Shown: piece by piece, positions 1 through 64,000 of the stretch
Position numbering within the stretch: the first letter of the stretch is position 1
How the letters are laid out: each line of letters starts with the position of its first letter
Origin: a virus
DNA: 64,000 nt
Direction: 5' to 3' (one strand)
IMG/VR virus record: IMGVR_UViG_3300046779_002349
Span: 32,001-96,000 of that record
Made by a program: the position numbers and the translations under genes
The notes under the pieces: generated by a model
What the model was told of the DNA's origin: nothing
What the model saw: only the letters and a program-made list of their open reading frames with translations
Databases searched by the model: none

Positions 1-236
1 TCCGTGAGATCGTTGTCCAGAGATACCAACCTAGGCAACCCCTTCTGATAGATCGTTTCTACAAACTCATCGTATGATCTGACTACAGTCCATTGAAACG
101 CTAATGTCTTAGTGTGTTCAAGTAGTGTTACATTCCGCCCGTGCAAGAATGCCTGACTAGGACTTCTCTGATCATCTAGAAACAAGTTATATCCTTTATT
201 AAATATTTTGTCGTAGTTGGAGTTATATTTTTCCAT
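1..236 (-). CDS. Cyclic-phosphate-processing receiver (cREC-like) domain protein, 3'-truncated by the window edge
   Basis: Not in the ORF track. Manual translation from ATG 236: MEKYNSNYDKIFNKGYNLFLDDQRSP...WTVVRSYDEFVETIYQKGLPRLVSLDNDL. The LFLDDxR / WxxVRSYxEF / SxDxDL pattern is typical of this phage receiver-like family. Confidence 0.7.
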   Translation of the reverse strand, partial: MEKYNSNYDKIFNKGYNLFLDDQRSPSQAFLHGRNVTLLEHTKTLAFQWTVVRSYDEFVETIYQKGLPRLVSLDNDLT

Positions 237-238
237 GT

Positions 239-787
239 CTACTTTTCTGTATGCGTCTCCTTTTCCTCCGTGCCAAGACATAATTTTTCTTCTTTTTCTT
301 CTAAGTTGATTAATTCAAATCTTCCGTATTTTCCCGTGTAACTTCCCCAAGGGCTTAATCCAAAGAATTTTCCTATGCATGTTAAAATTAATTTAAGTTC
401 ATCATCTGTTGGAGGTCTTAACCCATTAATTTTTGTCGTTTTAGGTAGCTTATTGAGAACTAGTAACTCCAAGGTCAGGACGCTACCTCCACGAATAGCC
501 TCATGACTCACGCTCTTTTTTTGTCCAGATATCTTGTCTGTATATTTGCGATTATACAAAACAAAAGTAGGTCTTCTAATAGGAAGAATTTCTACTACAA
601 AATCAGGATCTACCAAATGATCTAATCTCATTAAACAAATAGCTTCCTCTAAAGCCCATCTAAACACGTCGTTGTTCAAATACATCGTACTAGAATCGTT
701 AGTTCTTTCAAACCGTTTGACCCCAGTGCCGTCTTCCTTGTCTCCAAGTAAAGGAGACTCTAGCCTTATTTTTGCAATTTTGATCAT
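239..787 (-). CDS. Stand-alone RAMP (Cas7/Csm3-like) superfamily protein
   Basis: N-terminal strand KIRLESPLLG, internal EAIRGGSVLTLEL, and C-terminal Gly-rich loop GLSPWGSYTGKYGRFEL match RAMP hallmarks. Start is probably ATG 787 (the track extends to 829). Confidence 0.55.
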   Translation of the reverse strand: MIKIAKIRLESPLLGDKEDGTGVKRFERTNDSSTMYLNNDVFRWALEEAICLMRLDHLVDPDFVVEILPIRRPTFVLYNRKYTDKISGQKKSVSHEAIRGGSVLTLELLVLNKLPKTTKINGLRPPTDDELKLILTCIGKFFGLSPWGSYTGKYGRFELINLEEKEEKLCLGTEEKETHTEK

Positions 788-842
788 AATATTAATCTCG
801 AGGACATGCTTCACTAAATAATGAAGCATGTCCAGATTTTTT

Positions 843-3341
843 TTATAAATGGATACTGGTAGTGTAAGCAGAGCTCAAAGTTTCCTTGTGGTCGCAGATA
901 ATCAACTGCATGTCGGCAGCTTCTAGTTCTGGACGAATTTTCACTAAGAAATCTCTAAGGTCATCTACACCAGTTTCGTCGACATGATTAGATGGTTCAT
1001 CAAGAATCACAAATCCTAGGTTGGGTACCAGTACTTGCTGCACAGCCATAATAAACGCTAGACATAGACGCACCCTTTGACCCCCAGACATATGTCCTTG
1101 AGGCAGCCAGTAGTCTTCGCCTGTATCATGACGTTTAAACTGGAATCTAAGAGGATTGTCCTCGTCTTGTCGAATCTCGAACTGTACGTTTAACTTCTGC
1201 AGGTTTTCTTTAGTAGTCTGAATGAGATTCTCAAACTTAGCGGTTACATAAGCCTGTGGAATACCTTCGCGACTAAACTGATCTTTGAGTACCGTCAATT
1301 CTGCAATGACCGCCAATATAGGACCCGCTTCTTCTCTTTGTTTAAAAAGGAGTTCTAGATCCTTCCGAAGATTGTCACAGACCGCCTTATTAATTCCAAG
1401 GCTTTGCGTGTGAAAATCTTTCTTATTAAAGAACTCTCTAAGGGCTTTTACCTTATCACGCATTTGTGGTATGTGCGCGAAATCTAGAGGTAACGAATCT
1501 AGTAGGGCAATAAGCTTTTCTTCCGTACTCGCAATTTGTTCCGCAACAAAAGAAGTGGCAGATTCTGCCAATTTGTGCTCTTCTGTTGCTTTTTGAAATG
1601 CTTCTACTAACTTTCTCTCCTCCTCGGTTACCTGAGTTATCGATTGTGTTTTAAGAGATTCAATTTCTTTTCTTACCTGCCCAACTACACCATTAATATA
1701 TTGAGTGTAAGAATCTAGATCAAGCTTCGACACATTAGTTCTAATCTCTACAAGATCCCAACTTTTAGCTGTATCCACTAGAGACTGAACAAGCCGAGCT
1801 GTCTGATCTTCGTGGGTAGCTATGTCTAGAACCAAGCGGTCAAGTGAATCTTTTATATGGTTAGCACGCCCTAAATACTCTTTTATAATTACATTCCTGT
1901 GGATAAACTCACAGATGTTATCTGGGATTTGTGTAATTGATCTCAGAGTATTCAGCCTCTGCGTATTGCTTGCAATGTCCCCCTGTATAACACCAAGCTG
2001 ACTTTTTAACTGTTTTCCACTCTCCAGAAGAGCCTCTGCTCCATTTTTGAGTTCCTCCAGTTTTTGCTTCTGCGCTTTAACCACCAGCTCAGGAACTACA
2101 GACCCACAAACCGTACAGTTCAAATCCTGACAGTCACTTGCGTCTGCATAAATATGCATGGAATTAATCTCGGCGGTTAGAGTTGCGTACTTATCCCGCT
2201 TTTTCTGAATCTTCTCCTGTAGTTCAATTTCCTTTGCCTTATACAACTCCAATCGCTGTAACACCTCGGGAATAAGGCGATCGCGACTCTCGATATAGGA
2301 TTCGTAATTAGCTAAGGTGAATGTATCCACCGGACAGATTTTGCAAAATTCAGAGATCAGATTTCTAACCTCTGGAGAAGTAGTAGACAACGTGTCTTCC
2401 CATTTTTTCAATTTTTCTAAGTTAGTCTTAATCATATTGATGGTACTCAAGATTGTACCAGTCAACACTTTCTCTTTACTTTGTAAATTAATGATGAGGC
2501 CATTAATATCACTCTTTCCTGAGTCTAGGAGTAGGCGATTTTGAATTTCGCTAATCTGATTGTTTCCGTTTAAAGAATTAAGTTTTTCCTTCAACTTCAA
2601 CATATCCATAGACTTGTGGCGTAATTGGATATCTAGATTTTCTAGCATCAGAAGAAGACTCTCTGCATTACTCAGAGATTCTCTATCAATCTTAGGTAAA
2701 TTATTAAGCTCTTCTTCAATTGCTTTACCTTCATTAATTTTAACAACTACTTGTTCCTCCAGGGCTTGAATCCTATTATTAAGCATCGGATCAATTCTAG
2801 CGGATAAGTTATTAATCTTTGCAGCAATTGCTTTATAAGCGTCCTGCAAATGTCCGATGTCTAGAATCTTAATAAGCAACTTTTCCTGCTCTGCTGCTGT
2901 GCCGAATAGAATATTCTTTAGATCTCCTTGAGGGATATAGAGAATATTTTCCAATGTACTTACATCAGTACCAAGAATGTTACCAATCTGCTCGTCTACT
3001 TGATCTGCATAAGTATACGTATTTCCGTTACTGAGAGTAAGCAACCGCTCACTACCTTTTACCGCTAGAGTACGAGAGATAGTAAACGATTCCGACTGCC
3101 TAGTAAACTGAGCTTCAATTTCAGCCGATTTTGCCCCACCAGGTAATCCGTAGTGGCGGATGTAGTCGGATGCTGTTTTCTTCTGTGGGAGCGTACCACG
3201 GAGGCAGTAGGCGATTCCGGTGAGTAGTGTAGTCTTCCCAGCGCCATTAGCTCCAGTAAAACCAACGATATTACCTTCCAGAGTAATATCCTTCTCCTTG
3301 TGACCTGCCCAATTTTTTAATTTTAGTTTATCTAATTTCAT
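843..3341 (-). CDS. sbcC: SbcC/Rad50-like SMC ATPase (recombination nuclease subunit)
   Basis: Walker A GANGAGKTT, long coiled coil with CTVC zinc hook, signature MSGGQR, Walker B ILDEPSNHVD; adjacent to an SbcD-like gene. Confidence 0.92.
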   Translation of the reverse strand: MKLDKLKLKNWAGHKEKDITLEGNIVGFTGANGAGKTTLLTGIAYCLRGTLPQKKTASDYIRHYGLPGGAKSAEIEAQFTRQSESFTISRTLAVKGSERLLTLSNGNTYTYADQVDEQIGNILGTDVSTLENILYIPQGDLKNILFGTAAEQEKLLIKILDIGHLQDAYKAIAAKINNLSARIDPMLNNRIQALEEQVVVKINEGKAIEEELNNLPKIDRESLSNAESLLLMLENLDIQLRHKSMDMLKLKEKLNSLNGNNQISEIQNRLLLDSGKSDINGLIINLQSKEKVLTGTILSTINMIKTNLEKLKKWEDTLSTTSPEVRNLISEFCKICPVDTFTLANYESYIESRDRLIPEVLQRLELYKAKEIELQEKIQKKRDKYATLTAEINSMHIYADASDCQDLNCTVCGSVVPELVVKAQKQKLEELKNGAEALLESGKQLKSQLGVIQGDIASNTQRLNTLRSITQIPDNICEFIHRNVIIKEYLGRANHIKDSLDRLVLDIATHEDQTARLVQSLVDTAKSWDLVEIRTNVSKLDLDSYTQYINGVVGQVRKEIESLKTQSITQVTEEERKLVEAFQKATEEHKLAESATSFVAEQIASTEEKLIALLDSLPLDFAHIPQMRDKVKALREFFNKKDFHTQSLGINKAVCDNLRKDLELLFKQREEAGPILAVIAELTVLKDQFSREGIPQAYVTAKFENLIQTTKENLQKLNVQFEIRQDEDNPLRFQFKRHDTGEDYWLPQGHMSGGQRVRLCLAFIMAVQQVLVPNLGFVILDEPSNHVDETGVDDLRDFLVKIRPELEAADMQLIICDHKETLSSAYTTSIHL

Positions 3342-4453
3342 ACGATGTGTGGAATTTTATCCTGAACAAACTTTTCTACTACCTTTTCAAAGTTACTCGT
3401 TTTTAAGCACAATTCTGTAGCTACGTCAACTAGACTAGTTCCAGAAAGGCGATCTGCTACTAGCTCAGGTAATGTAATAGTACCGCTTTTTCTTTCTGTA
3501 TTTGTAACTACAGTAGAAGGAGCTTCATTGGAGTAACGTACAATGTCGTTATACTTTCCTTCTCTTGTGTTTAACGCAGATTTAAACTGATCGAATAAAT
3601 AGAATCTTTCGTCTAGATAATACTTCAAGTTGATCAATAGAGGTTCGTTTGTTGTGAGAACCTGGTGAATAATATTTGCTGTGACATCTGGGCAGTAAAG
3701 ATCGGCGTCGATAAATGGTCTAGTAATTAGAGGAATTTCTACCATAGCCAATGTATCAAAGTCAACTATTGTACAGGACTTAGCTGGAGGCTCCAAAACT
3801 CCGCTAGCCATTTCAATAGGTCCAGGATACCCACAAAGAATTTTATTTCCATTGGTTCTAGTTTGCTCAAAGTACTGTCGCTTATGGATATCTCCAAATA
3901 GAAACAGTTTTGTGTTCAAGTGCTCCGAATACTGGATGAACTCATTAAGAGAAATGTAGTTTCCATTATCGAATCCTGCACACTCCTTCATGCTCCCGTG
4001 CCAGACAATAATGTCAATTTGCTCAGTAAGTCGGGCTAGATCCTCTTCGATTTTCTTTCTGCTGGTTTCTAGAACCCCTCTAATTTTTACTCCTTTAAAG
4101 TCTACCGTAGTGTCGTCAATTGTGATAATACCCCGATCATTATGTTTCTTGTTTAGAGATATCCAGGATGGGTCGTCCTGATCGTGATTTCCTGTAATGG
4201 TGAACATCGGAATACCAGCTTCTACTAGCATATCGTGAATTTCCATTAATTGGTGAATTACAATAGATGGTGGTCTCTTCTTGTCTAAGATATCGCCACC
4301 ATTAATAATACAATCTATCTTTCCTTGTCTGTGAAGTAGAATAGCGTCATTTACTAGGCGTTTTGCAGCGGCGAAGAACTCTAGACCTCTTTCGTAGTTT
4401 CCGTACTGAGTGTCGCGTAAGTGCCAGTCTGCTGTATGTAATATTTTTATCAT
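3338..4453 (-). CDS. sbcD: SbcD/Mre11-like metallophosphoesterase nuclease
   Basis: Motifs HTADWH, GGDILD, GNHD, GDIH, YPGP; overlaps the sbcC start by 4 nt. Confidence 0.92.
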   Translation of the reverse strand: MIKILHTADWHLRDTQYGNYERGLEFFAAAKRLVNDAILLHRQGKIDCIINGGDILDKKRPPSIVIHQLMEIHDMLVEAGIPMFTITGNHDQDDPSWISLNKKHNDRGIITIDDTTVDFKGVKIRGVLETSRKKIEEDLARLTEQIDIIVWHGSMKECAGFDNGNYISLNEFIQYSEHLNTKLFLFGDIHKRQYFEQTRTNGNKILCGYPGPIEMASGVLEPPAKSCTIVDFDTLAMVEIPLITRPFIDADLYCPDVTANIIHQVLTTNEPLLINLKYYLDERFYLFDQFKSALNTREGKYNDIVRYSNEAPSTVVTNTERKSGTITLPELVADRLSGTSLVDVATELCLKTSNFEKVVEKFVQDKIPHIV

Positions 4454-4454
4454 G

Positions 4455-4907
4455 TTACAATGTTATCGTTGTCTTACTTAAGTTTAATTTCTTAGAGTTA
4501 TGTAGAAGCGTAAAGTCCATGGTTTCTGAAAGAATAAATCTGCCTGGTATATTTATTCCGTTTTCTTTTAAATTATGTGTAGTAAATAAACATGCGTTAT
4601 GCGGCATAGAATTTAAAAACTGTACAAATGTAGGAACGGATACAGAACCAATGTCTAAATACGGGTATGCGTAATCATTTTGATTCCTAGTATCCCCGTC
4701 TATATGCAGGTTCAACCCGTAAGCTGCATGCATATAAAACTTAGGAGCACTAACAGAAGTGTTTGTGGAATGTCTTATACCGACACCCGACTTAATCCAA
4801 TGCGTAATAATGGACAGCTCTTCTTGGGTAAATAGAAGTAAAGTGTTACCTGTACCTCTTTTAAATATATCCATAATTGGGAAATAAATTTTTTTATCGT
4901 CACTCAT
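4455..4907 (-). CDS. Hypothetical protein, tandem paralogue family (copy 5)
   Basis: Shares DIFK, YPY and the C-terminal LNLSKTTITL with its neighbours. Confidence 0.75.
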   Translation of the reverse strand: MSDDKKIYFPIMDIFKRGTGNTLLLFTQEELSIITHWIKSGVGIRHSTNTSVSAPKFYMHAAYGLNLHIDGDTRNQNDYAYPYLDIGSVSVPTFVQFLNSMPHNACLFTTHNLKENGINIPGRFILSETMDFTLLHNSKKLNLSKTTITL

Positions 4908-5350
4908 AATATTATAGTTGTTTTACTTAAGTTTAATTGCTTTTCGTGTCTTAGCACCCACAAATCTTTGTACAGAGTACAAGAAATCCCAGCTTTAGCT
5001 AATTCGGAAAATTCTTCTTCTCTTTTTTCGTAGGCAATCAAAACAGTTCTTGGGGGTAATTTTTTAATTGCCGCGCATAAATCATAACCTTCAGTTTGCG
5101 AAGGTGCGTAAGGATAAAATCGATCGCGTACATGGTCCTCCAAGTCTATAGTTAAATGATCTTTGCTGTGCTCAGTAATGTAACGTGCAACTGTGTGTGC
5201 CGCTACAGTATTAATACCAAATCTAGCCATCCCTGCAGCTTTAAAAGCATTCGTTACAACCTCAAGTTCTGCCTCTGACAGCAGCTCAAGCTCTGTTTCT
5301 GATTTACATTTTAATACGTCGAATACACACATGTTAAATACTAAGCTCAT
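4904..5350 (-). CDS. Hypothetical protein, tandem paralogue family (copy 4)
   Basis: FDVLK, YPY, LP, C-terminal LNLSKTTIIL; 4-nt overlaps with neighbours. Confidence 0.75.
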   Translation of the reverse strand: MSLVFNMCVFDVLKCKSETELELLSEAELEVVTNAFKAAGMARFGINTVAAHTVARYITEHSKDHLTIDLEDHVRDRFYPYAPSQTEGYDLCAAIKKLPPRTVLIAYEKREEEFSELAKAGISCTLYKDLWVLRHEKQLNLSKTTIIL

Positions 5351-5802
5351 AATATTATCGTTGTTTTGCTTAAGTTTGTATAATCCCCATGTAATACGAA
5401 CGAATTTCCATACCTACGACACGCAACCCCTGCTTGAATTACTTCTGAGAAAGCCTCCGTTTGTGCGTAAGCAATTAAAACGAACCTGGTAGGTAATGTT
5501 TTAATAAGTTTGACTAAATCACAAGGATCTATGACTACATAAGGGTACAATCTATTCGCTTCCTGATCGGTAAAGGGTATGCTTAACTGTGCATCGCTGT
5601 AGTGATAAACGCAACGAGCAATTCTAGCTACACGTAAATAATTACTACTCAAGGATTCCGGAATACCGGCATCTTTAAAAATGTGGCCCACCTGCACAAG
5701 CTCAGATTCTGTCAGCACTGTCAGCTGCGTCGGTGTCTTAAATTTTAATATGTCAAATACCTTATATTCTATTATACCTGCTACAGACTCAAAGGACTTC
5801 AT
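5347..5802 (-). CDS. Hypothetical protein, tandem paralogue family (copy 3)
   Basis: FDILK, YPY, LP, C-terminal TNLSKTTIIL. Confidence 0.75.
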   Translation of the reverse strand: MKSFESVAGIIEYKVFDILKFKTPTQLTVLTESELVQVGHIFKDAGIPESLSSNYLRVARIARCVYHYSDAQLSIPFTDQEANRLYPYVVIDPCDLVKLIKTLPTRFVLIAYAQTEAFSEVIQAGVACRRYGNSFVLHGDYTNLSKTTIIL

Positions 5803-6242
5803 AATATTATCGTTTTCTTACTTAAATTTAATAGTCTTTTATTACGTAGTACAGTTAAGTTAGGGCTTACGTAATACACAAACCCCTTATATTCCTCTTT
5901 AATGTAATCTGTAGCATCCGAGTGAGTAACTAAGCATATGTCTGGGGGCAATCTTGATATTAATTGGTGAAGCTCAATAACTTCTCGTTTAATATAAATT
6001 AGATAAGGGTATGTTATATCTAGGTGATTGTCGTCGATAAGCACTTTAAATTTAGTGGAATTTGCCTCTAAAAGTGCTTTAATACTGCTCATGGGTACTT
6101 TAGAGTGCCCGAAACTCTTAATTCCTGATTTCTGAAAAATACGGTTTAATTCTTCTAATTCTGAGCTATTTAAAAATACAAAAGAGTTATCTGATTGTAG
6201 TTTAAATATATCGAACATTGGGTAATTTACTCCTAGACTCAT
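5799..6242 (-). CDS. Hypothetical protein, tandem paralogue family (copy 2)
   Basis: FDIFK, YPY, LP, C-terminal LNLSKKTIIL. Confidence 0.75.
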   Translation of the reverse strand: MSLGVNYPMFDIFKLQSDNSFVFLNSSELEELNRIFQKSGIKSFGHSKVPMSSIKALLEANSTKFKVLIDDNHLDITYPYLIYIKREVIELHQLISRLPPDICLVTHSDATDYIKEEYKGFVYYVSPNLTVLRNKRLLNLSKKTIIL

Positions 6243-6718
6243 AACGTTATGTTCACTGATTTGTGTATTAATGTTTTATTATTTTTAAGTAAAAAAGCAT
6301 CGGAGAATGAATTAATAACAAACGACTCTACATTATATTCTGCAGCTTTATTTGCATATGCAAGAACAGCTATGTCTGTTGGTAATTTTGATATTATTGC
6401 AGGGAGTGTAGAACTACCGCATATTTTTTGAGCGGGGGGAAAGGCGGTTTGAGGTAAACAGAATACACGAGTATCTCCTGGTAGTCGGGAAGAACACTTT
6501 ATATTTCTACTTTTTAACCCACTTACAACTTCTCTCCATTCTACGTTGAATCCCCTACTTTCTACTCTGCTTTTGTTTATGTTCAGAACTAAAGCTATTA
6601 CGTTTATAATATTTTCATAGTCTTCCTTAAGAGGATTAGAAACAACAAGATTGTTGTCTATTTTAAAAAAGTCACATAATGGTATAGGTAACATAATCTT
6701 TCTCATAGTTTCACTCAT
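6239..6718 (-). CDS. Hypothetical protein, divergent member of the tandem paralogue family (copy 1)
   Basis: CDFFK, KLPTDI, C-terminal LIHKSVNITL; similar length to the others. Confidence 0.65.
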   Translation of the reverse strand: MSETMRKIMLPIPLCDFFKIDNNLVVSNPLKEDYENIINVIALVLNINKSRVESRGFNVEWREVVSGLKSRNIKCSSRLPGDTRVFCLPQTAFPPAQKICGSSTLPAIISKLPTDIAVLAYANKAAEYNVESFVINSFSDAFLLKNNKTLIHKSVNITL

Positions 6719-6935
6719 TTACGTCTACGTTTTTGTTAATCATTTCTTTTACAACATATAAAGCCATGGACACTCCCTGCTCATATACATCATCTAGGTC
6801 GTCTTGTTTAACAGCGGTCAACAATGCTTTCTGAGACTCAATTTCAGCAATAACTTCTCTAATAATTTTTTCTCTCATTTTTGCATTATTGCGTTTACCG
6901 ATGTAATTTGTGAGGATGTTTGTGATCGCTTTCAT
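6711..6935 (-). CDS. Hypothetical protein
   Basis: Probable start MKAITN at 6935 after an A-rich leader; the longer track ORF (to 7112) overlaps 6961..7197. Confidence 0.5.
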   Translation of the reverse strand: MKAITNILTNYIGKRNNAKMREKIIREVIAEIESQKALLTAVKQDDLDDVYEQGVSMALYVVKEMINKNVDVNE

Positions 6936-6960
6936 AATGTTTGTTTTCTTTTTGTCCTGG

Positions 6961-7197
6961 TTAGTTATAAAGTCCTTTTTTGTCTTCACCAAGAGAGAAA
7001 TTAATCTCTCTTCCAAAGAGGTATACAGCAAAGCCATACATACCCCAGTAAGGGTCGTAGTGTGCCCTTCTAAATCTAGGAAGATACCTAAATATAGGGT
7101 TTCCTCCATCACAAAATACTCTTATGTATTTTGTCCAAATAATTTTTTTGGCGTGTAATGGATAAGTGAACACGCGCAGAATAAAATAACGTAGCAT
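6961..7197 (-). CDS. Hypothetical protein
   Basis: 78-aa ORF that fits the gene packing between its neighbours. Confidence 0.4.
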   Translation of the reverse strand: MLRYFILRVFTYPLHAKKIIWTKYIRVFCDGGNPIFRYLPRFRRAHYDPYWGMYGFAVYLFGREINFSLGEDKKGLYN

Positions 7198-7237
7198 AAA
7201 TCCGGCTTATGCGGGACAGCTGTTAAAATACTTATTT

Positions 7238-7717
7238 TTACCAACTAGCCAAATAAAACAGTCTCCTCTTACTAAAATCAAAAGATTTTAGTAAGTTAGA
7301 AATTATTTTATAAGCAGAATCTATTTGTGCTGTGTAGTATTCGTCTTTGTCCGTAGATCCGAAAAAGAATCCTGATATAGGTTCAAGGGATTCAATTTCT
7401 TCCCCCCTTTTTACTAAAATAAGATCATTTAATAGTTGCCTTAAATGTTCAATATTTACTTCGTAACGGGAACAGTCGTCTACACCATTTTGAACATTTG
7501 TAACGAACCAATTATGTAGTCCATTAAATTTTCTCCAATAGGCTTCCTCTGTAAATATAGAGTAATAACCGTCTAGACCTGGATACGTATATAACGGAAA
7601 GAATTCCTCTAATTCCTGATTATTTGGATTTAAATTACCGGCTTCTCCAATGGCCTCTAACTCTTCTATTGTGTGGTCCGTTCTGTTTGCGGACTCTAGG
7701 TACATGTCTAATCCCAT
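7238..7717 (-). CDS. Conserved phage hypothetical protein (MGLDMYL family)
   Basis: MGLDMYL start, YWRKxNxxHNWFV, GVDDC, GFFFGSTD, terminal YxASW: a widespread phage family. Confidence 0.75.
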   Translation of the reverse strand: MGLDMYLESANRTDHTIEELEAIGEAGNLNPNNQELEEFFPLYTYPGLDGYYSIFTEEAYWRKFNGLHNWFVTNVQNGVDDCSRYEVNIEHLRQLLNDLILVKRGEEIESLEPISGFFFGSTDKDEYYTAQIDSAYKIISNLLKSFDFSKRRLFYLASW

Positions 7718-7718
7718 A

Positions 7719-7985
7719 TTATTGTTTGTTGAAGTATTTGTTCTCGATATATTGTACTTTCATTATTGCTGTAGCCATGTCGATATTAGAACATGTTACT
7801 TTCTGCTGATTCACTTTCAGTAATATAACACACCCAAATTCTTCTATAATAAACTCTCTTTTACTTGATCTAATTCTATACTGCCCTACATACGTATCTG
7901 TTTCTCCTAACTGCTCGTTTAACGCATTTAATTTAGAGACAAGTATATCATGATTAAAGTCATCTTCTTCGTAGTAGTCCTCCAT
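7719..7985 (-). CDS. Hypothetical protein
   Basis: 88-aa ORF tightly packed in the operon. Confidence 0.55.
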   Translation of the reverse strand: MEDYYEEDDFNHDILVSKLNALNEQLGETDTYVGQYRIRSSKREFIIEEFGCVILLKVNQQKVTCSNIDMATAIMKVQYIENKYFNKQ

Positions 7986-7986
7986 A

Positions 7987-8433
7987 TTACCAAGTCATTG
8001 GGTTTAGGTTGCTTTCTTCCTCTTTTAAAGCGTATTTATCCACAGAACCTGAAATAAAGTTCTGCATAACCAATACTGCTGGCTCTACCAACTCTGAGGT
8101 GAGAATTGTGTTTACTCGACTAACTGTATTGACAGGATTCGCACCAGTTGCTTGATGGATTACTGTCGTATTACTAAAATTGAGAATCTCAGTTTCTGGA
8201 GACTCAATTTTTAAACTATAACTAACCCGAATACTATCGTTCGGTATTGGGGTCGACTGGTTTATTGAATCGATTAACCAGTTTGGATTTTGATCCTTGC
8301 TGGACAAGGATAACATCGCTTCCGCCAGTTGGGTCTGGAGGTGCTGTATTAATTCCTGGAGACTCTGAACTTTGCTGTTCGGAGTCTCGGTTTCTGAACT
8401 TTGTTTTTCTGTATTCTCTTTCGGCTTGCTCAT
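7987..8433 (-). CDS. Hypothetical protein
   Basis: 148-aa ORF with an N-terminal coiled-coil segment; tightly packed. Confidence 0.55.
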   Translation of the reverse strand: MSKPKENTEKQSSETETPNSKVQSLQELIQHLQTQLAEAMLSLSSKDQNPNWLIDSINQSTPIPNDSIRVSYSLKIESPETEILNFSNTTVIHQATGANPVNTVSRVNTILTSELVEPAVLVMQNFISGSVDKYALKEEESNLNPMTW

Positions 8434-8593
8434 TTTCGTCTAAGGATTCGATAATAGCAGATTCCAAGTCCATTTCTTTTTCCTTGCGGATAGCCTTCAA
8501 ACAATCTATACTCTGAATGTTTTTCAAGCTGATTCTCGCACGAAAGCACAAATGGTTAAAATCTTTATTAAATAATCCCGCTGCTCTACTCAT

Positions 8594-10474
8594 ATGCCTC
8601 AAGTTGACTTTTATAAGCTTATCACAAAAGACAGTGATTTTAAAGACAAGATTAATAAAATCTTGAAATTGATTCACCTTGAGGATGTTAAGTATAACAG
8701 AGGATCAGGTTCCGCACTGAAGCGGAGAGACATGTATATGCACGATCTTTTGAAATTGTGCAACTACAATTTAGGAATTTTAATTCCTATGTTTTTTCCT
8801 AAATATATCAAAGGTAAGCCATTGGACCCTCGAAGGAGACCATTTAGCTTTCTTATGACTGATATCTTTAGTCACGGATTTACGGCTATTAGAGGTAGTC
8901 GTCAGATCGCCAAGTCCACTACTTTTGTAGCTAGGCAACTGATTAAATCCATTTTGTTCAATAACTTTAAAAGCATGTATGTATGTCCTCACGGTGAGCA
9001 TAAGAAAACCTACGCCAACCGTTTTGCTGAGATGGAACTTGCTTGTCCTATTGTTCAAGGGTTACTTAAACAAAACAGTAATTTAAGAAACAATCTATTT
9101 TATAAGCAGTACTCTAATGGTTCTGAAACCAATATTGTTAACTGCTTGGAAAACGTAAGTCAGGCTCGTTCAAAGACTACTGACGAGCTGCTTTATGACG
9201 AGTATCAGCTTTTTGACATTGACCTAGAGGCTGATATTTTCCAATGTCAGTCTGCCAGTGATACTCCTATGACAGTTTATGCAGGTACTAGTACAACTAT
9301 TGATTCTCCACTCGAGTTTCGTTATCAACAAGGAAGTCAGGCTCAATGGTTAGTAAAGTCTATGGACGGAAAGCAGTGGTTAGACTTCTCTGATGCCGAT
9401 ACGCTTATTAGCTGCATTAAACCTCAAGGATTGATTTGTCCATACACCAGTAAACCATTGGATGTAAACGACGGAGAGTTGGTTCATAAATTTGATTCTA
9501 GGCGAGAACTCGGTATGGTGTCCATGCATGTTCCCCAGTTAATTATTTACGATAAAGTTCGTGATGCTTTGGAGTGGGAAAAGATCTATAAAGCATTTCT
9601 GGAAGATAGAGATGATAAGAAGCATAAGTTTCTAGAAGAGGTCGGGGGAATTCCTTCAGAAGAAGGCTCTCGAGAAATTACGGAACAAGATCTAAGAGAT
9701 ATTTGCGTTTTGGGTAGTAGTGCTGAACTTTACGAAAAGGCCCAAACTGGTTATTACTCCAAACTAGTGAGTGCCTGCGACTGGGGTGGTTCTGACGATG
9801 TTCCTAACTACAAAAATAGAAAATCTTTCACTGTGCACAGTATTCTTGGTGTAGCCCCTGACGGAGGTATAGACATTATTTATATACGTCAGTACGATGG
9901 TATGGACTTCCCAACTATTTCTAAGCACATCATTAAGACTCATAAATCTTATGGGTGTATGGCTATGGCTGCTGACTATGGTGTGGGTATGGCTTACAAC
10001 TACCTTATGAAAGAAAACATGAACTCAAATAATTTCTTTATGTTCTCTCTGGTGGGTAGTGGAAAAACAATAAAAATTCTGGATAAGGGAGCTCCAAATC
10101 ACTTCGCTCTAAATAAGACTGAGTCCCTAAGCCAGTTGTTTATTGATATCAAAAATGGACCTCCTAAGATTAGGTGTTATGATTGGGCTGAGTCTGGCCC
10201 TAGATTACAAGAATTTTTAAATCTGTACCGTGTGTTCAATGAAGGAAGCTCTATGAATAGTTTCCATTATCATAAACTAGCGTCGAAACCAGACGACTCT
10301 TTAATGAGTGTTAATTTTGGTTACACTTTGCTTCGTATCATCTTGGGCGAGTCGATTGTATCTAATCAAGTTGATGTCGATCTACATCAAGCGGAAGTCC
10401 TTCATAGAACAGGACTCAACAAAGACTTTGATGATTTCTCAGCTGGAGTATTTTCATCTATTGTTTCTGGGTAG
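8594..10474 (+). CDS. terL: Terminase large subunit
   Basis: Walker A-like RGSRQIAKSTT, Walker B LLYDEYQ, coupling motif AGTS, RNase H-like nuclease motifs ACDWGG, AADYGVG, KPDD. Confidence 0.85.
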   Translation: MPQVDFYKLITKDSDFKDKINKILKLIHLEDVKYNRGSGSALKRRDMYMHDLLKLCNYNLGILIPMFFPKYIKGKPLDPRRRPFSFLMTDIFSHGFTAIRGSRQIAKSTTFVARQLIKSILFNNFKSMYVCPHGEHKKTYANRFAEMELACPIVQGLLKQNSNLRNNLFYKQYSNGSETNIVNCLENVSQARSKTTDELLYDEYQLFDIDLEADIFQCQSASDTPMTVYAGTSTTIDSPLEFRYQQGSQAQWLVKSMDGKQWLDFSDADTLISCIKPQGLICPYTSKPLDVNDGELVHKFDSRRELGMVSMHVPQLIIYDKVRDALEWEKIYKAFLEDRDDKKHKFLEEVGGIPSEEGSREITEQDLRDICVLGSSAELYEKAQTGYYSKLVSACDWGGSDDVPNYKNRKSFTVHSILGVAPDGGIDIIYIRQYDGMDFPTISKHIIKTHKSYGCMAMAADYGVGMAYNYLMKENMNSNNFFMFSLVGSGKTIKILDKGAPNHFALNKTESLSQLFIDIKNGPPKIRCYDWAESGPRLQEFLNLYRVFNEGSSMNSFHYHKLASKPDDSLMSVNFGYTLLRIILGESIVSNQVDVDLHQAEVLHRTGLNKDFDDFSAGVFSSIVSG

Positions 10475-10482
10475 TAGATAAT

Positions 10483-10524
10483 AAAAAAGGTGACACCCCC
10501 GCAGCGTGAATAGCTACGGGGGTG
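10483..10524 (-). terminator. Intrinsic terminator closing the ncRNA region
   Basis: On the minus strand: CACCCCCGTAGC-7 nt loop-GCTGCGGGGGTG, then TCACC and T6. The U.G pair forms only on the minus strand. Confidence 0.65.
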
Positions 10525-10579
10525 ATTGCTTTTAATTGACTGCGTTGATAATTGATTGTGCAGTTGTTTGTTTGGTAAG

Positions 10580-10701
10580 TGGTATCCCGCCCCAAGACAA
10601 CCCGAAAAGGTTCGAGTCATACGATCTTGGGCTATCCAGATATTAAGCCGCCCGAATCAATCGGACCAAAGCCATCTGGTCGGTGCGTAGTCACGCGGGA
10701 T
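10580..10701 (-). ncRNA. tRNA-like structured RNA ending in A-CCA (122 nt)
   Basis: 7-bp acceptor-like stem ATCCCGC/GCGGGAT plus ACCA; internal helices CCAGAT/ATCTGG and CCCAAGA/TCTTGGG; no canonical T loop or anticodon loop. Confidence 0.55.
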
Positions 10702-10889
10702 ATTTGGTAGGGGGAGATTGTTAATAGGTACGAAACTTATTGTTCGTACCAGAAGAGAAATGGGATTATTGTTGGGGCGTACAGAACATTATCTGCGCGA
10801 ATAGCGAACCCAGTAAAATAATTTTTAATGGCTTTTTTGCTGAACAGTAGTTTGTAGCGTATGGTTGTGTTTTTCATGGTAGGGAAAAT

Positions 10890-10974
10890 TGGTGGCCTGG
10901 GCACCTCGGCATTATTGTAGTCAAGCGTCCGCATTGTGGGATAGTTCGCTAATTATTCTACTCATCCGCAGACC
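10890..10974 (-). ncRNA. Small CCA-ended structured RNA (85 nt), possibly Y-RNA-like
   Basis: Terminal helix GGTCTG(C)GG/CCCAGGCC plus ACCA; 3' trailer ATTTTCCC resembles the ATTTCCC trailer of the tRNA at 11538. Confidence 0.45.
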
Positions 10975-10984
10975 GTTTTAAATA

Positions 10985-11208
10985 GGTGAAGCAGGTGGGG
11001 CGTAACTCCCACTGGACTGCACTATTGTGCATCGACATTTTATGAACGTTGAACTGGATTACCCAGTGGCTCTGTCTTATCCCCAATACACTGGGTTTTC
11101 TATTCGGTCAGAGTCCAGTCTTACGTCTTAGCATCTCGGTGTATCTCCGCTAAGACTTGTCAACCAGTCTCATCTTCCTGCGTGTCTACTTTCCACGCCG
11201 CTGCTTCA
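10985..11208 (-). ncRNA. Large tRNA-like RNA (~224 nt) with a structured insertion
   Basis: Acceptor-like stem GAAGCAG/CTGCTTC plus ACC, D-arm-like GCGTG..CACGC, T-arm-like GTGGG/CCCAC, internal hairpins GTCTTAGC/GCTAAGAC, CCCAGTG/CACTGGG, TGCAC/GTGCA. Confidence 0.55.
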
Positions 11209-11537
11209 TTTGTTGTGTATTACCACATTCCAACCCCCTCAATAGACTCTCACTTAAAAGTGAGGATTTTCTTTCTTTACGGCAGCCTCATTGCGGAGGC
11301 TGGAATGTGGTGACATACGATAAAGCTGGTATGTCAGCAGCTGCACATGTGCTTTTCCTACTTATTGTCCAGGTTCTTCACTTTGCTTATGGTTGAGCTT
11401 CAGACTCTAGCCTCAACGGACACCCTAAACATACGTCTTAGTGACGAAATGGCCTCAATGCAATAAGTAAAAACTTTTATCGGTTTTCTCTGATTTTCAT
11501 ATTATTTGTACTTCATATTATTTGTTGTTGGGGAAAT

Positions 11538-11613
11538 TGGTACTCCGACTGGGGCTCGAACCCAGGACCAAGGCGTTATGAGCACCCTGCTCTAACCGCT
11601 GAGCTATCGGAGT
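11538..11613 (-). tRNA. tRNA with CAT anticodon, probably tRNA-Ile2 (lysidine type) rather than Met
   Basis: ACTCCGATAGCTCAGCGGTTAGAGCAGGGTGCTCATAACGCCTTGGTCCTGGGTTCGAGCCCCAGTCGGAGTACCA: full cloverleaf with encoded CCA. C4:G69 and C5:G68 pairs are as in Ile2. Confidence 0.9.
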
Positions 11614-11617
11614 ATAG

Positions 11618-11694
11618 TGGCGTGCTCATCAGGACTTGAACCTGAAACCCACAGCTTAGAAGGCTGTTGCTCTATCCAATTGAGCTATGAGCAC
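11618..11694 (-). tRNA. tRNA-Arg(TCT)
   Basis: GTGCTCATAGCTCAATTGGATAGAGCAACAGCCTTCTAAGCTGTGGGTTTCAGGTTCAAGTCCTGATGAGCACGCCA: cloverleaf, anticodon TCT, encoded CCA. Confidence 0.95.
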
Positions 11695-11702
11695 GTATTT
11701 TT

Positions 11703-12300
11703 CAGAATAGTTTTATTTTGTTATTCATACAATATTACTTGCTGAACTATTCTTATCAGATGGGATAACATTACAATTTAAAAGATTGTTGTTATTGTTT
11801 GCTGAACCCATCTTATCAGATTTCTTGTTATGAACCCAAATCATAGTTTTGTGCTTGCTGAAGAAATCTTATACTAATTTTTAAAACCTGCAATAAATAT
11901 TTTCAGAATAGTTTTATTTTGTTATCCATACAATATTACTTGCTGAACTATTCTTATCAGATTTCTTACCATGAATACCAATTTTCATATTTTTGTGGTT
12001 GCTGAAGAAATCTTATACTCAAATTTTAAATTTGCAACAAATATTTTCAGAATAGTTTTTTTTTGTTTTGCAGACAATATTATTTGCTGAACTATTCTTA
12101 TCAGATCTCGTAACCATGCCTTATGAACTTGATTTGCTGGAGAGATCTTATTTTTTTTTAAATTGGGCAGGATAGTTAGTTAGGGAGTGGCATTAAGCCA
12201 CTATTATTCATATTATTTTTACTTGCTGAACTATCCTTTTCAGATGGGGTAACATTACAATTTAAAAGATTGTTGTTATTGTTTGCTGAACCCATCTTAT
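11703..12300 (-). repeat. Array of nine 50-73 nt hairpin units (ATAAG-stem-TTCAGCAA-variable-stem'-CTG), putative small-RNA array
   Basis: Units at 11703-11756, 11757-11816, 11817-11872, 11904-11957, 11958-12016, 12048-12101, 12102-12151, 12168-12240, 12241-12300. Terminal stems differ in sequence but always pair; CAGCAA is invariant. Confidence 0.85.
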
Positions 12301-12302
12301 AT

Positions 12303-12332
12303 GCTAGTGGGGGCTCCCACACCCCCACTAGC
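12303..12332 (-). other. 11-bp GC-rich hairpin between the TROVE/vWA stop codon and the array
   Basis: GCTAGTGGGGG/CCCCCACTAGC with no U-tract on the minus strand; more likely a processing or stability hairpin than a terminator. Confidence 0.5.
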
Positions 12333-12342
12333 TCCCATTAAC

Positions 12343-13989
12343 CTACACTTCCATGTCACGAATGATTGGTTGATCCAAGCAGTTTGAGGCTGCTACAACC
12401 GCATCATCCGCAGAATTTATAAACTTGATTACAGCAGGTGAAAACCCGCCAAAGTAATAGACGTTACGTGTAGGCCCGTACGTCTCAAACTTTTTAGTTT
12501 GATTTGCTGGGCTTGCTACGTCCCAGAAAACAAACTTGAATTCATCAACGAATTCCTCAGAAAAGAAAGCTTTTAGCTTAGCCTTTGCTGCGTCGAAGTT
12601 GGTATTATTAATGCCAACCCTATTGAACTCACCGTCCGAAATGCAGATAATGCCTTTTGGAAAGTGGGATTCAGGAACTCCTTGATTTTTAAGATTGATG
12701 AAAAGATCAATCACCTTTTGAAAATCTGTGCTGGTGTAGCATCTCGTGCGGTCGTTGAGGTATTTCTCAACAACATTTGCGCCTTGCCACTCATGCAGAA
12801 TAGCAGAATCATGAAACTCAATCCAGCTATTCTGAAATGTACCGGTAAGGAATTCAGAGAATAGTAGCGCGAGCGACTTAGCTACGTGATTTGCTGTGAC
12901 GGTCAAGCCGGTAGCCATACAGCCCATAGAGCTGGAGGTGTCACGAACTACTATCCAAGGAAATGGATTTTCTTCGCACTTACTTTTAAGTTCCTCGAAC
13001 TGCGCGATAATCAAATCGCGAATTTCAGGATTAGGATGTCTACCTCCTTGTAGTGGGGACAACACGTCAAAAACAAAATCGGTAGTCTTCACAGACTGGC
13101 CTGACTTTACTTTTGATGAAATGAACTCGGAGAACTTACTGCTCAAACCTGTACCCTTCAGGAATGTTTTCGATTTCACCAGTATGCTCAACGCTTTACC
13201 GTGGATCTTGTCGAAATCAATTTCCTGAAACTTGCCTTGCGAGATAAGCTGTTGCCATTGGTGTGCCTTACCAGAAGCTTTGAGTTGCCGATACTGTTTA
13301 TAGGTTTTTCCTGTTGGATCCTCCTTTACTCCAAATAAGGCAGAGCAAATGTACTTGGCAATCAGATTTTTAGCCTGAGCCTCAACAGTAGTGCACTTGC
13401 TCTTGGCTTTAATGGATGGAAGGTATTTGCGAATCAGGTGGGTTTGCTTGTCATCCTGCAATCCATCCAGAATTGTAGAAATGATAAACTGCCAATTAAG
13501 CACTCGCCCATCCCAGCCATTGTAGCTGAGGTCTGTAACCAACATTGTAAAAACATCCTTCCAAGAACCCAGGGCAATGAATGCTTTCAAGTTTTTGTTG
13601 AACGTCTCTGGATGGTTTACTGCCAACCAGATCATACGAAGAATAGATTCGTTCTTCAGGCCTTCACCATTTACCATGCCTACAGCTTCACCTTCGTGTA
13701 CTGTATTGCGTTGAACAGCTCGGAGGTATCCCGTGAACTGTACAGCTTGTGTAGCATTGTGTGCCCACAGGATTGACATGTCAGTAGCAACGTCTTTAAA
13801 CTTTCTTGGTGCAATATAACTACCGCACGATTTGAGCTGATCGACTAATGGGTCGCCAGAAGTGTTAAACTTCTTAGCTCCGTTCTGAGATCGAACTTGA
13901 GCTCCCATTTTTTTACCTTGGGTGATAAATGCATTACCCACTACTTGTGCGGCTTGTACAGGTGCCGCTGCCTTTTTTACGTCGAACAT
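12343..13989 (-). CDS. TROVE/vWA-domain protein (Ro60-related, DUF2828-like)
   Basis: Helical N-terminal region with GxGxK, GSWKD and RKYLPS motifs; C-terminal vWA with MIDAS VRDTSSSM, STDF, ISDGEF, FWDV. Confidence 0.75.
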   Translation of the reverse strand: MFDVKKAAAPVQAAQVVGNAFITQGKKMGAQVRSQNGAKKFNTSGDPLVDQLKSCGSYIAPRKFKDVATDMSILWAHNATQAVQFTGYLRAVQRNTVHEGEAVGMVNGEGLKNESILRMIWLAVNHPETFNKNLKAFIALGSWKDVFTMLVTDLSYNGWDGRVLNWQFIISTILDGLQDDKQTHLIRKYLPSIKAKSKCTTVEAQAKNLIAKYICSALFGVKEDPTGKTYKQYRQLKASGKAHQWQQLISQGKFQEIDFDKIHGKALSILVKSKTFLKGTGLSSKFSEFISSKVKSGQSVKTTDFVFDVLSPLQGGRHPNPEIRDLIIAQFEELKSKCEENPFPWIVVRDTSSSMGCMATGLTVTANHVAKSLALLFSEFLTGTFQNSWIEFHDSAILHEWQGANVVEKYLNDRTRCYTSTDFQKVIDLFINLKNQGVPESHFPKGIICISDGEFNRVGINNTNFDAAKAKLKAFFSEEFVDEFKFVFWDVASPANQTKKFETYGPTRNVYYFGGFSPAVIKFINSADDAVVAASNCLDQPIIRDMEV

Positions 13990-14104
13990 AAAAGAAATGC
14001 GTTAGGGTTAGTTAATACTAACGCAAATCTATATAACACAAAAATGGCTATTTTTGCCACGCCAAGCTTTTGTAACTATATAACGCAAAAATCTTTATTT
14101 TTGC

Positions 14105-14719
14105 TTATATTGTGATCTCGTACTGTTTAACGAATTCCAGCATATTTTCATGCAAACCTAATGACCTAAGCTCGTTTATAATTTTTGCTCTATGCTCTTC
14201 TACAATATCATTGAGAGTTTCTCTAGGTTCGATTATATCGTCGTCCTCTGCCAGGTCCCTAATAGAACTAAGAATTAATTTTTGTACCGACTTTGTGAAG
14301 TCCTGCTTTTCAATAACCAATTCCACTTCCATTCTAGAAATTAGAATCTCTTCAATATTGGGCTCCTCCATAATACCATTTACTAGCTCAGCAAGGTCGC
14401 CTGAGTGGATCGCAAGGCAAATGGATGAGAACGCAATTGGATCTTCAAAGAACAGATCAGTAGTAAAGGCCGTTAGGAGCGCGTTTAAGCGGTTTTCGTT
14501 CTGTTCTGGCAATGTAACCCTAAAAAAGTCTTCAAGCTCTGTAAACAGCTCTACAGGATCCATATGATCCACATAACCAGTATCCTCGTTAGTAAAAAGA
14601 AGATTTTCTTCTCCGACGGTCTTGATTGCTATAATAAACAAAGCAATAGCTGTCGCATCCGGATCTCTCAGGATTTCGGCAGCTTTTTCTCTATTAATTG
14701 TCCAATTTTGGTTATACAC
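14105..14719 (-). CDS. Hypothetical protein (acidic, helical)
   Basis: 204-aa ORF overlapping the end of the upstream gene. Confidence 0.65.
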   Translation of the reverse strand: MYNQNWTINREKAAEILRDPDATAIALFIIAIKTVGEENLLFTNEDTGYVDHMDPVELFTELEDFFRVTLPEQNENRLNALLTAFTTDLFFEDPIAFSSICLAIHSGDLAELVNGIMEEPNIEEILISRMEVELVIEKQDFTKSVQKLILSSIRDLAEDDDIIEPRETLNDIVEEHRAKIINELRSLGLHENMLEFVKQYEITI

Positions 14720-15773
14720 GGTCTTTCAAGTCTGTCAGGAAGTCAATTTTGTCTGTAGTGTCTATTTTTTCGAAGATTAGAGCCGCTTCTGCAGTGGTTG
14801 TTGCGTCTTTTGCTTGTTTTAACAGTTCTGCGGTGCTCTTTGGGTAAAATTTGAACAAATCTTCATCAGAGAACTTATTTAGGTCATCTTTTGGCAACAA
14901 AATGCTATCCTCGTCAATTGATACAGCAATATGGGTGCTGGCGATCTTTTCTAGCTCTTTTACAGCAATTCCCGAGTAAATTGTCTCTGCTGCAGTCTTG
15001 TATAGGTCGTGACGTCTAATTTCTGGTGTTAAAATGGCATGATCAAGCAAATCGAACACTTCTACCCATTCCGCTACAGAATCTTCACTCAAATCGCAGG
15101 CCATTTTGATGTACAGCTCTTTCGCTTCAGGATCTTGCACAGAATTAACTCTAAACGCAATCTGAGACGGAATTAGCGACAAATCCATCAATCTATCCTC
15201 AGCAGCCTCTTTAATAAGGGTGGGAACTGAGTCTAGGGCATCAAGGCGCTCTGCAGCCGTTACAATTTTAGCAGCTGCCTCTTTCAGCAGGTCAGAGGGT
15301 AGTTTAGCGTGCATTCTCGCATCTTTCCACTCGTGACAGCTGTGATCCAAGTCAAGGACGTCGTTAAGCGGAAGAAATCCAGTTTGTACACCATCTTCTT
15401 CAATAACTAGCGCAAAATTTTCACCGATGCTTTCCGAGGCCGATTTTTCGATATTTTCTGTGAAAATTTCTTTAACGTCGGAAATTAGAGAGTCCATCTT
15501 CAAAAACGATGCTCTTTTCTCAATTACATCGATAATTTCCGAATCTTCTACTCCCGTACCGTAAACATTACAAGCACTGAGAAAAGTTGTCAGTTCATCG
15601 TAGCAGGGAAACAATTTATTCTTCTGATCCGCAAAAGCATGCTTACTGAGACCTTCAACGCTCTCTCGCGAAGGAATTTCTGCATCGTTTAAAGATTCTG
15701 GAAGCTTACCCTCTAAAGCTCCTAGAGCTTTATAGATGTAAGTAGGATTTTTATCTGTCGTATAGTCCATCAT
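14712..15773 (-). CDS. Putative head-assembly/scaffold-like protein rich in KxA motifs
   Basis: Acidic 353-aa protein with IEKRAS, IEKSAS, LLKEAA, LIKEAA, LYKTAA, LEKIAS, LLKQAK. Confidence 0.55.
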   Translation of the reverse strand: MMDYTTDKNPTYIYKALGALEGKLPESLNDAEIPSRESVEGLSKHAFADQKNKLFPCYDELTTFLSACNVYGTGVEDSEIIDVIEKRASFLKMDSLISDVKEIFTENIEKSASESIGENFALVIEEDGVQTGFLPLNDVLDLDHSCHEWKDARMHAKLPSDLLKEAAAKIVTAAERLDALDSVPTLIKEAAEDRLMDLSLIPSQIAFRVNSVQDPEAKELYIKMACDLSEDSVAEWVEVFDLLDHAILTPEIRRHDLYKTAAETIYSGIAVKELEKIASTHIAVSIDEDSILLPKDDLNKFSDEDLFKFYPKSTAELLKQAKDATTTAEAALIFEKIDTTDKIDFLTDLKDRV

Positions 15774-15886
15774 AGCCTTATCGAAAATTATACATGAACT
15801 ATCTTAAAATACAACCTAAATGTCGCAAAATAAACAAATAGCTTGCTTCTGAGTAATTAATATGTAAAATATTTTTAATATAAATA

Positions 15887-18268
15887 ATGTTTGATCAGAC
15901 TACAGATATTTTACTTAAGATTCCAGCGAGTCACGCAGTAGTGCAGGCATGCGGGTCTAAAATAAAAATTTTAAATAACAAAATACACACAGACTGTCCT
16001 GAGTGCAGTAGTAAGATGTGGATTCACAATAATTCTTTTGTTTGCGAAAACTCCATGTGCAGATTGAAAGTGGCTTCACCATTTGAGTTTCTAGCTACGA
16101 GTATGTTTAGAAAGGATGTGGACAAAGCAGTCCCTTACTTTCAAAACCTAATTGACCCAAAAGGAAAAATTATTATTGATCAACGTGAACTATCTGCAGA
16201 CTTATTACTACGTAGAAAACTATTACAGCTATTCATAGATTCTATCCTAGACCCGCACGATACTTTTGAAGACATCACTATTAATGGATGGTTACGTCAA
16301 CAGGGTATTGTTATTGAGAACATAAGAGAGATTGCTACAGTCTGGAGTAGAACTCAATTGAATAAGTATGAAGATTTAATTTCTGCGTTTGGGCTAAAAA
16401 AAATACCTCACGCTGATTACTATTTGGTTATACCATATTTCACTTCCCCTAGCACTATTGGAGGTGTATTGATTACGTCTCCGGAAATGGATGTACCAAT
16501 TAGGCATAACTTTTCTAGTAAGAAGTATATGTGGGCTGGATTATTAAAAAATAATACTATCTCAAAAGAGTATTTGGTTACTGCTAGTTTTAGTAATCTA
16601 CTGGATCTTATAGGAAGTAATAGGATGTTGATAACGGATCAAATTCCTATTTTGAGTGCCTATGTAAATCCTTCTGGTTTTGACTATGATTTTGTGCCAG
16701 ATAGAATTCATTATCTGTTCGACGCCTCTAGTGAAATATTAGCGGATACGATTTCTTATTTAGCCGAGGATTGTGAAGATTTTATAGTAGGTAACATACT
16801 TAAGTGCCCGACTGTAGATAACGCTCTGACTTGGGATGAGTTTCTTGATCGCTATATTATGGCCATGATTTCAAGATCAGGAATAAACTCAGCTACACTT
16901 GCGTTTATTGATTCTTGTCGTTTGACTGGGGCTCAGGAGTATCGCATATTAAACACTCTTCTGTTAAATGGTTTCCATAAAGAAAATGCTAAATTGAAAA
17001 CTCATTTTAGTAATAAGGTTATCTTCCTAGATAACAACACGAGTGTAGCCCAGAGAGCGGAGGGATATGTTCTATCAACTGGTAAAAGCGTTAAAAAGGT
17101 TACTCAGATTAGCAACTTTACGCTGGAGATCGAAAGAAACGTAGCTTTTCCTGATCAGAAAAAAGTAATCTCTGAGGCTACTGCTAGTTTTAAAGATCAG
17201 CAGCTAAAAGTATGGATTCCTTTAGATGGATTAGAAACTGCAAATACTGTGGAAGAGGCTGTGAGAAATGCTTGGATTATCAGCGATCATGCAAAACAAA
17301 GTGATGATTCTATTCCACTTATTATTAACAAGCTTGATTTTAGAAAGTACATATCCCCGTACACGAGAAACTTAGCGGCTAAGTGCCCATACTCACAAGG
17401 TATTTCATTTCTGGGATGGGATTTTAATAAGACTAAATTTCAAGGGCCAGGTTGGCATATTGATGAAAATGGAATTCAGCAAAATGAGGCAATTCTTTAC
17501 CCAGACTCGGAATTCCTAAATTGCTATAATCACGTAAAGTTTTCTTTCGGTAACTCGGAAATGTTGACTGTATCGGACAAGAAAGCTATAGCCTTGATTG
17601 TCGGTATGATTGGTAGAGGATTTTTCGATAAACTTACTAATGGGATTAAATGTCCTAGCGATATTAATAACTGTGTTACTGATCTTTTGTTTACTATAGG
17701 GCAGGTAAAATACTTGAGCCCTGACACAAGAGAAATTAAAATATCTCAAAACAATGGTTTTCCTGTTGGGGTTATTAATACTTCTGATTTTTTTAGATCT
17801 AAAACTATAAGCCCTGTTATTGACTTAGATAGAAATAGCAATCTAGGACTTGTTGGAAATACTAAGAATTATTTTTATTTCCTAATGAATGCTGTTGTAA
17901 CTGGATTGATCAAAAAACTGATTGATGCACCTTCACGGTTTAATAGTTGCGACATCTCTACTACTCTGGTACAAGAAGGCTTGCATTACATTGAACAGGC
18001 TATTGGAGAAAGATGGGAATTGGCTATTGCTCTTAGCGAATACGACATTCTGTTTAGTTCTATGTCCAAGGAGGATCTCAGGACTAAGTTCAAAATCAAC
18101 CCATCAAGAGGAGTCGTCACCTACAAGGTTTCCGAATTGCCTAATATTTCCATAGCGTCGACAAAAGAAGGGGACCTTGGAATGATACCTCTACACGACT
18201 TTACCAATAAGGTGTACGCCTATTATGAGGATACTGATATCGATTTTGAATACGAATTATCCAATTAG
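15887..18268 (+). CDS. Large Zn-ribbon protein, possibly primase/helicase-related
   Basis: N-terminal CPEC...CENSMC zinc ribbon; central ISNFTLEIE and LGWD segments recall DUF927-type replication proteins; no clear Walker A. Preceded by TTGCTT-N17-TAAAAT. Confidence 0.4.
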   Translation: MFDQTTDILLKIPASHAVVQACGSKIKILNNKIHTDCPECSSKMWIHNNSFVCENSMCRLKVASPFEFLATSMFRKDVDKAVPYFQNLIDPKGKIIIDQRELSADLLLRRKLLQLFIDSILDPHDTFEDITINGWLRQQGIVIENIREIATVWSRTQLNKYEDLISAFGLKKIPHADYYLVIPYFTSPSTIGGVLITSPEMDVPIRHNFSSKKYMWAGLLKNNTISKEYLVTASFSNLLDLIGSNRMLITDQIPILSAYVNPSGFDYDFVPDRIHYLFDASSEILADTISYLAEDCEDFIVGNILKCPTVDNALTWDEFLDRYIMAMISRSGINSATLAFIDSCRLTGAQEYRILNTLLLNGFHKENAKLKTHFSNKVIFLDNNTSVAQRAEGYVLSTGKSVKKVTQISNFTLEIERNVAFPDQKKVISEATASFKDQQLKVWIPLDGLETANTVEEAVRNAWIISDHAKQSDDSIPLIINKLDFRKYISPYTRNLAAKCPYSQGISFLGWDFNKTKFQGPGWHIDENGIQQNEAILYPDSEFLNCYNHVKFSFGNSEMLTVSDKKAIALIVGMIGRGFFDKLTNGIKCPSDINNCVTDLLFTIGQVKYLSPDTREIKISQNNGFPVGVINTSDFFRSKTISPVIDLDRNSNLGLVGNTKNYFYFLMNAVVTGLIKKLIDAPSRFNSCDISTTLVQEGLHYIEQAIGERWELAIALSEYDILFSSMSKEDLRTKFKINPSRGVVTYKVSELPNISIASTKEGDLGMIPLHDFTNKVYAYYEDTDIDFEYELSN

Positions 18269-19021
18269 CAGCACATCGGGGTCAATTCTAAATTCTTCTG
18301 CTTCTACAGCTAGCCCAGAAATAATTAACGGTGTCGTGTAGGACCAAGCAATGTAATCCAATGTGTATTCTTGTGCTGTAGGATTATTTAAAGTAATAGT
18401 GAATCCGTCAGCAGTGATATTGGACACAACAACTCCAGCTACACTTTGTTCGTTTTCGTCAATGAGTCTAGCATGCACTGATTGAGGGGCATTGAAAAAA
18501 TTAGGTTGAAAAGGAACGAAAGTTTGCGTAGTACCTGCGGGAATTACATGATAGTTTCTCACTACATACCGTAGAGGTCTATTGATATCAGGTCTTCTAT
18601 AGTTTGAGCCAATTCCTAAGTTAAATGGGCTGTCATTATTTACGATAACCCAACGCTTGGAAGCAGAATTAGCTTTAACATCAAGAATCGTTTGTCCGAC
18701 AGGTAGGGCTTTTTCTGTACCGTCGATAACGAAAATGTAGTATCGTCTTCCATCTTCTCTAATCTCTTCTAAGACATGTTCTCCTTCGGTGTCCATAAGA
18801 AGAACTTTATTGTCAATGGTAGTAAGTGCTACAGGAAAAGGATATGTAAACGATAGTCCTTGGTCTACAGAAAACATTTCAAACACAATAGAACCATCCG
18901 CATTAGCTACGACCTGACTATCATATACAGGAGTTGTAGTAGGCATTAATCCAGGAATGGCAAATGAATTAACATTGTAACCTGTGGAACCTTTAAAATT
19001 ATCTGGAATTGGATAGCTCAT
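18257..19021 (-). CDS. Virion structural protein (tail/baseplate-associated)
   Basis: Last gene of the baseplate cluster; C-terminal FxxAP...VSNITADGFTI resembles fibre-associated beta domains. Confidence 0.45.
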   Translation of the reverse strand: MSYPIPDNFKGSTGYNVNSFAIPGLMPTTTPVYDSQVVANADGSIVFEMFSVDQGLSFTYPFPVALTTIDNKVLLMDTEGEHVLEEIREDGRRYYIFVIDGTEKALPVGQTILDVKANSASKRWVIVNNDSPFNLGIGSNYRRPDINRPLRYVVRNYHVIPAGTTQTFVPFQPNFFNAPQSVHARLIDENEQSVAGVVVSNITADGFTITLNNPTAQEYTLDYIAWSYTTPLIISGLAVEAEEFRIDPDVLLIG

Positions 19022-19413
19022 TATACAATATCTACAACTTCTTGTTCTTGAATTAAATTAAATGTCCTAAAAGATCTAAGTAGCATTTGAGTGTCGTCTT
19101 TAATAATCTGCATACCTTCTTCTAGTGCATCAGATGTGTGAAAATGAAATTCTGCAGAATCTTTTCTGTAGAATGGAATTGGAAGCCCATCAATCTCAGT
19201 TGGCGCTCCTATTGGTAATTCATTCATCTGTACGATACTAGCCACAGCTTCACACATATCTCCAGTAGTGGGGGCGTCTGTTCCTTGTGCGTGAAATACA
19301 AAAATATTAGAGTCTAGACCTGGTTCGGTTGATAGGGCAGTAACCCTCAAGGGCCAGGAATTCTTGGCAATTTCTGGTTCAGCGATGGCTTCAAATGTAA
19401 GTCTTATTCCCAT
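19021..19413 (-). CDS. Putative virion structural protein
   Basis: Packed within the baseplate operon. Confidence 0.45.
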   Translation of the reverse strand: MGIRLTFEAIAEPEIAKNSWPLRVTALSTEPGLDSNIFVFHAQGTDAPTTGDMCEAVASIVQMNELPIGAPTEIDGLPIPFYRKDSAEFHFHTSDALEEGMQIIKDDTQMLLRSFRTFNLIQEQEVVDIV

Positions 19414-20816
19414 AGAGTGTCGTGCATAATTATAGCATTAAGAGGAGTGTGTGTCTCCAAAAAATCTAATGCTGTCTGAATCTGAGTAAAGTTTAATTTT
19501 TCGCTGAATAAAACAATAAGAATATTATCTCCGTAAAAGGAAAGATACTCTCTAAGAATATTTACGTAAAAAGTTTCCCCTACATCAGCTCCTGGTACGT
19601 ACTTGTCCTTTAGATAGTCACTAAATCTGGTAATGGGGTTTCCGTAGTCGTCATATCTAGGAATGCTTTCAAACGTTTTTCTAGCACTGTTAGCATAGTC
19701 AGATACTTCTCTTCCTGGAAAACCAATCTCAACAATATCTTCTCCTACGGTACACCTAATTTCTATATCCATAAGCTCGAGAACACCTACTGGAGTTTTT
19801 AATTTAAACTTTGTTTTAGGTCCGATGAGAGGTGCTACTTCGCTGGAAGACCCTTGTAGTAGTGTAATTGGGTTTCCTGGGAACGAACCTGCAACTTGTG
19901 GGCCGACAACTTGCACTTCTTGGGAAAGCACACTGACACCACCGCTCTCGTCTGCTATCACAGTCGCTTCTGGGATGCTCTGACTGTACACTATGTTTAT
20001 GTCGTTTACAGAGGTGTACCCTACTACTTGGCAAAGAGCCTCCCTCAAATTTAGTATAGAGTTATTTTGTCTTAGATACTTAGATATTTTGTCGACCCCA
20101 ATCGTTTCTGGGTCTACAGAAAATGGAAACCCTAAAAGCGTACTTCTTTTCTCGTACCCGCTTACTACATAAACATGAGTATCGAATAATTCATGCAAAG
20201 GCGCTGTGAATTTTAGGTTATTAAACTCTACGGTAAAGTCTAGACCGTAAATTAGATAACCTCTTTTGGACAGAATGATCGTTGGTATCTTTCCTTCGAT
20301 AGGTATAATAAACTGTGGTTGTCCTGTGACAAATCCTGTCTGACCTACCTGTAAATAATCTCCAAAAAAATCTCCTTCTCCGTCAGGGTGTTGTGAGAAC
20401 CCCCATAACAAAAACTTTCCATTATGGTGTTGCCAGACCCTGTTAGATCCTGGGTCAAGTCCATAAACACCCATTAGGTTTGTATTTATTTGGCGTAAAG
20501 GAACTTCCTCAGTATTTTCATCGGTGTCCAGGCTTCTGCTTATATAATTGGATGGGTTTAGATTACTATACGTAATTTTACTGTAATCTATATCTAAATT
20601 GTATGGAATGGAGTTTACGACTGGTTTTCCACTCGTTAGTTTACTTTCTACATAGTCGCAGTAATCCCAGGCTGCCGAACCATGCTGAAATCTAGTAAAA
20701 AGTCGTACTATGTTTTTAGCTTTTTCCGAACCTTTGGATAGCCAGAAGTCACCAATATAAGCAGGTATATTGGTCTTTAACTGCAATCTGTTGTCTATAA
20801 GTGTATTACAGGACAT
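19404..20816 (-). CDS. Putative baseplate wedge protein
   Basis: Follows the baseplate-J-like gene; C-terminal FLETHTPLNAII is typical of wedge subunits. Confidence 0.5.
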   Translation of the reverse strand: MSCNTLIDNRLQLKTNIPAYIGDFWLSKGSEKAKNIVRLFTRFQHGSAAWDYCDYVESKLTSGKPVVNSIPYNLDIDYSKITYSNLNPSNYISRSLDTDENTEEVPLRQINTNLMGVYGLDPGSNRVWQHHNGKFLLWGFSQHPDGEGDFFGDYLQVGQTGFVTGQPQFIIPIEGKIPTIILSKRGYLIYGLDFTVEFNNLKFTAPLHELFDTHVYVVSGYEKRSTLLGFPFSVDPETIGVDKISKYLRQNNSILNLREALCQVVGYTSVNDINIVYSQSIPEATVIADESGGVSVLSQEVQVVGPQVAGSFPGNPITLLQGSSSEVAPLIGPKTKFKLKTPVGVLELMDIEIRCTVGEDIVEIGFPGREVSDYANSARKTFESIPRYDDYGNPITRFSDYLKDKYVPGADVGETFYVNILREYLSFYGDNILIVLFSEKLNFTQIQTALDFLETHTPLNAIIMHDTLWE

Positions 20817-22518
20817 TGTTTCCTACCTCTCTAAATAGAATGCTTGACCGATCCAATAGAAAGCTTATGTTTCTAGGACCTGTAGCATAATGCATATTTT
20901 CTTCGAAATCAGGATTAGTATCAGAAACGCTAATGGCAAAGTTATTAGACCCAGTTATAATAAATGTTGGGACCTCCTGGGATATACTCTCCAGCGCACT
21001 TACTGTCGACGGAACTTCGTTTAGAACATGCGTACATGGGCAGAGTCGCAAAACTGCGTCAGACTCTATTTTAAATACATTAGAAGCTCCAGAATAAAAC
21101 ATACTATCAATAATGCTAGCGTCCGAATAGGACTCTGGCCATGACACGTTCTGCAGATAAGTTAAAATCTCACTAGACGCTTTTGATTGGTCTAGGCGCA
21201 CTCCTCTTTTTCTAGAGTGATTAATGTAAAGGGCTGTGAAATCTATAGGCACAAAGCTTTTTACTACAAGGTCAACTCCTATAGGTTTAGTATCAGGAGA
21301 AGAGAAAAAATCTTCAATTATCTTAATCCCAGGATCTGCTCTGTATGTAACCTCGAATACTTGATACAATTGATTTGTAGCTGTATCCCGTAGTGGAGGC
21401 AGCAAAGGAGCTCCGTTGGCCATTATTTTTGGAGTTACATGTAACCACACTCTAAAATTTGAACTACCCGCCGCACTCAACTTAGGCATCTTGCTATTGG
21501 TAGAGTAGAAATAAGATTTAAACTCTAGATTCTGATCCTCAATGTCTGCGAAAAAAACAGCGTCTATCGCTAATGGAGTTTCCGTAAAAATGACTTCTCC
21601 AAAGTAACTATTTGTAGTTACGTCATAGTCAAGTCGGATTGGTTCTTTTAGCGCGGAACCATACAAGGCAGTCTTTACATAAAGATCTACCTTTGGTTCT
21701 GGTAAGCCAAGAGGGTTTACACTCTGTCTAGCCATTTCTACGTCAGAAGAAATAACTGGAGAAACTGCAGTTACTTCTGGAAATTCTTGCCTTACCAACC
21801 TTACGAGCCCACTTCGGTTAGTAGAGTTTGCTGATACAGCGGTAACCCTGGTTTTATTAGCTAGATCTTGTATAGAGTTTGTTTGTGCTCTGGTCCAAAA
21901 AGTACCCACAGCGTAAGCTTCTACTATGTCGGGAATAAGCTCCGATAACTCAAAAGTATCTAAATTTTCTACAGTACTTTCGTCCATACTGTATACAGAT
22001 ATATCTACATAAAATCTATTGTTGATACCTGTTAAAACTACATCATTTCTGTTTGGATCTCTTTTTTGCCCAGGAGGTAAAATTCTAATAGCACCTTCCT
22101 TGTACACACGAGGCATAAAGATCTGAGTTCCGCTTCTAAATTGTATACTGCGATCTACTTGTTTAAAGGTGGGTGTCGTAAATACCAATCTTATTACACC
22201 ACTGGACGTTATGTCTGTGTAGTTTGATGTAGAAAAGTTTTCCAGATATTTTGAAACAAACTCACAATTGTAAATCTTTCCAGAGGCTGGATTAGCTAGG
22301 TCCAGGTCAGAAGTAAAATTAGTGAGAGCTGCGTCTAGCCCTGCGTTAATAATACTACTAGAGCCTACAATCAAATCTCCAACTACTGATCCTGGGTGGG
22401 TATCTACCTCCTCAGTCGAGTTTGCTGCTACCCACAGACGTAAATTTTGATGATACCTTACTAGATCCAAATTATCTAGGGTAGTAGGAAAATAAGTAGA
22501 AAAAGTGTCTATGCTCAT
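20806..22518 (-). CDS. Baseplate J/gp6-like wedge protein
   Basis: DTHPGSVVGDL, SGVIRLVF, FPEVTAVSPV, KVDLYVK: baseplate-J-like pattern; gene order fits. Confidence 0.65.
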   Translation of the reverse strand: MSIDTFSTYFPTTLDNLDLVRYHQNLRLWVAANSTEEVDTHPGSVVGDLIVGSSSIINAGLDAALTNFTSDLDLANPASGKIYNCEFVSKYLENFSTSNYTDITSSGVIRLVFTTPTFKQVDRSIQFRSGTQIFMPRVYKEGAIRILPPGQKRDPNRNDVVLTGINNRFYVDISVYSMDESTVENLDTFELSELIPDIVEAYAVGTFWTRAQTNSIQDLANKTRVTAVSANSTNRSGLVRLVRQEFPEVTAVSPVISSDVEMARQSVNPLGLPEPKVDLYVKTALYGSALKEPIRLDYDVTTNSYFGEVIFTETPLAIDAVFFADIEDQNLEFKSYFYSTNSKMPKLSAAGSSNFRVWLHVTPKIMANGAPLLPPLRDTATNQLYQVFEVTYRADPGIKIIEDFFSSPDTKPIGVDLVVKSFVPIDFTALYINHSRKRGVRLDQSKASSEILTYLQNVSWPESYSDASIIDSMFYSGASNVFKIESDAVLRLCPCTHVLNEVPSTVSALESISQEVPTFIITGSNNFAISVSDTNPDFEENMHYATGPRNISFLLDRSSILFREVGNNVL

Positions 22519-22889
22519 TAAATTCTGAAATTTTCTGGATTTTCGGAGATTATAACATTAACTTTAAGTTTTGGCGAATTCAAAAATAATGAACTAGCAT
22601 CAATGTTGACTCTCATAAGTCTAAATGTTTGGCTGTTGTATTGCCTATAAAAATTATACGCATCTAGAGCCGCAAAGTTTGCCAAGTGTTGTGCCCTTGT
22701 GTTGTTAATGTAATTTTTACCAATAAAGAAAACATCCAGGTCAGTACCCTTGTTGACGAAAACTTTATCTGTACCTTTCTTTGTACCAACTACTACTGTT
22801 ACATTTTGTATATGACAGTCGTTACCTTCAATCTTTGAAAAATTGAAATCAAACTCATTTCCATTAATGTCTAAGCCTACTCCTGTCAT
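22518..22889 (-). CDS. gp25/GpW-like baseplate protein
   Basis: 123 aa with GTKKGTDKVF..GTDL motif, immediately upstream of baseplate J. Confidence 0.55.
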   Translation of the reverse strand: MTGVGLDINGNEFDFNFSKIEGNDCHIQNVTVVVGTKKGTDKVFVNKGTDLDVFFIGKNYINNTRAQHLANFAALDAYNFYRQYNSQTFRLMRVNIDASSLFLNSPKLKVNVIISENPENFRI

Positions 22890-23200
22890 AATTTATCTAT
22901 TTTACTAGATGATACATAATTTTCCGCATATAGTCCACTCAATCCTATTCCTTTCAAGTACTTATGATTTCTGTTACCATATTTGAAGTCCCTAAGTAGC
23001 GCAATAGCCCAATTCTTTTTGAGTTTAGCTGGAATAGACATGGGGTTAGCTGCAGCCTCTTCCACTGCTTTATTTACTATGTCTTCTAATGCTTGCTCGT
23101 CTACAACAAAATCCTCAACAGCTCTCCCTTGTATGATATCTCGTATCTCGGAGCGGTCTGCAAACCTTTCTGTGGAAATATATTTTGTTCTAAACTTCAT
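22886..23200 (-). CDS. Hypothetical protein (baseplate cluster)
   Basis: 104-aa ORF coupled to both neighbours. Confidence 0.55.
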   Translation of the reverse strand: MKFRTKYISTERFADRSEIRDIIQGRAVEDFVVDEQALEDIVNKAVEEAAANPMSIPAKLKKNWAIALLRDFKYGNRNHKYLKGIGLSGLYAENYVSSSKIDKL

Positions 23201-24015
23201 TACTGCGCCAATACATTATATGTTTCCTCTACTCGCTTAATAATTCTAGAGAGTCTCTTACTTACTACATCGGGACCTACACCAAGCATACTGGCTATTT
23301 CGTTATTTGTCATAGGTTTACTTCCTCCAAAACCTAATCTATGCTCCATAATTTTTCTGTCTACCTTATTAGCGTCCGCATAAACGTAATGCATAGCTTC
23401 ATCGGTATTATCTGTTTGGCTTTGATTGATGGCGTCAGCAGAAATTGCTCCGGAGTCTGGAGTTTTATACAACATGGATCGAACCTTATTTATGCGTTTG
23501 ATGGGCATTTTGATGTAGTCCGACAATTGTTCCAGATCTGGTTCTTCTCCATTTAAATCCGTAAGTTCTCTGGTACCTCTTTCAATTTGGAAAGCGTCTA
23601 GCTGAACTCGTTCTGGTAGCTTTACTACAGAGTTCAACTCTCTTTTTTTTCTACGCAATTGTTTCAATTGATTAGACGCCCAAGTCTGTAGTGCTACCCC
23701 TTGGGATGGGTCGTATGTTTTTACTGAGTCAGCTACGAGTAACATTGCCTCATTTTTTAAAAGGCTGTTATTAGGCTCTCCGAGTTGTGCGAGCGTATTG
23801 CCAATAAGTGGTGATAGCTTATTCACAACCCCAAATAGTTTTTGAGGTTGTGGGTCTAAGACATAATCATCGTAAAGCGCTTTTAGATCAGCGCTTTGCT
23901 GAGTTTTTGACAGCTCTCCTAACTGCCTCTCTGGCAGCAGCGGCTTCTGTATATTTTCGGATAACGGCATTTCTGGAACAGCGAGTGCAGTTTCTGGGAA
24001 GTCGAGAGAGTTCAT
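23200..24015 (-). CDS. RNA polymerase sigma70-family factor (phage-encoded)
   Basis: Region 2 YDPSQGVALQTWA, VVKLPER, region 3 GEEPDLEQLSDY, region 4 HTH RLGFGGSKPMTNNEIASMLGV. Confidence 0.85.
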   Translation of the reverse strand: MNSLDFPETALAVPEMPLSENIQKPLLPERQLGELSKTQQSADLKALYDDYVLDPQPQKLFGVVNKLSPLIGNTLAQLGEPNNSLLKNEAMLLVADSVKTYDPSQGVALQTWASNQLKQLRRKKRELNSVVKLPERVQLDAFQIERGTRELTDLNGEEPDLEQLSDYIKMPIKRINKVRSMLYKTPDSGAISADAINQSQTDNTDEAMHYVYADANKVDRKIMEHRLGFGGSKPMTNNEIASMLGVGPDVVSKRLSRIIKRVEETYNVLAQ

Positions 24016-24047
24016 AGTTTAACTTTTTCTGTAGATCTGGGTATTTA

Positions 24048-24821
24048 TCAAGAGCTGACATTTTGCTTGGATTCAAATTCAGCTTTTATTTTATCATAAA
24101 ACCTACGCTTTAATCCAGCCTTATTACACTCAGGACACTTTACTCCTTTGGATGCATACGAATCTTCCATTGTCTTCAGCTGCTTAAAGTATTCTACCCT
24201 ATACTCGGCACATCCAGAAAAGTTGCACTCTGCTGTTTCTGAGAATACATTTTCTACGTATTCCTCAAGTAGTTTTGTTTTTCCAATAAGTTTTGATTTG
24301 CCAGAGGAATCAATTTCTACAAGATGTCCTCCGATATCCTTAATTTCTAAAATACTCTTTTTAGGTTCTACCGGACCCGTTTGCTGGGGTGCGTTTGTAG
24401 TAGTATCCTTAATTTTGTCTTTTCTAGGTTTTCTTGTTTTAGGTTTATCTTGCTGTGATGCTGTTACAGAGTTTCCGGATGTTCCGATGTGTGATGTAAG
24501 CCAACTAGAGACAGCAAATGCAATAAAGCATAAAATGAAATCCAAAACAATACCCGTAGTTATAAAGGTGATTGCCCATACAATTGCTACTAGACACCAC
24601 GCTATATGCCACGATAAGCAAATAGGACACGTCAGTAAACTATGAATAAAGTATGGTTTTGTAACTAGCCAATTCTCAAAGTCTGAAAACGTGTACAGTT
24701 TTTTACTTTTTGGTAAAAAAACATTTGTCAGGTGGCATACCAAAGTGGATTCAAACCAAGCCTTGATAAAGTACATAGCCAGAAACGGTACTGCTAATAG
24801 TATGAGGTTGTGATATGTCAT
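24048..24821 (-). CDS. Membrane protein with a DUF1360-like N-terminus and C-terminal Cys motifs
   Basis: Hydrophobic helices, LLTCPICLSWHIA, C-terminal CNFSGC and CPEC. Confidence 0.55.
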   Translation of the reverse strand: MTYHNLILLAVPFLAMYFIKAWFESTLVCHLTNVFLPKSKKLYTFSDFENWLVTKPYFIHSLLTCPICLSWHIAWCLVAIVWAITFITTGIVLDFILCFIAFAVSSWLTSHIGTSGNSVTASQQDKPKTRKPRKDKIKDTTTNAPQQTGPVEPKKSILEIKDIGGHLVEIDSSGKSKLIGKTKLLEEYVENVFSETAECNFSGCAEYRVEYFKQLKTMEDSYASKGVKCPECNKAGLKRRFYDKIKAEFESKQNVSS

Positions 24822-24855
24822 GCGGAAATATTAATACACTCGCGTACTAATGCAA
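24822..24855 (-). promoter_or_regulatory. Promoter giving a probably leaderless mRNA
   Basis: TTGCAT-N16-TAATAT-N6-ATG. Confidence 0.5.
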
Positions 24856-24862
24856 GATTTTA

Positions 24863-25564
24863 TTACATTATGTCATCCCTTTTTACTGGATGACGTAATA
24901 GTGTATCGCTATGGCACGGTTCAATAGAGCTTCTACCAGGGTTAAACATAAGCGTGCCTGTGTGATATAGAGATGGCTTTCCTGGTCTGTTGATTAACCC
25001 GATACTAAGTCCAGCGCGCTTAATTGTGCTGGGGGCTGCTACTTCTGTGTAAATTTCTCTAGTTTCTTCGGCGGTGGTATCCCACACATGTATTGCAGCT
25101 TTAGATGCACGCATTATACAATTAAAGCTGCATACGTCATACCAGCTATCAAAATACGCCAATGCTGGATGATTAGGGTTGTCTTTTTTATGCATAAGCC
25201 TAGGCCAGATAGCATCTTCACTCTGGTCTAAAGTTTGAGTAAACAATCTCTCGAATGCTTGGTTAGGTCCGTCTACATCGGCTTCTATCATCCAGTAAAA
25301 CTCTGAATCTGGCAACAACTTAGAACACAAGGATAAGTGCATATGCATTCTAAACCATTCGTATATACCTCTATTATCGGATAACTCCGCATCTTTTGGT
25401 AGAAATTCTACAGGAATAGATACAGGAGTAGCTCCTTCCACACCAACATCTTCGGGAGTACCATACAAAAAAGGTATACCTAGTTTCGCGCATATGCTGG
25501 CTATCCTTTTTGCTCTGTTAGGATAGCCAGCTGAGTCAAAATAAATTACTGACTGCTTATACAT
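24863..25564 (-). CDS. Glycosyltransferase-like protein (GT-A-like)
   Basis: EFYWMIEADV (DxD-like), EVAAPST, HPVK end motif. Probable start MYKQ at 25564 overlaps the upstream stop. Confidence 0.45.
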   Translation of the reverse strand: MYKQSVIYFDSAGYPNRAKRIASICAKLGIPFLYGTPEDVGVEGATPVSIPVEFLPKDAELSDNRGIYEWFRMHMHLSLCSKLLPDSEFYWMIEADVDGPNQAFERLFTQTLDQSEDAIWPRLMHKKDNPNHPALAYFDSWYDVCSFNCIMRASKAAIHVWDTTAEETREIYTEVAAPSTIKRAGLSIGLINRPGKPSLYHTGTLMFNPGRSSIEPCHSDTLLRHPVKRDDIM

Positions 25565-28043
25565 TAGTAAATGGTGGCCAAAAATTGTTAAAACCTTGTC
25601 CGCAAGAATCTTTATACGCCTCATGTCCGGAAGAAACAATTAAACCATCTTCCCACTCTATCTTCCAGGCTACATTACCGTCGCAGTCCAGTAGTGTTCT
25701 GCTACCACTAGCCCCGTTACCTTCGATAGTAAGTTTTCCTTCCTTTAAACCTACACGAACCTGCGGATCGTTTAGTCTTTCTTGAATCGTCAAATTACCT
25801 TCAGTCTTCGTACAACCGTACTCCCATTGCAGCAGGGGGACTGTAGTACCAGCTGGGGAATCCCTAAGGTTTATCTCCCCTGTACCACCATCAGTACACC
25901 CTACACCACCTCCTCCTCCACCTCCTCCGCTGCCATCTGGTGTCTTGTAGCACATTTTGGTTTGTGTTCCTGTGTCAGGATTTACGGGACCGCAGAATGC
26001 TGCAGAGCTGCTACATGTTTCTATGTTTTGACCAGGATACTGAGCTACCATTTCGTAATAGTCCGCACACATGCAACCGGAAGGGCAGTCGTCCCCTTTG
26101 ATCTCCCAGCATTGATTTGTTTGCTCTCCTGTTACGGGGTCTGGTGTTCCGCATCCTGTAGAAACTCCACCACAAGCTGCAATCTCTTTACCAGGGTTCT
26201 GGGCTTGCAGGAATGCGTAGTCACCGCATACGCACGGCTCCTCGCATTCAGTTGTTGGTGGGGGTGGAGGAGGATTGTTGTCATCCGATTTTCCTAGGCA
26301 GAATTTAGGGATGTCGGGAATGCCTTTGTCTGGGTCTCCTACGATAACGCCGCATTGATTCCCTGGATTGTCTGGATCATCTATTAACTTTTCACAGGAT
26401 TTTACATTATCTTTCCCGAATAAGGCTTCTGCTTGTTCCCTAGTAAGGCACATGCAGCCGTCCGCGCAAGGTGAATCTCCTCCTCCGCCTCCCCCGCCAC
26501 CCCCATTACCCTCATCTTCCGGTTTGACTACTCCACAGAAAAAGAACGTCTCTGATTTTTGACCGTTGCATGGATTTGTATTTACAACAATACCGCAAGG
26601 GGTTCCTGATGTTGGTTGATCTGTGGCGGCTAGGTAATCGTCGCTCAGGCAGGTTTGTCCTGCGGGGCATGACGTTACAATGGGGCACTCGCCTCTTAGT
26701 TCTATAGCTTTTTCGTTAGCGTCAAGTTTACTCTCTTCGCTAAAAATAACTCCAGGTTCGACAGCACACCCTTTGGGGGTATTGGGGTTAGGAGGGCAGC
26801 CGCTTGGGTCTTGCGGTTGAGTCGTGTCTATTTCTGGACATGGAGCTATACAATCGTTTACCCAACCGCACACGAGTAAAGATAAGCATTCTTCTTTAGC
26901 TAACTCATTAGCCTCTTCCTCTGTTTCCCCCTCAAATAAACCCGCAGGAATCTCTGCCTCAAATCCTGGATATTCAGTTGAGTCATATGTAGGATCTAAG
27001 TCTTTACATGAGCATGAAGTCTTGTTGTTTACAAACACACAGTTTTCTTCATTGGAAAGTATATCCTCAATAATTGCCTGTAGATCTTCTGGTGTAGTAG
27101 CACATACAGCTCCAGCGGCTAGAACGAAGTCTGGAGTTATTGACCCCGCTGGACATTTTACTATCTGAGGTTCGTTGCAAATAAGGCAGACCAATTCAGA
27201 TTCAGCCTGAGCGAGAGCTAGAGCGTTTGCGGCCTCCTTAGTCTTGGCGAAATAAGTTCTTTCTTCGATGAAAGAAGGTTCTCCAGTTAATCCTGCTGGG
27301 CAGTAAGCGGACACAGGATCGTTTCCGACAAGGCATAAATTTTCCAATGAGCGTAAAGCCACCTCTCTAGCTAAGCTATTAGCATCTTGAACGGATATGG
27401 TGCTGCTAACTAGTCCTGAGGAAATTGTTACACAGGAATCTTGTTCTCTTTCGGTAATAAAAGAATCTTCTGGGCAGCAAACTACTATTTCTTCGTTGTA
27501 ATACGTACATAGAAGAATCCCAATACTTGCTTGCTCGACTGTTGTAATCAGGGTGCTCAGCCCTTCCATAACAACATCAGTCAAATATTGCTCCTGTGAG
27601 GAGTCTAGGCCTAAGGTTTGTATAATCTCTAAATTACCGTCTGATAGCGTATTGTTAATCGTTCCTTGATCTAGATTCGCAATAAAGTAAAGCTGATCAG
27701 TAGTTATATTCGGTATATCCTCATAGCTGATATTATAAAAATACTCTCCGTAAGGAATATTAGCACTAGCAATTGGAAATCCAGGTTGAGGGTTTGGGCA
27801 AGTAACCGTTTGTTCTGGACTGAACAAAACAATACCAGGAGGTCTCGTAACCGATACCCTGATCTCTGTTGGTTCTTGAGGTCTGAAGAATGTACCTTCT
27901 TCTGGAATAAACTCCGCTGCCTGAAATACTCTACCAGTACCGCAGCTTTCTTCTCTTTCTCTACCTGTCTGCCAATTTTTAATTGCGTTTGGCGTCTGGC
28001 AAAAAACTATTCTTCTTTTATCTCTGTCTTGTTGTGATGGCAT
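25557..28043 (-). CDS. Cysteine-rich repeat protein, putative tail fibre/virion appendage
   Basis: About 50 Cys; several S..SxxDANxxA repeats (DUF5977-like); three six-Cys modules with poly-Gly/poly-Pro linkers; lies in the baseplate cluster. Confidence 0.55.
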   Translation of the reverse strand: MPSQQDRDKRRIVFCQTPNAIKNWQTGREREESCGTGRVFQAAEFIPEEGTFFRPQEPTEIRVSVTRPPGIVLFSPEQTVTCPNPQPGFPIASANIPYGEYFYNISYEDIPNITTDQLYFIANLDQGTINNTLSDGNLEIIQTLGLDSSQEQYLTDVVMEGLSTLITTVEQASIGILLCTYYNEEIVVCCPEDSFITEREQDSCVTISSGLVSSTISVQDANSLAREVALRSLENLCLVGNDPVSAYCPAGLTGEPSFIEERTYFAKTKEAANALALAQAESELVCLICNEPQIVKCPAGSITPDFVLAAGAVCATTPEDLQAIIEDILSNEENCVFVNNKTSCSCKDLDPTYDSTEYPGFEAEIPAGLFEGETEEEANELAKEECLSLLVCGWVNDCIAPCPEIDTTQPQDPSGCPPNPNTPKGCAVEPGVIFSEESKLDANEKAIELRGECPIVTSCPAGQTCLSDDYLAATDQPTSGTPCGIVVNTNPCNGQKSETFFFCGVVKPEDEGNGGGGGGGGGDSPCADGCMCLTREQAEALFGKDNVKSCEKLIDDPDNPGNQCGVIVGDPDKGIPDIPKFCLGKSDDNNPPPPPPTTECEEPCVCGDYAFLQAQNPGKEIAACGGVSTGCGTPDPVTGEQTNQCWEIKGDDCPSGCMCADYYEMVAQYPGQNIETCSSSAAFCGPVNPDTGTQTKMCYKTPDGSGGGGGGGGVGCTDGGTGEINLRDSPAGTTVPLLQWEYGCTKTEGNLTIQERLNDPQVRVGLKEGKLTIEGNGASGSRTLLDCDGNVAWKIEWEDGLIVSSGHEAYKDSCGQGFNNFWPPFTNV

Positions 28044-29518
28044 TATTCAGGAAGTTGGAATCCACTAAATGTTACAGCATGAAATGTCATCGCTGTACGA
28101 GCGTCTAAAGCGGAGCTAAGACTGCTGATATTATGCGATACTGAGTACAAAAAGCCAGAAAAAAGTTCTTTTCCTTCTTCATCTGCAACTCTGTATCTAT
28201 TTCCTGGAATTACATTAAAATTTAATGTAGAAGAAGTTTCTACGACATAGTTCGCCAATGCTATATTTTTATATGTAGTTTTTCCGAACTCTTCTACAAT
28301 TTCAGAAACTGGACCTTGGATTTCGTTTTTAATCAGGTCGTTCAAATTCACAATAGAATCCTTACGGCGTGACAATTCTAAATCTCTAGAAGTATTTTTT
28401 GACTGAGTATTATATTCGTACAGAGTAGACGGTATCCATGAGGGTATGGACACTGGGAAATTATTTCCATTTATCTTAGGTGGGTTCTTTGGGAAAACTC
28501 CATAGGTGGGATTGTCTCCTAAAAATTCAAATACGTTTTCCTGATTTTTTTTATCCTTACGATTCAGCTTGCTGGGTTGTCCGGAAACAATTACCCGCTG
28601 TATCGGAAGCATGTTTAAACTAGAGCTGCTGAACGATGCGCCTACTAGACGGAGATCTGCAGTCTGAGCCTCGTCGACTTTATACCTGTGCGACTTAAAA
28701 TATCCGTATACAGAATCTCCTACAAACGGAGGTACGAAGAAAGATTGGAATTCCTCTCCTAACGCTACAAGAGAATAAAAGAATTGCCTATCAATACTAA
28801 ATATTGTGCTCTTTAAAGCATTGAACACAGAGGTATTCAGTGTGCGTAGTGCGTCTGCTGTGAAATTACTAAAGCCGTTATAGGTCGGACCACCTAACCC
28901 CTCTGAGTCTACTAATATTCTTTCAATAATAGGGTACACCTCCATGTTCCTTTCGTGCAGCTCAAGCAAACTTTGCTTTGATACAGCATCATTAAACTTG
29001 GCGTTCTCCATTATTTTTGGGAAGTCCTCATGTCTCTTTTTGAGAAGAGCATTCAGCATAACAAACACATTGCTGTACTGCTTACCAATCAACTCCGGTT
29101 TATCTCTATTTGTAGCGTAAGCCAGCGAATAAATGTGCGGTACATAACTATTTACTTGTTCTATCTCATGCACCATTTTTGCACCATTAGCGTAGAAAGA
29201 GGAATACACTCTTCTAGTAGGACCTAGTACATTTCCAGAAAATGCGTGCCAGTTTTCAGATCCGTTTGCTCCGGTTACACTCACCCTTGCCGTGAGTTTA
29301 TTCCCTTCCCCAGCAAAAGCTAGTTTTTGAAACTCCGCCATTTTAAGAGCCTCTTCTCCCACGAGTACTGGTTTCGCAGTTTCTCCACTATCTTGATGTA
29401 AATTTATTTGAGCCGTGGGTATTTCGCCAACGGTGTAAGACAGTGTTATACCGTCTATTGTGGCATCTTCTAAACCAGCTCCTGATACGCTTACATTTAC
29501 TTGTTCTAAATTAACCAT
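28043..29518 (-). CDS. Putative baseplate hub protein
   Basis: Lies after the tape measure gene; IPTAQINL near the N-terminus and PG...GFLYSVSHNI near the C-terminus resemble gp27/hub folds. Confidence 0.5.
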   Translation of the reverse strand: MVNLEQVNVSVSGAGLEDATIDGITLSYTVGEIPTAQINLHQDSGETAKPVLVGEEALKMAEFQKLAFAGEGNKLTARVSVTGANGSENWHAFSGNVLGPTRRVYSSFYANGAKMVHEIEQVNSYVPHIYSLAYATNRDKPELIGKQYSNVFVMLNALLKKRHEDFPKIMENAKFNDAVSKQSLLELHERNMEVYPIIERILVDSEGLGGPTYNGFSNFTADALRTLNTSVFNALKSTIFSIDRQFFYSLVALGEEFQSFFVPPFVGDSVYGYFKSHRYKVDEAQTADLRLVGASFSSSSLNMLPIQRVIVSGQPSKLNRKDKKNQENVFEFLGDNPTYGVFPKNPPKINGNNFPVSIPSWIPSTLYEYNTQSKNTSRDLELSRRKDSIVNLNDLIKNEIQGPVSEIVEEFGKTTYKNIALANYVVETSSTLNFNVIPGNRYRVADEEGKELFSGFLYSVSHNISSLSSALDARTAMTFHAVTFSGFQLPE

Positions 29519-30227
29519 TGTTCAATTGGGTATGTTTTCTACTGACAGCTAATGTAGCAACCGCTAATTTAGCTGTCAATTCAGGAAAACTAATAAATGT
29601 ATCGTGTAACCCAACATTATTAGCAATGCTCATGAACGCTAGAGAGTTTTTAAGTTTTTCTATAGTGTGGGAAAAAGGATAGCTGTTGGGGACTAGTGTT
29701 ACTGAGGCAGTAGACCCTGCTTGCCAGTTTCCTTGAATTTCTAAGTTAAAAACTAAAGAACTCAACTCTTCTGGAAATTGTACACTTAACGTACTCCTAT
29801 TTAATTCGCAGTCAACGACCCAAGATTCTCCATCTAGGCTTAGTTTAACTTTATTATTGGGCTCGTAGGAAAAAACTAGTGTACTGTCAGAGATAACTCT
29901 ATGAGGACGAAACTCTACGGAAAATCTATTAAACGCAGGGAGTAGTTTAGCTCCTGTGGCTACGATCTCTGACTTCTTGTAGGTAGCAATAAACTCTATA
30001 AGGTTTTCCTGTTTGATTTCTTTTAAAATTTCGGGATACGCATTAACGCAAGTCAAAGCTGTTTGCAGGCCGAAATCATAAGCGGAATTTGTAAGCCCTA
30101 TAATGTTACGTACTTCGTCTAATTCTTCTGAAGTTTTGTAATGAGTTAAATCCGCCAATACATGGTTAGCCACTACTGGGTTATAACAATTAGTCGTATT
30201 TGGAATTAATGTTTTAATAAAACTCAT
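29511..30227 (-). CDS. Putative virion structural protein
   Basis: Coupled within the tail operon. Confidence 0.5.
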   Translation of the reverse strand: MSFIKTLIPNTTNCYNPVVANHVLADLTHYKTSEELDEVRNIIGLTNSAYDFGLQTALTCVNAYPEILKEIKQENLIEFIATYKKSEIVATGAKLLPAFNRFSVEFRPHRVISDSTLVFSYEPNNKVKLSLDGESWVVDCELNRSTLSVQFPEELSSLVFNLEIQGNWQAGSTASVTLVPNSYPFSHTIEKLKNSLAFMSIANNVGLHDTFISFPELTAKLAVATLAVSRKHTQLNNG

Positions 30228-30667
30228 GCTTTTAGTCCTATGATGGTAAAAGGTACAATATTATATTGAGGAGACGCTTCCGCCACACTCAATCCTACTA
30301 CAAAAACAGAAATCGCTTCTTCCCCTATACTTACACTAATTGGAGTAGCTCCTTTTTTATTTCCTACACTATTAGTCTCGTACCACTGTTTTAATGAAGA
30401 TAAATTTTGGTTTCCTGCTCCATCAGCGCCTAGACAAATTAGTCCACTAAGTCCTACTTGCCCAAAATCTGTTCCAAAAGAATATAGAATTTTCGTATTA
30501 CTCAAAGTTGTAATTGGTAATACTAAATCTCTTTCTGTAACAGTGGGAGAAGTAAGCAATACAGGGGCTCCTTGAACGCCTCTCGGAAATCCACTAATAT
30601 CGAAAGCACCACCGTTTCCAGTTCCTACTTTTACAACACAACCTCTAGATTTTATAAAGTTAATCAT
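30224..30667 (-). CDS. Tube-like baseplate/tail initiator protein
   Basis: Directly after the tape measure gene; LYSFGTDFGQVGLSG resembles the tube fold. Confidence 0.5.
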   Translation of the reverse strand: MINFIKSRGCVVKVGTGNGGAFDISGFPRGVQGAPVLLTSPTVTERDLVLPITTLSNTKILYSFGTDFGQVGLSGLICLGADGAGNQNLSSLKQWYETNSVGNKKGATPISVSIGEEAISVFVVGLSVAEASPQYNIVPFTIIGLKA

Positions 30668-30669
30668 TG

Positions 30670-33426
30670 TTATTCACTTACTCGTCTTACATCCATAACC
30701 TCTACACGCATGTAACCAATAGTGTTGTTTCCTCCCATACCGCCAACTCCATTATTACTCAAATTCTGCAGTGAGGCAATAACTCTTTTCTCTTCGTCAG
30801 TACCTGTATAGTTTTGATCTGCCATTTTATTAAAAGCGTAACCAGCCAAAGTTTGTTTATCTTTAGCACTCATGTTGTCTTCTAGTTCATCTTTTACATT
30901 TTCCGACAGATTACCAAATCCAAGAGTCTCTCGCATACCTTGATAACGATCGTCTTCTAGGATGTCTTCGCCTATGGCTTCATAAACTTTAGCTGGGTCT
31001 CCTCCGGCTCTATCCAGAGAGTTTTTAAACTTATAAGCGTCTTTTTGTCGTCGCTCCCACCCACCTTCTCCTTGGTACCCCTCTCCTAAAAGGATATTAC
31101 CTCCAACATTTACCCTTTTTCCATTGCTGAACTCATCCCGCAATACTCTTTTAGCGGCTTCTTGAGTAAGATATCCATCTTTAAAGTCACCTTCTTTAAA
31201 GCCCATATTTGTGCGAATAGCATTAGCTGCCTCTTGGTTAAGGAAATCCATGCCTTCTTTCATTTGTTTTTCTGAAACTACAGTACCTCTACCATCTTTG
31301 ACTCCTAGAGTACCTCCTTGAGTTTCCATGTAGTCTCTGAACGCCCCAAAGTTTCCTGGAGAGTTTAAAATGTCCTCCAATATTTTCGGATCCTTACCTC
31401 CATAATTCTTTAGAATGTTTTCCCTTTGTTTTGCGTCAAGTACAACCGAGCCTGTAGCCGCATCGACAGTAAACAAAGGATCTTTGATCTCACTGAGCAT
31501 TTTATACTCCATTACGTCCTTCTCAGTAGCCTGTCTCGTATTGTTAAGTAGCATTTCTGCGCCTAACTGTAGCAAGCTTTTGTGCGAACTCATATTACTT
31601 CTGCCGCTACCGTACTCAGCTTCCTTGATGGCATTCTTAGCCATCTCAGTTTGTCTTTGTCTTGCCAAATAAGAACCCTCGTAAGCGTTGCCTGCTGAGT
31701 CATCCATAATAACCTGTGTTAGGGCACTGAGGCTTTCTTTGTTGGTTTCTACGAATGTGGATAGTTTGCTGGTGTCAATACCTGCATCCGCAAGAGCCTG
31801 CATCTTGTCTTTATCTTTCAAGATACCCTCTCGCATTGTCGGATCATTACCAAAAAGCTGCGCCATGTCCTGGGCTCCAAGAACTTTGGCCATTTTCAAG
31901 TAATCTGATTTTACGGCTGAGTCAATACCTTCTCTGCGCATAGTATGACTCTCCCAAGATCTAAACACTGTTTCAGAGGCATAAGCTGCTTGATCTCTCA
32001 GTGTAGCAGACCCTACCCCAGACGCATCTTCACCAAGAGCTTTTGTAATGTCTCGGTCAGATAGGTTCGTTGTATCGGAAATATTGAATCTTGTTTTAAA
32101 GTCAGAAAGAAGTCTTTGTTGTTTAACTGGGTCTAGTTCTGTCCGCATCTGCTCCGCTAGTTTGATAGCTGCAGCTTTTGCTTCTGGGCCCTTCATTGAT
32201 GCTTCATAAGCAATCCTTCTTTGCTCCACGAGGTTCTGTTCGTTGTGGGCTCCTGCAATATCAGAGGCGACCGTATTTGCAACCTCTGCATTAGACTGAG
32301 TTCCTCCGCTGTCTCTATTCAGCCTTTGTTGATATATAATTCTGGCAGTTACGTCTTGCCCTGTTGTTGCCGCTGCGCTATCCGATCCATAAATCTGAGC
32401 CAAGGCTGCTACTGTGTGTTGGTTTCTAGCTGCAAATCCACCTAGGTCGGATGCGAAACCAGCTGCTCGAGCGTTTCTTGTGAATCTATTGACATCTGCC
32501 GAAGCTTTATTAAGCGCACCCTCCAATCTCATGTCTACGCCTGTAATTCCCTGTAGTGCGTCTAGTTTTAATTCTTTTGCCAGGTCTCCATAAATGTTCT
32601 GGAGTTTTACAACTATCTTGTTACCTTTTTTAATTTCTTCTGCCTGCTTTTTCATCTCTCGCTCATCCAAGACAAAGCTAGAATTTGTTTTAAGCGCTGT
32701 GTCTAGCATTCCTTTAACATCCCCTGAGGTAGAAGAGTTGCTTACTAGGGAGGATAAAGCGGCACGTAGCTTGGTTTCATCATTACCAACACTCAGCATG
32801 ATATCTCTCACCTGCTTAACTCCAGCAATATTACCATCACTTTCTAGGTCTTTAATTACTCGATTTGTTCTATCAAACAATGTATTGTTTTGAAAAGAGC
32901 CTATTCGCCTATTAGCGAACATACCGGTACGAGCCAGCTGCTGTTGTATTCCGCCTATAGTAGTTACGTCGAGTCCTTGCGTAAACTCAGTATTACCAGT
33001 TCCGTTCGCATTGGTCATGCGTTTATCTATTTCTCGGAACATTTGCTGGGCTATTATGTTCGCTGCTGGACCTGGACCATAGAGGGATTGCGTCGATCTA
33101 CCGAATGACTGCACCCCGAATCCGCCAAACTGCGCCGAGTTAACTAGACCAGCCATAAGGTCAACGTGACTTCCGTTTCCGAACATATTGTTCATGTAAC
33201 TAGCCCCTTGACGGTATACTAGGCCTTGTTTGGTATTAAATAGCCTTTGAGCCACCTCCAATGGTGTTCCTCCGTTTGCTGCTCTCTCAGCCAGTCTAGC
33301 TGCAGCCAGAGTCCGTCTATTATTCATAGCGGACCACTCGAGCATCTGCTGCATAGTCGATGTGTGACCACTTGCCATTATGCGCTCGTAGTCTGATGGG
33401 AAATATGCTCCTGATCCGTCAATCAT
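30670..33426 (-). CDS. Tape measure protein (putative)
   Basis: 918 aa, Ala/Gly/Gln-rich and helical; directly downstream of the frameshifted chaperone pair. Confidence 0.65.
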   Translation of the reverse strand: MIDGSGAYFPSDYERIMASGHTSTMQQMLEWSAMNNRRTLAAARLAERAANGGTPLEVAQRLFNTKQGLVYRQGASYMNNMFGNGSHVDLMAGLVNSAQFGGFGVQSFGRSTQSLYGPGPAANIIAQQMFREIDKRMTNANGTGNTEFTQGLDVTTIGGIQQQLARTGMFANRRIGSFQNNTLFDRTNRVIKDLESDGNIAGVKQVRDIMLSVGNDETKLRAALSSLVSNSSTSGDVKGMLDTALKTNSSFVLDEREMKKQAEEIKKGNKIVVKLQNIYGDLAKELKLDALQGITGVDMRLEGALNKASADVNRFTRNARAAGFASDLGGFAARNQHTVAALAQIYGSDSAAATTGQDVTARIIYQQRLNRDSGGTQSNAEVANTVASDIAGAHNEQNLVEQRRIAYEASMKGPEAKAAAIKLAEQMRTELDPVKQQRLLSDFKTRFNISDTTNLSDRDITKALGEDASGVGSATLRDQAAYASETVFRSWESHTMRREGIDSAVKSDYLKMAKVLGAQDMAQLFGNDPTMREGILKDKDKMQALADAGIDTSKLSTFVETNKESLSALTQVIMDDSAGNAYEGSYLARQRQTEMAKNAIKEAEYGSGRSNMSSHKSLLQLGAEMLLNNTRQATEKDVMEYKMLSEIKDPLFTVDAATGSVVLDAKQRENILKNYGGKDPKILEDILNSPGNFGAFRDYMETQGGTLGVKDGRGTVVSEKQMKEGMDFLNQEAANAIRTNMGFKEGDFKDGYLTQEAAKRVLRDEFSNGKRVNVGGNILLGEGYQGEGGWERRQKDAYKFKNSLDRAGGDPAKVYEAIGEDILEDDRYQGMRETLGFGNLSENVKDELEDNMSAKDKQTLAGYAFNKMADQNYTGTDEEKRVIASLQNLSNNGVGGMGGNNTIGYMRVEVMDVRRVSE

Positions 33427-33836
33427 TTTTTATTTTTATTATTTCGGTATTCTTCGATTATCGCATGAACTTGATCCAGAGTAAAGCTGGTAGATTCCGA
33501 AAGCATACCTTTTTTAGAAAGTAGCTGCACAGCCTTAGCCATTTTTTCTCTAGAGTTTTCTGTTCTTCTTTGCTGGGTGGGCCCAAACTGGAATGAGAAT
33601 ACGCCTTCGATTCTGGACGATATTTCGTAAATAGAATCTAGTAACTCTTTTTTGACTTTTTCTGTTTTAGAGCAAGAGAAATATGTCTGTAAGTTACTAA
33701 GGTTTACTAAACTCATTTCCTTAGCAAACTCTAAAGCAGCTGCTTTAATAAACAGCTCTTCTCTTAGTCTGGACTTTATCCCGTTAGGGTAATCGGGTTT
33801 AATAAAATCTGGATTCCGCAGGTAAGCCAGAATCAT
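33423..33836 (-). CDS. Tail assembly chaperone, frameshift-extension (gpT-like) ORF
   Basis: Reached by a -1 slip at A-AAT-TTT (33860-33866); also has its own ATG at 33836 in a TAATG overlap. Confidence 0.6.
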   Translation of the reverse strand: MILAYLRNPDFIKPDYPNGIKSRLREELFIKAAALEFAKEMSLVNLSNLQTYFSCSKTEKVKKELLDSIYEISSRIEGVFSFQFGPTQQRRTENSREKMAKAVQLLSKKGMLSESTSFTLDQVHAIIEEYRNNKNKK

Positions 33837-34564
33837 TAATTGATACCTGCGGATTCCCAAAAATTTTCATTATTGAGATTGTCTAGACAAATTTTGCTTT
33901 TGTACTCGTGAATTCTAATTCCCATAACAATAGCTCCCCATACGTGTACGGGAATATTAGAAAGTACTTTATCTACATGAGCATTCAACTTCTCGTAATT
34001 ATAGGCAAAGTCTTTCGTATGGTCTGGATCAAAATCTGTATCTTTACTACCATACGACTTAACCTGACAAGCTGCCATGTACATCTGTAGTCTAAATACC
34101 ATACTATCCAACCCAAGTACTCTCTTTTCCTGTTCGTCTTTATTTAGAGCATCAAAAATAAGTTTGTCCGTAAACATAGTTCTTGATTTAACCTCGATAG
34201 GAAGTTTTCCGCCTAGTACGTAAGAAATAGTCGTAAACTTAGTGTCGTTTAAAACAGATTTGATAAACAAGTCCTTCTCGTAATTAGACACCTCTACTTT
34301 ACCGATGTCCGCAACTAGTGCGGTAAACATGTCCTGATAGGGTTTATGTTTAAAGTTGTCTTGCACAGGAATTTCTGGAACATCTACTTTACGGTATTCT
34401 GGTTCCTGTTCTAAACTTCCTTCCAACTCCTCTTTCTCTTCAGGTGTAAGTTCTACTGATTGTTCCACCTTTTCAAGTAATGACTTTTCTTGTTCCTGCG
34501 GTTCTTCAATTGTTTGCAGAAACTCTAAAACTTCTTGCGTGTCTTTATTATCTTCTTCGCTCAT
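33836..34564 (-). CDS. Tail assembly chaperone (gpG-like)
   Basis: Acidic protein starting MSEEDN and ending NENFWESAGIN, with a slippery heptamer near its end; upstream of the tape measure gene. Confidence 0.6.
   Translation of the reverse strand: MSEEDNKDTQEVLEFLQTIEEPQEQEKSLLEKVEQSVELTPEEKEELEGSLEQEPEYRKVDVPEIPVQDNFKHKPYQDMFTALVADIGKVEVSNYEKDLFIKSVLNDTKFTTISYVLGGKLPIEVKSRTMFTDKLIFDALNKDEQEKRVLGLDSMVFRLQMYMAACQVKSYGSKDTDFDPDHTKDFAYNYEKLNAHVDKVLSNIPVHVWGAIVMGIRIHEYKSKICLDNLNNENFWESAGIN
33860..33866 (-). other. -1 programmed frameshift slippery site A AAT TTT
   Basis: X XXY YYZ heptamer in the correct phase; the -1 frame is open into 33423..33860. Confidence 0.65.
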
Positions 34565-34618
34565 ATTTACTGTGTATTGTAGGTAGAAATTAAATAATAG
34601 CAATATAAATATATTAAA

Positions 34619-37018
34619 TTATTTACTAACTTTGCGGGATATGGTCCGTGTCTTAATTTGTGGTTGATCCCATTCTTTAGACGGTTTTGTAGAAGGTTTA
34701 TTTAGATCTTCTCCTGCCGCAAAATCAGAATAGTTTTCTTCTTTTACTTCTAGTGTGGGCCATGGGAGTGATTCACTGTCTGTACGCTCTGCGGCTTTTA
34801 AGAAATCTTTACTGATCTCCCACGACTCATAAGCACTAAACTGTTCAGCATGAGTTTCTATGAAGTCTTGGGCAAATGGAATGAATAACGCTTCTTTTTT
34901 AGAGTTAGCTGGTAGTATCAGTCCGTGCTCTTGAAACTTCCAGAACTCTGCAAAGAAAGGAATAACTGTCTCGTCATATTTCTTCTCTAGAGTTTCCTTC
35001 TTCTCTACTAGGTCTGTAGATTTTTCGATTTCTATTTCTCTTGTTTCTTCCGGTTTGATTAATCGAATATGGTTATACGTTCCTGGTACTGAGTGACCTC
35101 TAGAGGTTCTGTGCCTTGTAGCTACTCTAGGTCCGAAAATTGCTCCCTTGCATCTAAGCGATTTCATTAAGAAGCACTTAACGCTGATAATCAATTCTCG
35201 TTTAGAAATCACTAGTTTGTTAATAATATTGATCTTTCTAGCATCGATAAACATACTCTTCGATTTAGTAACTACTTTATCCATAGCACTAAGGAATACT
35301 GATTTTCTTTTACTGTTAAGAACAACCTCGTTTTCCGCATTAATCATTACCGCCCCTTTCTTAGAGTCTACGAGTAAGTCTCCCTCTTCCTGAGTAAGTA
35401 CAGTTTCATTGTTAGAGTTAATTAATACAGAATTGTGAGGGGAGTCCAAAACGATTCCATAGCTTGCTGTGTCTCCATCTTCCGCATCTTTTCTAGAGTC
35501 AGATTTGAGCCATAGTTTTCCTTTTTCGCATAGAAAGCTTAATAGGGATCTCGACTTCATCACGATGCCTCCCTCGGAAGAGGCTACTTCCATATTCTTT
35601 TTAGATCTAATAAAGAAGTGTCTCCCTGCTACAAAAGTAATGTCTCTAGCCGCTTCCATTCTTATATCTTTAACAGAGGAAATCTCTACAATACCTCTAC
35701 CATGGTACACAGTTCCTCCCTCGTTATCCATGCTGAGAACAGACCCGTCTCTAAATATTCTAATGGTGGAGTAACCTTCCAGAAAAACAGAAGGGCCGTT
35801 CATTGTTTGGATGTCCCGTTCCTTATTATGCATGTCGGGCGGAGCTAGTTCGGATTCTTTGGGAACTTTAAATGTTTTGTCATTGTTTTCTCCAGCCATC
35901 TGATGAAAACGAAGTAAACTAGCGTGATTGCTGAGGTATCTGGCGTAGGATCTCAAACTGTAAGCACAATGATGCAGATCTGTAATCTTGTAGTCCCATT
36001 TTTTAAGGGCCTCGCTGTTCACCATTTCGTCAAACTGTTTACTAAGAAAACCTTCTGCATCTGTCTTATCTTTAATACGTTGAGGTACTACAATACGTAC
36101 AACCCGCTCTAAAGCAATTTCAGATACTGTTCTTAGAAGTATGTCTCCAGAGTTTCCTACGTGAATCTGAGCCTTTCCAGAAGCCAGTGCTGTAAGGTTG
36201 GATAAAGGATCCGCAACAAACATATTTATGAAATTACCTAGAAACCCAATATAGGCTCTAAACCTATGTCCGAAAGAAACAATAGGGTCGTTGTTTTCCA
36301 AGGCATCAAAATTTACATGGTGGCTTGCATTAGGAACTTTATCCTGCATGGGAGAGGTCAGGTTTAAAAGTTCATGGACGTAACTACCAAAAGTAACTTC
36401 CATATTTGGTCTACCATCATCAAAAATTCGTATATCTCCAAGCGGTGTTACACTATGATACTGCTCTGCAATAATGCGGATCATGTCATGCAGAAGGTGA
36501 GCTTCAATTTTTGCTCTATCTCCAGCTCTTACAGAAATAAGGTTTGTCAGGAATGCGATACCTACATTGAAAGCGTTTTCAATTTCAAACTCTCCTTCCA
36601 ACAGAGATGCAGATCCTTCTAAACCTCTATACATCTCTTGCTCAAAGTATTTCTCTCTGCTAAATTCTCCATCTCTAGTAATGGATAGAGCGTGATCTTC
36701 ATCCGCCTCTGGGTTATCTACAACTCCAATAATGAAAGATGGGTTTCCTACCAAGACCAAAACTCGAGTTCCTTCTGAGGGAAGTGATTTTACCCTATAC
36801 CCAAGAATGGGGGATGTAAACGATTTGGTTAGCCAGATGCACCCAAAAAGAGTATCGGCGGGAGAATATGTGGTAACAGTGCAAGTTCCGCTTTCCGCAT
36901 CGACAAAAGATATTTCTCCTAGGAGTAGTTGACCTATACTTGCCTGTGCTCTGTTCCCTGTATTCGTACTACCTAAAGCCGCGCCATGCTCTTTCGGATC
37001 GTAATTATTTCTGTTCAT
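34619..37018 (-). CDS. Baseplate central spike / VgrG-gp5-like protein
   Basis: N-terminal OB-fold pattern (GEISFVD..CTV, LPSEGTRVLV..FIIG) and beta-helix-like repeats (IEISSVKDIRMEAARDITFVAG). Confidence 0.6.
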   Translation of the reverse strand: MNRNNYDPKEHGAALGSTNTGNRAQASIGQLLLGEISFVDAESGTCTVTTYSPADTLFGCIWLTKSFTSPILGYRVKSLPSEGTRVLVLVGNPSFIIGVVDNPEADEDHALSITRDGEFSREKYFEQEMYRGLEGSASLLEGEFEIENAFNVGIAFLTNLISVRAGDRAKIEAHLLHDMIRIIAEQYHSVTPLGDIRIFDDGRPNMEVTFGSYVHELLNLTSPMQDKVPNASHHVNFDALENNDPIVSFGHRFRAYIGFLGNFINMFVADPLSNLTALASGKAQIHVGNSGDILLRTVSEIALERVVRIVVPQRIKDKTDAEGFLSKQFDEMVNSEALKKWDYKITDLHHCAYSLRSYARYLSNHASLLRFHQMAGENNDKTFKVPKESELAPPDMHNKERDIQTMNGPSVFLEGYSTIRIFRDGSVLSMDNEGGTVYHGRGIVEISSVKDIRMEAARDITFVAGRHFFIRSKKNMEVASSEGGIVMKSRSLLSFLCEKGKLWLKSDSRKDAEDGDTASYGIVLDSPHNSVLINSNNETVLTQEEGDLLVDSKKGAVMINAENEVVLNSKRKSVFLSAMDKVVTKSKSMFIDARKINIINKLVISKRELIISVKCFLMKSLRCKGAIFGPRVATRHRTSRGHSVPGTYNHIRLIKPEETREIEIEKSTDLVEKKETLEKKYDETVIPFFAEFWKFQEHGLILPANSKKEALFIPFAQDFIETHAEQFSAYESWEISKDFLKAAERTDSESLPWPTLEVKEENYSDFAAGEDLNKPSTKPSKEWDQPQIKTRTISRKVSK

Positions 37019-37052
37019 GCGCCTATATTACATTTATTTTTCATTAAAACAA
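37019..37052 (-). promoter_or_regulatory. Promoter giving a probably leaderless mRNA
   Basis: TTGTTT-N16-TAATAT-N6-ATG, just downstream of a terminator. Confidence 0.5.
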
Positions 37053-37053
37053 G

Positions 37054-37086
37054 AAAAACCTGAGGTAAATTTCTTTACCTCAGGTT
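37054..37086 (-). terminator. Intrinsic terminator after the tail tube gene
   Basis: AACCTGAGGTAAA-GAAA-TTTACCTCAGGTT plus T-run. Confidence 0.8.
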
Positions 37087-37112
37087 AACACACACATCAC
37101 ACAAACAAAGTA

Positions 37113-37553
37113 TTACGAGAAATCAGACACTTTAATATTCATGGTCTCGGTAATGAAGGTTTGACCAGCTTGAATGGTGAATCCAACACCTTGAATAATA
37201 CCTCCCGTGAATGTCGCAGAAACGCCACCACAAGAGCAACCATCCGAACCATTAGCGTTGATAGCTACAGATTGAATGAAACCGCAAGCGTCTCCATTTA
37301 CATCTTCAAAAAGTTTTCCACACGTTGCGTATCTACCAATATTAATACTGCCAGTAGAGGGACCCACACCGAAGTATACGCTTGGTTCTCCAACAACATA
37401 GAGATCTTGAATATTCTGTGAAAGTTCTCCTTGAATGCTGTTGGCAAGTCCACTTCCTACACCATTAGCACCGCCAATGGTGAGTTTAACGTAGTCGGGA
37501 GATGCGAACTGTTGTGTCGATTTTGCTTGTCTATTTTTTCCGAAGAAACTCAT
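37113..37553 (-). CDS. Tail tube protein
   Basis: 146 aa directly after the sheath gene; LYVVGEPSVYF..GSINIGR tube-like pattern; followed by a strong terminator. Confidence 0.65.
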   Translation of the reverse strand: MSFFGKNRQAKSTQQFASPDYVKLTIGGANGVGSGLANSIQGELSQNIQDLYVVGEPSVYFGVGPSTGSINIGRYATCGKLFEDVNGDACGFIQSVAINANGSDGCSCGGVSATFTGGIIQGVGFTIQAGQTFITETMNIKVSDFS

Positions 37554-37580
37554 ATTTTTATTATTGTTAGTTTGATTTTA

Positions 37581-40499
37581 TTATGCTGCGGTTACTACTT
37601 CCGATACTGCTTCGAGTTCTACTTCGATAACATTCATTGGAAGAGGAATTGCTACCGTTACTTTAACAATCACTCTGTCTCTAAAGGTGGGGTGATTGAT
37701 AACGGTTACTTTGCCTGGGGATTTATCAGCATCGTAGAAATTGATGATTTGAGGACCTACGTCGATGTCAGACAGCGTGGTAGTTCTAGCATTGTCCAAA
37801 ATCAAGAATACTTCGTGATTAAGAATTGCTAGCGTAGTAGGAGTTACATTTCTGCGTCCCACAAACTTGTCCAGAGCATCTTTAATCTGCAAGGAGAGAT
37901 TGTCTACATTTACACCAACAGAGTCTTCGTAGTACAGTCTACCGCTGTCTACATCAGTTGTCAGCTGATGTCTCACTACGACTTGCGATCCTTCATTATC
38001 CTGCATGACGATCATTACACCGTTAGCAGCTGCCTTATTCAGCAGGTTTCTGGTGTAGCGAGAGTACATAGCTGGAGTCTCCGTAACACTTGTGACTTGT
38101 ACTTTAGTAAGACCAAGTTGAGGTTTCAATGCTGCCCGACGTGCTGCGATCTCAGCTCCAATAAATTTGACTGGTAGTGTAAATTCATTTCCGTCCACAT
38201 CCACACTCACAGGAGAATCACTCCAAATAAGGACACCTCTTCTGTTTCTAACCGACTTAGCCAGTTCGGAAACATACTCCACTTGGTTTTCTGGAGCATT
38301 TTTCTTAAAGATGGTGGCGTCAACAGCGGGGGAGATTTCTAGGTTTGGAGCGGACTCGGTGGTGATCAGTAGCTCATAGTCTGAGATGACTTGTTGCACC
38401 ACAAAATCAGTTCCAAAAATTCTAACGACATCACCAGGGAAAACGTCTTTAGAAACCAATTGTGCATCCTCTGTGAAAGATACTAGTCTGTTTGCGCCAT
38501 CGTAGTCTGTAATAGTTGCTTTAAGCGGGGTTCCGTCCAAGTATGTCGAGATTGCCACAAACTCACTAGGAACGTCTACACCGAAGTAAACTCGTCTAAA
38601 GTTCTTTACGGTTTTGGCGGACATTGCTTCTGCATGGTCCACAGCTGCGGAGAAGGCTGCGTGGTCATCACTCACAACTCCCAAAGCGTAGGTTTGGTCG
38701 GTAGACTCAATTTTCTCTAGCGATTTTGCAATATCTTCAGCACTATCGCTAGCGGTACGCAGGGCGAAAAAGATTTGACTTGGAGATGCTTTCCAAGCAA
38801 GATAGGTTGCGAAGGCCAGATCATTCTCTGGAACAATAGGTCCGAAAGCTTTAACGTCGTCCAGGTTACGCACAGTTACTTTGTTTTCCGTGGCAAGTGG
38901 AGTCTTGGCGGCTTTCCAGTTGGAGTAAATAGTTCCTACACCATCCACAAGGGGGACGAATTCATTACCTACGTTCCTACCGGAAACTTTCCACAACAGA
39001 CTAGGATTATAGGAAACTGACGTTTTGGATACGTCCAGTGCGAAACCGTCTCCGTCTGGTTGATTACCTTTTACGGAACCGTTAGCAGAACCACGTAGTT
39101 TAATGTTCGTCAACGCACCACCATGAGTTACAGGTCCATCTAAAATAAGGGCGGTAAACTCAGTAGTCGACGTTTTTGCTGCAACGGCATTGATGAAGTA
39201 AATGTCGTTTTTACGAAGGCCTTTTTGTGGAAGATCCTTGATGTCGACATAGTCCAACTCGACCTCAACTCCATTGGAGATTGCGATTTCCACGTTAGTT
39301 GCTGTGTAAGGAATCGTGCGAGTAAAAGCGGTGAATGATCCTCTAGCATCATAAACTTGCACGATAGCAGAATCTCCTGCTTGGTAGCTACCTTGGATGA
39401 CTTTTACATAATAAGTATTATCTACGCTACCAGTAAACAGAGATGTTCCCGACGTGATCATGCTTCCGGATTCGACTGGAGCGTAATCAACATAGTAACG
39501 GAATCCTATACTGTCACCAACTTGAGGTGTTTGGTCGGGGTATAGATTTGCCTCAAATGCGGAGAAACCAGTCAGCGAAACAATATTCGCAAAGTTGAAG
39601 GTGGTCAAGGAGTTTGCCACGCTGAAGCTAACCAGGGAGTTAATAACCCCATTGCTGGAGGTTACTCTTGCGGTACCTGTGTTGGTGCTGGTGTTAAAGC
39701 TGACTACAGAAATATTGATGCTAAGACCAGCGTAAGTGACGCCATCCACAGTAAAGCTATGTCCGAGCATGTTCACTCTACGATTCGGGCTGTTAGCTCC
39801 AGAAGCCCAGGACGAGGGTTGTGCACCAACAGCAGTGAAACTACCAGTAGCTGTAATCTCGTTAGGCTCAAATTCCACTCCAGCGGGAACCCCAACTTGT
39901 ACAGAAGTAGTTTTAGCTACTGGGTTCGAGCTAGCTGCAGCAAAAAGCGTATCGTCTTTTTCCGTATTGGAGCCGAGCGTAGAGGCTACTGGTTTTCCTA
40001 CAAAACCCGTTACTTTTCTACGGATGGGAGTTCCACCAGTAGCGGTATTGTAGCAAAGCACAGTGTCGCCAATGCTGACTGGGCGTCCTTCTAGCGCGCT
40101 CCACAGAACTCCATCGCCAGCAACTCTCAAATTTTTGCTAGTTACAGCAATGTTGTTTCTGGTTCCTTTAGTCGCATCAATTCCGTTATCTTCGTCAAAA
40201 TCACTAGGATCCACCAATTCGAACTCCGCATCCTTAACGAGTACATCGAGACTCGATTCATCTAGTTTATGAACTAGGCCGAGAGAGTCGACTTCTACGA
40301 GATTACCGTCTCGTGTAAAAGAGAGTTCAAAAGTGTCGCCTTCAGTGGAAAAAACTTTTTCACTAAAATCGCCAGTGAAACCTGGAGACTCGTATTGAGT
40401 GCCGACAATGCAAGCTGCTTGTCTTGGCGTAGTAGGATCTAGCTCAACCGCTAATTTTTGGTCGATGTTTAGTTGTGGTTCAGTATAATTTAAGATCAT
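37581..40499 (-). CDS. Tail sheath protein (large, with insertion domains)
   Basis: N-terminal ACIVG; C-terminal LNKAAANGVMIV..VVVRHQLTTD..EDSV..NVD..DRVIVKVTVAIPLPMNVIEVEL is the sheath C-terminal signature. Confidence 0.85.
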   Translation of the reverse strand: MILNYTEPQLNIDQKLAVELDPTTPRQAACIVGTQYESPGFTGDFSEKVFSTEGDTFELSFTRDGNLVEVDSLGLVHKLDESSLDVLVKDAEFELVDPSDFDEDNGIDATKGTRNNIAVTSKNLRVAGDGVLWSALEGRPVSIGDTVLCYNTATGGTPIRRKVTGFVGKPVASTLGSNTEKDDTLFAAASSNPVAKTTSVQVGVPAGVEFEPNEITATGSFTAVGAQPSSWASGANSPNRRVNMLGHSFTVDGVTYAGLSINISVVSFNTSTNTGTARVTSSNGVINSLVSFSVANSLTTFNFANIVSLTGFSAFEANLYPDQTPQVGDSIGFRYYVDYAPVESGSMITSGTSLFTGSVDNTYYVKVIQGSYQAGDSAIVQVYDARGSFTAFTRTIPYTATNVEIAISNGVEVELDYVDIKDLPQKGLRKNDIYFINAVAAKTSTTEFTALILDGPVTHGGALTNIKLRGSANGSVKGNQPDGDGFALDVSKTSVSYNPSLLWKVSGRNVGNEFVPLVDGVGTIYSNWKAAKTPLATENKVTVRNLDDVKAFGPIVPENDLAFATYLAWKASPSQIFFALRTASDSAEDIAKSLEKIESTDQTYALGVVSDDHAAFSAAVDHAEAMSAKTVKNFRRVYFGVDVPSEFVAISTYLDGTPLKATITDYDGANRLVSFTEDAQLVSKDVFPGDVVRIFGTDFVVQQVISDYELLITTESAPNLEISPAVDATIFKKNAPENQVEYVSELAKSVRNRRGVLIWSDSPVSVDVDGNEFTLPVKFIGAEIAARRAALKPQLGLTKVQVTSVTETPAMYSRYTRNLLNKAAANGVMIVMQDNEGSQVVVRHQLTTDVDSGRLYYEDSVGVNVDNLSLQIKDALDKFVGRRNVTPTTLAILNHEVFLILDNARTTTLSDIDVGPQIINFYDADKSPGKVTVINHPTFRDRVIVKVTVAIPLPMNVIEVELEAVSEVVTAA

Positions 40500-40503
40500 G
40501 TCT

Positions 40504-41127
40504 TTAGTTTATTGAAATGTTTGATTCGATAACTTTGATACGATGGGTCTCTAAGTTTGCGCTAACGTAATAATTATAGCTAATATTAAAAATAATATCC
40601 AGATTAAAATTCTCCGCTGCATTAATTTTTTCTTTTTTAGGAGCACCCATACTTACTGGTTGGAAATGAACTAGACCAAGCATTTTTCTAACTTCATTTG
40701 CAATTGCGGTCAGAAACTCAAATGAAGACGTTGTGGCTACTAGGGTCTGTCCAGGAGTTTCAAATAAATGGTTAAAAATAATAGTAGTAGAACAATTCCA
40801 CGAATAAGTTATCTCATTCCCATCATCCGACTCAGCATTGATGTCCCCTAAATGTGTTTTATTGAATTGCACCTCCCCTAAAGTAATTTTAATTTTAGGC
40901 GCAGATTTACTAGTGGTTGGATTATCTTCCAGTGTAGTAGTAACTAGATTTTGTTTCCCTATGCAGGCTAAGTAGGGTTCATACTTTCCATGGTTACTAC
41001 TAGTTTCCCAGTGAGCAGCCAATAACAACTGAAAGAATTTTAAAATCTCTACATTATCAAGCACGGTAGGACAAAAATCCCTTATGTAGCATAATAGTTT
41101 CTTAGTATTTTCGTCTGAGTCTGTCAT
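40504..41127 (-). CDS. Putative tail terminator/neck protein
   Basis: Directly upstream of the sheath gene; size and position fit. Confidence 0.45.
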   Translation of the reverse strand: MTDSDENTKKLLCYIRDFCPTVLDNVEILKFFQLLLAAHWETSSNHGKYEPYLACIGKQNLVTTTLEDNPTTSKSAPKIKITLGEVQFNKTHLGDINAESDDGNEITYSWNCSTTIIFNHLFETPGQTLVATTSSFEFLTAIANEVRKMLGLVHFQPVSMGAPKKEKINAAENFNLDIIFNISYNYYVSANLETHRIKVIESNISIN

Positions 41128-41993
41128 AGTGCGGTGTTTACTGTTATTGACTTGTCAGGATCCAGATTTAACATAGGTAGAGGTATGCTATACCTAGAGT
41201 CATCTTTTGGTAGTTCCTCGGCAGCTACATCATAGGCTACTGGAAGATACCCTTTAAAGTAATAAGGAGTTATATTATTGGTGATCAGAAGTCTGGTATC
41301 TGTATTAGGAAGTACAATCATATTTCCTATTTCTGGTTTAGGAAATCCGAGTAGTCTTAACTGATATGCTTGGGTAAGTTTATTATTGGTAGAATTATCT
41401 GAATACTCTACAGACACTGGGCCTATGCTGACTATTTCCGCCCAAGTTTGGAATATTGTCGAAAACTCTTTTTCAAAGATCCCCCGCCCTTGATACATGT
41501 CTGGGGAATCTTTATCTCCCGATTTACAGGCAGATCCTAGTTTTGCTTGTAGTATACCGTCTACATCTCCGTTAAGCTGGCCTTCTATAGTTGGTATACA
41601 GTGCAAAATTCTTACTCCATTTCTAGAACGCATTCTTAGATACTCATTCTTTCTCATGTATCGCAATACTCCATACTCCGTTTTATTAAGCCCTTCGCTA
41701 TACATTCCTATAATTGGGGAGTCATAGTACTCACCATCTTTAAACAAGGTTAGCCTATAGAAATATTGTCTTTGTAAATTCTTGTCAGTTAAACCATTGT
41801 CTATGTAGAAGTTTTGATTGATTACAGGATTGTCTTCATTAAGTAATACCCAAGCATCAGAAACTTCTACACCGTCTGGGGATCGGTATACGTACACTTC
41901 ACCATCAGTGTAGTCAGGCAATAAAGTCCAGTTGACTAATGATTGCTCAAAGCCATATGCTGGTTGTACTTTAATGTCTGTAAAAACGTTCAT
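41124..41993 (-). CDS. Putative neck/head-closure protein
   Basis: FN3-like N-terminus (VYVYRSPDG, YFYRL); C-terminal half PxIGNMIV..TDTR..I, ELPKDDSRY; lies between head and tail genes. Confidence 0.5.
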   Translation of the reverse strand: MNVFTDIKVQPAYGFEQSLVNWTLLPDYTDGEVYVYRSPDGVEVSDAWVLLNEDNPVINQNFYIDNGLTDKNLQRQYFYRLTLFKDGEYYDSPIIGMYSEGLNKTEYGVLRYMRKNEYLRMRSRNGVRILHCIPTIEGQLNGDVDGILQAKLGSACKSGDKDSPDMYQGRGIFEKEFSTIFQTWAEIVSIGPVSVEYSDNSTNNKLTQAYQLRLLGFPKPEIGNMIVLPNTDTRLLITNNITPYYFKGYLPVAYDVAAEELPKDDSRYSIPLPMLNLDPDKSITVNTAL

Positions 41994-42739
41994 TTAGGAG
42001 GTAATGTTGGAGGAGCTGGATTTTTTACTGAGTTAGCAAATTCCTGTTCTTTCTTAACGTCAGATTCTGCCTCCGCCATAAGGTCTCTATTCTTTCCTAA
42101 ACCGAACCAAGTTTTTGTCTGGAACATAGGAGGTTTTCCTTGGTTATTTAGTGCGGCTTGAGTCAGCTGGTAAGCTTGAGCGGGGGAGGTATTTCCTTGC
42201 TGAATTTGTCGAGCCGTTTGATATTTATTACCGTCCCAGCCTGTAAGGTTTCTGTACCCATGCATTCCTAATTCCGCTGCACCGCCGATCGTGCCCCCTA
42301 TAAGTGCTCCAGGAATAGCGCCGACAGCAGCTCCTATACCAGCTCCAGCTAATGTTAGGCTTCCTGCTTGTACAGTATCCCCTAATCTATTTAGTCCTCC
42401 AGATGTTCCTAAATAATTAGCAGCCCCTCTAAGTCCTTGCCCACTAAACGCTGTGTTGTGGTAGTCTTTCGCCATATCCGATCCAGAGCTATAAACTCCG
42501 TAACCAGCGCCTAGAGCTGCTACTCCTGGTAATACTCTACCGAAAACACGTCCTGCTGTTGATGTAACTGGAGCGATCATTTGCCGCATGTTATTAGGAG
42601 TTGAGTAATACCCAGTAACTCCAGCTATAGCAGTATCTCCAAGACCCCAACTTTGATCTGTATATGCTGGAGGTTGGTATTGTTGGTACGCTACCTTGTA
42701 AAGATTATGTGCTGTCTTAATTAGTTGGTGTTTTTGCAT
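41990..42739 (-). CDS. Putative internal virion/ejection protein with a glycine zipper
   Basis: N-terminal LIKTA and LYKVA motifs; GAGIGAAVGAIPGALIGGTIGG zipper. Confidence 0.5.
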   Translation of the reverse strand: MQKHQLIKTAHNLYKVAYQQYQPPAYTDQSWGLGDTAIAGVTGYYSTPNNMRQMIAPVTSTAGRVFGRVLPGVAALGAGYGVYSSGSDMAKDYHNTAFSGQGLRGAANYLGTSGGLNRLGDTVQAGSLTLAGAGIGAAVGAIPGALIGGTIGGAAELGMHGYRNLTGWDGNKYQTARQIQQGNTSPAQAYQLTQAALNNQGKPPMFQTKTWFGLGKNRDLMAEAESDVKKEQEFANSVKNPAPPTLPPK

Positions 42740-43155
42740 TATCCAATTTGTCCAAATCCGTTCATTACGTTAAGCGTAATCTTCCTTTGTCTAGCCTCCA
42801 TGTTAAATTCATTTTTTAGCTCCTGCTGTAGAGTGCTAATATACTGAATCTCTTTCTTGGCTGGACTTACTTGTACATTACCAGCAGCATAGTCAATGTC
42901 ATTACGCATGAGTTTAGCTTTTCTAGACAGTAGTAATTGTGCCGCTGTACCATATAGAAACAAATTTGTATCTGTGGGTAAATAATCTGGATCTACAGAT
43001 TCTACCCCTATAGGTGGTATCGCGTTATAGTCGCGAGCAGCACGAATCATAGCATCGACAATTTCGGCATCAGAAAATGTAAGATCAATAGAGATCTCGT
43101 TATCCTCTGGACCTCTGTCTAATAAGAAAAGTCTTATATCCTCAATGGTCAGCAT
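42739..43155 (-). CDS. Putative head-tail adaptor
   Basis: LTIEDIRLFLLD..FSDAEI..NAIPP helical adaptor pattern. Confidence 0.55.
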   Translation of the reverse strand: MLTIEDIRLFLLDRGPEDNEISIDLTFSDAEIVDAMIRAARDYNAIPPIGVESVDPDYLPTDTNLFLYGTAAQLLLSRKAKLMRNDIDYAAGNVQVSPAKKEIQYISTLQQELKNEFNMEARQRKITLNVMNGFGQIG

Positions 43156-43160
43156 AATAA

Positions 43161-43964
43161 TTACTGCTTGTTCTCTTTAATTCTTTTTTCGATATCCGCG
43201 ATCCGTTGTGCTTCTTGCTCTCTTAAGGCTCTTTGTTCCTCTAGTTTTTTAGCTTGTTCCTGCAGAGTTTTCACTGGTTTGTTCTGCCAGGCTTGTGCAA
43301 CAGGTCCGATGATTGGGGTTTCATCCACCAAATCGGCAATAGCGTCTATACCTCCAGGATTGGTAATTCTTCTGTTGGCATCGTCATACTTACCTTGAGC
43401 CTCAGCTATCGCCCTATCGATCCTTCTTCTATTGGCTACAGCGCTACGCATAGCTCTTTGATCTGCGGCGTATTGCTGTGCGTCTTTAGGTACGGACACT
43501 GGGGCTACTGGGGATTGTTGCGGTTGAGGATTAAATGGGTCAGCTACTCTTGGTGCGTTCTCAGGAGTTCCCCATTGCGTATAAGATGGTGAACCAGCTA
43601 CGCTGCCTGTAGCAGGAGCTCCTTGCGAAGGGTCGTAAGTATTCGTGTAATCGGAAACGTATTTGTTTACGTCATTTAATTTATTGTTTAAGGCATTAAA
43701 ACCCGCATAAGCTCCGTATCCAGCGGCCCCAGTTCCGGCTAAACCCCAAAAAGCTTTAGTTTTAGCCAGGGTTTTTAATCCACGACCAGCGGAGCTAGTG
43801 CCTCCCCGCAACTTGCTTCCCAGCAACCTAGCTCCAGTGCCTGCCCATTGCCTAAAAGTTGGTATTGGTGCCGCTTGCTTTATTAGTAGCTCGTGGGCTT
43901 GTCTTGGAGACATGCCTACAGCTGCTGTAATCTCCGCAAATCCTTCTAAAAATTTCTTATCCAT
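43161..43964 (-). CDS. Putative internal virion protein
   Basis: Probable start MDKKF at 43964 after TTGCAT-N17-TACACT; LIKQAA motif, hydrophobic Gly/Ala segment, C-terminal coiled coil. Confidence 0.5.
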   Translation of the reverse strand: MDKKFLEGFAEITAAVGMSPRQAHELLIKQAAPIPTFRQWAGTGARLLGSKLRGGTSSAGRGLKTLAKTKAFWGLAGTGAAGYGAYAGFNALNNKLNDVNKYVSDYTNTYDPSQGAPATGSVAGSPSYTQWGTPENAPRVADPFNPQPQQSPVAPVSVPKDAQQYAADQRAMRSAVANRRRIDRAIAEAQGKYDDANRRITNPGGIDAIADLVDETPIIGPVAQAWQNKPVKTLQEQAKKLEEQRALREQEAQRIADIEKRIKENKQ

Positions 43965-44010
43965 AGCTTTAATTTTCCCAAGTGTAGCAGATATTTGAAA
44001 TCCATGCAAT

Positions 44011-44042
44011 AAAAAACCCTAGAGGATTTCTCCTCTAGGGTT
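44011..44042 (-). terminator. Intrinsic terminator after the major capsid gene
   Basis: AACCCTAGAGGA-GAAA-TCCTCTAGGGTT plus T-run. Confidence 0.8.
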
Positions 44043-44061
44043 GGGATAGTTTAATAACTAA

Positions 44062-45084
44062 TTAAGCGGGGACTGCTTCAACGTCCACAGTAACTTTGTT
44101 GACTGCGGCGAGGTTAGCAATCGAAACACCGATGATCTCTTCTGCGTACGAGCGAAGAATGTCTTTGTCGCGTTTCGAGTACAGAGTAGGCTCCTTGAGG
44201 TAGTAACCAACTCCGAGGAACTCAGGCTCGGCGAACTGATAGATTTCACCGTCAGCGATAAGACCATTCTTGATGGTGCGCAAGTGAGGAATACCCCACT
44301 GCGAATCCGAGAGAGCCGAAGGACCCTCTTTGCGGACTGCTTCTGCACCAGGACCGCCCCACGAATCGTGGTCAGCGATACCATACTCCGAGAACGTGCG
44401 GCGGTTCATCAACCAGATACCGTTGTTCAAAGAACGGTTCTCGAGGTGAGAGCGCAGATAGCGGGTGTGGTGAGCTCTATCGTGCAGCACGACAGGGCCT
44501 CCAGGGTCTGGCATGTCGGCTCCGCCTAGCGTGTAGTCGAAGTTTTGCTGATAACCAGCTTGGCCTACGTTCGTTGGTCCAGCGCTACCAACGATAGAGT
44601 CGGTGAGCCCAATGTACTTCTCGTCTTCGACAGTCTCCATGTCTTTAAGAGCGTTATCTACAGTGAACTTGGTCAAGTCAATCGACTTGCTCAAGCGCAG
44701 TTCGTGCACGTTCTTAACAAATTCTGGAGTGGCGATTTTGAAAAAGCCAGTCGCGAAACGGTGACCGCGATAGTAATGCGAGGTCGAGGTTGCGTTGAAA
44801 GGAACGCAAACAGCACCAGGTTGATCGGGCTCGATGTCGTCGATAACCAAGAGGTCTTCGTCGTTCGTGTCCAAGTTGCTGGTATTCTGCAGTTTAGCGT
44901 CAGGCACAGGCAGCAAAGGCTGGATTCTGCGCATGAAACCCGACTCCTTCAGGCGGCGACGGATGATACCCGTACCGATAGCCGAAGCCTTTTTGCTGAA
45001 CTCGCCGTCGTCACCAGAGGTGGCTGCGTCGAGCAGTTGTTGTGTCCAATCCGCACTTTCTTCAATCATGTCAATTTTACTCAT
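44062..45084 (-). CDS. Major capsid protein
   Basis: 340 aa; IRRRLKESGFMRRI, F.KIATPEF.K...EL, KDMETVED, FAEPEFLG, YAEEIIGVSIAN HK97-like pattern; strong codon bias; followed by a terminator. Confidence 0.8.
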   Translation of the reverse strand: MSKIDMIEESADWTQQLLDAATSGDDGEFSKKASAIGTGIIRRRLKESGFMRRIQPLLPVPDAKLQNTSNLDTNDEDLLVIDDIEPDQPGAVCVPFNATSTSHYYRGHRFATGFFKIATPEFVKNVHELRLSKSIDLTKFTVDNALKDMETVEDEKYIGLTDSIVGSAGPTNVGQAGYQQNFDYTLGGADMPDPGGPVVLHDRAHHTRYLRSHLENRSLNNGIWLMNRRTFSEYGIADHDSWGGPGAEAVRKEGPSALSDSQWGIPHLRTIKNGLIADGEIYQFAEPEFLGVGYYLKEPTLYSKRDKDILRSYAEEIIGVSIANLAAVNKVTVDVEAVPA

Positions 45085-45106
45085 ATTTTAAATTAAGTGG
45101 TTTGGG

Positions 45107-45649
45107 TTATGCGGTTAGTCCGCCAGACTGGGTCTCAAATGTGATTACGTTCGAATTTGCGGGAGTAGTCTCACTATTCTCATAGAACGTAGCACGGTTC
45201 GAGGATGGGTTAAGCTGCTTAGGAGCGTTGTTTCTGGTAACTCTACCCAAGATTGGCTGACCTGCGGGAGCGCCTGTAACAGGACGCACATTGCCAGTCA
45301 AGCCGTCAAAAGTAAGAAGAGTATCCGCAGTATATGTTCCTGCCGAAAAGTAGCCCGTTTGAATTTCATAGTCACCGGAGATAGAGATCCCAGTTAAACC
45401 ATTAGCTGCAACGACATCTGCCTCGGTAGAGTCCTGGAATGCGATGTAGGGAGCTCTTGCGGAAGTGCATCCGCGAACCCACTCATAAGTTGCGGCAGTC
45501 GGATTCCACACACGGGAAATCACCATACCGGAACGAATGTCTTCACCAGCCTTGACAGGATGAACCTGATGTAGCGTCGAAGTGCTGACCAGGTCCCAAC
45601 CCCGAAGGATTTGAACGCGTGGTTTTGCTCGATTTGTTCTAATAATCAT
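45107..45649 (-). CDS. Capsid decoration/cement protein (putative)
   Basis: 180-aa beta-rich ORF directly upstream of the capsid gene, with similar codon bias. Confidence 0.55.
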   Translation of the reverse strand: MIIRTNRAKPRVQILRGWDLVSTSTLHQVHPVKAGEDIRSGMVISRVWNPTAATYEWVRGCTSARAPYIAFQDSTEADVVAANGLTGISISGDYEIQTGYFSAGTYTADTLLTFDGLTGNVRPVTGAPAGQPILGRVTRNNAPKQLNPSSNRATFYENSETTPANSNVITFETQSGGLTA

Positions 45650-45679
45650 AGTTTATTTATTGTTTTGTTATTCGAATAC

Positions 45680-46102
45680 TCATTCGAAATTTTTATCAAT
45701 GAGAGCGATCCAAGGATTTGGCTCTACATTAGTCGAAGCTTGTTTTGTAACACCTTCGGAAAAAGATGAACCTTCGGAAAAGTTTTGCGTCAAAGCAGAA
45801 GCCAGTTTCTCCAATAGTACCGGAATTTCTTTGGGGTTATCCATGAGAGTCTGGTAAGCATGAACAGCTGTGCCTTGAGATAAGAAACCCGCTTGCTCAA
45901 GAGAAGTAGTAGCTGAGAGCATAGCGGCATCAAACTGAGCGGATGCTTTCTTCTCCAAGCTATTTGCTTGCACTTGAGTTTGCAGGTTTTTAATTTCAGA
46001 CTTCAACGCATCAATCTCTTCCATCAAAGATGCTTCTTTGATAATGGCTTCCTCTAGCTGCTCAGCTAAGTTAAGTGAGATTTCTGCGAAGTGATTAGTC
46101 AT
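45680..46102 (-). CDS. Scaffold-like head protein
   Basis: Coiled coil; IIKEAS, LEKKAS, LEKLAS, VTKQAS. Confidence 0.5.
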   Translation of the reverse strand: MTNHFAEISLNLAEQLEEAIIKEASLMEEIDALKSEIKNLQTQVQANSLEKKASAQFDAAMLSATTSLEQAGFLSQGTAVHAYQTLMDNPKEIPVLLEKLASALTQNFSEGSSFSEGVTKQASTNVEPNPWIALIDKNFE

Positions 46103-47121
46103 TATTTGTTAAGATAGTTCAGAATTTGATTTACGCGATTTGCGGAAGCTTCTTTTGGCATTTCTTCTGCTGGGATTTCTTCGCCGCCAGCAGGTGCTTC
46201 TCCACCAGCAGGCGCTTCCCCGCCCTGATCGGACAGGAGGGCTTCGGCAATCATCATTGCGTCTTCTTCCGAAATCTCGCCAGAAGCAACTGCTTGTTCC
46301 AGCAGCATCAAAATTTGCTCAATCGTTGGTTCACCATCGGCTCCTTCAAGAGCTGGCTCTCCACCTGCTTCTTCAGCAGCGGCCATTTCAGCAGCGTCTT
46401 CAACAGACTGATCGTAAGCGGCTTTCAGCAATTCACTGCCGAGTTGCTCGCGGTTCTGAATGTGCTGGGCGGCAGTTTTAAGCAAACGGTCAGCTTCCTC
46501 TTTAGACGAGGCGGATTTTACGATTTCAGCAATAGCGACTTCTGCTTGATATTGTTGTTCTGCAGCAGCGTGTGCGAGTTTCTCCATATAGACGGCTTCT
46601 GCTACTTGGTTTTCGTACTCGTCGCTAGCCTGCTTGAGAAGAGAGATAGCAGCTTCTTGTCCTGCTTTTTTACGGAGGACAGGGAGCACAGCGTCGATAC
46701 CTTCCTGAGTTTCAAAAATAGCCGAAGCCAATTTCATCAAAGCGTCGGGACCCATGTGCAATTGTTCAGTAGCTGCAGGGGCAACTTCAGCAGCGGGGGT
46801 GTCTACAGATTTGGCTTTTTTGCTAAGATTCTTAAGTTTGCTAATAGCCGCATCTACGCCGCTAGCAGCTTTAACTTGTTTATCTTCTGCATTACCATCT
46901 TTAGCAGTAGGGGCATTTTCTTCGCTCTTTGCTGGTTTGGTGGGAATGCCTGCCACTGCCTGAGGTGCTGGAGCGTTTTTCACATTGTTGACAGGATGAT
47001 CAGTTACATCTTTGCCAGGTGTTACTTTTCCTTTTTCAGTAGGGTCAGCTGGGGATAGGTCAGCTGCTTTCTTTTGAAAACCAGCCACTCTCTGCTTGAG
47101 GTCGTTTAGTTTGATTGCCAT
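46102..47121 (-). CDS. Putative scaffolding/core protein
   Basis: Ala/Glu-rich, about eleven KxA motifs, lies between the protease and capsid genes. Confidence 0.6.
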   Translation of the reverse strand: MAIKLNDLKQRVAGFQKKAADLSPADPTEKGKVTPGKDVTDHPVNNVKNAPAPQAVAGIPTKPAKSEENAPTAKDGNAEDKQVKAASGVDAAISKLKNLSKKAKSVDTPAAEVAPAATEQLHMGPDALMKLASAIFETQEGIDAVLPVLRKKAGQEAAISLLKQASDEYENQVAEAVYMEKLAHAAAEQQYQAEVAIAEIVKSASSKEEADRLLKTAAQHIQNREQLGSELLKAAYDQSVEDAAEMAAAEEAGGEPALEGADGEPTIEQILMLLEQAVASGEISEEDAMMIAEALLSDQGGEAPAGGEAPAGGEEIPAEEMPKEASANRVNQILNYLNK

Positions 47122-47175
47122 AATATTTACAGTTTTAAATTGTATAAAATTTATTGTTGTTCGTCAATTTTTTTT

Positions 47176-48639
47176 TCAGGAAAACCGATTTAGAGCAACA
47201 GCATACGCCAAATCCGTATTTACTTCATTATTATCGCATAAATTACTTCCTTTGGCAATATTAAACATTGCATTTAATTGATATGCTAGATAAGTAGTTG
47301 CGTACTTATTTAACTTCTCTGACTTCGGCTCTGAAAACTCTCTATTTTTTGTACTACCTGCTTTGATAATAGTTACTACTACTCTCTTCTTAACGGGCTC
47401 TACTTTGCAGGAAAACTTTTCTGAAAGTTTTTCCATGACTTGATCAATTGCATCAGTACTACATGGGTCGGCGATTTCGCAAAGAGAATCACCTGGATCA
47501 AACATACTAATCAATTCTTCCAGTTCGTCGTTGCTACCTTGTTTTTGTAAGGTGGTGTAACCAAACGCAAGTTGTTCTTTTCCGCGAGCAACTTCCGAAT
47601 CCGCCTGGAGTTCCGGTATTGATTTTTCTGTGACATAACTTAGGAAAGAATAATAAGGAAGAATAGAAGCTGACTTTTTAAGTTTATAGAACAGTGTACC
47701 AGGATTGAGTTTGCTAATTTTAACAATCTCTTCTGGGGTTGCTTCATAACCTACTACGTTAGGCAATACGTTATTAATGTAATCTACTTCTGGACTAGAC
47801 GTATTAGTACTAGCACACTTATTAAAGTAACCTTCATGGGAAACCAACTTATTTAGCACGCCTTGATACTTAGTAGGAAACTCATTTATAGAAACTCCTT
47901 CGTATTCGGCCCAAGCTACACCTGGAATGATAATATTTGTAGAAGCTGCTTTTTTCAATTCGTCATCTCCAAATTTGTATTCAAGATAATGTGCAATACG
48001 GTCAGCAGGTCTTTTAACTCGAGAGATGTCAAAGAAGTTAGGTTCTCTGTTATAGGCGAAAGCATACTTTTCAAACTCAGGCATATACTTGCCCATATTG
48101 TTTTTCAAGTGATCACAATACTGGCTGAGATTCTTCGCTTTATTTCCGCAGATAGAACATTCGTCATTAGGTAATTTGCAGGACATAGAGAAGCTGAGTT
48201 CTGAACCTTGCTTGGCTAGTTCGTACTCTTCTTCTGCTTTTCTTTTATTACCCCAAACAAGAAGCTCTACTCTATCTGTCTTAGGGTGGTATGCACTAGC
48301 TTTAACCAAACCAATACCTTCGGTTTCTTGACAACGGTTTCTATGTTCTCTAAAGAAGCAACCGTTTTTTACGAATGTTGGATGGAACTTTTCTAATGAA
48401 TCGCTAGGGAACGCATCTCCATTTCTGTTGGGTAGATATGTAGGGTGTCCGCCCATAGCAATAAGATGGATCATAAAGTGATCATCGTCTGGAGTGTGCT
48501 GTGCTATAAGCTCTTTTGAGAAAGCTTCACTGGCGGAAGATTTTACCAACTGATTTGGATTAATAAACTGACTCATATAGCCAGCCGCTTGTCTCAAATC
48601 ATAGGCATCGTCTTGATATATAATTTTACTCAGGGACAT
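47176..48639 (-). CDS. Prohead maturation protease (putative) with Zn-finger insertion
   Basis: NRNGDAF, FREHRN (His), SFSMSC (Ser), CSICGN..YCDHL, FFDISRVKRPADRIA. Confidence 0.7.
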   Translation of the reverse strand: MSLSKIIYQDDAYDLRQAAGYMSQFINPNQLVKSSASEAFSKELIAQHTPDDDHFMIHLIAMGGHPTYLPNRNGDAFPSDSLEKFHPTFVKNGCFFREHRNRCQETEGIGLVKASAYHPKTDRVELLVWGNKRKAEEEYELAKQGSELSFSMSCKLPNDECSICGNKAKNLSQYCDHLKNNMGKYMPEFEKYAFAYNREPNFFDISRVKRPADRIAHYLEYKFGDDELKKAASTNIIIPGVAWAEYEGVSINEFPTKYQGVLNKLVSHEGYFNKCASTNTSSPEVDYINNVLPNVVGYEATPEEIVKISKLNPGTLFYKLKKSASILPYYSFLSYVTEKSIPELQADSEVARGKEQLAFGYTTLQKQGSNDELEELISMFDPGDSLCEIADPCSTDAIDQVMEKLSEKFSCKVEPVKKRVVVTIIKAGSTKNREFSEPKSEKLNKYATTYLAYQLNAMFNIAKGSNLCDNNEVNTDLAYAVALNRFS

Positions 48640-49528
48640 CGACTGATGGGTTACTGGTTAGCATGGACATGGCTGCTTGAGCCATTTCTGGTGAAAGTAG
48701 GGCTGCGGCTAATGCGGCTGGTTTTGCTACTCTAGATATTCCTGTTCGACCAATTACTCGACCGCCGTGTACTCTCAAAGATTGTTTAAGTTTATCGAAC
48801 TTACTTCCACTAAAGTCTCCGGCTTCGATACCACCTCTTTGAAGCCTGCCTTTAAACCCTTCTCTTGCTGCAGAAAATACACTGTTTTCTAAATTTATTT
48901 TATCAGACTTTAATTCATTGAGTCTTGTCATCAGAGCAGCTTTTTCTGCAGCTAACATCTTTCCACTCTTTAACTTGTTTTGAATTGTATCTATTTCTGT
49001 AGCAATAGCAGAAAGTCCTGGAACCTTAGGCATATTCATTCTTGTGTGAATATCCAAAAATTCGTCAAGTTTATTTCCTCCTCCTTGCATACCCGCAATC
49101 TGGTCTCTAGTAAACTGCGTAGGGTTATTGCCAGGGTCAAAATTAAATAAAGACTTTAATTCTTTGTTGTCGGAACTTCTACCATGTCCGTAAAGACCAG
49201 CGGCAGCGGCAGCTCCTGCACCTACTCTGAGTGTGTTAGGATTGCCTACGAAAGAGGTTATTTTTTCTTCTGTAGCTACATCCTCTGCTGGCAGGGCAGT
49301 CTGAAAATTTTCTAGTGAGGAGTTAATTGCTTTATGCGCTCCTGCGGCTACAGCTCCTCCTCCCAGCACTATAGCTAATTTCTTAGCTAAATCCGATATT
49401 CGACTTTTCCTTGGGTCCCTTTTAAGTTGGGATACCGCCATTCCTGTAGCTAGCGCTCCAGCTCCTCCTGACAGTAGGTAAGGAGTTAGCTCGTTCATGT
49501 CTACTGCTAATTTTTCAAGTTGATTCAT
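48626..49528 (-). CDS. Putative internal head/ejection protein
   Basis: LEKLAV at the N-terminus; several Gly/Ala hydrophobic segments. Confidence 0.5.
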   Translation of the reverse strand: MNQLEKLAVDMNELTPYLLSGGAGALATGMAVSQLKRDPRKSRISDLAKKLAIVLGGGAVAAGAHKAINSSLENFQTALPAEDVATEEKITSFVGNPNTLRVGAGAAAAAGLYGHGRSSDNKELKSLFNFDPGNNPTQFTRDQIAGMQGGGNKLDEFLDIHTRMNMPKVPGLSAIATEIDTIQNKLKSGKMLAAEKAALMTRLNELKSDKINLENSVFSAAREGFKGRLQRGGIEAGDFSGSKFDKLKQSLRVHGGRVIGRTGISRVAKPAALAAALLSPEMAQAAMSMLTSNPSVDVPE

Positions 49529-49537
49529 AAATAAATA

Positions 49538-51214
49538 TTAACTATCGTAAATAGATTTTTGATTTGCCATTACGTCTTTGACTGTTTGGGCTCTATCCTT
49601 TTCGATGCCTGCCATTTGTCCATAACTATGAGGAGTAATTCCCTCATACTGCAGTGCCTCTCTGAGAGCAAATTTTGCAACATTCTTATCCTGCATCATC
49701 TTCGGATTAATTTGAGCCAGGGAATTATAAATACTCACTACGGTTCTCGGAGAATGGGCTGCAATAATTGGATCTTGCATAAGCTCGTGAATCGTGGCGG
49801 CTGTTGCTATGGAAGTCACTGTTTTGTCTACTGATGCATTAACGTATCCTCTGTCCCCCTTAGATGGTAGGGTTAGTAGCTTCTTAGCTCTATTCTCGTA
49901 AGTATCATCAATGAAAGACTTTAGCTGACTAGCAAGATCCTTGCTAGTTGCTCCCGCCGCGCTCTGCACTGGTTTAGATGCATTTTGAGCTCTTTGGTTT
50001 TCCATTAAATATGCCACTATCGATGCTGGGCTACCGGAAGGTAATTGTGTTGATTCCGTGTAATCCTCTACTGAAGCTGCTGGTTCCTCTGGAGACTCCG
50101 TAGGTGGTTCCTCGGAGGGACTTCCTGGTTCTTCGCTAGGTGTTTCTACAGGTGCTTCTGTAGTTGCTTCTGTATAATCTTCTGCAGGTGCTTCTGTATA
50201 CTCTTCTGCAGGTGCTTCTGCAGGTGCTTCTGTAGGTTCTGTGGGTGGCTCCTCTGCGGGGGGTGTTAAGCGTGTGTTTGTTTTTTCTTCCTTAGGAGAA
50301 TCTTTTTCTGCATCAACATTTTCGGAGTCTGGTTCCTTTTTCTTTTCTTTTTTAGATTTAGAGGACATCCCTGCCCACTGATTTAGTTGTGCGAGTTCAT
50401 CGTCGGTAATGTTTTTCCCACCAAGTCCAGCAATTCCAGAAGCTGCTCTCTTTTCGATTTCTTTGAGTTCTACTAAAATGTCTATCTTTTCTTGTATGTC
50501 TTCTACTTTGTCTAGAAAACCAGTTCTATCCATTACCACTTTAGAGCTAGCCAACTTTTCAAATTCTACAGTAGGATTGAAGCCGAAATAATTTACCGCT
50601 TTTCTGCAGAGGAACTCGATAGCATCTTTGTTTTGATTTTCCGATGCAAGTGAATCTGCGGCTAGCTTAGTGAAGAAAGCATTAGGTTCAATATTTTTCA
50701 AATAGAGTTGTTTATTAATATCATTCGCTTGCTTCATTAAGTCCTGTGTGAGCTCATGAATAATAGTAGGAACTTCTGAGATAAAGTTTAATTGATCCTG
50801 TTTAGCAGCATCTTTTACGTTTCTATGAATTGCATAAGCTAACTCGTGTTCTTGTGGGGCTGCTGCCGATTTTTCTAAAGTTTCTACATTGAAAAAATTT
50901 GGAAGATAACCTCCATTTTTTACATTACTTGATGCGGATTTTTCGATGGTCTTCTTAATGGGTGTGCTGTGATCGACATACTCGGCCATCAACTCATTGA
51001 TGTCTAGAAGAGTGTAGGAATCTCCACGGTTTGCGCTTTTTTCAAGATGCGACAAAGTTTTTGCGCTGTTGTACACTTGGCCTAGTCTCTCCAATTCGGC
51101 GGGAGAAAGGTTGTTTTCACTCGCGTATTTAATCAATGTCCCTTTAGGATCTTGGGACTCATTGATAGAAGGAGCAAGCCTCTCAATTAATTTTATAGCT
51201 GTAAAGTGTTCCAT
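49538..51214 (-). CDS. Head-associated protein with KxA motifs and an acidic Pro/Glu repeat
   Basis: LIKYAS, LEKSAN, IEKSAS, LEKSAA, FEKLAS, IEKRAA; EAPAEEYTEAPAEDYT repeat. Confidence 0.6.
   Translation of the reverse strand: MEHFTAIKLIERLAPSINESQDPKGTLIKYASENNLSPAELERLGQVYNSAKTLSHLEKSANRGDSYTLLDINELMAEYVDHSTPIKKTIEKSASSNVKNGGYLPNFFNVETLEKSAAAPQEHELAYAIHRNVKDAAKQDQLNFISEVPTIIHELTQDLMKQANDINKQLYLKNIEPNAFFTKLAADSLASENQNKDAIEFLCRKAVNYFGFNPTVEFEKLASSKVVMDRTGFLDKVEDIQEKIDILVELKEIEKRAASGIAGLGGKNITDDELAQLNQWAGMSSKSKKEKKKEPDSENVDAEKDSPKEEKTNTRLTPPAEEPPTEPTEAPAEAPAEEYTEAPAEDYTEATTEAPVETPSEEPGSPSEEPPTESPEEPAASVEDYTESTQLPSGSPASIVAYLMENQRAQNASKPVQSAAGATSKDLASQLKSFIDDTYENRAKKLLTLPSKGDRGYVNASVDKTVTSIATAATIHELMQDPIIAAHSPRTVVSIYNSLAQINPKMMQDKNVAKFALREALQYEGITPHSYGQMAGIEKDRAQTVKDVMANQKSIYDS
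50100..50260 (-). repeat. Intragenic low-complexity tandem repeat (GGTGCTTCTG-like units) encoding EAPA/EEPP
   Basis: Repeated ggtgcttctg(c/t)a on the plus strand. Confidence 0.6.
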
Positions 51215-51292
51215 ACTATTGGCCTAATTATACTTTATAACAAGTTAAACGAAAAGGATTTTCTGACTAATAGATAAAAAAAAAGATTTAAT

Positions 51293-51334
51293 TAAACCAC
51301 CTCAATACCGTGTTATGGGTATCGAGGTGGTTTA
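51293..51334 (-). terminator. Hairpin terminator between the metabolic and head modules
   Basis: TAAACCACCTC...GAGGTGGTTTA inverted repeat just after the stop of 51341..51871, with a T-rich run downstream. Confidence 0.55.
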
Positions 51335-51340
51335 TTACGA

Positions 51341-51871
51341 TTATCCGTGTAGAGGTAAGTTTATAAAGAAATTATATTCTGGAAACTTTTTGCAGAGACG
51401 GTGGATTAGTCCGTTTACGCGAATTGCTTGATTTCTTGTATAATTTTTCTTTAGTCTTACTGGTTTCTTTTCTTCTCCAGGTTTACGGAAAAATACTACT
51501 ACATAGCGCGGTTCGATTTTACTACACTTTTTGATTTTTCCTTTCTCCATGTACAGTTCTATATTATAAGCTACCTTGTCTTTTAATCCTTTTAACTCTA
51601 TTACGTCGGAGTGCGTAACTAGAGTTTTTATCGTTTCAAAACATGACATAGGGTAGTAACCCGTTATTAGGTCTACGTCCTTAGGTTCAAAGAATTCAAA
51701 TACTGCTTGGTTCTGTAAAAAATATACTTGTCCGTCAGGAGCTACTTTAAAACTACAGTCTTCTCCATAAATCCCGTAGACAACTTGAAACATACTACCA
51801 AATTCTTCTGGATCGAAATTGTCCAGTTTGAATCGTTTTTCATCTTTCTTTACGAATGTTATGTGTGTCAT
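51341..51871 (-). CDS. Hypothetical protein
   Basis: 176-aa ORF coupled to thyX. Confidence 0.6.
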   Translation of the reverse strand: MTHITFVKKDEKRFKLDNFDPEEFGSMFQVVYGIYGEDCSFKVAPDGQVYFLQNQAVFEFFEPKDVDLITGYYPMSCFETIKTLVTHSDVIELKGLKDKVAYNIELYMEKGKIKKCSKIEPRYVVVFFRKPGEEKKPVRLKKNYTRNQAIRVNGLIHRLCKKFPEYNFFINLPLHG

Positions 51872-52665
51872 CCTAGTACGACGTTATTTTTGATCTCTGT
51901 TCTAAATTGTTTCCAGCCAACAAAGTTTGAATCCCGCTCATATGGGTCATCCAGCGGAGTAGCTTGATGTTCTGTAGGACTTGCATGTACGGGTTGCTCG
52001 ATGATAAGTTTTTGAAAAATCCTTTTTAATTTCTCTTCGCTATCGTCCAGTGCTCTAAATGAAACTTGAGCGCACAAAGATGCTGATGCCTCTCTATCAT
52101 ATGCGGATTTACTATCTACATAAGGTAGGTGCCACTCTCCTTTTTTGAGTAGTTGAGGAACAGAATCTTTAATGCATGCTTTCATTTTTTTAGCAATTAC
52201 CTGCAACTCTGGTTGAGCATCTTTATGATCTCTCAGCGCAAAAAAGTTATTTAATTCGGTTGTGGTGATTAATACTTTAATACGAGTAAATGGCTCTACT
52301 AAACGATTCGCATTTTGTTTGTGCAGTCCGATTTTATTTAACAGGATTGCAGATACGCCACAGATTCTAGCAGTGGTGTACCAGACAAATTTAGCAAGCA
52401 TGAGTCGTAAGCCTGTGAGCTCTTCTTTTGCGGACATTCCTTTTTTATTCTTTCCCCAGAAAACAAATCCAACAGGATTTTTAATGGCTTCCCAGGCAAG
52501 TTTTAAAACAGGAATTGCTCTAGAGGAACTTGCGTTTCTCGTAAATGCTCTGTGCGTCATAATTTCTGCATGAGCAAACCTTTGATAAACACATTCGAAT
52601 GTATAAATGTTTTTACCTTTTTCTGATACTGAGTGTTTGATTAATTTGATGTCGATGTCTTCCAT
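51868..52665 (-). CDS. thyX: Flavin-dependent thymidylate synthase (phage ThyX-type)
   Basis: HAEIMTHRAFTRNASSSRAIP, HKQNANRL.EPF, NFFALRDHKDAQPE, HASPTEHQA. Confidence 0.85.
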   Translation of the reverse strand: MEDIDIKLIKHSVSEKGKNIYTFECVYQRFAHAEIMTHRAFTRNASSSRAIPVLKLAWEAIKNPVGFVFWGKNKKGMSAKEELTGLRLMLAKFVWYTTARICGVSAILLNKIGLHKQNANRLVEPFTRIKVLITTTELNNFFALRDHKDAQPELQVIAKKMKACIKDSVPQLLKKGEWHLPYVDSKSAYDREASASLCAQVSFRALDDSEEKLKRIFQKLIIEQPVHASPTEHQATPLDDPYERDSNFVGWKQFRTEIKNNVVLG

Positions 52666-52672
52666 TATTTAA

Positions 52673-52924
52673 TTATTTGGTTTTATGTTGTGTTCTGTAG
52701 TTGGCCCTAAAGCTTTCTAAATATATCATATTTGTGTATATAAAAAAGGTCCTATCCATTGGATTAAATAGACTAGAAGCTTGGCTTACTGGATTTAAAC
52801 CCATTACTCCAAATTTCAAATTTTGTAGTCTCCCTGGGTGACGGGTGCTTACATATAAGTAAGTACTAAACTGTTCGTTCAGTTTAATCGTCAGTGTGTT
52901 TGATGGTAGTATTGATGTGGTCAT
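52673..52924 (-). CDS. Hypothetical protein
   Basis: Small packed ORF. Confidence 0.4.
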   Translation of the reverse strand: MTTSILPSNTLTIKLNEQFSTYLYVSTRHPGRLQNLKFGVMGLNPVSQASSLFNPMDRTFFIYTNMIYLESFRANYRTQHKTK

Positions 52925-53153
52925 GTATTATATTATCCAATCCTTGATAATCCGTAAGCAATTCTATAGAGGATAAAAACGAATTTGTCGATGGATAAAA
53001 TTTGTCGAATGCGGTAAACACTAATGGACTTTGAAATATTAAAGCTTTCGGTCTAGGGAATGTATTTCTAGATGGTCTTCTTACGAATAAAATACCGTTG
53101 AAGGTTTTAAATAAACCATCAAGTATGTGGCTAAAGTTTATATCATTTCGCAT
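52884..53153 (-). CDS. Hypothetical protein
   Basis: Small packed ORF. Confidence 0.4.
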   Translation of the reverse strand: MRNDINFSHILDGLFKTFNGILFVRRPSRNTFPRPKALIFQSPLVFTAFDKFYPSTNSFLSSIELLTDYQGLDNIIHDHINTTIKHTDD

Positions 53154-53347
53154 AAGTATTCTTCTATACGGTTGTTAACTGCTTGAAACGTTCTGTGCGT
53201 ATTTTCAAATGGCGTTATCACCCATGCTAATTCTACAAAGTGTACAAACAGTAAATCCGGAGGTACATTGGTGTAAGCCTCGATAATACCAACGCATTCT
53301 TCGTATTGTCTTAAAAATTCTGGTATGGTTAAAGGATCCTCTTCCAT
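53138..53347 (-). CDS. Hypothetical protein
   Basis: Small packed ORF. Confidence 0.45.
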   Translation of the reverse strand: MEEDPLTIPEFLRQYEECVGIIEAYTNVPPDLLFVHFVELAWVITPFENTHRTFQAVNNRIEEYLCEMI

Positions 53348-53358
53348 AACATAAGATT

Positions 53359-53589
53359 TTATTCAAAATTAAAATTTGTATTACAATACAAAGTAATTGT
53401 ATCTTCTATGGTTGCGTGGGTTCTTTGCAGCTTTTTCTCTTTTAGATAATCCAAGCAAATTGCCATACGGGTCACAAAGCCAAATGTATCGTCTAGAGTT
53501 CGCATTATTTTGAGTCTAATTCCTAAATGGCGCTCCGTGTTAAAGGCATATATAGCCATAGGATCTGCGAAAGTATTTTTCTTTACCAT
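53359..53589 (-). CDS. Hypothetical protein, paralogue of 53886..54119
   Basis: MVKKNT...EDTITLYCNTNFNFE. Confidence 0.6.
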   Translation of the reverse strand: MVKKNTFADPMAIYAFNTERHLGIRLKIMRTLDDTFGFVTRMAICLDYLKEKKLQRTHATIEDTITLYCNTNFNFE

Positions 53590-53591
53590 TG

Positions 53592-53843
53592 TTATAAGTT
53601 TAAATTACTGCCTAAATAATCACAAATTACTTTTTCTACTGCTATCTGTGTTTCGCTCAGGTAGACACATGGGAATAAGGCAAAGAGCTTATCAGAATTC
53701 GAAAATCCAATCTTGATGTCTATTGCGCTTTTTATACCTACGCTTCCACATATATTTAACCGAAATATCGATGTTGCGTCGTCTACTATAGGAAACCTAA
53801 TTACAGTTACAATATCTTCTGCACTTTTATTATCCTTGTCCAT
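53592..53843 (-). CDS. Hypothetical protein, paralogue of 54113..54370
   Basis: DNKSAED...FPC...AVEKVICDYLGSNLNL. Confidence 0.6.
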   Translation of the reverse strand: MDKDNKSAEDIVTVIRFPIVDDATSIFRLNICGSVGIKSAIDIKIGFSNSDKLFALFPCVYLSETQIAVEKVICDYLGSNLNL

Positions 53844-53885
53844 ATACTCGTAAGGTTAAAGGGTCTTTTATCAGGGCATAACATT

Positions 53886-54119
53886 TTATTTAAAGTTAAA
53901 TTTTTCATTACAGTACAAAGTAATTGTATCTTCTACTGCCCACCTGGTCCTCACCGTTCTACTGTCTTTTAGAACGACTAAGCAGCGGGAGTACCGACAC
54001 TTAAAACCAGCTTTCTTATTTAACTGGTATATGACGTGTTCTCTAATTTTTAAATTATCCTCCAAATTAGATGGAGGAAGCATGTAAGTAATATTTTCGG
54101 AAGTATTTTTCGTTACCAT
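53886..54119 (-). CDS. Hypothetical protein, paralogue of 53359..53589
   Basis: MVTKNT...EDTITLYCNEKFNFK. Confidence 0.6.
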   Translation of the reverse strand: MVTKNTSENITYMLPPSNLEDNLKIREHVIYQLNKKAGFKCRYSRCLVVLKDSRTVRTRWAVEDTITLYCNEKFNFK

Positions 54120-54370
54120 TGTTGTAAGTTTAAATTACTGTCTAAATAATCACAAATTACGTTTTCTACTGCTCCGTGTGTTTTACTCATAAAAGTACAC
54201 GGGAATACATCCAGACGCCGCAAATAGCAATACATACTAATACCTAAGCCGTCCTGTGTGTGCCGCTGTAAATCTGAAGAGCTCTGTATGGGGGCGTTGC
54301 AAATATACTCTATTGCAGAAAAATTACTAATTGTTGGTTTATCTTCTGCACTTTTATTATCCTCGCTCAT
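54113..54370 (-). CDS. Hypothetical protein, paralogue of 53592..53843
   Basis: DNKSAED...FPC...AVENVICDYLDSNLNL. Confidence 0.6.
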   Translation of the reverse strand: MSEDNKSAEDKPTISNFSAIEYICNAPIQSSSDLQRHTQDGLGISMYCYLRRLDVFPCTFMSKTHGAVENVICDYLDSNLNLQQW

Positions 54371-54573
54371 CTCAGCGATACTTTAGTTTCCCTTCCCATA
54401 AGGCGAGCCATTCTTTTTCCGAAGGCTAGGAATGTAGCCAATAGGAATACAAATCGGATAATGTACCAAGGTATAAACAAAATTGCTCTATATAAAATTA
54501 TATACCATGGGAAGAATTCAGCGTATTTTCTGTTTTTAGAATATGCTGGCCAGTGAATGATTTCTCTCAACAT
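54367..54573 (-). CDS. Small membrane protein
   Basis: Hydrophobic, with an internal PWYII repeat. Confidence 0.5.
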   Translation of the reverse strand: MLREIIHWPAYSKNRKYAEFFPWYIILYRAILFIPWYIIRFVFLLATFLAFGKRMARLMGRETKVSLR

Positions 54574-54581
54574 AAGTTTTA

Positions 54582-54998
54582 TTATTTAACGAATTCGCAG
54601 TAGTGTAGATCTGGAGCGCCGTATGCTCTATTATATTTCTCGTAGCACCATGCGACATCATCGGATTCTGAGTAGGTTGCATATTTTACATTTTCTGCCC
54701 ACCAACGTTTTCCTCTGTAAACCGCTTTAGTATATCCTTCCGGAATTTCGGGTAAAGGTATCCCAATAGGAAAACCTTCATAGCTGCTATCTTTATTCGG
54801 GTTTACCCCATCCATATAAAATGTAGTTACCTTTGGTTTTGATGCAGATATAATAGCTAGGCATTTCGCAACCTCAAAAACATGATTCGGTTGTTTTTTG
54901 CATAACCGCTCAGCCTCAGTTAAAGCAGAATCGAAAGTAGTATGTTTGTGCTGCGGAGCGTATCCTGATCTGTTGATTACGTAATAATATGGTTCCAT
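54582..54998 (-). CDS. Phage hypothetical protein
   Basis: P..KH.TF.SA..EAERL...P...F.V motif common in phage early proteins. Confidence 0.6.
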   Translation of the reverse strand: MEPYYYVINRSGYAPQHKHTTFDSALTEAERLCKKQPNHVFEVAKCLAIISASKPKVTTFYMDGVNPNKDSSYEGFPIGIPLPEIPEGYTKAVYRGKRWWAENVKYATYSESDDVAWCYEKYNRAYGAPDLHYCEFVK

Positions 54999-55182
54999 AC
55001 TGTGTTTGTTGGTTATTTTGTTTATTGGTCTATAAAATTAAAAACTAATAGTACTGTCGTCACAAGGGCTAGACTACATGGAAATAAAATTCCGTCAAGC
55101 GGTCCGTAGTGAACTTGTCTATAAATCTCTCCGACAAGGTATCCGAGTAAAATTCCTAGGGTAGTTAGTTGTACTTTGTTTT

Positions 55183-55521
55183 TCATACGAAATAAATTGT
55201 AATATGTCCCTGATCATTCGTTGCCCGTAAGAATTCGAAACCCTCAGATTCTAGTTTGTCTTTAAGTTTCTTAAATTTTTCAAATTTGCTATATGTATCT
55301 TCGCTTGGGGCGGAGAGACTACTTTCATACTTATTACGGTATACCCAGCGGTGTACTTCTCTGTATGCTTTTCCAAAGACGGGGTATACCCATGTAATTG
55401 AAGACTCTCCCTTTAGAGCTGCTGCTTTGCATTGCTCTACAATCTCGTTATACAGCCTGTCGGTATCGTACAAGATGTTCTGTAACTCTTCTGCTTTTTT
55501 GATTGGTTTTTCGTTTTGCAT
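55183..55521 (-). CDS. Hypothetical protein
   Basis: 112-aa ORF with an A-rich leader. Confidence 0.55.
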   Translation of the reverse strand: MQNEKPIKKAEELQNILYDTDRLYNEIVEQCKAAALKGESSITWVYPVFGKAYREVHRWVYRNKYESSLSAPSEDTYSKFEKFKKLKDKLESEGFEFLRATNDQGHITIYFV

Positions 55522-55523
55522 AT

Positions 55524-55742
55524 TTATTTATTATGTAATGGACATTCTGGGCAAGGAATCAAAAATCCAAGTCCTTCTTTATCCCGCTCCAATGGTAAAT
55601 TTTTTCCGAAGAAACAGTGGTCCTCTGTTCCGAATCTTGTTTGATACAGGAAGATACAATAGTTCTTATTTCTTACGTCTACAGCGCAAGTCGGTTTGTT
55701 ATCTGGTGTGTAATAAGTTTCTACTTCTAGTGTCTTTTTCAT
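55524..55742 (-). CDS. Small Cys-rich hypothetical protein
   Basis: Probable start MKKTLE overlapping the upstream stop; five Cys ending PCPECPLH. Confidence 0.5.
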   Translation of the reverse strand: MKKTLEVETYYTPDNKPTCAVDVRNKNYCIFLYQTRFGTEDHCFFGKNLPLERDKEGLGFLIPCPECPLHNK

Positions 55743-56209
55743 TGTGTTATGAATGGTGGTGTTTCTCTTCTGCTCCAATAGTGTAAGTGCCTTTTCGCTA
55801 CATTATAATACGATCTGTAGGATTGTATTGGGCACTCAGTTTTAAACTCATCAGGCATTGTTAGAGTGAATGGAGTAATTCCGCTTTCCTCAAAAGATAG
55901 CCTATGCTTATTTTCATTAATAAATGGTAGTAATAGAGAAGAAGCGTGAACATTATCGCTACGATAAGTAAACTCTTCTCCTAACTTTGTTGCATACTCG
56001 ATAACCCACTCTAGGTTATCTAAGCTTTTTCTTGCCCATATCGCACTCGGATGATTCTGATGGGTTTTTCGATACGGAGCCTCTATACCTTGTAAATGAA
56101 AAGCCGTACAAAGTAATTGTACGGCTTCCATCAGCATTTTCCCTACATGCCTGTCTACATGGTATCTTGCGTTTGTTGACAAATCGTTGTCTAAGTAGAA
56201 TAAGTTCAA
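55739..56209 (-). CDS. Pyrimidine-dimer DNA glycosylase/DenV-like family protein
   Basis: MNLFYLD..HVDRHVGKMLMEAVQLL..YRKTHQNHPSAIW.R..MPDEFK..YR.YY. Confidence 0.75.
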   Translation of the reverse strand: MNLFYLDNDLSTNARYHVDRHVGKMLMEAVQLLCTAFHLQGIEAPYRKTHQNHPSAIWARKSLDNLEWVIEYATKLGEEFTYRSDNVHASSLLLPFINENKHRLSFEESGITPFTLTMPDEFKTECPIQSYRSYYNVAKRHLHYWSRRETPPFITQ

Positions 56210-56715
56210 AGTGTTCTTACAATAATTTGGATTGGTGATTTATTGAATGCTAGTTTGATTAATTTACGAATTACGCTCCAGCTGCCTCGCGCTAGTCCAG
56301 AACCAATCTTTGGCATTTGGATTACCTCTACATTGTCTCTCTCAGCTTTCATTCGTAGAGCCTTGAGACATGTAAACAGGCTATTGTAAATTAATGGTTG
56401 TGGGTTTGCTTCACTGGCTACTCCATCCATAGCAAACATGTTGCATATGGTAATGTTGGGTTCCACATCGACAAATTGTACTGTACCTTGCTTTAGTACG
56501 TCCCTATCAATTTTTTTACACAGAATTCTGTACATCGCCTCTGGTTGTTTCCACTTCTTAGAAATGGCTACAACAATACCAGCTCCCCAAAGTCCTTTAT
56601 TGTTTACTACGTGAGCAATAATGGTTTTCTTCGTAGGATCTGTGTGTAGAGCGTTTCCTTTTTCCTGTACGAAATTTACTTCTAGCTCTTTATTTTTTTG
56701 ATTGTTGCTTTCCAT
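56206..56715 (-). CDS. Macrodomain protein (ADP-ribose glycohydrolase, Poa1p/DarG-like)
   Basis: KGNAL, IAHVVNNKGLWGAGIVVAI, MPKIGSGLARGSW. Confidence 0.85.
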   Translation of the reverse strand: MESNNQKNKELEVNFVQEKGNALHTDPTKKTIIAHVVNNKGLWGAGIVVAISKKWKQPEAMYRILCKKIDRDVLKQGTVQFVDVEPNITICNMFAMDGVASEANPQPLIYNSLFTCLKALRMKAERDNVEVIQMPKIGSGLARGSWSVIRKLIKLAFNKSPIQIIVRTL

Positions 56716-56811
56716 ACCTTATTTATTTTTTTCAAGAAACACATAAAATAAAGCATGGTGCAAAGCAAGGTCAAAAAACCTATGTATAAAAAATAATCTA
56801 AGCTTTCTTTC

Positions 56812-57009
56812 CTAGGAGGTAGCATTGGGAGAGTTTTTGATTTGAGGGATCAGGACGCCTCGTTTATCAGCTGGCACGGATTGCATGAACTCATTGAATT
56901 CATTTACCCATTTGAGCACAGCATCTAATTTAGCGTTACCGTCCAAGTCTTGTGTAACATTTTTTGGCGGAATCATAACAATGTCCACTTCAATTGATTG
57001 TATGTTCAT
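56812..57009 (-). CDS. Hypothetical protein
   Basis: Small coupled ORF. Confidence 0.45.
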   Translation of the reverse strand: MNIQSIEVDIVMIPPKNVTQDLDGNAKLDAVLKWVNEFNEFMQSVPADKRGVLIPQIKNSPNATS

Positions 57010-57218
57010 TTATCAAATTTTTTGTGTTTAATGTAATAAATTGTGATGTTTTCTTTCTTGGTGTCTGATTCAGTAAACCAAGCCATTTCTAAAGCATTTC
57101 CTTCTTTATTAATTTTCTCGAAAGTTTCTCTAAATAGCGTATCGTCATTAGCAGGAATTACCGTACCCCAACAGGACACAGATTTCCCATTAATAAGTTT
57201 TCTTGTTTTAAACGTCAT
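57006..57218 (-). CDS. Hypothetical protein
   Basis: Small coupled ORF. Confidence 0.45.
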   Translation of the reverse strand: MTFKTRKLINGKSVSCWGTVIPANDDTLFRETFEKINKEGNALEMAWFTESDTKKENITIYYIKHKKFDK

Positions 57219-58138
57219 ATATCGATGATTTCTTTTTGTTGTTTTTTAGTGATTCTTTCCGCTGCATCTTTTCTTGATGTCTCCACAAATGTGTTTGTCA
57301 GAAGCTCCGATATAGAAGCCATTGGGATGTCCTGGTTATTAGTTTGCCCACCTTGTTTGGTAGCTGCCATAACAGAACGTGCGTGATAAATAGCGTTGGT
57401 GTTTTTAGTCTGATTGTAAAATCCAATCTTTGTAAGTAAATGTCCTTGAGTCATAAGAACACTTTCTAGTCTCCCAGATGCTACTGCAGCTGGCACTTCT
57501 GGTAGCTGATGTCCAGGTAGACCACTAAGGAATAGAACCTCATCTCCAGAATGGTTGTATCCGAATCTTTTGAGAATTGTGCTAACGTCTTCCCGTTTTG
57601 CATAACCATCGTAAAACTCTACCATTCTTGTCTCAGGATAGATGAGGTTCTTAATGTAAGAATAATCTTTTTTCCTGTCCAATACATTGAAGAATAGTTT
57701 CTCGTACGCAGATATTGTACGTTCACTAATTCCCATCACTGTTGCAATTTTATCTGTGTCAGCAAAATCTTTACATACTAATAGAGCTTCAATCACATTT
57801 CGAATATCTTTCATCTCTGGACTTGCCAGGGATATTGCTTCGATAATATGTTTGTCTTTGTACTTTTGATTAACACAGTATAGATAAGCTTTGAATATCC
57901 AGTTGTCCTCTTCCGTCAAGGCAACTGGAATATCTTTATTAGCTGCTGCAAATATAGCCGCTGTGTGCCAACCGAATGCTGGATTTTTATAAGCGTGTAT
58001 AAAAGATCCTAGCATTGGGTCGACTGGAAACCACAATCTTTTTGCATCTCCGAGCAAGACCGCAGGAGGGCTTAGTTTCTTATTACTAAACTCTTCTGGA
58101 ATATGCTCTGCAATTTGATTGATCTTATCAGCGGTCAT
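57215..58138 (-). CDS. Hypothetical protein with an HTH-like segment
   Basis: DKIATVMGISERTISAYEKLFF resembles a helix-turn-helix. Confidence 0.6.
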   Translation of the reverse strand: MTADKINQIAEHIPEEFSNKKLSPPAVLLGDAKRLWFPVDPMLGSFIHAYKNPAFGWHTAAIFAAANKDIPVALTEEDNWIFKAYLYCVNQKYKDKHIIEAISLASPEMKDIRNVIEALLVCKDFADTDKIATVMGISERTISAYEKLFFNVLDRKKDYSYIKNLIYPETRMVEFYDGYAKREDVSTILKRFGYNHSGDEVLFLSGLPGHQLPEVPAAVASGRLESVLMTQGHLLTKIGFYNQTKNTNAIYHARSVMAATKQGGQTNNQDIPMASISELLTNTFVETSRKDAAERITKKQQKEIIDI

Positions 58139-58174
58139 TTAGCTGATATTAACTAAAAAAAATGTTTTTAACAA
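58139..58174 (-). promoter_or_regulatory. Promoter giving a probably leaderless mRNA
   Basis: TTGTTA-N17-TAATAT-N7-ATG. Confidence 0.5.
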
Positions 58175-58176
58175 GC

Positions 58177-58383
58177 TTATTTAATTGTAGAGGCGATATC
58201 GAGAAATGCTTTTTTCATTCTCTTCATACCTGAATTAATTTTCTTTTTTACTTCGGGATACTCCAGCTCGAGAGCCTCTATAGATGTAGCTGCGTTGATC
58301 ATTGCTTGGTTGAGTTTGGCCCAGTTACGATCAATTATTTTCATTGTCAATTTCTTACTCACTTTCTTATGCTTAATAGCCAT
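58177..58383 (-). CDS. Small basic hypothetical protein
   Basis: Probable start MAIKHK; preceded by TGTGTTATATAAT. Confidence 0.45.
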   Translation of the reverse strand: MAIKHKKVSKKLTMKIIDRNWAKLNQAMINAATSIEALELEYPEVKKKINSGMKRMKKAFLDIASTIK

Positions 58384-58409
58384 GACATTATTATATAACA
58401 CAAGCGGAG

Positions 58410-58721
58410 CTATTTTTGCTTTGTTTTAAATAGCGCACTAGCATCCTTCTCCAGGATAGATAAAAAATGTTTTGTATCTGGATGCTTCAAGTGCATCCTC
58501 ATCAGTTGTTCTGGAGACGGAGGTGGATTTATTTCCATCAATTGCGCTTTCCTTTTAGCTTCTCTAGCCTTTGCACCAGCTCTGCCCATTCTAGACAACT
58601 CTTCTTTGTTATTGGAGAAGATTGCTTTGATCAATTCTTGTGACTTCCCTTTAAATGGATCGAACTTAGGAGCTGCTGATTTAATTAACATCCTTGGTAT
58701 TAAAACAAAAATAGGTTTCAT
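58410..58721 (-). CDS. Small basic KxA-motif protein
   Basis: LIKSAA near the N-terminus; ELSRMGRAGAKA resembles a KGG-type motif. Confidence 0.5.
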   Translation of the reverse strand: MKPIFVLIPRMLIKSAAPKFDPFKGKSQELIKAIFSNNKEELSRMGRAGAKAREAKRKAQLMEINPPPSPEQLMRMHLKHPDTKHFLSILEKDASALFKTKQK

Positions 58722-59803
58722 TTTAAGTAATTTTTTATTTTGTCCAAAAAGCTTATCTCTTCGGAATTCGACTGCGGTTTCTCTGGGGATATAAGAGGTT
58801 TATTTTTTTCTTTCAAGTAGGCATTAAGTTCTAAGCCGCCATAAGTGAGCCCTCCTAATCCTGCTGAGGTTAAAGGTATATCCCGTTTTGCTAACAGGTT
58901 TCTATTTTTATCTGCCTCTTTTAACGCGCCTACAGCTTGTTCTAGTTCAGTTCTGTATTGTGGACTTCCGATTACTGATTTAACTCCGCGTAAATTACCT
59001 TCTCTGTCTAATAAATTGTTTCTAAAACCCCTCATGGTATCAGGGTCTGCTTTTATTTCTCCGTAATTTAATGCTTTTAAATAACTCGATAGCAAATCTA
59101 TGTCTGATCCTTCTACTTTTGTTAACGGTCCTATATTCGCCGAATTTGTCATATATGCAAATTGCTTAGTAGGGCCTTCTGTAACGAGCTGTATACCTCT
59201 ACTACTAGAGGTTGGGTCTGCAAAATAGATACCTCCTTTAAAATCTTTTTCTCTCAGTACTTTATTATCGGGGCTGTAATGTCTAAACGGATCTCCGGTC
59301 TGATAATTTGTATAATTGCTTCTGTCAAATTGTGCTGCTCGCTCTGCATCTGTAAGTTTATCTTTCAAATTACTAAACAAAGAAACATTTCCTAAATCTT
59401 CTTTAGCTCCTAAATTCTTATGAATTAGATTTGAGTACAAGTTTTTATTTTTAACGAACTTATTACCAGCGGGAAGCAAGCTAACTAACTTGTCAAAGAA
59501 AGACGCTGCTTTTTTAAACTTTTTCAAAGGAGGTCCCATGCCTGGTCCTTCTACTTCTGATTTACCTGGAGGTTTTCCATCATAACGAGTTCTTACCCAT
59601 TTTCCAGATTCCATTAATCTTTTTTCGGAATCGCTGGGAGTTCTCACTGCTACGAGTTTATCACCACCTCTCTTTTTTTTAGCTCTAGCTTCTTCTTCGG
59701 AGCGTGCAGCAATACCTGTGTTTCTACCTTCGAAGTAATACAGTTTGTATTCCTCGCTGGCTTGTTTAATAAGGATAGTTGGAATTATTGAGTGTAGGTT
59801 CAT
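58718..59803 (-). CDS. Putative head-cargo protein (KxA-segmented)
   Basis: LIKQAS, FKKAAS; C-terminal Gly-rich hydrophobic segment. Confidence 0.55.
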   Translation of the reverse strand: MNLHSIIPTILIKQASEEYKLYYFEGRNTGIAARSEEEARAKKKRGGDKLVAVRTPSDSEKRLMESGKWVRTRYDGKPPGKSEVEGPGMGPPLKKFKKAASFFDKLVSLLPAGNKFVKNKNLYSNLIHKNLGAKEDLGNVSLFSNLKDKLTDAERAAQFDRSNYTNYQTGDPFRHYSPDNKVLREKDFKGGIYFADPTSSSRGIQLVTEGPTKQFAYMTNSANIGPLTKVEGSDIDLLSSYLKALNYGEIKADPDTMRGFRNNLLDREGNLRGVKSVIGSPQYRTELEQAVGALKEADKNRNLLAKRDIPLTSAGLGGLTYGGLELNAYLKEKNKPLISPEKPQSNSEEISFLDKIKNYLK

Positions 59804-60781
59804 TTAATAGTTTTGCTTATTATTGTTAAACCACCTTTCTGCTGACCTAAGACCTTTTTCTGTTAAAAAAGTATTAGGTAGTTTAGATGCCCCTGCATTA
59901 TGTAAGGCATCAGAAAGTTCATCTCCAGGTCGGTGTCTCCATAAGAATAATGGGTTAGCAGGTATAACTTTTCTCGTTAAAATTTTATCGGAGTCTGTCG
60001 GATGTAGCAAATACTGTGCGTCAGCACCATGTCCGCTCTCAGCTATTTTTGCGTTTAATTTTGGGCGAACTAATGCTACAGCCGGAATGTCTCCATATCC
60101 ATACGCTCCTCCTGCATACCTCGCTGTTACTGCATCATCAAACAAGCCTCTTATTTGGTTGTTAGTAGGACTAGTCCATAAACTTCCATTACCTCCATCC
60201 GAAGCAATACTGCCGTATCCTTTTCCTTCTAGTACACGTTTCATTTTATACAAACTTCCAAAACTTTGAAGGTTGTTTTCGTCTAAAGCATCTACGGCTC
60301 TCCTTTTTTGTAAAGATTGTCCTACTACAGAAGCTCCTCCATATTTATGCTGTTTTATAAACTTTAGTTGATTTTTTACATCTTGTGGTGAATCAGCAAG
60401 ATGTAATAATTTCTTAATAAGTTTTGTTCTGTTTCCATAGTCAGCGTGTACCCCATTTCTAGGACCCTGAATCCCTCCATAATTTTTTACATTATTGCTA
60501 ATCGCTTTGATAACTTCGGGAGTCCTCAATTGGGGGTATACCCTAGCTGCATGTATGGCCCTGAGAGTTTTGTCCATACCAAAAGTAGGTACTTGCGGTA
60601 TAACGCCGCCTACAGTGGTATCGACAGCAGCCCTAGATTTAGTTATACCTTCCAGCATTTTTAAAGCGTTAATCGGTTTTAAATGTGGAAGCATTTTTTC
60701 CCATTTTCTGGACGCAACCTTAACCAACCCAACACTGGCTTGTTTAATAAACTGCTTAGGAGCTAAAAAAAATAATTTCAT
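59804..60781 (-). CDS. Putative head-cargo protein (KxA N-terminus)
   Basis: FIKQAS, LVKVAS; basic protein. Confidence 0.55.
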   Translation of the reverse strand: MKLFFLAPKQFIKQASVGLVKVASRKWEKMLPHLKPINALKMLEGITKSRAAVDTTVGGVIPQVPTFGMDKTLRAIHAARVYPQLRTPEVIKAISNNVKNYGGIQGPRNGVHADYGNRTKLIKKLLHLADSPQDVKNQLKFIKQHKYGGASVVGQSLQKRRAVDALDENNLQSFGSLYKMKRVLEGKGYGSIASDGGNGSLWTSPTNNQIRGLFDDAVTARYAGGAYGYGDIPAVALVRPKLNAKIAESGHGADAQYLLHPTDSDKILTRKVIPANPLFLWRHRPGDELSDALHNAGASKLPNTFLTEKGLRSAERWFNNNKQNY

Positions 60782-62199
60782 TTCAAAGGCATTACGTAAT
60801 TTGAACTAAGATGTTCTAAGGCAGATAAAGTAGCTCTAATATTATCTTCCATATGAGGTTGTTTTGCAATCAAATCTTCGGCTCTTTGTCTAATAGGATC
60901 CAAGCCTTTTATTTTTACAGCACCTGTAGCTTCACGGATAGCTTTCGCCTTATTCCCTGTTCCTTTAGTTGCGTGAAACTGAGTTCGGAGTTCGTCCAGA
61001 GCCGTAGTAGACCCAAGTATACGATTTTTTATTTCCTTTCCTCCCAATTTCTCTGACATCCGTAGCGGTAAATAAATGTTGCGATTGTACTTAGTTAAAT
61101 CTTTACTTCTCAAAGGTATTTGTACTACGTGACCTAGCTCATGCCTGCCCGAGAGAGAATTAGCCGGAGCATAGATTTCATTAAGATCCTTTCTTGCTCT
61201 TGCTTTATCTGTGAACCCGAGCTTTGGATCTTTCCATGATTGTTTACCAATCCATTTTCTGTATAACCAATTATCTAGGCTAGCAAAGAAAGAGCTTTTT
61301 TGAGGAGCTTTTCTCTTCGGTATGACCCTGCGTCCTTCTCTAATTTGTGCTAGGCTTGCGTCTCCAATTAATAACTTTTTTAACGGATTTATAGCATTGG
61401 TATCTACATTCCTAATACCTGCCAGCAAAGTGTCGTCAGAATTATACACTTCGCTTGCTGGACTGTTTCTCGCACTGTTTATTCTGGCATCTAATGTTTT
61501 CTGAATTTGCCTCAGTTCTCCTAATTGTTTTCCATACTCGTCATTAGCTCGTAATCCTTTATTTAGATTTCCGTGCATGGGTAGTTTAGCGGATTGTTCT
61601 GCTGTTCCTCTTAATATGCCGCCTCTTAATAGCTTAGTAAATTTATTAGCAGATTTCTTAATGAGCTTGCGTTCTCCATTGATAAGATTAAAGCGTTTAT
61701 CTGGTGTGGCTAACTTACCTTTAGAATTAGTTATAAAGCCACTCAGAGGAGACTTTAATGGCTTAGTTATAGTCACATACTTCCTATCCTCTTTAACGCC
61801 TTCTACGGGGCTTTTAGAGGCTTTTAGATCTTCTTCAGTACCATTGATGGTTGAGGATTTTGTGAAGTATTTTGGGAGTATGAAAGCAGACTTTTTTTCC
61901 ATACTCTTCTCAATTGCGTACTCTTGTTTGTAAGCATCTTCAGGAGAATCATGAGTACCTAATTTTCTTTTGCCATCTTTAGTCCACAAAATCCATTTAC
62001 CTGACTTTGGATCTTTTTCGATACGTGCTGATTTTTTAAGCTCGTCTCTAACCGTGGTATTACCTTTTTTGTGTTTCGGCGAGTAAGGGCAATTTGTGCA
62101 GCCAGAACCACAACAGGGTCTTTTCATAAGATCCTCTGCCGTTGGTTCTGATTTAGCTTGTTTTACAATTTCTTGTAGTTTAGCTAGGGAAAACTTCAT
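60778..62199 (-). CDS. KxA-segmented multidomain protein with a Cys-cluster module and an HExxH motif
   Basis: IVKQAK / RPCCGSGCTNCPY / LKKSAR / GKWILWTKDGKRKLGTH / EKKSAF / IKKSAN / RHELGH..DE. Confidence 0.6.
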   Translation of the reverse strand: MKFSLAKLQEIVKQAKSEPTAEDLMKRPCCGSGCTNCPYSPKHKKGNTTVRDELKKSARIEKDPKSGKWILWTKDGKRKLGTHDSPEDAYKQEYAIEKSMEKKSAFILPKYFTKSSTINGTEEDLKASKSPVEGVKEDRKYVTITKPLKSPLSGFITNSKGKLATPDKRFNLINGERKLIKKSANKFTKLLRGGILRGTAEQSAKLPMHGNLNKGLRANDEYGKQLGELRQIQKTLDARINSARNSPASEVYNSDDTLLAGIRNVDTNAINPLKKLLIGDASLAQIREGRRVIPKRKAPQKSSFFASLDNWLYRKWIGKQSWKDPKLGFTDKARARKDLNEIYAPANSLSGRHELGHVVQIPLRSKDLTKYNRNIYLPLRMSEKLGGKEIKNRILGSTTALDELRTQFHATKGTGNKAKAIREATGAVKIKGLDPIRQRAEDLIAKQPHMEDNIRATLSALEHLSSNYVMPLK

Positions 62200-62234
62200 T
62201 TGGATATTATAGCTAAAAAAAGAAATGTAATCAA
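62200..62234 (-). promoter_or_regulatory. Sigma70-like promoter giving a probably leaderless mRNA
   Basis: TTGATT-N17-TATAAT-N6-ATG. Confidence 0.6.
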
Positions 62235-62256
62235 TTGTTTACTTGCTTAAGCTATT

Positions 62257-64000
62257 TTATCTTTTTAGGGTCTCCATCAATTTACTAATACCGTCACTTA
62301 CTTTCGTGTCATTTATTTTATTCGCAGTAGGAAACAAACTAGAAAGTGATGCTGCTGACAACCCTAGTCCGGCGAGACCCTTGACCCCGCCTACTAAATT
62401 TTTAAGTCTTTTTTGACGGGAAAGTACAGGTAACAGAGCTTTTGTCATATTTGCCTTGGCATAATTATTAGCATGAAGCTGCCCTGCTCCTCTACGTAAT
62501 GCGGCAGAATAGTCGTCTTTATTAAGGCGTTCTAAGATATTAACTAATTGTCTTGGGGAGTTAATGGCTTTTACTCCTTGCTGGCGTAAGGCAAACTCTC
62601 TGTTGCCGCTATTCCACTCATCTAGCTTTACCATTTTGTGCTCGTCTAAAAATTCAGGATCTATATCTACTCCAAGGCGTTTAAGTCTGTCGAATATTCT
62701 TTTTTCTTTATCTTTTAATCTACTCCAATTAGTTTGAACACCCAGTACTGACTTGGAGCTTAGTGCTTCTAATGCCCCAGAAGTTCCTGTGGAAATATCG
62801 TGAAAGTCCGCTATATCAGGTAGCCCTATGTAAAGATCCTGAGGTAATTTTTCGAATAATAGTAGATTTTTATCTTTTTTAAGAGACCTAGAGATAGGAT
62901 TATTTTCATGATTTTTACCTAACATTCCTGCTATCTGGTATTTATCCGTTAACCCAGCTCTTCTTAATTCTCTTCGTAACTCCCTTATTCTGGAGCCCAC
63001 GTAATCGCCCCGACCAGACCCTGTTACAAAAATTAATTTTTTGTCTCCTAAATTTCTTAACAGTTGTTTCTGGTGATCGTTTAGATTTGGATTACGAAGA
63101 GCCTCATTAATTACATCCGTTTTAGTTTTTGTTTGAGAATCCTGCAAAATAGAAGTAGCTTTTTCTGTCAGTGTTGGCATTCCTCTATTGGACACATTTA
63201 TTCTATTAAATTGTCTATTAAAGTCTTGTTCCTTTCCGCCTTGTTTTAAGTTTCGCAGTAGGATATCTTCCGGTCCCCAGGTTATGAAGTTATCTTTAAT
63301 CCCTACTTTTTGGGCTAAACGTCTCAAAGGACCATCTATGTTTAATTTATATCCAAAATGCGGAGAACCTACCGTACCCACGTCTGTCATGTAACCTACA
63401 AAACCGCCAGGTGCCACTCTTGCCCGAGAATCTCTTCTCAATTGTCCTGGAGAATCTCCTTTGTCCCAATCCCATGGGCTAGTGGGGCCCATTCCTGCGT
63501 CAGCGAAAACATCGAATTTTTTTCTATATGATCGTTTGTCGTAATTATTAGAAGAATCTCTATATGCATCAACTATGTCAATATCTGCAAACTGTGGATT
63601 TTCTTTTTTAATGTCGATTAAGACATCTCGCATCGCTTGCCCTGGGTTTTTATGTCCATCGCCATGTCTTGCCAATTCGGACCAAGATACTCCGACTCTA
63701 AGTGGTCTGACTAAATCGTTTACCCCAGACCCTAAGCTCATTGCTCCGGCAGCTACTCCGGCAACTGCTGGTAATTCCTCTGTTACATTTGATTTTTTCT
63801 CTAATGTATCTTTTATTTCTTTTCCTCCAAATAACAAGCCCATTCCTGCAGAAGTATTCCTTGCAAAGGTTGTTGCTTTATTTAAATTAGGTATAATTAC
63901 GTCCGCTGCGTTTTCGTAATTCTGCGCATTTCCTCCACCAGAAGTTAATGGGCTAGAACCAGCGTATTTATTTCGCAAATCTCTAAAGTATTTACGCGCA
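62257..64000 (-). CDS. GT-B (MurG/GT28-like) glycosyltransferase-domain protein with hydrophobic flanks, 5'-truncated
   Basis: HGDGHKNPGQA, LIFVTGSGRG, ISTGTSGALEAL. The frame is open to the window edge, so the true start lies outside. Confidence 0.55.
   Translation of the reverse strand, partial: ARKYFRDLRNKYAGSSPLTSGGGNAQNYENAADVIIPNLNKATTFARNTSAGMGLLFGGKEIKDTLEKKSNVTEELPAVAGVAAGAMSLGSGVNDLVRPLRVGVSWSELARHGDGHKNPGQAMRDVLIDIKKENPQFADIDIVDAYRDSSNNYDKRSYRKKFDVFADAGMGPTSPWDWDKGDSPGQLRRDSRARVAPGGFVGYMTDVGTVGSPHFGYKLNIDGPLRRLAQKVGIKDNFITWGPEDILLRNLKQGGKEQDFNRQFNRINVSNRGMPTLTEKATSILQDSQTKTKTDVINEALRNPNLNDHQKQLLRNLGDKKLIFVTGSGRGDYVGSRIRELRRELRRAGLTDKYQIAGMLGKNHENNPISRSLKKDKNLLLFEKLPQDLYIGLPDIADFHDISTGTSGALEALSSKSVLGVQTNWSRLKDKEKRIFDRLKRLGVDIDPEFLDEHKMVKLDEWNSGNREFALRQQGVKAINSPRQLVNILERLNKDDYSAALRRGAGQLHANNYAKANMTKALLPVLSRQKRLKNLVGGVKGLAGLGLSAASLSSLFPTANKINDTKVSDGISKLMETLKR

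Follow-up and report, generated by a model that had tools for sequence, protein, structure and literature searches.

An SbcCD-linked, Vipr-like RAMP gene without a detectable guide array in large uncultured phages

RAMP proteins have so far been known only as holders of guide RNA, in the class 1 effectors of CRISPR and, since 2026, in the VIPR systems of phages. Here we ask what such a protein does in a phage genome where its gene stands directly behind the genes for SbcD and SbcC: does it hold a guide RNA, or does it serve the nuclease beside it? The locus lies at one end of a 64,000-nt stretch of viral DNA (the window), which was cut from a phage record of IMG/VR (G000; 150 kb, estimated to be 77% complete) at bases 32001-96000. 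An earlier note on this DNA had read the gene as an orphan of the RAMP/Cas7 type within an SbcCD operon, and had offered three guesses at its function, namely an anti-CRISPR decoy, an RNA-guided regulator with a non-CRISPR guide, or a recombination accessory. The sequencing runs that contain this DNA are freshwater metagenomes, with no RNA run listed among them. The features at the locus are as follows.

1..281, minus strand: 5' part of a cREC_REC receiver-like gene that runs off the window (Pfam PF20274, E 3.3e-8)
239..787, minus strand: RAMP (Cas7/Vipr-like) gene, 182 aa from its likely start (ORF, starts of relatives, AF2, Foldseek, VIA, hhalign)
802..833, minus strand: 12-bp perfect hairpin (GGACATGCTTCA...TGAAGCATGTCC) in the spacer between SbcC and RAMP (sequence and fold)
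843..3341, minus strand: SbcC/Rad50-like ATPase, 832 aa (Pfam AAA_23, SMC_N, SbcC_Walker_B; PHROG 77)
3338..4453, minus strand: SbcD/Mre11-like nuclease, 371 aa (Pfam Metallophos; PHROG 100)

The maximal open reading frame of the RAMP gene spans 239..829 on the minus strand (196 aa) and contains all three motifs that had been named before, IRLESPLLG, EAIRGGSVLTLEL and the G-loop; the spacing of the last had been given one residue short, and the loop actually reads GLSPWGSYTGKYGRF. In every relative the N-terminus corresponds to residue 15 of this frame (MIKIAKI...), and the upstream ATG at 829 falls within the 5' arm of the 802-833 hairpin, which makes the ATG at 787 the likely start and 239..787 the likely extent of the gene. 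The RAMP and SbcC genes are tightly packed on the same strand, separated by a spacer of 55 nt. The proposed place of the gene in an SbcCD operon thus held with respect to adjacency and strand, but not with respect to a fusion with SbcC, whose own stop codon lies at 843. Fused forms were likewise not found among the 150 listed relatives, all of which are 114-256 aa long. The 123-nt junction between SbcC and RAMP folds at -34.8 kcal/mol; across 20 such junctions no conserved RNA structure was detected, hairpins being present here and in two other loci (L010 and L011). On its 3' side, the RAMP stop is overlapped by 43 nt by the cREC_REC gene, if the latter starts at 281. A cREC_REC gene also lies 3' of RAMP in the closest relative (L008), whereas the remaining nine loci do not share it as a conserved neighbour.

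The fold of the protein was predicted with AF2 from A1, an alignment of 125 family sequences. The model has a mean pLDDT of 93.8 and a pTM of 0.86, with the topology beta-alpha-beta-beta-beta-beta-alpha-beta (strands E2-10, E65-68, E77-84, E91-99, E104-111 and E158-165; helices H40-53 and H129-143). When the model was compared with the PDB by Foldseek, 114 matches were obtained at E ≤ 0.001, and the best 35 of these 114 were all entries that contain CRISPR RAMPs. The top match was Csm3 of type III-A (6ifl_F, E 4.1e-7, TM 0.59, probability 1.0), with type VII Cas7 also among the leaders. A VIA search of 48,161 chains, which is independent of Foldseek, placed CRISPR RAMPs in all of its first 34 rows, the best being 6s6b_I (Z 11.6, rmsd 2.9 over 151 residues). 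In the ESM Atlas, unnamed viral clusters came first and the nearest named cluster was that of the PF03787 RAMPs (TM 0.62), while a fold search of BFVD returned three viral RAMP-like models at E ≤ 0.001, none of them a named Vipr. The Gly-rich loop IGKFFGLSPWGSYTGKYGRF sits between H129-143 and E158-165, as it does in the RAMP superfamily. Between the two helices, the long paired strands E77-84/E91-99/E104-111 are spanned by the Csm3 alignments and may form a thumb. Because this structural test returned a RAMP fold, the model identifies the protein as a minimal single-RRM RAMP with an RRM/ferredoxin-like core, predicted to be structurally closest to the Cas7 group (Csm3/Cmr4). The earlier assignment to the RAMP/Cas7-like proteins, which had been made from motifs, is therefore borne out by the predicted fold.

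The likeness to Csm3, Cmr4 and type VII Cas7 is one of structure (Foldseek E 4e-7, TM 0.55-0.60; VIA Z 9-11.6) and covers the RRM core, a putative thumb-like beta-hairpin and the Gly-rich loop. In contrast, sequence identity to these proteins is only 9-16%, there is no match to a Pfam RAMP family, and neither Cas10, Csm or Cmr partners nor a crRNA accompany the gene. No similarity closer than the level of the fold was found to any host Cas7. The description of the gene as an orphan without a CRISPR locus was confirmed across the window: PHROGs identified no cas gene among the 56 ORFs, Rfam reported two tRNAs only, and no CRISPR array was present, the sole short-spaced direct repeat being a 12-nt coding repeat at 50.1 kb. 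With regard to catalysis, Csm3/Cmr4 have their catalytic Asp in the beta1-alpha1 loop, presumably at a place corresponding to the position after the conserved LG. The residue at that position is Asp in 43 of the 125 members, followed by Ala (21), Asn (17), Ser (15) and Glu (10). Because only 43/125 members carry the Asp, RNA-cleaving activity is not expected for this RAMP.

The gene belongs to a sizeable family. Among 1.84 billion cluster representatives, searched without a length filter, we identified at least 157 relatives (clusters at 50% identity) at E ≤ 0.001, nearly all of them metagenomic; 73 remained at the stricter threshold of E ≤ 1e-10. The conserved columns of A1, numbered from a 183-aa query with one extra N-terminal Ile, include L15 (117/125), G16 (114/125), E97 (120/125), G144 (122/125), S146 (121/125), G149 (124/125), G156 (125/125), R157 (118/125) and F158 (119/125); G140 and G156 are invariant in all 125 sequences. 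The motifs that had first drawn attention to the gene are more than a chance resemblance: they make up the family's most conserved columns, which are the nucleic-acid-binding elements of RAMPs. Conventional resources had little to say about the family. Searches of Pfam, PHROGs and PDB sequences with the single protein gave zero matches; for all 125 members, Pfam yielded only scattered single chance matches, with no Pfam RAMP among them, and PHROGs one weak match in a single member, leaving the family without a Pfam or PHROG model. Among GenBank phages, tblastn found no match for RAMP at E ≤ 0.01 and none for SbcC at E ≤ 1e-10, and megablast found none for the 4.5-kb DNA, which indicates that at single-sequence sensitivity the RAMP family is essentially absent from cultured phages. 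A single-protein search of viral contigs also found no relatives; a smaller alignment (A3) did find loci. Ten sampled family members originated from Logan (5), JGI (3), ENA (1) and NCBI (1), and because of these origins the family may be rare in an NR-based VIPR census.

The closest known parallel is offered by VIPR systems, which are phage-encoded and were described in 2026 in three preprints (bioRxiv 10.64898/2026.04.26.720920; 10.64898/2026.04.26.720927). According to these preprints, VIPR systems consist of Vipr, which is an ancestral minimal RAMP, a small accessory gene, vap, and vrRNAs, in which 9-16 YNNGG pentanucleotide repeats read DNA through their NN positions with a one-nucleotide skip (10.64898/2026.04.26.720920; 10.64898/2026.04.26.720927). 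The best match of the A1 profile among PDB sequences was the 'SUSP1 Vipr protein' (36pp_D), a weak match (E 0.5) located at alpha2 and the G-loop. We located the vipr gene of SUSP1 (NC_028808.2) at 28474-29061 on the minus strand and built an alignment of its family (A7). Profile-profile comparison by hhalign joined our family to this one with a probability of 87.4% (E 3.6e-6, 54 columns; 69% against the single SUSP1 sequence) and, at near full length, to a Vipr-like family whose gene is adjacent to an array (A4; 92.9%, E 3.8e-7, 151 columns). The model of the A4 family also matches Csm3, and the comparison of A4 with A7 gave 34.5%, lower than either family against ours. Because of the matches to A4 and A7, the protein can be regarded, on profile evidence, as a remote homologue of Vipr.

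Like Vipr, the protein is a phage-encoded, ~20-kDa, single-RRM RAMP without a second RRM, related at the profile-profile level, and its G-loop shows the pattern G-x-G/S-x-W...G-R-F ahead of the last strand; as in VIPR, cas genes and a CRISPR array are absent. Unlike in VIPR, scans detected no pentanucleotide vrRNA array, the gene has no long intergenic flanks, and the place of a small vap-type partner is taken by SbcD and SbcC, which are the neighbours conserved with it. The G-loop differs as well. In SUSP1 Vipr, the residues that bind GGY are D177, W178 and R179, and replacement of D177 by Ala abolishes silencing, as reported in the structure preprint. In the alignment of A1 with A7, D177 corresponds to P147 (Pro in 97/125 members, Gln in 18/125) and R179 to G149 (124/125), so that Pro and Gly take the place of Asp and Arg, whereas W178 corresponds to W148 (Trp 97, Phe 23, Tyr 4), a position that is aromatic in 124/125 members. 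Of the three GGY-contact residues, the stacking aromatic alone is kept. The locus lies outside the definition of VIPR: a Vipr-type RAMP is present, and neither an array nor a vipr-vap operon was detected. The discovery preprint does not mention SbcC, SbcD, Mre11 or Rad50 in its main text, although its supplementary tables may list the clade, and our literature search returned no paper joining VIPR, vrRNA and SbcC.

A guide array, if present, should be visible close to the gene as tandem pentanucleotides (GGY/NN or related), with a minimum of 4 units and typically 9-16. We searched with four detectors, i.e., phase-locked GG runs, a motif-free test for three-of-five conserved columns, autocorrelation at lags 5 and 10, and a pattern scan of whole records. 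As a positive control, the GG runs recovered all four vrRNAs of SUSP1. The earlier note had proposed that neighbourhoods of homologues be inspected for repeat RNAs, and none with a period of five emerged: no GG run of at least 6 units lay within ±10 kb of RAMP in 10 loci or within ±3 kb of SbcC in 49 loci, and the 150-kb G000 record contained two runs of 4 units, where 20 shuffled versions gave 0-2. The column test gave 26 for SUSP1, 24 for G000, 23-24 for shuffles and at most 23 for the other loci and for a complete 196.5-kb relative (G002); a degenerate array in a further relative (G004) also scored only 23, and therefore this test misses weak arrays. Autocorrelation at lags 5 and 10 was 0.43-0.47 for the controls, although one of the four SUSP1 arrays gave 0.33, and it reached at most 0.35 in G000, 0.34 in G002 and 0.37 in all other loci, with one shuffle at 0.40; the margin by which the period-5 detectors tell positives from shuffled sequence is thus narrow, and short, degenerate or non-periodic guides would escape them. 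The scan of whole records counted 0 in G001, 0 in G002, 2 in G003 (control 1), 3 in G004 and 32 in SUSP1. In total, no pentanucleotide array was detected in the 150-kb G000, the complete 196.5-kb G002 or ~70 related loci.

The 204-kb relative G004 provides a natural comparison. There, the three hits of the whole-record scan pointed to a separate RAMP-like gene, behind which 1.2 kb of DNA shows a strong NGY/NN pattern with a period of five (G autocorrelation of 0.41 at lag 5), and this VIPR-like gene with its array lies ~117 kb from the SbcCD-linked RAMP of the same genome. Because the separate Vipr-like gene has its own array, the array-using job in G004 is taken by a different paralogue.

Other RNA elements of the record were also considered. 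At the gathering threshold, Rfam revealed no hammerhead in G000:121-134 kb, and no array was found there either. The earlier note had mentioned a structured RNA array ~11 kb away as one candidate ligand of RAMP. Hairpin repeats do exist at 11.7-12.3 kb of the window, beside two tRNAs; we rejected them as a specific partner because they show no period-5 signal above noise and adjoin a Ro60/TROVE-like gene, so the suggested link to RAMP found no support.

What accompanies the RAMP gene instead of an array is a complete SbcCD pair. The SbcC-like protein keeps Walker A, the CxxC zinc hook (C409, C412), the SGGQ signature, Walker B and the H-loop, all invariant columns in a 13-sequence alignment (A6), and the SbcD-like protein keeps the phosphoesterase motifs D9, H11, GD54, GNHD88-91, H152 and H190, which are invariant in A5. 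As in canonical SbcD/SbcC, all catalytic motifs are thus retained, and the genes lie in a replication/recombination block. Phage and bacterial counterparts of SbcCD/Mre11-Rad50 include gp46/gp47 of T4 and D12/D13 of T5. The genes downstream of RAMP encode cREC_REC, an Rv2179c-like exonuclease, five small paralogues, and two helicases, one of the SF2 type and one DnaB-like; further on come PolA, whose gene is interrupted by a group I intron, and a RecA-like protein. The SbcD-SbcC-RAMP module is part of the replication/recombination block in a clade of large uncultured phages.

The linkage holds from whichever gene the search begins. SbcD and SbcC lie upstream of RAMP on the same strand in 10/10 RAMP-centred loci (viral contigs and one MAG), two of which, L005 and L006, are near-identical. 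Among 18 metagenome loci, two of them contigs of the earlier viral loci, 14 were informative with at least 400 nt upstream (the other four start at a contig end), and SbcC was directly upstream in 13 of these 14; the exception (L039) offers no more than 429 nt of upstream sequence, with an ORF of 91 aa in it. When the search began with SbcC, it returned 49 viral contigs, nine of which had already been seen, and in 33 of the 49 an A1 HMM match (E ≤ 1e-3) placed RAMP downstream on the same strand. RAMP was present in 30/30 contigs with an SbcC tblastn match of E ≤ 5e-25 versus 3/19 with E ≥ 2e-16. In the 30 close-clade contigs the association persists down to ~25% identity in SbcC and ~30% in RAMP, and RAMP is lost together with the SbcC clade; its co-inheritance with one clade of SbcC is strict. 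The Pfam-named genes found between SbcC and RAMP, a GIY-YIG homing endonuclease (L007) and an L5 gp82-like gene (L027), are mobile or unrelated, and the present genome has no homologue of the GIY-YIG endonuclease of L007.

We propose that this RAMP, without a guide array, is a putative nucleic-acid-binding partner of the phage SbcCD, an interpretation to which we would give even chances. Because no guide-RNA array was found and RAMP is the fixed third gene behind SbcD and SbcC, it probably helps SbcCD to handle nucleic acid. The conserved surface formed by helix 1, the putative thumb and the Gly-rich loop would grip single-stranded nucleic acid at the ends or hairpins of DNA, the ligand being either ssDNA or an RNA that does not come from an array. 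RAMP would then serve as an accessory factor of an Mre11/Rad50-type nuclease in end processing and recombination-dependent replication, in physical or functional partnership with SbcCD, and would act independently of a guide, not as a repeat-guided silencer. An RNA partner is still plausible because the known relatives of the fold all bind RNA guides. Among the three guesses of the earlier note, 'recombination accessory' fits best, given the coupling of RAMP to a single clade of SbcC. We know of no described accessory protein of Mre11-Rad50 with a RAMP fold, and a literature search combining RAMP, SbcCD, bacteriophage and Cas7 returned, among the papers listed, only CRISPR reviews and SbcCD genetics papers.

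The guess of an RNA-guided regulator with a non-CRISPR guide describes the known function of the nearest relatives, the Viprs, but no guide array was found to go with it here. Its most developed form would be a nuclease-armed, VIPR-like system in which a RAMP polymer assembled along a guide RNA would deliver SbcCD to competitor or host DNA, the guide being encoded elsewhere in the genome or having no recognisable pentanucleotide period. This is unlikely, though it draws on the homology to Vipr families, on the conservation of the RNA-binding elements (helix 1 and the G-loop, with the W148 aromatic in 124/125) and on a genome record that is 77% complete. The VIPR preprint adds that in types III-V there are accessory genes predicted to encode nucleases or helicases, and a second preprint that non-canonical fixed trinucleotides occur. 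Against it, the scans that recover the arrays of SUSP1 and G004 show no period-5 array in G000, in G002, within ±10 kb of the 10 RAMP loci or within ±3 kb of the 49 SbcC loci; the position of D177, whose substitution abolishes silencing according to the structure preprint, is Pro in 97/125 (Gln in 18/125), that of R179 is Gly in 124/125, and in G004 a separate Vipr-like gene has its own 1.2-kb array ~117 kb away.

A shared neighbourhood can also mirror shared expression timing instead of shared function. RAMP could merely be co-transcribed with SbcCD and be functionally unrelated to it, e.g., as an RNA-binding protein that regulates or chaperones the replication module's early or middle transcripts. 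Mixed functions are frequent in phage operons, some loci (L007, L027, L034 and L038) admit small unrelated genes between SbcC and RAMP, and cREC_REC and Rv2179c-like exonuclease genes come after RAMP here. We regard simple co-transcription as slightly more doubtful than the guided nuclease. Against it, in 30/30 close-clade contigs the link survives divergence to ~25% identity in SbcC and ~30% in RAMP and is lost with the SbcC clade, whereas conservation does not extend to other neighbours such as cREC_REC. The anti-CRISPR decoy gained no support. In its broader form, an anti-defence decoy would soak up host crRNA or competitor vrRNA, or would mimic a Cas7 or Vipr subunit and thereby poison effector filaments, as might be imagined for a solo RAMP encoded by a phage, and one relative does have both a VIPR-like locus and an SbcCD-linked RAMP. 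We consider it highly improbable, since counter-defence genes are usually variable accessory genes while RAMP is a syntenic core gene of the replication module in divergent phages, with no resemblance to any host Cas7 beyond the fold.

The Vipr-like RAMP clade that is coupled to SbcCD, with no array detected, is widespread in viruses. If RAMP is indeed a partner of SbcCD, the Mre11/Rad50 enzymes of phages gain a previously unrecognised third component, and the proposed path from VIPR to CRISPR gains a testable outgroup or intermediate for deciding whether guide use is ancestral or was acquired later. Rather tentatively, and with less confidence than in the partnership itself, we suggest that a RAMP without a repeat-encoded guide could be built into a viral Mre11/Rad50-type machine as the subunit that handles nucleic acid; were it to branch off at the root of the array-using Viprs or below it, the RAMP fold of VIPR and CRISPR would have begun as a phage recombination/repair accessory, with programmable RNAs added later. 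Alternatively, an unrecognised, non-periodic RNA would make SbcCD an RNA-directed nuclease. Because the RAMP is small (182 aa) and confidently modelled, it is easily accessible to biochemical testing.

A second RAMP-like gene was found in the related 204-kb phage G004, in a locus (L014, G004:73001-79000) that lies ~117 kb away from the SbcCD-linked RAMP of the same phage. Its features, in L014 coordinates, are:
1603-1908, paralogous N-terminal fragment ORF, just upstream of the RAMP-like gene
2019-2687, + strand, RAMP-like gene with the Gly-rich loop GLGQWRNSGKGQF, whose family model matches Csm3
2800-3990, period-5 NGY/NN array of 1.2 kb, following the RAMP-like gene
This arrangement looks like a full VIPR system.

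In the record containing the window (G000), the RAMP is followed by two genes, the second of which is located in L013, another stretch of G000:
window 1-281, (-) strand, cREC_REC "cyclic-phosphate processing receiver" domain protein
L013:17213-17806, (-) strand, Rv2179c-like 3'-5' exoribonuclease-type DEDD protein
The annotation of each gene hints at a connection with RNA ends; the cREC gene is shared only with the closest relative, represented by locus L008. The entire SbcD-SbcC-RAMP-cREC-exonuclease block is flanked on each side by a run of five tandem paralogous genes of ~150 aa each:
window 4455-6718, (-) strand, first run
L013:14959-17216 (G000:28959-31216), (-) strand, second run
Within each run these proteins are 25-44% identical, and the C-terminal tails of nearly all of them are alike (...NLSKTTIIL, ...EKKTITL, ...TVKITL). 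They gave no Pfam or PHROG matches, and homologues were absent from all 10 related loci.

The earlier note had placed a structured RNA array ~11 kb from the RAMP, and such an array is indeed present as a series of hairpin units, adjoined by two tRNA genes and located directly downstream of a gene for a 548-aa protein (window coordinates):
11538-11613, (-) strand, tRNA-Met
11618-11694, (-) strand, tRNA-Arg
11700-12340, (-) strand, hairpin-unit array of at least six AT-rich units sharing the motif TTCAGCAA, with repeat families of 128, 82 and 49 nt
12343-13989, (-) strand, 548-aa protein, PHROG 850 "RNA-binding protein", Pfam DUF2828/DUF7788
We take the 548-aa protein to be Ro60/TROVE-like; the arrangement with the array resembles a Ro-type protein of a phage, accompanied by RNA partners that are Y-RNA-like or tRNA-like.

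Between these tRNAs and the large terminase gene (window 8594-10474, + strand) lies ~1 kb without a long ORF (window 10540-11500), containing GC-rich stems that include a 35-nt inverted repeat at 11209-11324. Rfam searches of this region returned no matches even with E<=1, and it may be a large structured RNA, so far undescribed. A search of L044, a further stretch of G000 that includes the position near 124,051 (L044 about 3050-3170), with Rfam at gathering threshold yielded no hammerhead ribozyme.

Selfish inserts riddle the replication module of the relatives. In L005/L006 (4101-7465) SbcD is interrupted, with an N-terminal match at 4101-4844 followed by a 653-aa ORF; L010:10420-12738 has Hint/homing-endonuclease domains inside an SF2 helicase, an intein-like configuration; and L007:8610-9614 carries a GIY-YIG endonuclease gene between SbcC and the RAMP. 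The DNA polymerase A gene of G000 is split into two ORFs because a group I intron sits between them:
L013:5143-6315, polymerase part
L013:6348-6574 (G000:20348-20574), (-) strand, group I intron (Rfam RF00028, 89 bits)
L013:6580-8565, exo+UDG part

What the first reader, a model, noticed from the sequence alone, without database searches (positions are those of the whole stretch)
11703..12300. Nine-unit hairpin array with an invariant CAGCAA and fully compensatory stems
Minus-strand consensus is ATAAG-[stem]-TTCAGCAA-[variable interior]-[stem']-CTG. Five stem types occur: AGAATAGTT/AACTATTCT (x3), AGATGGG/CCCATCT (x2), AGATTTCTT/AAGAAATCT (x2), AGATCTC/GAGATCT, AGGATAGTT/AACTATCCT. Sequence changes while pairing is kept, which signals selection on RNA structure. 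Several interiors have their own hairpin (e.g. AGTGGC/GCCACT). Units abut head-to-tail (CTG|ATAAG), suggesting processing into 50-73 nt RNAs. This is not CRISPR: there are no identical direct repeats with unique spacers.
Basis: seen in the sequence. Interest (0 to 1): 0.88.

Follow-up and report, generated by a model that had tools for sequence, protein, structure and literature searches.

The report
Nine partner RNAs of Ro-like protein
A freshwater phage carries, directly behind the gene for a ring-shaped Ro60-like protein, a row of nine small hairpin RNAs that share one conserved "handle"; the same protein-RNA pairing recurs in very different phages, is in no paper or RNA catalogue I could search, and the handle closely resembles the unexplained Class I RNAs of the amoeba Dictyostelium.

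Summary
Nine units lie on the minus strand at 11703-12300. Each reads AUAA-G, a 6-8 bp stem, (U/C)CAGCAA, a variable interior, the second stem strand, then CUG. A covariance model finds these nine and nothing else in the 150-kb phage genome.

The stems covary. Against a 94% relative, the handle changed at 1 of 204 positions versus 49 of 447 elsewhere.

The upstream gene is Pfam DUF2828/DUF7788, not canonical TROVE. Its AlphaFold model nevertheless matches full-length Ro60 (Z 21).

The same handle lies beside or near this gene family in cyanophage-like contigs, Leptolyngbya phage Lbo-JY46, Felix-O1-type coliphage Bas63, a Bacillus phage (weak matches) and jumbo phages (weaker matches, inside their tRNA clusters). 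In relatives the interior can be a tRNA-like module. Here it is often an anticodon-loop-like hairpin.

Best reading: Y-RNA-like partner RNAs of a Ro60-like protein, acting in tRNA-centred conflict. Binding and expression are not shown.

The handle matches Rfam's Dictyostelium Class I RNA model just below threshold (39.3 vs 41.5 bits in a relative; 17-23 bits here).

I found no publication of this RNA family. This scan has reported the same system before on other DNA (28 notes, at least 28 genomes).

The parts
12343..13989 (-). Gene for a 548-aa Ro60-like protein (DUF2828/DUF7788 family) with an intact vWA MIDAS motif (D350-x-S352-x-S354)
   Evidence: Pfam PF25043 49.5 bits (cut-off 27.1) and PF11443 26.9 bits (just below the cut-off of 29). 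PHROG 850 'RNA-binding protein', E 2e-35. AlphaFold model pLDDT 86.4. Best PDB matches are full-length Ro60. Invariant residues come from 30 relatives.
12303..12332 (-). GC-rich hairpin just after the stop codon, with no U-tract
   Evidence: Read in sequence. A hairpin stands at the same place in L122 and L124, with compensating changes. Its role (stabiliser or processing signal) is inferred.
12241..12300 (-). Unit 1: stem GAUGGG/CCCAUC; interior hairpin ACAAU-CUUUUAA-AUUGU
   Evidence: R1 57.9 bits; fold; 5-bp stem with 7-nt loop CUUUUAA.
12168..12240 (-). Unit 2: leader AAAAG; stem GGAUAGUU/AACUAUCC; interior hairpin AGUGGC/GCCACU
   Evidence: R1 42.8 bits; fold z -3.99. The interior hairpin covaries with L123 (AGCGGC/GCCGC).
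12152..12167 (-). 16-nt spacer CCCAAUUUAAAAAAAA
   Evidence: Read in sequence.
12102..12151 (-). Unit 3: stem GAUCUC/GAGAUC; motif UCCAGCAA; no clear interior hairpin
   Evidence: R1 36.1 bits; fold.
12048..12101 (-). Unit 4: stem GAAUAGUU/AACUAUUC; interior UUGU-CUGCAAA-ACAA
   Evidence: R1 53 bits; 7-nt loop.
12017..12047 (-). 31-nt linker with a promoter-like site (CTGAAA-16-TAAAAT) that would start transcription near the AUAAG of unit 5
   Evidence: Consensus scan. The number of such sites in the region is not above chance (10 found, 8.4 expected). One substitution against L122.
11958..12016 (-). Unit 5: stem GAUUUCUU/AAGAAAUC; interior AUGAA-(8-nt loop)-UUCAU
   Evidence: R1 46.3 bits; fold.
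11904..11957 (-). Unit 6: same stem as unit 4; interior UUGU-AUGGAUA-ACAA
   Evidence: R1 49.8 bits; loop. The loop differs at one middle position in L122 (AUUGAUA).
11873..11903 (-). Second 31-nt linker, a copy of the first
   Evidence: Read in sequence. Identical in L122.
11817..11872 (-). Unit 7: same stem as unit 5; interior UAUGA-UUUGGGU-UCAUA
   Evidence: R1 44.2 bits; loop.
11757..11816 (-). Unit 8: near-copy of unit 1
   Evidence: R1 58.9 bits.
11703..11756 (-). Unit 9: same stem as units 4 and 6; interior UUGU-AUGAAUA-ACAA; followed 8 nt later by tRNA-Arg
   Evidence: R1 50.1 bits; sequence.
11618..11694 (-). tRNA-Arg(UCU), same strand, directly after the array
   Evidence: ARAGORN; Rfam tRNA 70 bits.
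11538..11613 (-). tRNA with anticodon CAU (Met or Ile2)
   Evidence: ARAGORN; Rfam tRNA 63 bits.
10494..10524 (-). Intrinsic-terminator-like hairpin (12 pairs, 9 G-C) with a T-run. It is the first one downstream of the gene and array, so it is the probable end of the transcription unit.
   Evidence: Consensus scan.

Best explanation
The array encodes nine small non-coding RNAs, about 46-69 nt from the 5' G to the 3' CUG. They belong to a widespread and, as far as I can find, undescribed family.

Each RNA has a constant 'handle'. The two ends pair in a 6-8 bp helix that opens with an invariant G:C pair, and the A before the G can pair with the U of CUG. The 5' strand runs straight into single-stranded (U)U(A)CAGCAA. 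The strand entering the 3' half of the helix is A-rich.

I infer that the handle is the docking site for the Ro60-like ring protein encoded immediately upstream. This would parallel Y RNAs, which dock on Ro60 through a conserved 5'-strand motif next to the helix formed by their two ends.

The interior is a swappable display module. In this phage it is a short hairpin. Four of the nine have a 7-nt loop of anticodon-loop form: CUUUUAA twice, CUGCAAA and UUUGGGU. In relatives the interior can be a T-arm plus D-arm, or a whole tRNA body without its acceptor stem.

The RNAs are probably made on one transcript with the protein gene and the two tRNAs, possibly also from promoters in the two 31-nt linkers. 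They would then be cut apart in the AUAA joints and by tRNA-processing enzymes.

The complex most likely acts in tRNA-centred conflict with the host. It could serve as a decoy or adaptor for enzymes that recognise tRNA parts, or in RNA repair and quality control.

Shown: the family, its structure, the selection on it, and its linkage to the gene. Inferred: binding, processing and function.
For: Structure and selection:
- Covariation in the terminal helix.
- Handle changed at 1 of 204 positions versus 49 of 447 elsewhere against the 94% relative L122, Fisher p 1e-7.
- One interior type (AACAACAAUCUUUUAAAUUGU) is kept in the window, L123 and L003, with variants in L126 and L128, while its closing stem changes completely: GAUGGG, GGUGAG, GAAUAGUU, GAGUACA.

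Linkage, protein to RNA:
- Every locus fetched through the protein holds handle units: L001-L004, L122, L123/L124, L126 and L128.
- Whole-record scans put all hits right after the gene in Lbo-JY46 and Bas63. In the jumbo phages GAP32 and XbC2 the hits lie in the tRNA cluster (GAP32 inspected), about 200 kb from the gene.

Linkage, RNA to protein:
- Arrays found by a DNA pattern alone (L008, L025, L028, L083, L085, L101, L102/L106, L074) all have a DUF2828 gene within a few kb. The one exception, L088, sits at a contig end.

Protein fold:
- Ro60 Z 21, rmsd 3.7 A, 388 residues aligned, well above the vWA-only matches at Z 11.
- MIDAS residues are invariant.

tRNA theme:
- Sub-threshold YrlA hits on tRNA-like interiors.
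- tRNA model positions 6-65 match inside handles.
- 20 of 63 short units carry a hairpin with a Y-U-NNN-R loop, against 1.2 expected and a maximum of 5 in 500 shuffles.
- The gene sits next to tRNA arrays or an RNA ligase gene.

Function of a homologue:
- Bas63 gp130, 24% identical, counters the Ppl defence (preprint 10.1101/2024.10.10.617714).
Against: - No RNA data exist for this phage, so neither transcripts nor their ends are shown.
- Protein-RNA binding is untested in any member of the family.
- In the PhageMaP preprint, gp130 alone, moved into T7 or expressed from a plasmid, restored plaquing on the ppl strain. At least that activity does not need the phage's own RNAs.
- In jumbo phages the RNAs lie about 200 kb from the gene, so adjacency is not universal. 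The RNAs track tRNA clusters as much as they track the gene.
- Only 4 of the 9 units here have a good anticodon-like loop. The related units counted are not independent of one another.
- Single-sequence fold z-scores are modest, -1.2 to -4.0.
Confidence: 0.7

Rival explanations
1. The units are small RNAs of the tRNA cluster that work without the Ro60-like protein. The handle would be a processing or stability module read by host RNases or another host protein. The interiors would act on their own, for example as decoys for anticodon nucleases. Linkage to the DUF2828 gene would then reflect only that both live in the phage's tRNA region.
For: In GAP32 the units start directly at tRNA 3' ends and lie about 200 kb from the DUF2828 gene. 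In Bas63 they sit between tRNAs. In the window the array runs straight into tRNA-Arg. gp130 works against Ppl without the RNAs. In Dictyostelium the one proven Class I RNA binder is an RRM protein, Rnp1A (PMC7919456).
Against: Co-occurrence with DUF2828 holds in both directions and across phages of cyanobacteria, Proteobacteria and, on weak matches, Bacillota. This phage has only three tRNAs yet nine units, all directly behind the gene. An invariant 6-nt single-stranded motif plus fixed end nucleotides is more than RNase recognition usually needs. The motif sits where Y RNAs carry their Ro60-binding motif (PMC4201824).
Confidence: 0.17
2. The repeats act at the DNA or transcription level. They would be a series of terminators or attenuators, promoter-plus-stem-loop cassettes, or a mobile intergenic repeat, rather than stable RNAs.
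For: Two linkers hold promoter-like hexamers. The array grew by block duplication. One metagenome contig lacks a 144-nt block.
Against: No unit has a U-tract, and the stems are AU-rich. The terminator scan reports none of the units. The handle is strand-specific and is found only on the strand of the gene and tRNAs. The family is conserved across distant phages with tRNA-like interiors. A mobile repeat or terminator would not need an invariant single-stranded CAGCAA. The promoter-like count is at chance level.
Confidence: 0.04
3. The units are decaying tRNA-derived remnants (pseudogenes) without a function of their own.
For: Relatives show every grade from a whole tRNA body to a bare anticodon-like hairpin inside the same handle.
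Against: There is strong purifying selection on the handle and compensatory change in its helix. The handle replaces the acceptor stem in a regular way and is itself not tRNA-like.
Confidence: 0.02

Closest known systems
Ro60 (Rsr/TROVE2) with Y RNAs, especially bacterial and phage YrlA/YrlB (Rfam RF02553; Chen et al. 2014, PMC4201824) and Thermus phage phiLo Ro60 with Yrl1/Yrl2 (PMC12135203)
   Same: - The protein has the full Ro60 fold: a helical-repeat ring plus a vWA domain with MIDAS.
- Small RNA genes lie beside the gene on the same strand, usually several per genome.
- The RNA ends pair in a helix, with a conserved motif on the 5' strand next to it.
- The rest of the RNA is variable and in relatives is a tRNA-like T-arm/D-arm module that scores on the YrlA model (42 and 33 bits).
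- Association with RNA ligase genes in some genomes, which recalls the rsr-rtcB operons (the operon comparison is from my own knowledge).
   Different: - The protein is not a sequence-detectable TROVE member. Pfam gives DUF2828/DUF7788, and a 30-sequence profile finds no Ro60 in the PDB at E <= 1.
- The RNA motif is (U)U(A)CAGCAA plus a 3' CUG, not GNCGAAN0-1G/CGAA. No window unit contains CGAA.
- The YrlA model never matches the handle and stays below its threshold of 69 bits.
- The units here are half the size of Y RNAs, come nine in a row, and carry no T/D module.
Dictyostelium Class I RNAs (Rfam RF01414; Aspegren 2004; Kjellin et al. 2021, PMC7919456)
   Same: The build is the same point for point:
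[quoted passage not shown]
- The motif CCUUACAGCAA directly after the 5' strand. Its near-invariant positions U3, C6, C9, A10 and A11 are all present in the phage motif.
- A variable A-rich interior, a 3' end in CUG(U), a length of about 42-65 nt and low G+C.
- Phage units reach 39.3, 35.8 and 30.7 bits on RF01414.
   Different: - No phage unit reaches the gathering score of 41.5.
- The window's own units lack the A of UUACAGCAA and score only 17-23 bits.
- Class I RNAs are dispersed eukaryotic genes with a DUSE promoter. They are reported as unique to Dictyostelia, and their one proven binder is the RRM protein Rnp1A.
- Whether Dictyostelium has a DUF2828 protein could not be tested here.
Bas63 (Escherichia phage JohannRWettstein) gp130, a counter of the Ppl defence (PhageMaP preprint 10.1101/2024.10.10.617714)
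   Same: Same protein family (Pfam PF25043 148 bits, PF11443 104 bits). The authors noted the Ro60-like fold and guessed that some neighbouring 'tRNA genes' might be Y RNAs. I find three handle units between its tRNAs.
   Different: Only 24% identical to the window protein. The preprint neither identifies the RNAs nor describes the handle. Its phenotype was obtained with the protein alone. The host and defence system are from E. coli, whereas this phage comes from freshwater metagenomes and its nearest cultured relative infects Leptolyngbya.

Membership tests
Ro60 / Y RNA ribonucleoprotein (YrlA, Rfam RF02553) | Protein with a TROVE domain recognisable by sequence (Pfam PF05731) | tested here: not met
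   Pfam reports only PF25043 and PF11443. A profile of 30 relatives finds no Ro60 chain in the PDB at E <= 1.
Ro60 / Y RNA ribonucleoprotein (YrlA, Rfam RF02553) | Ro60 three-dimensional architecture (helical-repeat ring plus vWA/MIDAS) | tested here: met
   On a predicted model (pLDDT 86.4): Foldseek top 10 are all Ro60, E 4e-8 to 2e-6. VIA-align Z 21.0, rmsd 3.7 A, 388 aligned, spanning residues 27-528. The DxSxS motif is invariant.
Ro60 / Y RNA ribonucleoprotein (YrlA, Rfam RF02553) | RNA with the Ro60-binding motif GNCGAAN0-1G / CGAA near the 5' end | tested here: not met
   No window unit contains CGAA. The conserved motif is CAGCAA.
Ro60 / Y RNA ribonucleoprotein (YrlA, Rfam RF02553) | Score at or above the Rfam gathering threshold (69 bits) | tested here: not met
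   In the window, 18.2 bits, and that match lies on the two tRNAs. In relatives, 42 and 33 bits on the tRNA-like interior only, model positions 23-85.
Ro60 / Y RNA ribonucleoprotein (YrlA, Rfam RF02553) | RNA bound by, and stabilised by, the Ro60 protein | not testable with these tools
   Needs RIP, EMSA or a deletion mutant.
Dictyostelium Class I RNA (Rfam RF01414) | Short helix joining the 5' and 3' ends, 5' G paired with the C of a 3' CUG | tested here: met
   9 of 9 units. G:C is invariant in 61 of 61 aligned units.
Dictyostelium Class I RNA (Rfam RF01414) | 11-nt motif CCUUACAGCAA next to the 5' strand (U3, C6, C9, A10, A11 near-invariant) | tested here: inconclusive
   The window has (G)UUCAGCAA. 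The five near-invariant letters are present but the A before CAGCAA is missing. Relatives have the exact CUUACAGCAA.
Dictyostelium Class I RNA (Rfam RF01414) | Score at or above the Rfam gathering threshold (41.5 bits) | tested here: not met
   Window units score 17.6-23.2 bits. The best relative scores 39.3 bits, E 3.8e-6 in a 401-base search. None passes in 140 kb of further loci.
Dictyostelium Class I RNA (Rfam RF01414) | DUSE promoter about 60 nt upstream; dispersed genes in a dictyostelid genome | tested here: not met
   The units are tandem, in a phage, and abut one another. The defining features are taken from PMC7919456.
DUF2828/DUF7788 protein family (Pfam PF11443 + PF25043; PHROG 850) | Scores over the curated Pfam cut-offs | tested here: met
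   PF25043 49.5 bits against 27.1. PF11443 is just under (26.9 against 29) and covers only the N-terminal part. PHROG 850 E 2e-35 over residues 29-525. At least 1497 relatives.
CRISPR array | Near-identical direct repeats separated by unique spacers of similar length | tested here: not met
   The only constant parts are AUAAG, CAGCAA and CUG. The stems differ between units and the 'spacers' are repeated.
Intrinsic terminators | G+C-rich stem followed by a U-run | tested here: not met
   The terminator scan does not report any of the nine units. The stems are AU-rich and are followed by AUAAG.

The most novel reading that the evidence does not exclude
The orphan Class I RNAs of dictyostelid amoebae, reported as unique to that group and of unknown mechanism, are the eukaryotic branch of this phage RNA family. 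Their real partner would then be a DUF2828 (Ro60-like) protein. This would make 'DUF2828 protein plus CAGCAA-handle RNA' a second, ancient Ro/Y-type ribonucleoprotein shared by phages, giant viruses and eukaryotes, and phage genetics (Bas63 gp130 against Ppl) could be used to find out what Class I RNAs do. In support, DUF2828 proteins occur in fungi, green algae and plants (PMC12344491) and in mimivirus-like sequences (10.1101/033464). Their presence in Dictyostelium itself is untested.
Probability: 0.35. Interest if true: 0.92.

Novelty: new variant of a known kind. Interest (0 to 1): 0.8.

Why it matters
Ro60 and its Y RNAs are a classic RNA-surveillance particle and a human autoantigen. A second, sequence-unrelated-looking family with the same fold and its own differently coded partner RNAs would show that the 'ring protein plus handle RNA with a swappable module' design is much more widespread than thought.

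It would give thousands of phage, fungal and plant DUF2828 genes a testable function. It would also explain unannotated gaps in phage tRNA clusters.

It suggests that phages display loose tRNA parts, such as anticodon loops and T/D elbows, on a common handle. That would be a new kind of tool in the conflict over tRNAs.

Finally, the near-identity of the handle to Dictyostelium Class I RNAs turns a 20-year-old orphan RNA class into a concrete hypothesis that one pull-down could test.

This window is the richest example I saw: nine units, few tRNAs, close relatives at 94, 66, 56 and 54% protein identity, and visible turnover of units and loops.

Tried and rejected
- **Expression.** No RNA holder was listed for the stretch. 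Laying four runs gave only contigs. The two RNA-labelled runs touch only the tRNA part, at 85-90% likeness, from other organisms. Nothing can be said about transcripts or their ends.
- **Rfam.** No family reaches its gathering score on the array. The 1-kb stretch downstream (10400-11620) has no hit except the tRNA.
- **Promoter scan.** 10 sites found against 8.4 expected, so the linker promoters are only a possibility.
- **PADLOC.** No hit for the Ro60-like protein or its three neighbours.
- **Upstream genes.** Pfam at E <= 1 and PHROGs give nothing for the two syntenic upstream genes (204 and 353 aa).
- **Sequence profile against the PDB.** No Ro60 match.
- **ESM Atlas.** It returned only DUF2828 clusters and holds no structure.
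- **Is there a DUF2828 protein in Dictyostelium?** I could not find out.
  - Three word-index searches list only the best 120 hits, which are phage or metagenome proteins.
  - An exhaustive search seeded with a long homologue (P0241) gave a clade whose named members, of the 30 I sampled, are fungi, green algae and plants, none of them an amoebozoan.
  - The Avesson 2011 paper that lists the four Class I RNA-binding proteins is not held.
- **Probably fungal contig L143.** This 8.3-kb contig carries a DUF2828 gene but has no handle or Rfam hit on it.
- **First unit definition.** My first anchor-only definition mis-set many 3' ends. It was replaced by the fixed-offset test.
- **Literature.** No paper in the library links DUF2828, PF11443 or DUF7788 to an RNA, and none puts Class I RNAs outside Dictyostelia.
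Full report
**What is there**

The window lies at 32001-96000 of a single 150,179-bp virus contig. The contig is 39% G+C, IMG/VR-classed, and about 77% complete by CheckV. Freshwater metagenomes hold it.

On the minus strand, the 548-codon gene 12343-13989 is followed by these features:
- a GC-rich hairpin without a U-tract (12303-12332);
- the nine units (12300-11703);
- tRNA-Arg(UCU) eight bases later;
- a CAU tRNA;
- about 1 kb without an Rfam match (it holds one small conserved ORF);
- a strong terminator-like hairpin at 10494-10524, facing the convergent terminase gene.

The whole genome has only three tRNAs.

**The observation**

The pattern A[AT]AAG-N5-10-[TC]CAGCAA finds the nine units. 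It finds one other place in the genome, inside coding sequence on the other strand.

All nine fold with the terminal helix in the minimum-free-energy structure.

Two corrections apply:
- Three of the eight junctions are not head-to-tail. They hold a 16-nt spacer and two copies of a 31-nt linker.
- The array is a product of block duplication. Units 4-linker-5 resemble units 6-linker-7, unit 8 resembles unit 1, and unit 9 resembles unit 6.

Because of the duplication, stem differences inside the window are mostly between old paralogues, and the test for selection has to come from relatives.

**Relatives and selection**

The protein has at least 1497 relatives in public data. I fetched syntenic loci at four levels of protein identity:
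- 94% (L122);
- 66% (L123-L125);
- 56% (L126, L127);
- 54% (L128).

I also fetched more distant loci: L001-L003 from IMG/VR and L004 from Leptolyngbya phage Lbo-JY46, at 39-47%. All carry units of the same build behind the gene.

Against L122, the handle (both helix strands, CAGCAA and the final UG) changed at 1 of 204 positions. That one change turns an A-U pair into a G-U pair. The interiors, linkers and flanks changed at 49 of 447 positions (Fisher p = 1e-7).

One interior type, AACAACAAUCUUUUAAAUUGU, is kept in the window, L123 and L003, with close variants in L126 and L128. Its closing helix is GAUGGG, GGUGAG, GAAUAGUU or GAGUACA, each fully compensated.

On 61 short units aligned by MAFFT, five of the six helix pairs show double changes in 131 cells. 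The covariation score is 0.871, against 0.197 for shuffles and at most 0.136 for slid partners. RNAalifold predicts the same helix unprompted, plus an invariant A:U pair outside it.

Those units had been picked by a finder that demanded six pairs. I therefore repeated the test with units defined by sequence anchors only, and with the 3' partner taken at a fixed offset from the next unit's start:
- 34 of 59 units are 6/6 paired;
- partner swaps give 1.45%;
- shifts of one to three bases give 0-7;
- the paired units use 25 different stems.

**Specificity and linkage**

A covariance model of the handle (R1, 63 positions) finds the nine units and nothing else in the 150-kb genome. These were training sequences, so the informative part is the absence of other hits.

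Whole-record scans gave:
- four hits in Lbo-JY46, all directly after the gene;
- three in Bas63, all among the tRNAs that follow gp130;
- three in GAP32 and two in XbC2, weaker (24-28 bits). In GAP32 they sit inside the tRNA cluster, two of them starting at a tRNA's 3' end, about 200 kb from the gene. The XbC2 hits lie at matching coordinates but I did not inspect them.

The Bacillus phage Skywalker gave no hit at E <= 0.01 in the whole-record scan. With filters off it has two weak matches (12-13.5 bits, E 0.6-1.2). By eye these are handle-like units (ACACAGCAA and UACAGCUA) between its tRNA array and the gene, behind a perfect TTGACA-17-TATAAT promoter.

In the other direction, a blind DNA pattern scan of IMG/VR gave mostly chance hits plus nine true arrays. 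Eight of the nine have a DUF2828 gene within a few kb. The ninth ends at a contig edge.

**The protein**

Pfam calls it DUF7788 plus a weak DUF2828 match, and PHROGs calls it 'RNA-binding protein'. A sequence profile finds no Ro60 in the PDB.

An AlphaFold model from 30 relatives (pLDDT 86.4, pTM 0.85) matches full-length Ro60 structures from frog, human, Deinococcus and Thermus phage phiLo:
- Foldseek E 4e-8 to 2e-6 over 485-600 alignment columns;
- VIA-align Z 21.0, rmsd 3.7 A, 388 residues, against about Z 11 for proteins that share only the vWA domain.

The MIDAS motif is invariant in the family. So 'TROVE protein' is right at the level of fold and wrong at the level of the Pfam family.

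**The interiors**

In relatives the same handle encloses several kinds of interior:
- short A-rich hairpins;
- a T-arm followed by a D-arm, which gives the sub-threshold YrlA matches (42 and 33 bits, model positions 23-85);
- whole tRNA bodies lacking only the acceptor stem (Rfam tRNA positions 6-65);
- two other recurring modules.

In the window all nine are short. Across 63 distinct short units:
- 41 have a stem of at least 4 bp closing a 7-nt loop, against a shuffle mean of 16.7 and a maximum of 28;
- 20 fit pyrimidine-U-NNN-purine, the form of an anticodon loop, against 1.2 expected and a maximum of 5 in 500 shuffles.

Several loops recur on different stems: CUUUUAA, CUCGUAA and CUUGUAA. 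From memory, CUUUUAA is the anticodon loop of tRNA-Lys(UUU). I did not test that here.

Here units 1, 4, 7 and 8 fit the form, and units 6 and 9 have U at the second loop position but not the purine. Between the window and L122 the loops of units 6 and 9 differ only at a middle position.

The related units are not independent. The enrichment is real, but its size is uncertain.

**Comparison with what is known**

The design is that of a Y RNA on Ro60: ends paired, a conserved 5'-strand motif beside the helix, a variable and often tRNA-like module, genes beside the protein gene, and several per genome.

The defining motif of bacterial and phage Y RNAs (GNCGAAN0-1G, CGAA) is absent. The YrlA model never covers the handle. 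This is therefore not a YrlA family member, although it probably works like one.

The unexpected match is Rfam RF01414, the Class I RNAs of Dictyostelium. Its consensus is GaUcuCCUUACAGCAA...A-rich...GagAuCUG. This is the phage handle feature for feature, and phage units reach 39.3, 35.8 and 30.7 bits against a threshold of 41.5.

Kjellin et al. (PMC7919456) describe exactly these features and report the class as unique to Dictyostelia. The window's own units lack one A of the motif and score 17-23 bits. Membership is not met. Homology or convergence on a related binding protein both remain open.

DUF2828 proteins do exist in eukaryotes:
- fungi, Klebsormidium, Ostreobium and Papaver;
- potato;
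- mimivirus-like sequences.

I could not establish whether Dictyostelium has one.

**Function**

The only experiment on the family is the PhageMaP preprint. Deleting Bas63 gene 130 cripples growth on a strain carrying the Ppl defence. The protein alone rescues T7 on that strain. The authors noted the Ro60 fold and guessed at Y RNAs among the tRNA genes.

The gene keeps company with tRNA arrays and RNA ligase genes, and the interiors are tRNA-like. Together these make a role in tRNA-centred conflict or RNA repair the best guess. The specific decoy idea is inference only.

**Prior work**

I found no paper or Rfam family describing these RNAs.

This scan itself has met the system before. A word look-up returned 28 notes in at least 28 other genomes, and follow-up agents reached the same reading. 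I had reached the Ro60-like/Y-RNA and Class I readings, before that look-up. The PhageMaP lead came from one of those notes, and I checked it in the paper. The anticodon-display idea also appears in one of them, and I tested it here.

**Verdict**

This is a real, strongly selected small-RNA family linked to a Ro60-fold protein.
- That the units are structured partner RNAs of that protein: about 0.7.
- The tRNA-mimic, counter-defence function: about 0.35.
- The Dictyostelium connection as true kinship: about 0.35.

Noticed in passing
L124:4751-5035 (66% relative of this phage): The tRNA that corresponds to the window's tRNA-Arg(UCU) is split in its anticodon loop by about 230 nt. Rfam Intron_gpI scores 41 bits (threshold 50), E 3.3e-9, at L124:4772-4966. 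This is probably a group I intron that the window's copy lacks.
   Followed up: partly
window 10525-11537, minus strand: About 1 kb lies between the CAU tRNA and the terminator. It has no Rfam match and is conserved in L122. The 66% relative lacks this stretch.
   Followed up: partly
window 11847-11990: A contig of one freshwater DNA run joins 11846 to 11991, skipping 144 nt. That equals one D-type unit, one 31-nt linker and one E-type unit. It is either a natural seven-unit variant made by recombination between the repeated units, or an assembly collapse of the block repeat.
   Followed up: no
L088:11626-11985 (IMG/VR contig): A tmRNA gene (Rfam 72 bits) sits within a few hundred bases of a seven-unit handle-RNA array.
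   Followed up: no
L085:201-314 and L083:6046-6160: These handle units have a complete tRNA body without an acceptor stem as their interior (Rfam tRNA model positions 6-65, 52.6 and 47.8 bits). The handle helix takes the place of the acceptor stem.
   Followed up: partly
L139 and L140 (Cronobacter phage GAP32, Xanthomonas phage XbC2): In these jumbo phages the DUF2828 gene lies directly after (GAP32) or one small gene after (XbC2) an RNA ligase gene, while the handle-like RNAs are about 200 kb away, in GAP32 inside its tRNA cluster.
   Followed up: partly
L137:2482-2798 (Bacillus phage Skywalker): About 320 nt of unannotated, G+C-richer sequence lies between two handle-like units, just upstream of the DUF2828 gene. 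It has no Rfam hit at gathering scores.
   Followed up: no
L143 (Logan contig, 53% G+C): An 845-aa DUF2828 protein lies next to a PIP5K gene. Its closest named relatives are fungal (Fusarium, Phycomyces, basidiomycetes), with green algae and poppy further out. The family is therefore widespread in eukaryotes.
   Followed up: partly
window 14105-15773, minus strand: Two genes (353 aa and 204 aa, overlapping by 8 nt) directly upstream of the Ro60-like gene are syntenic in all close relatives, with a 115-nt gap to it. They have no Pfam, PHROG or PADLOC match. They are not kept in Lbo-JY46.
   Followed up: partly
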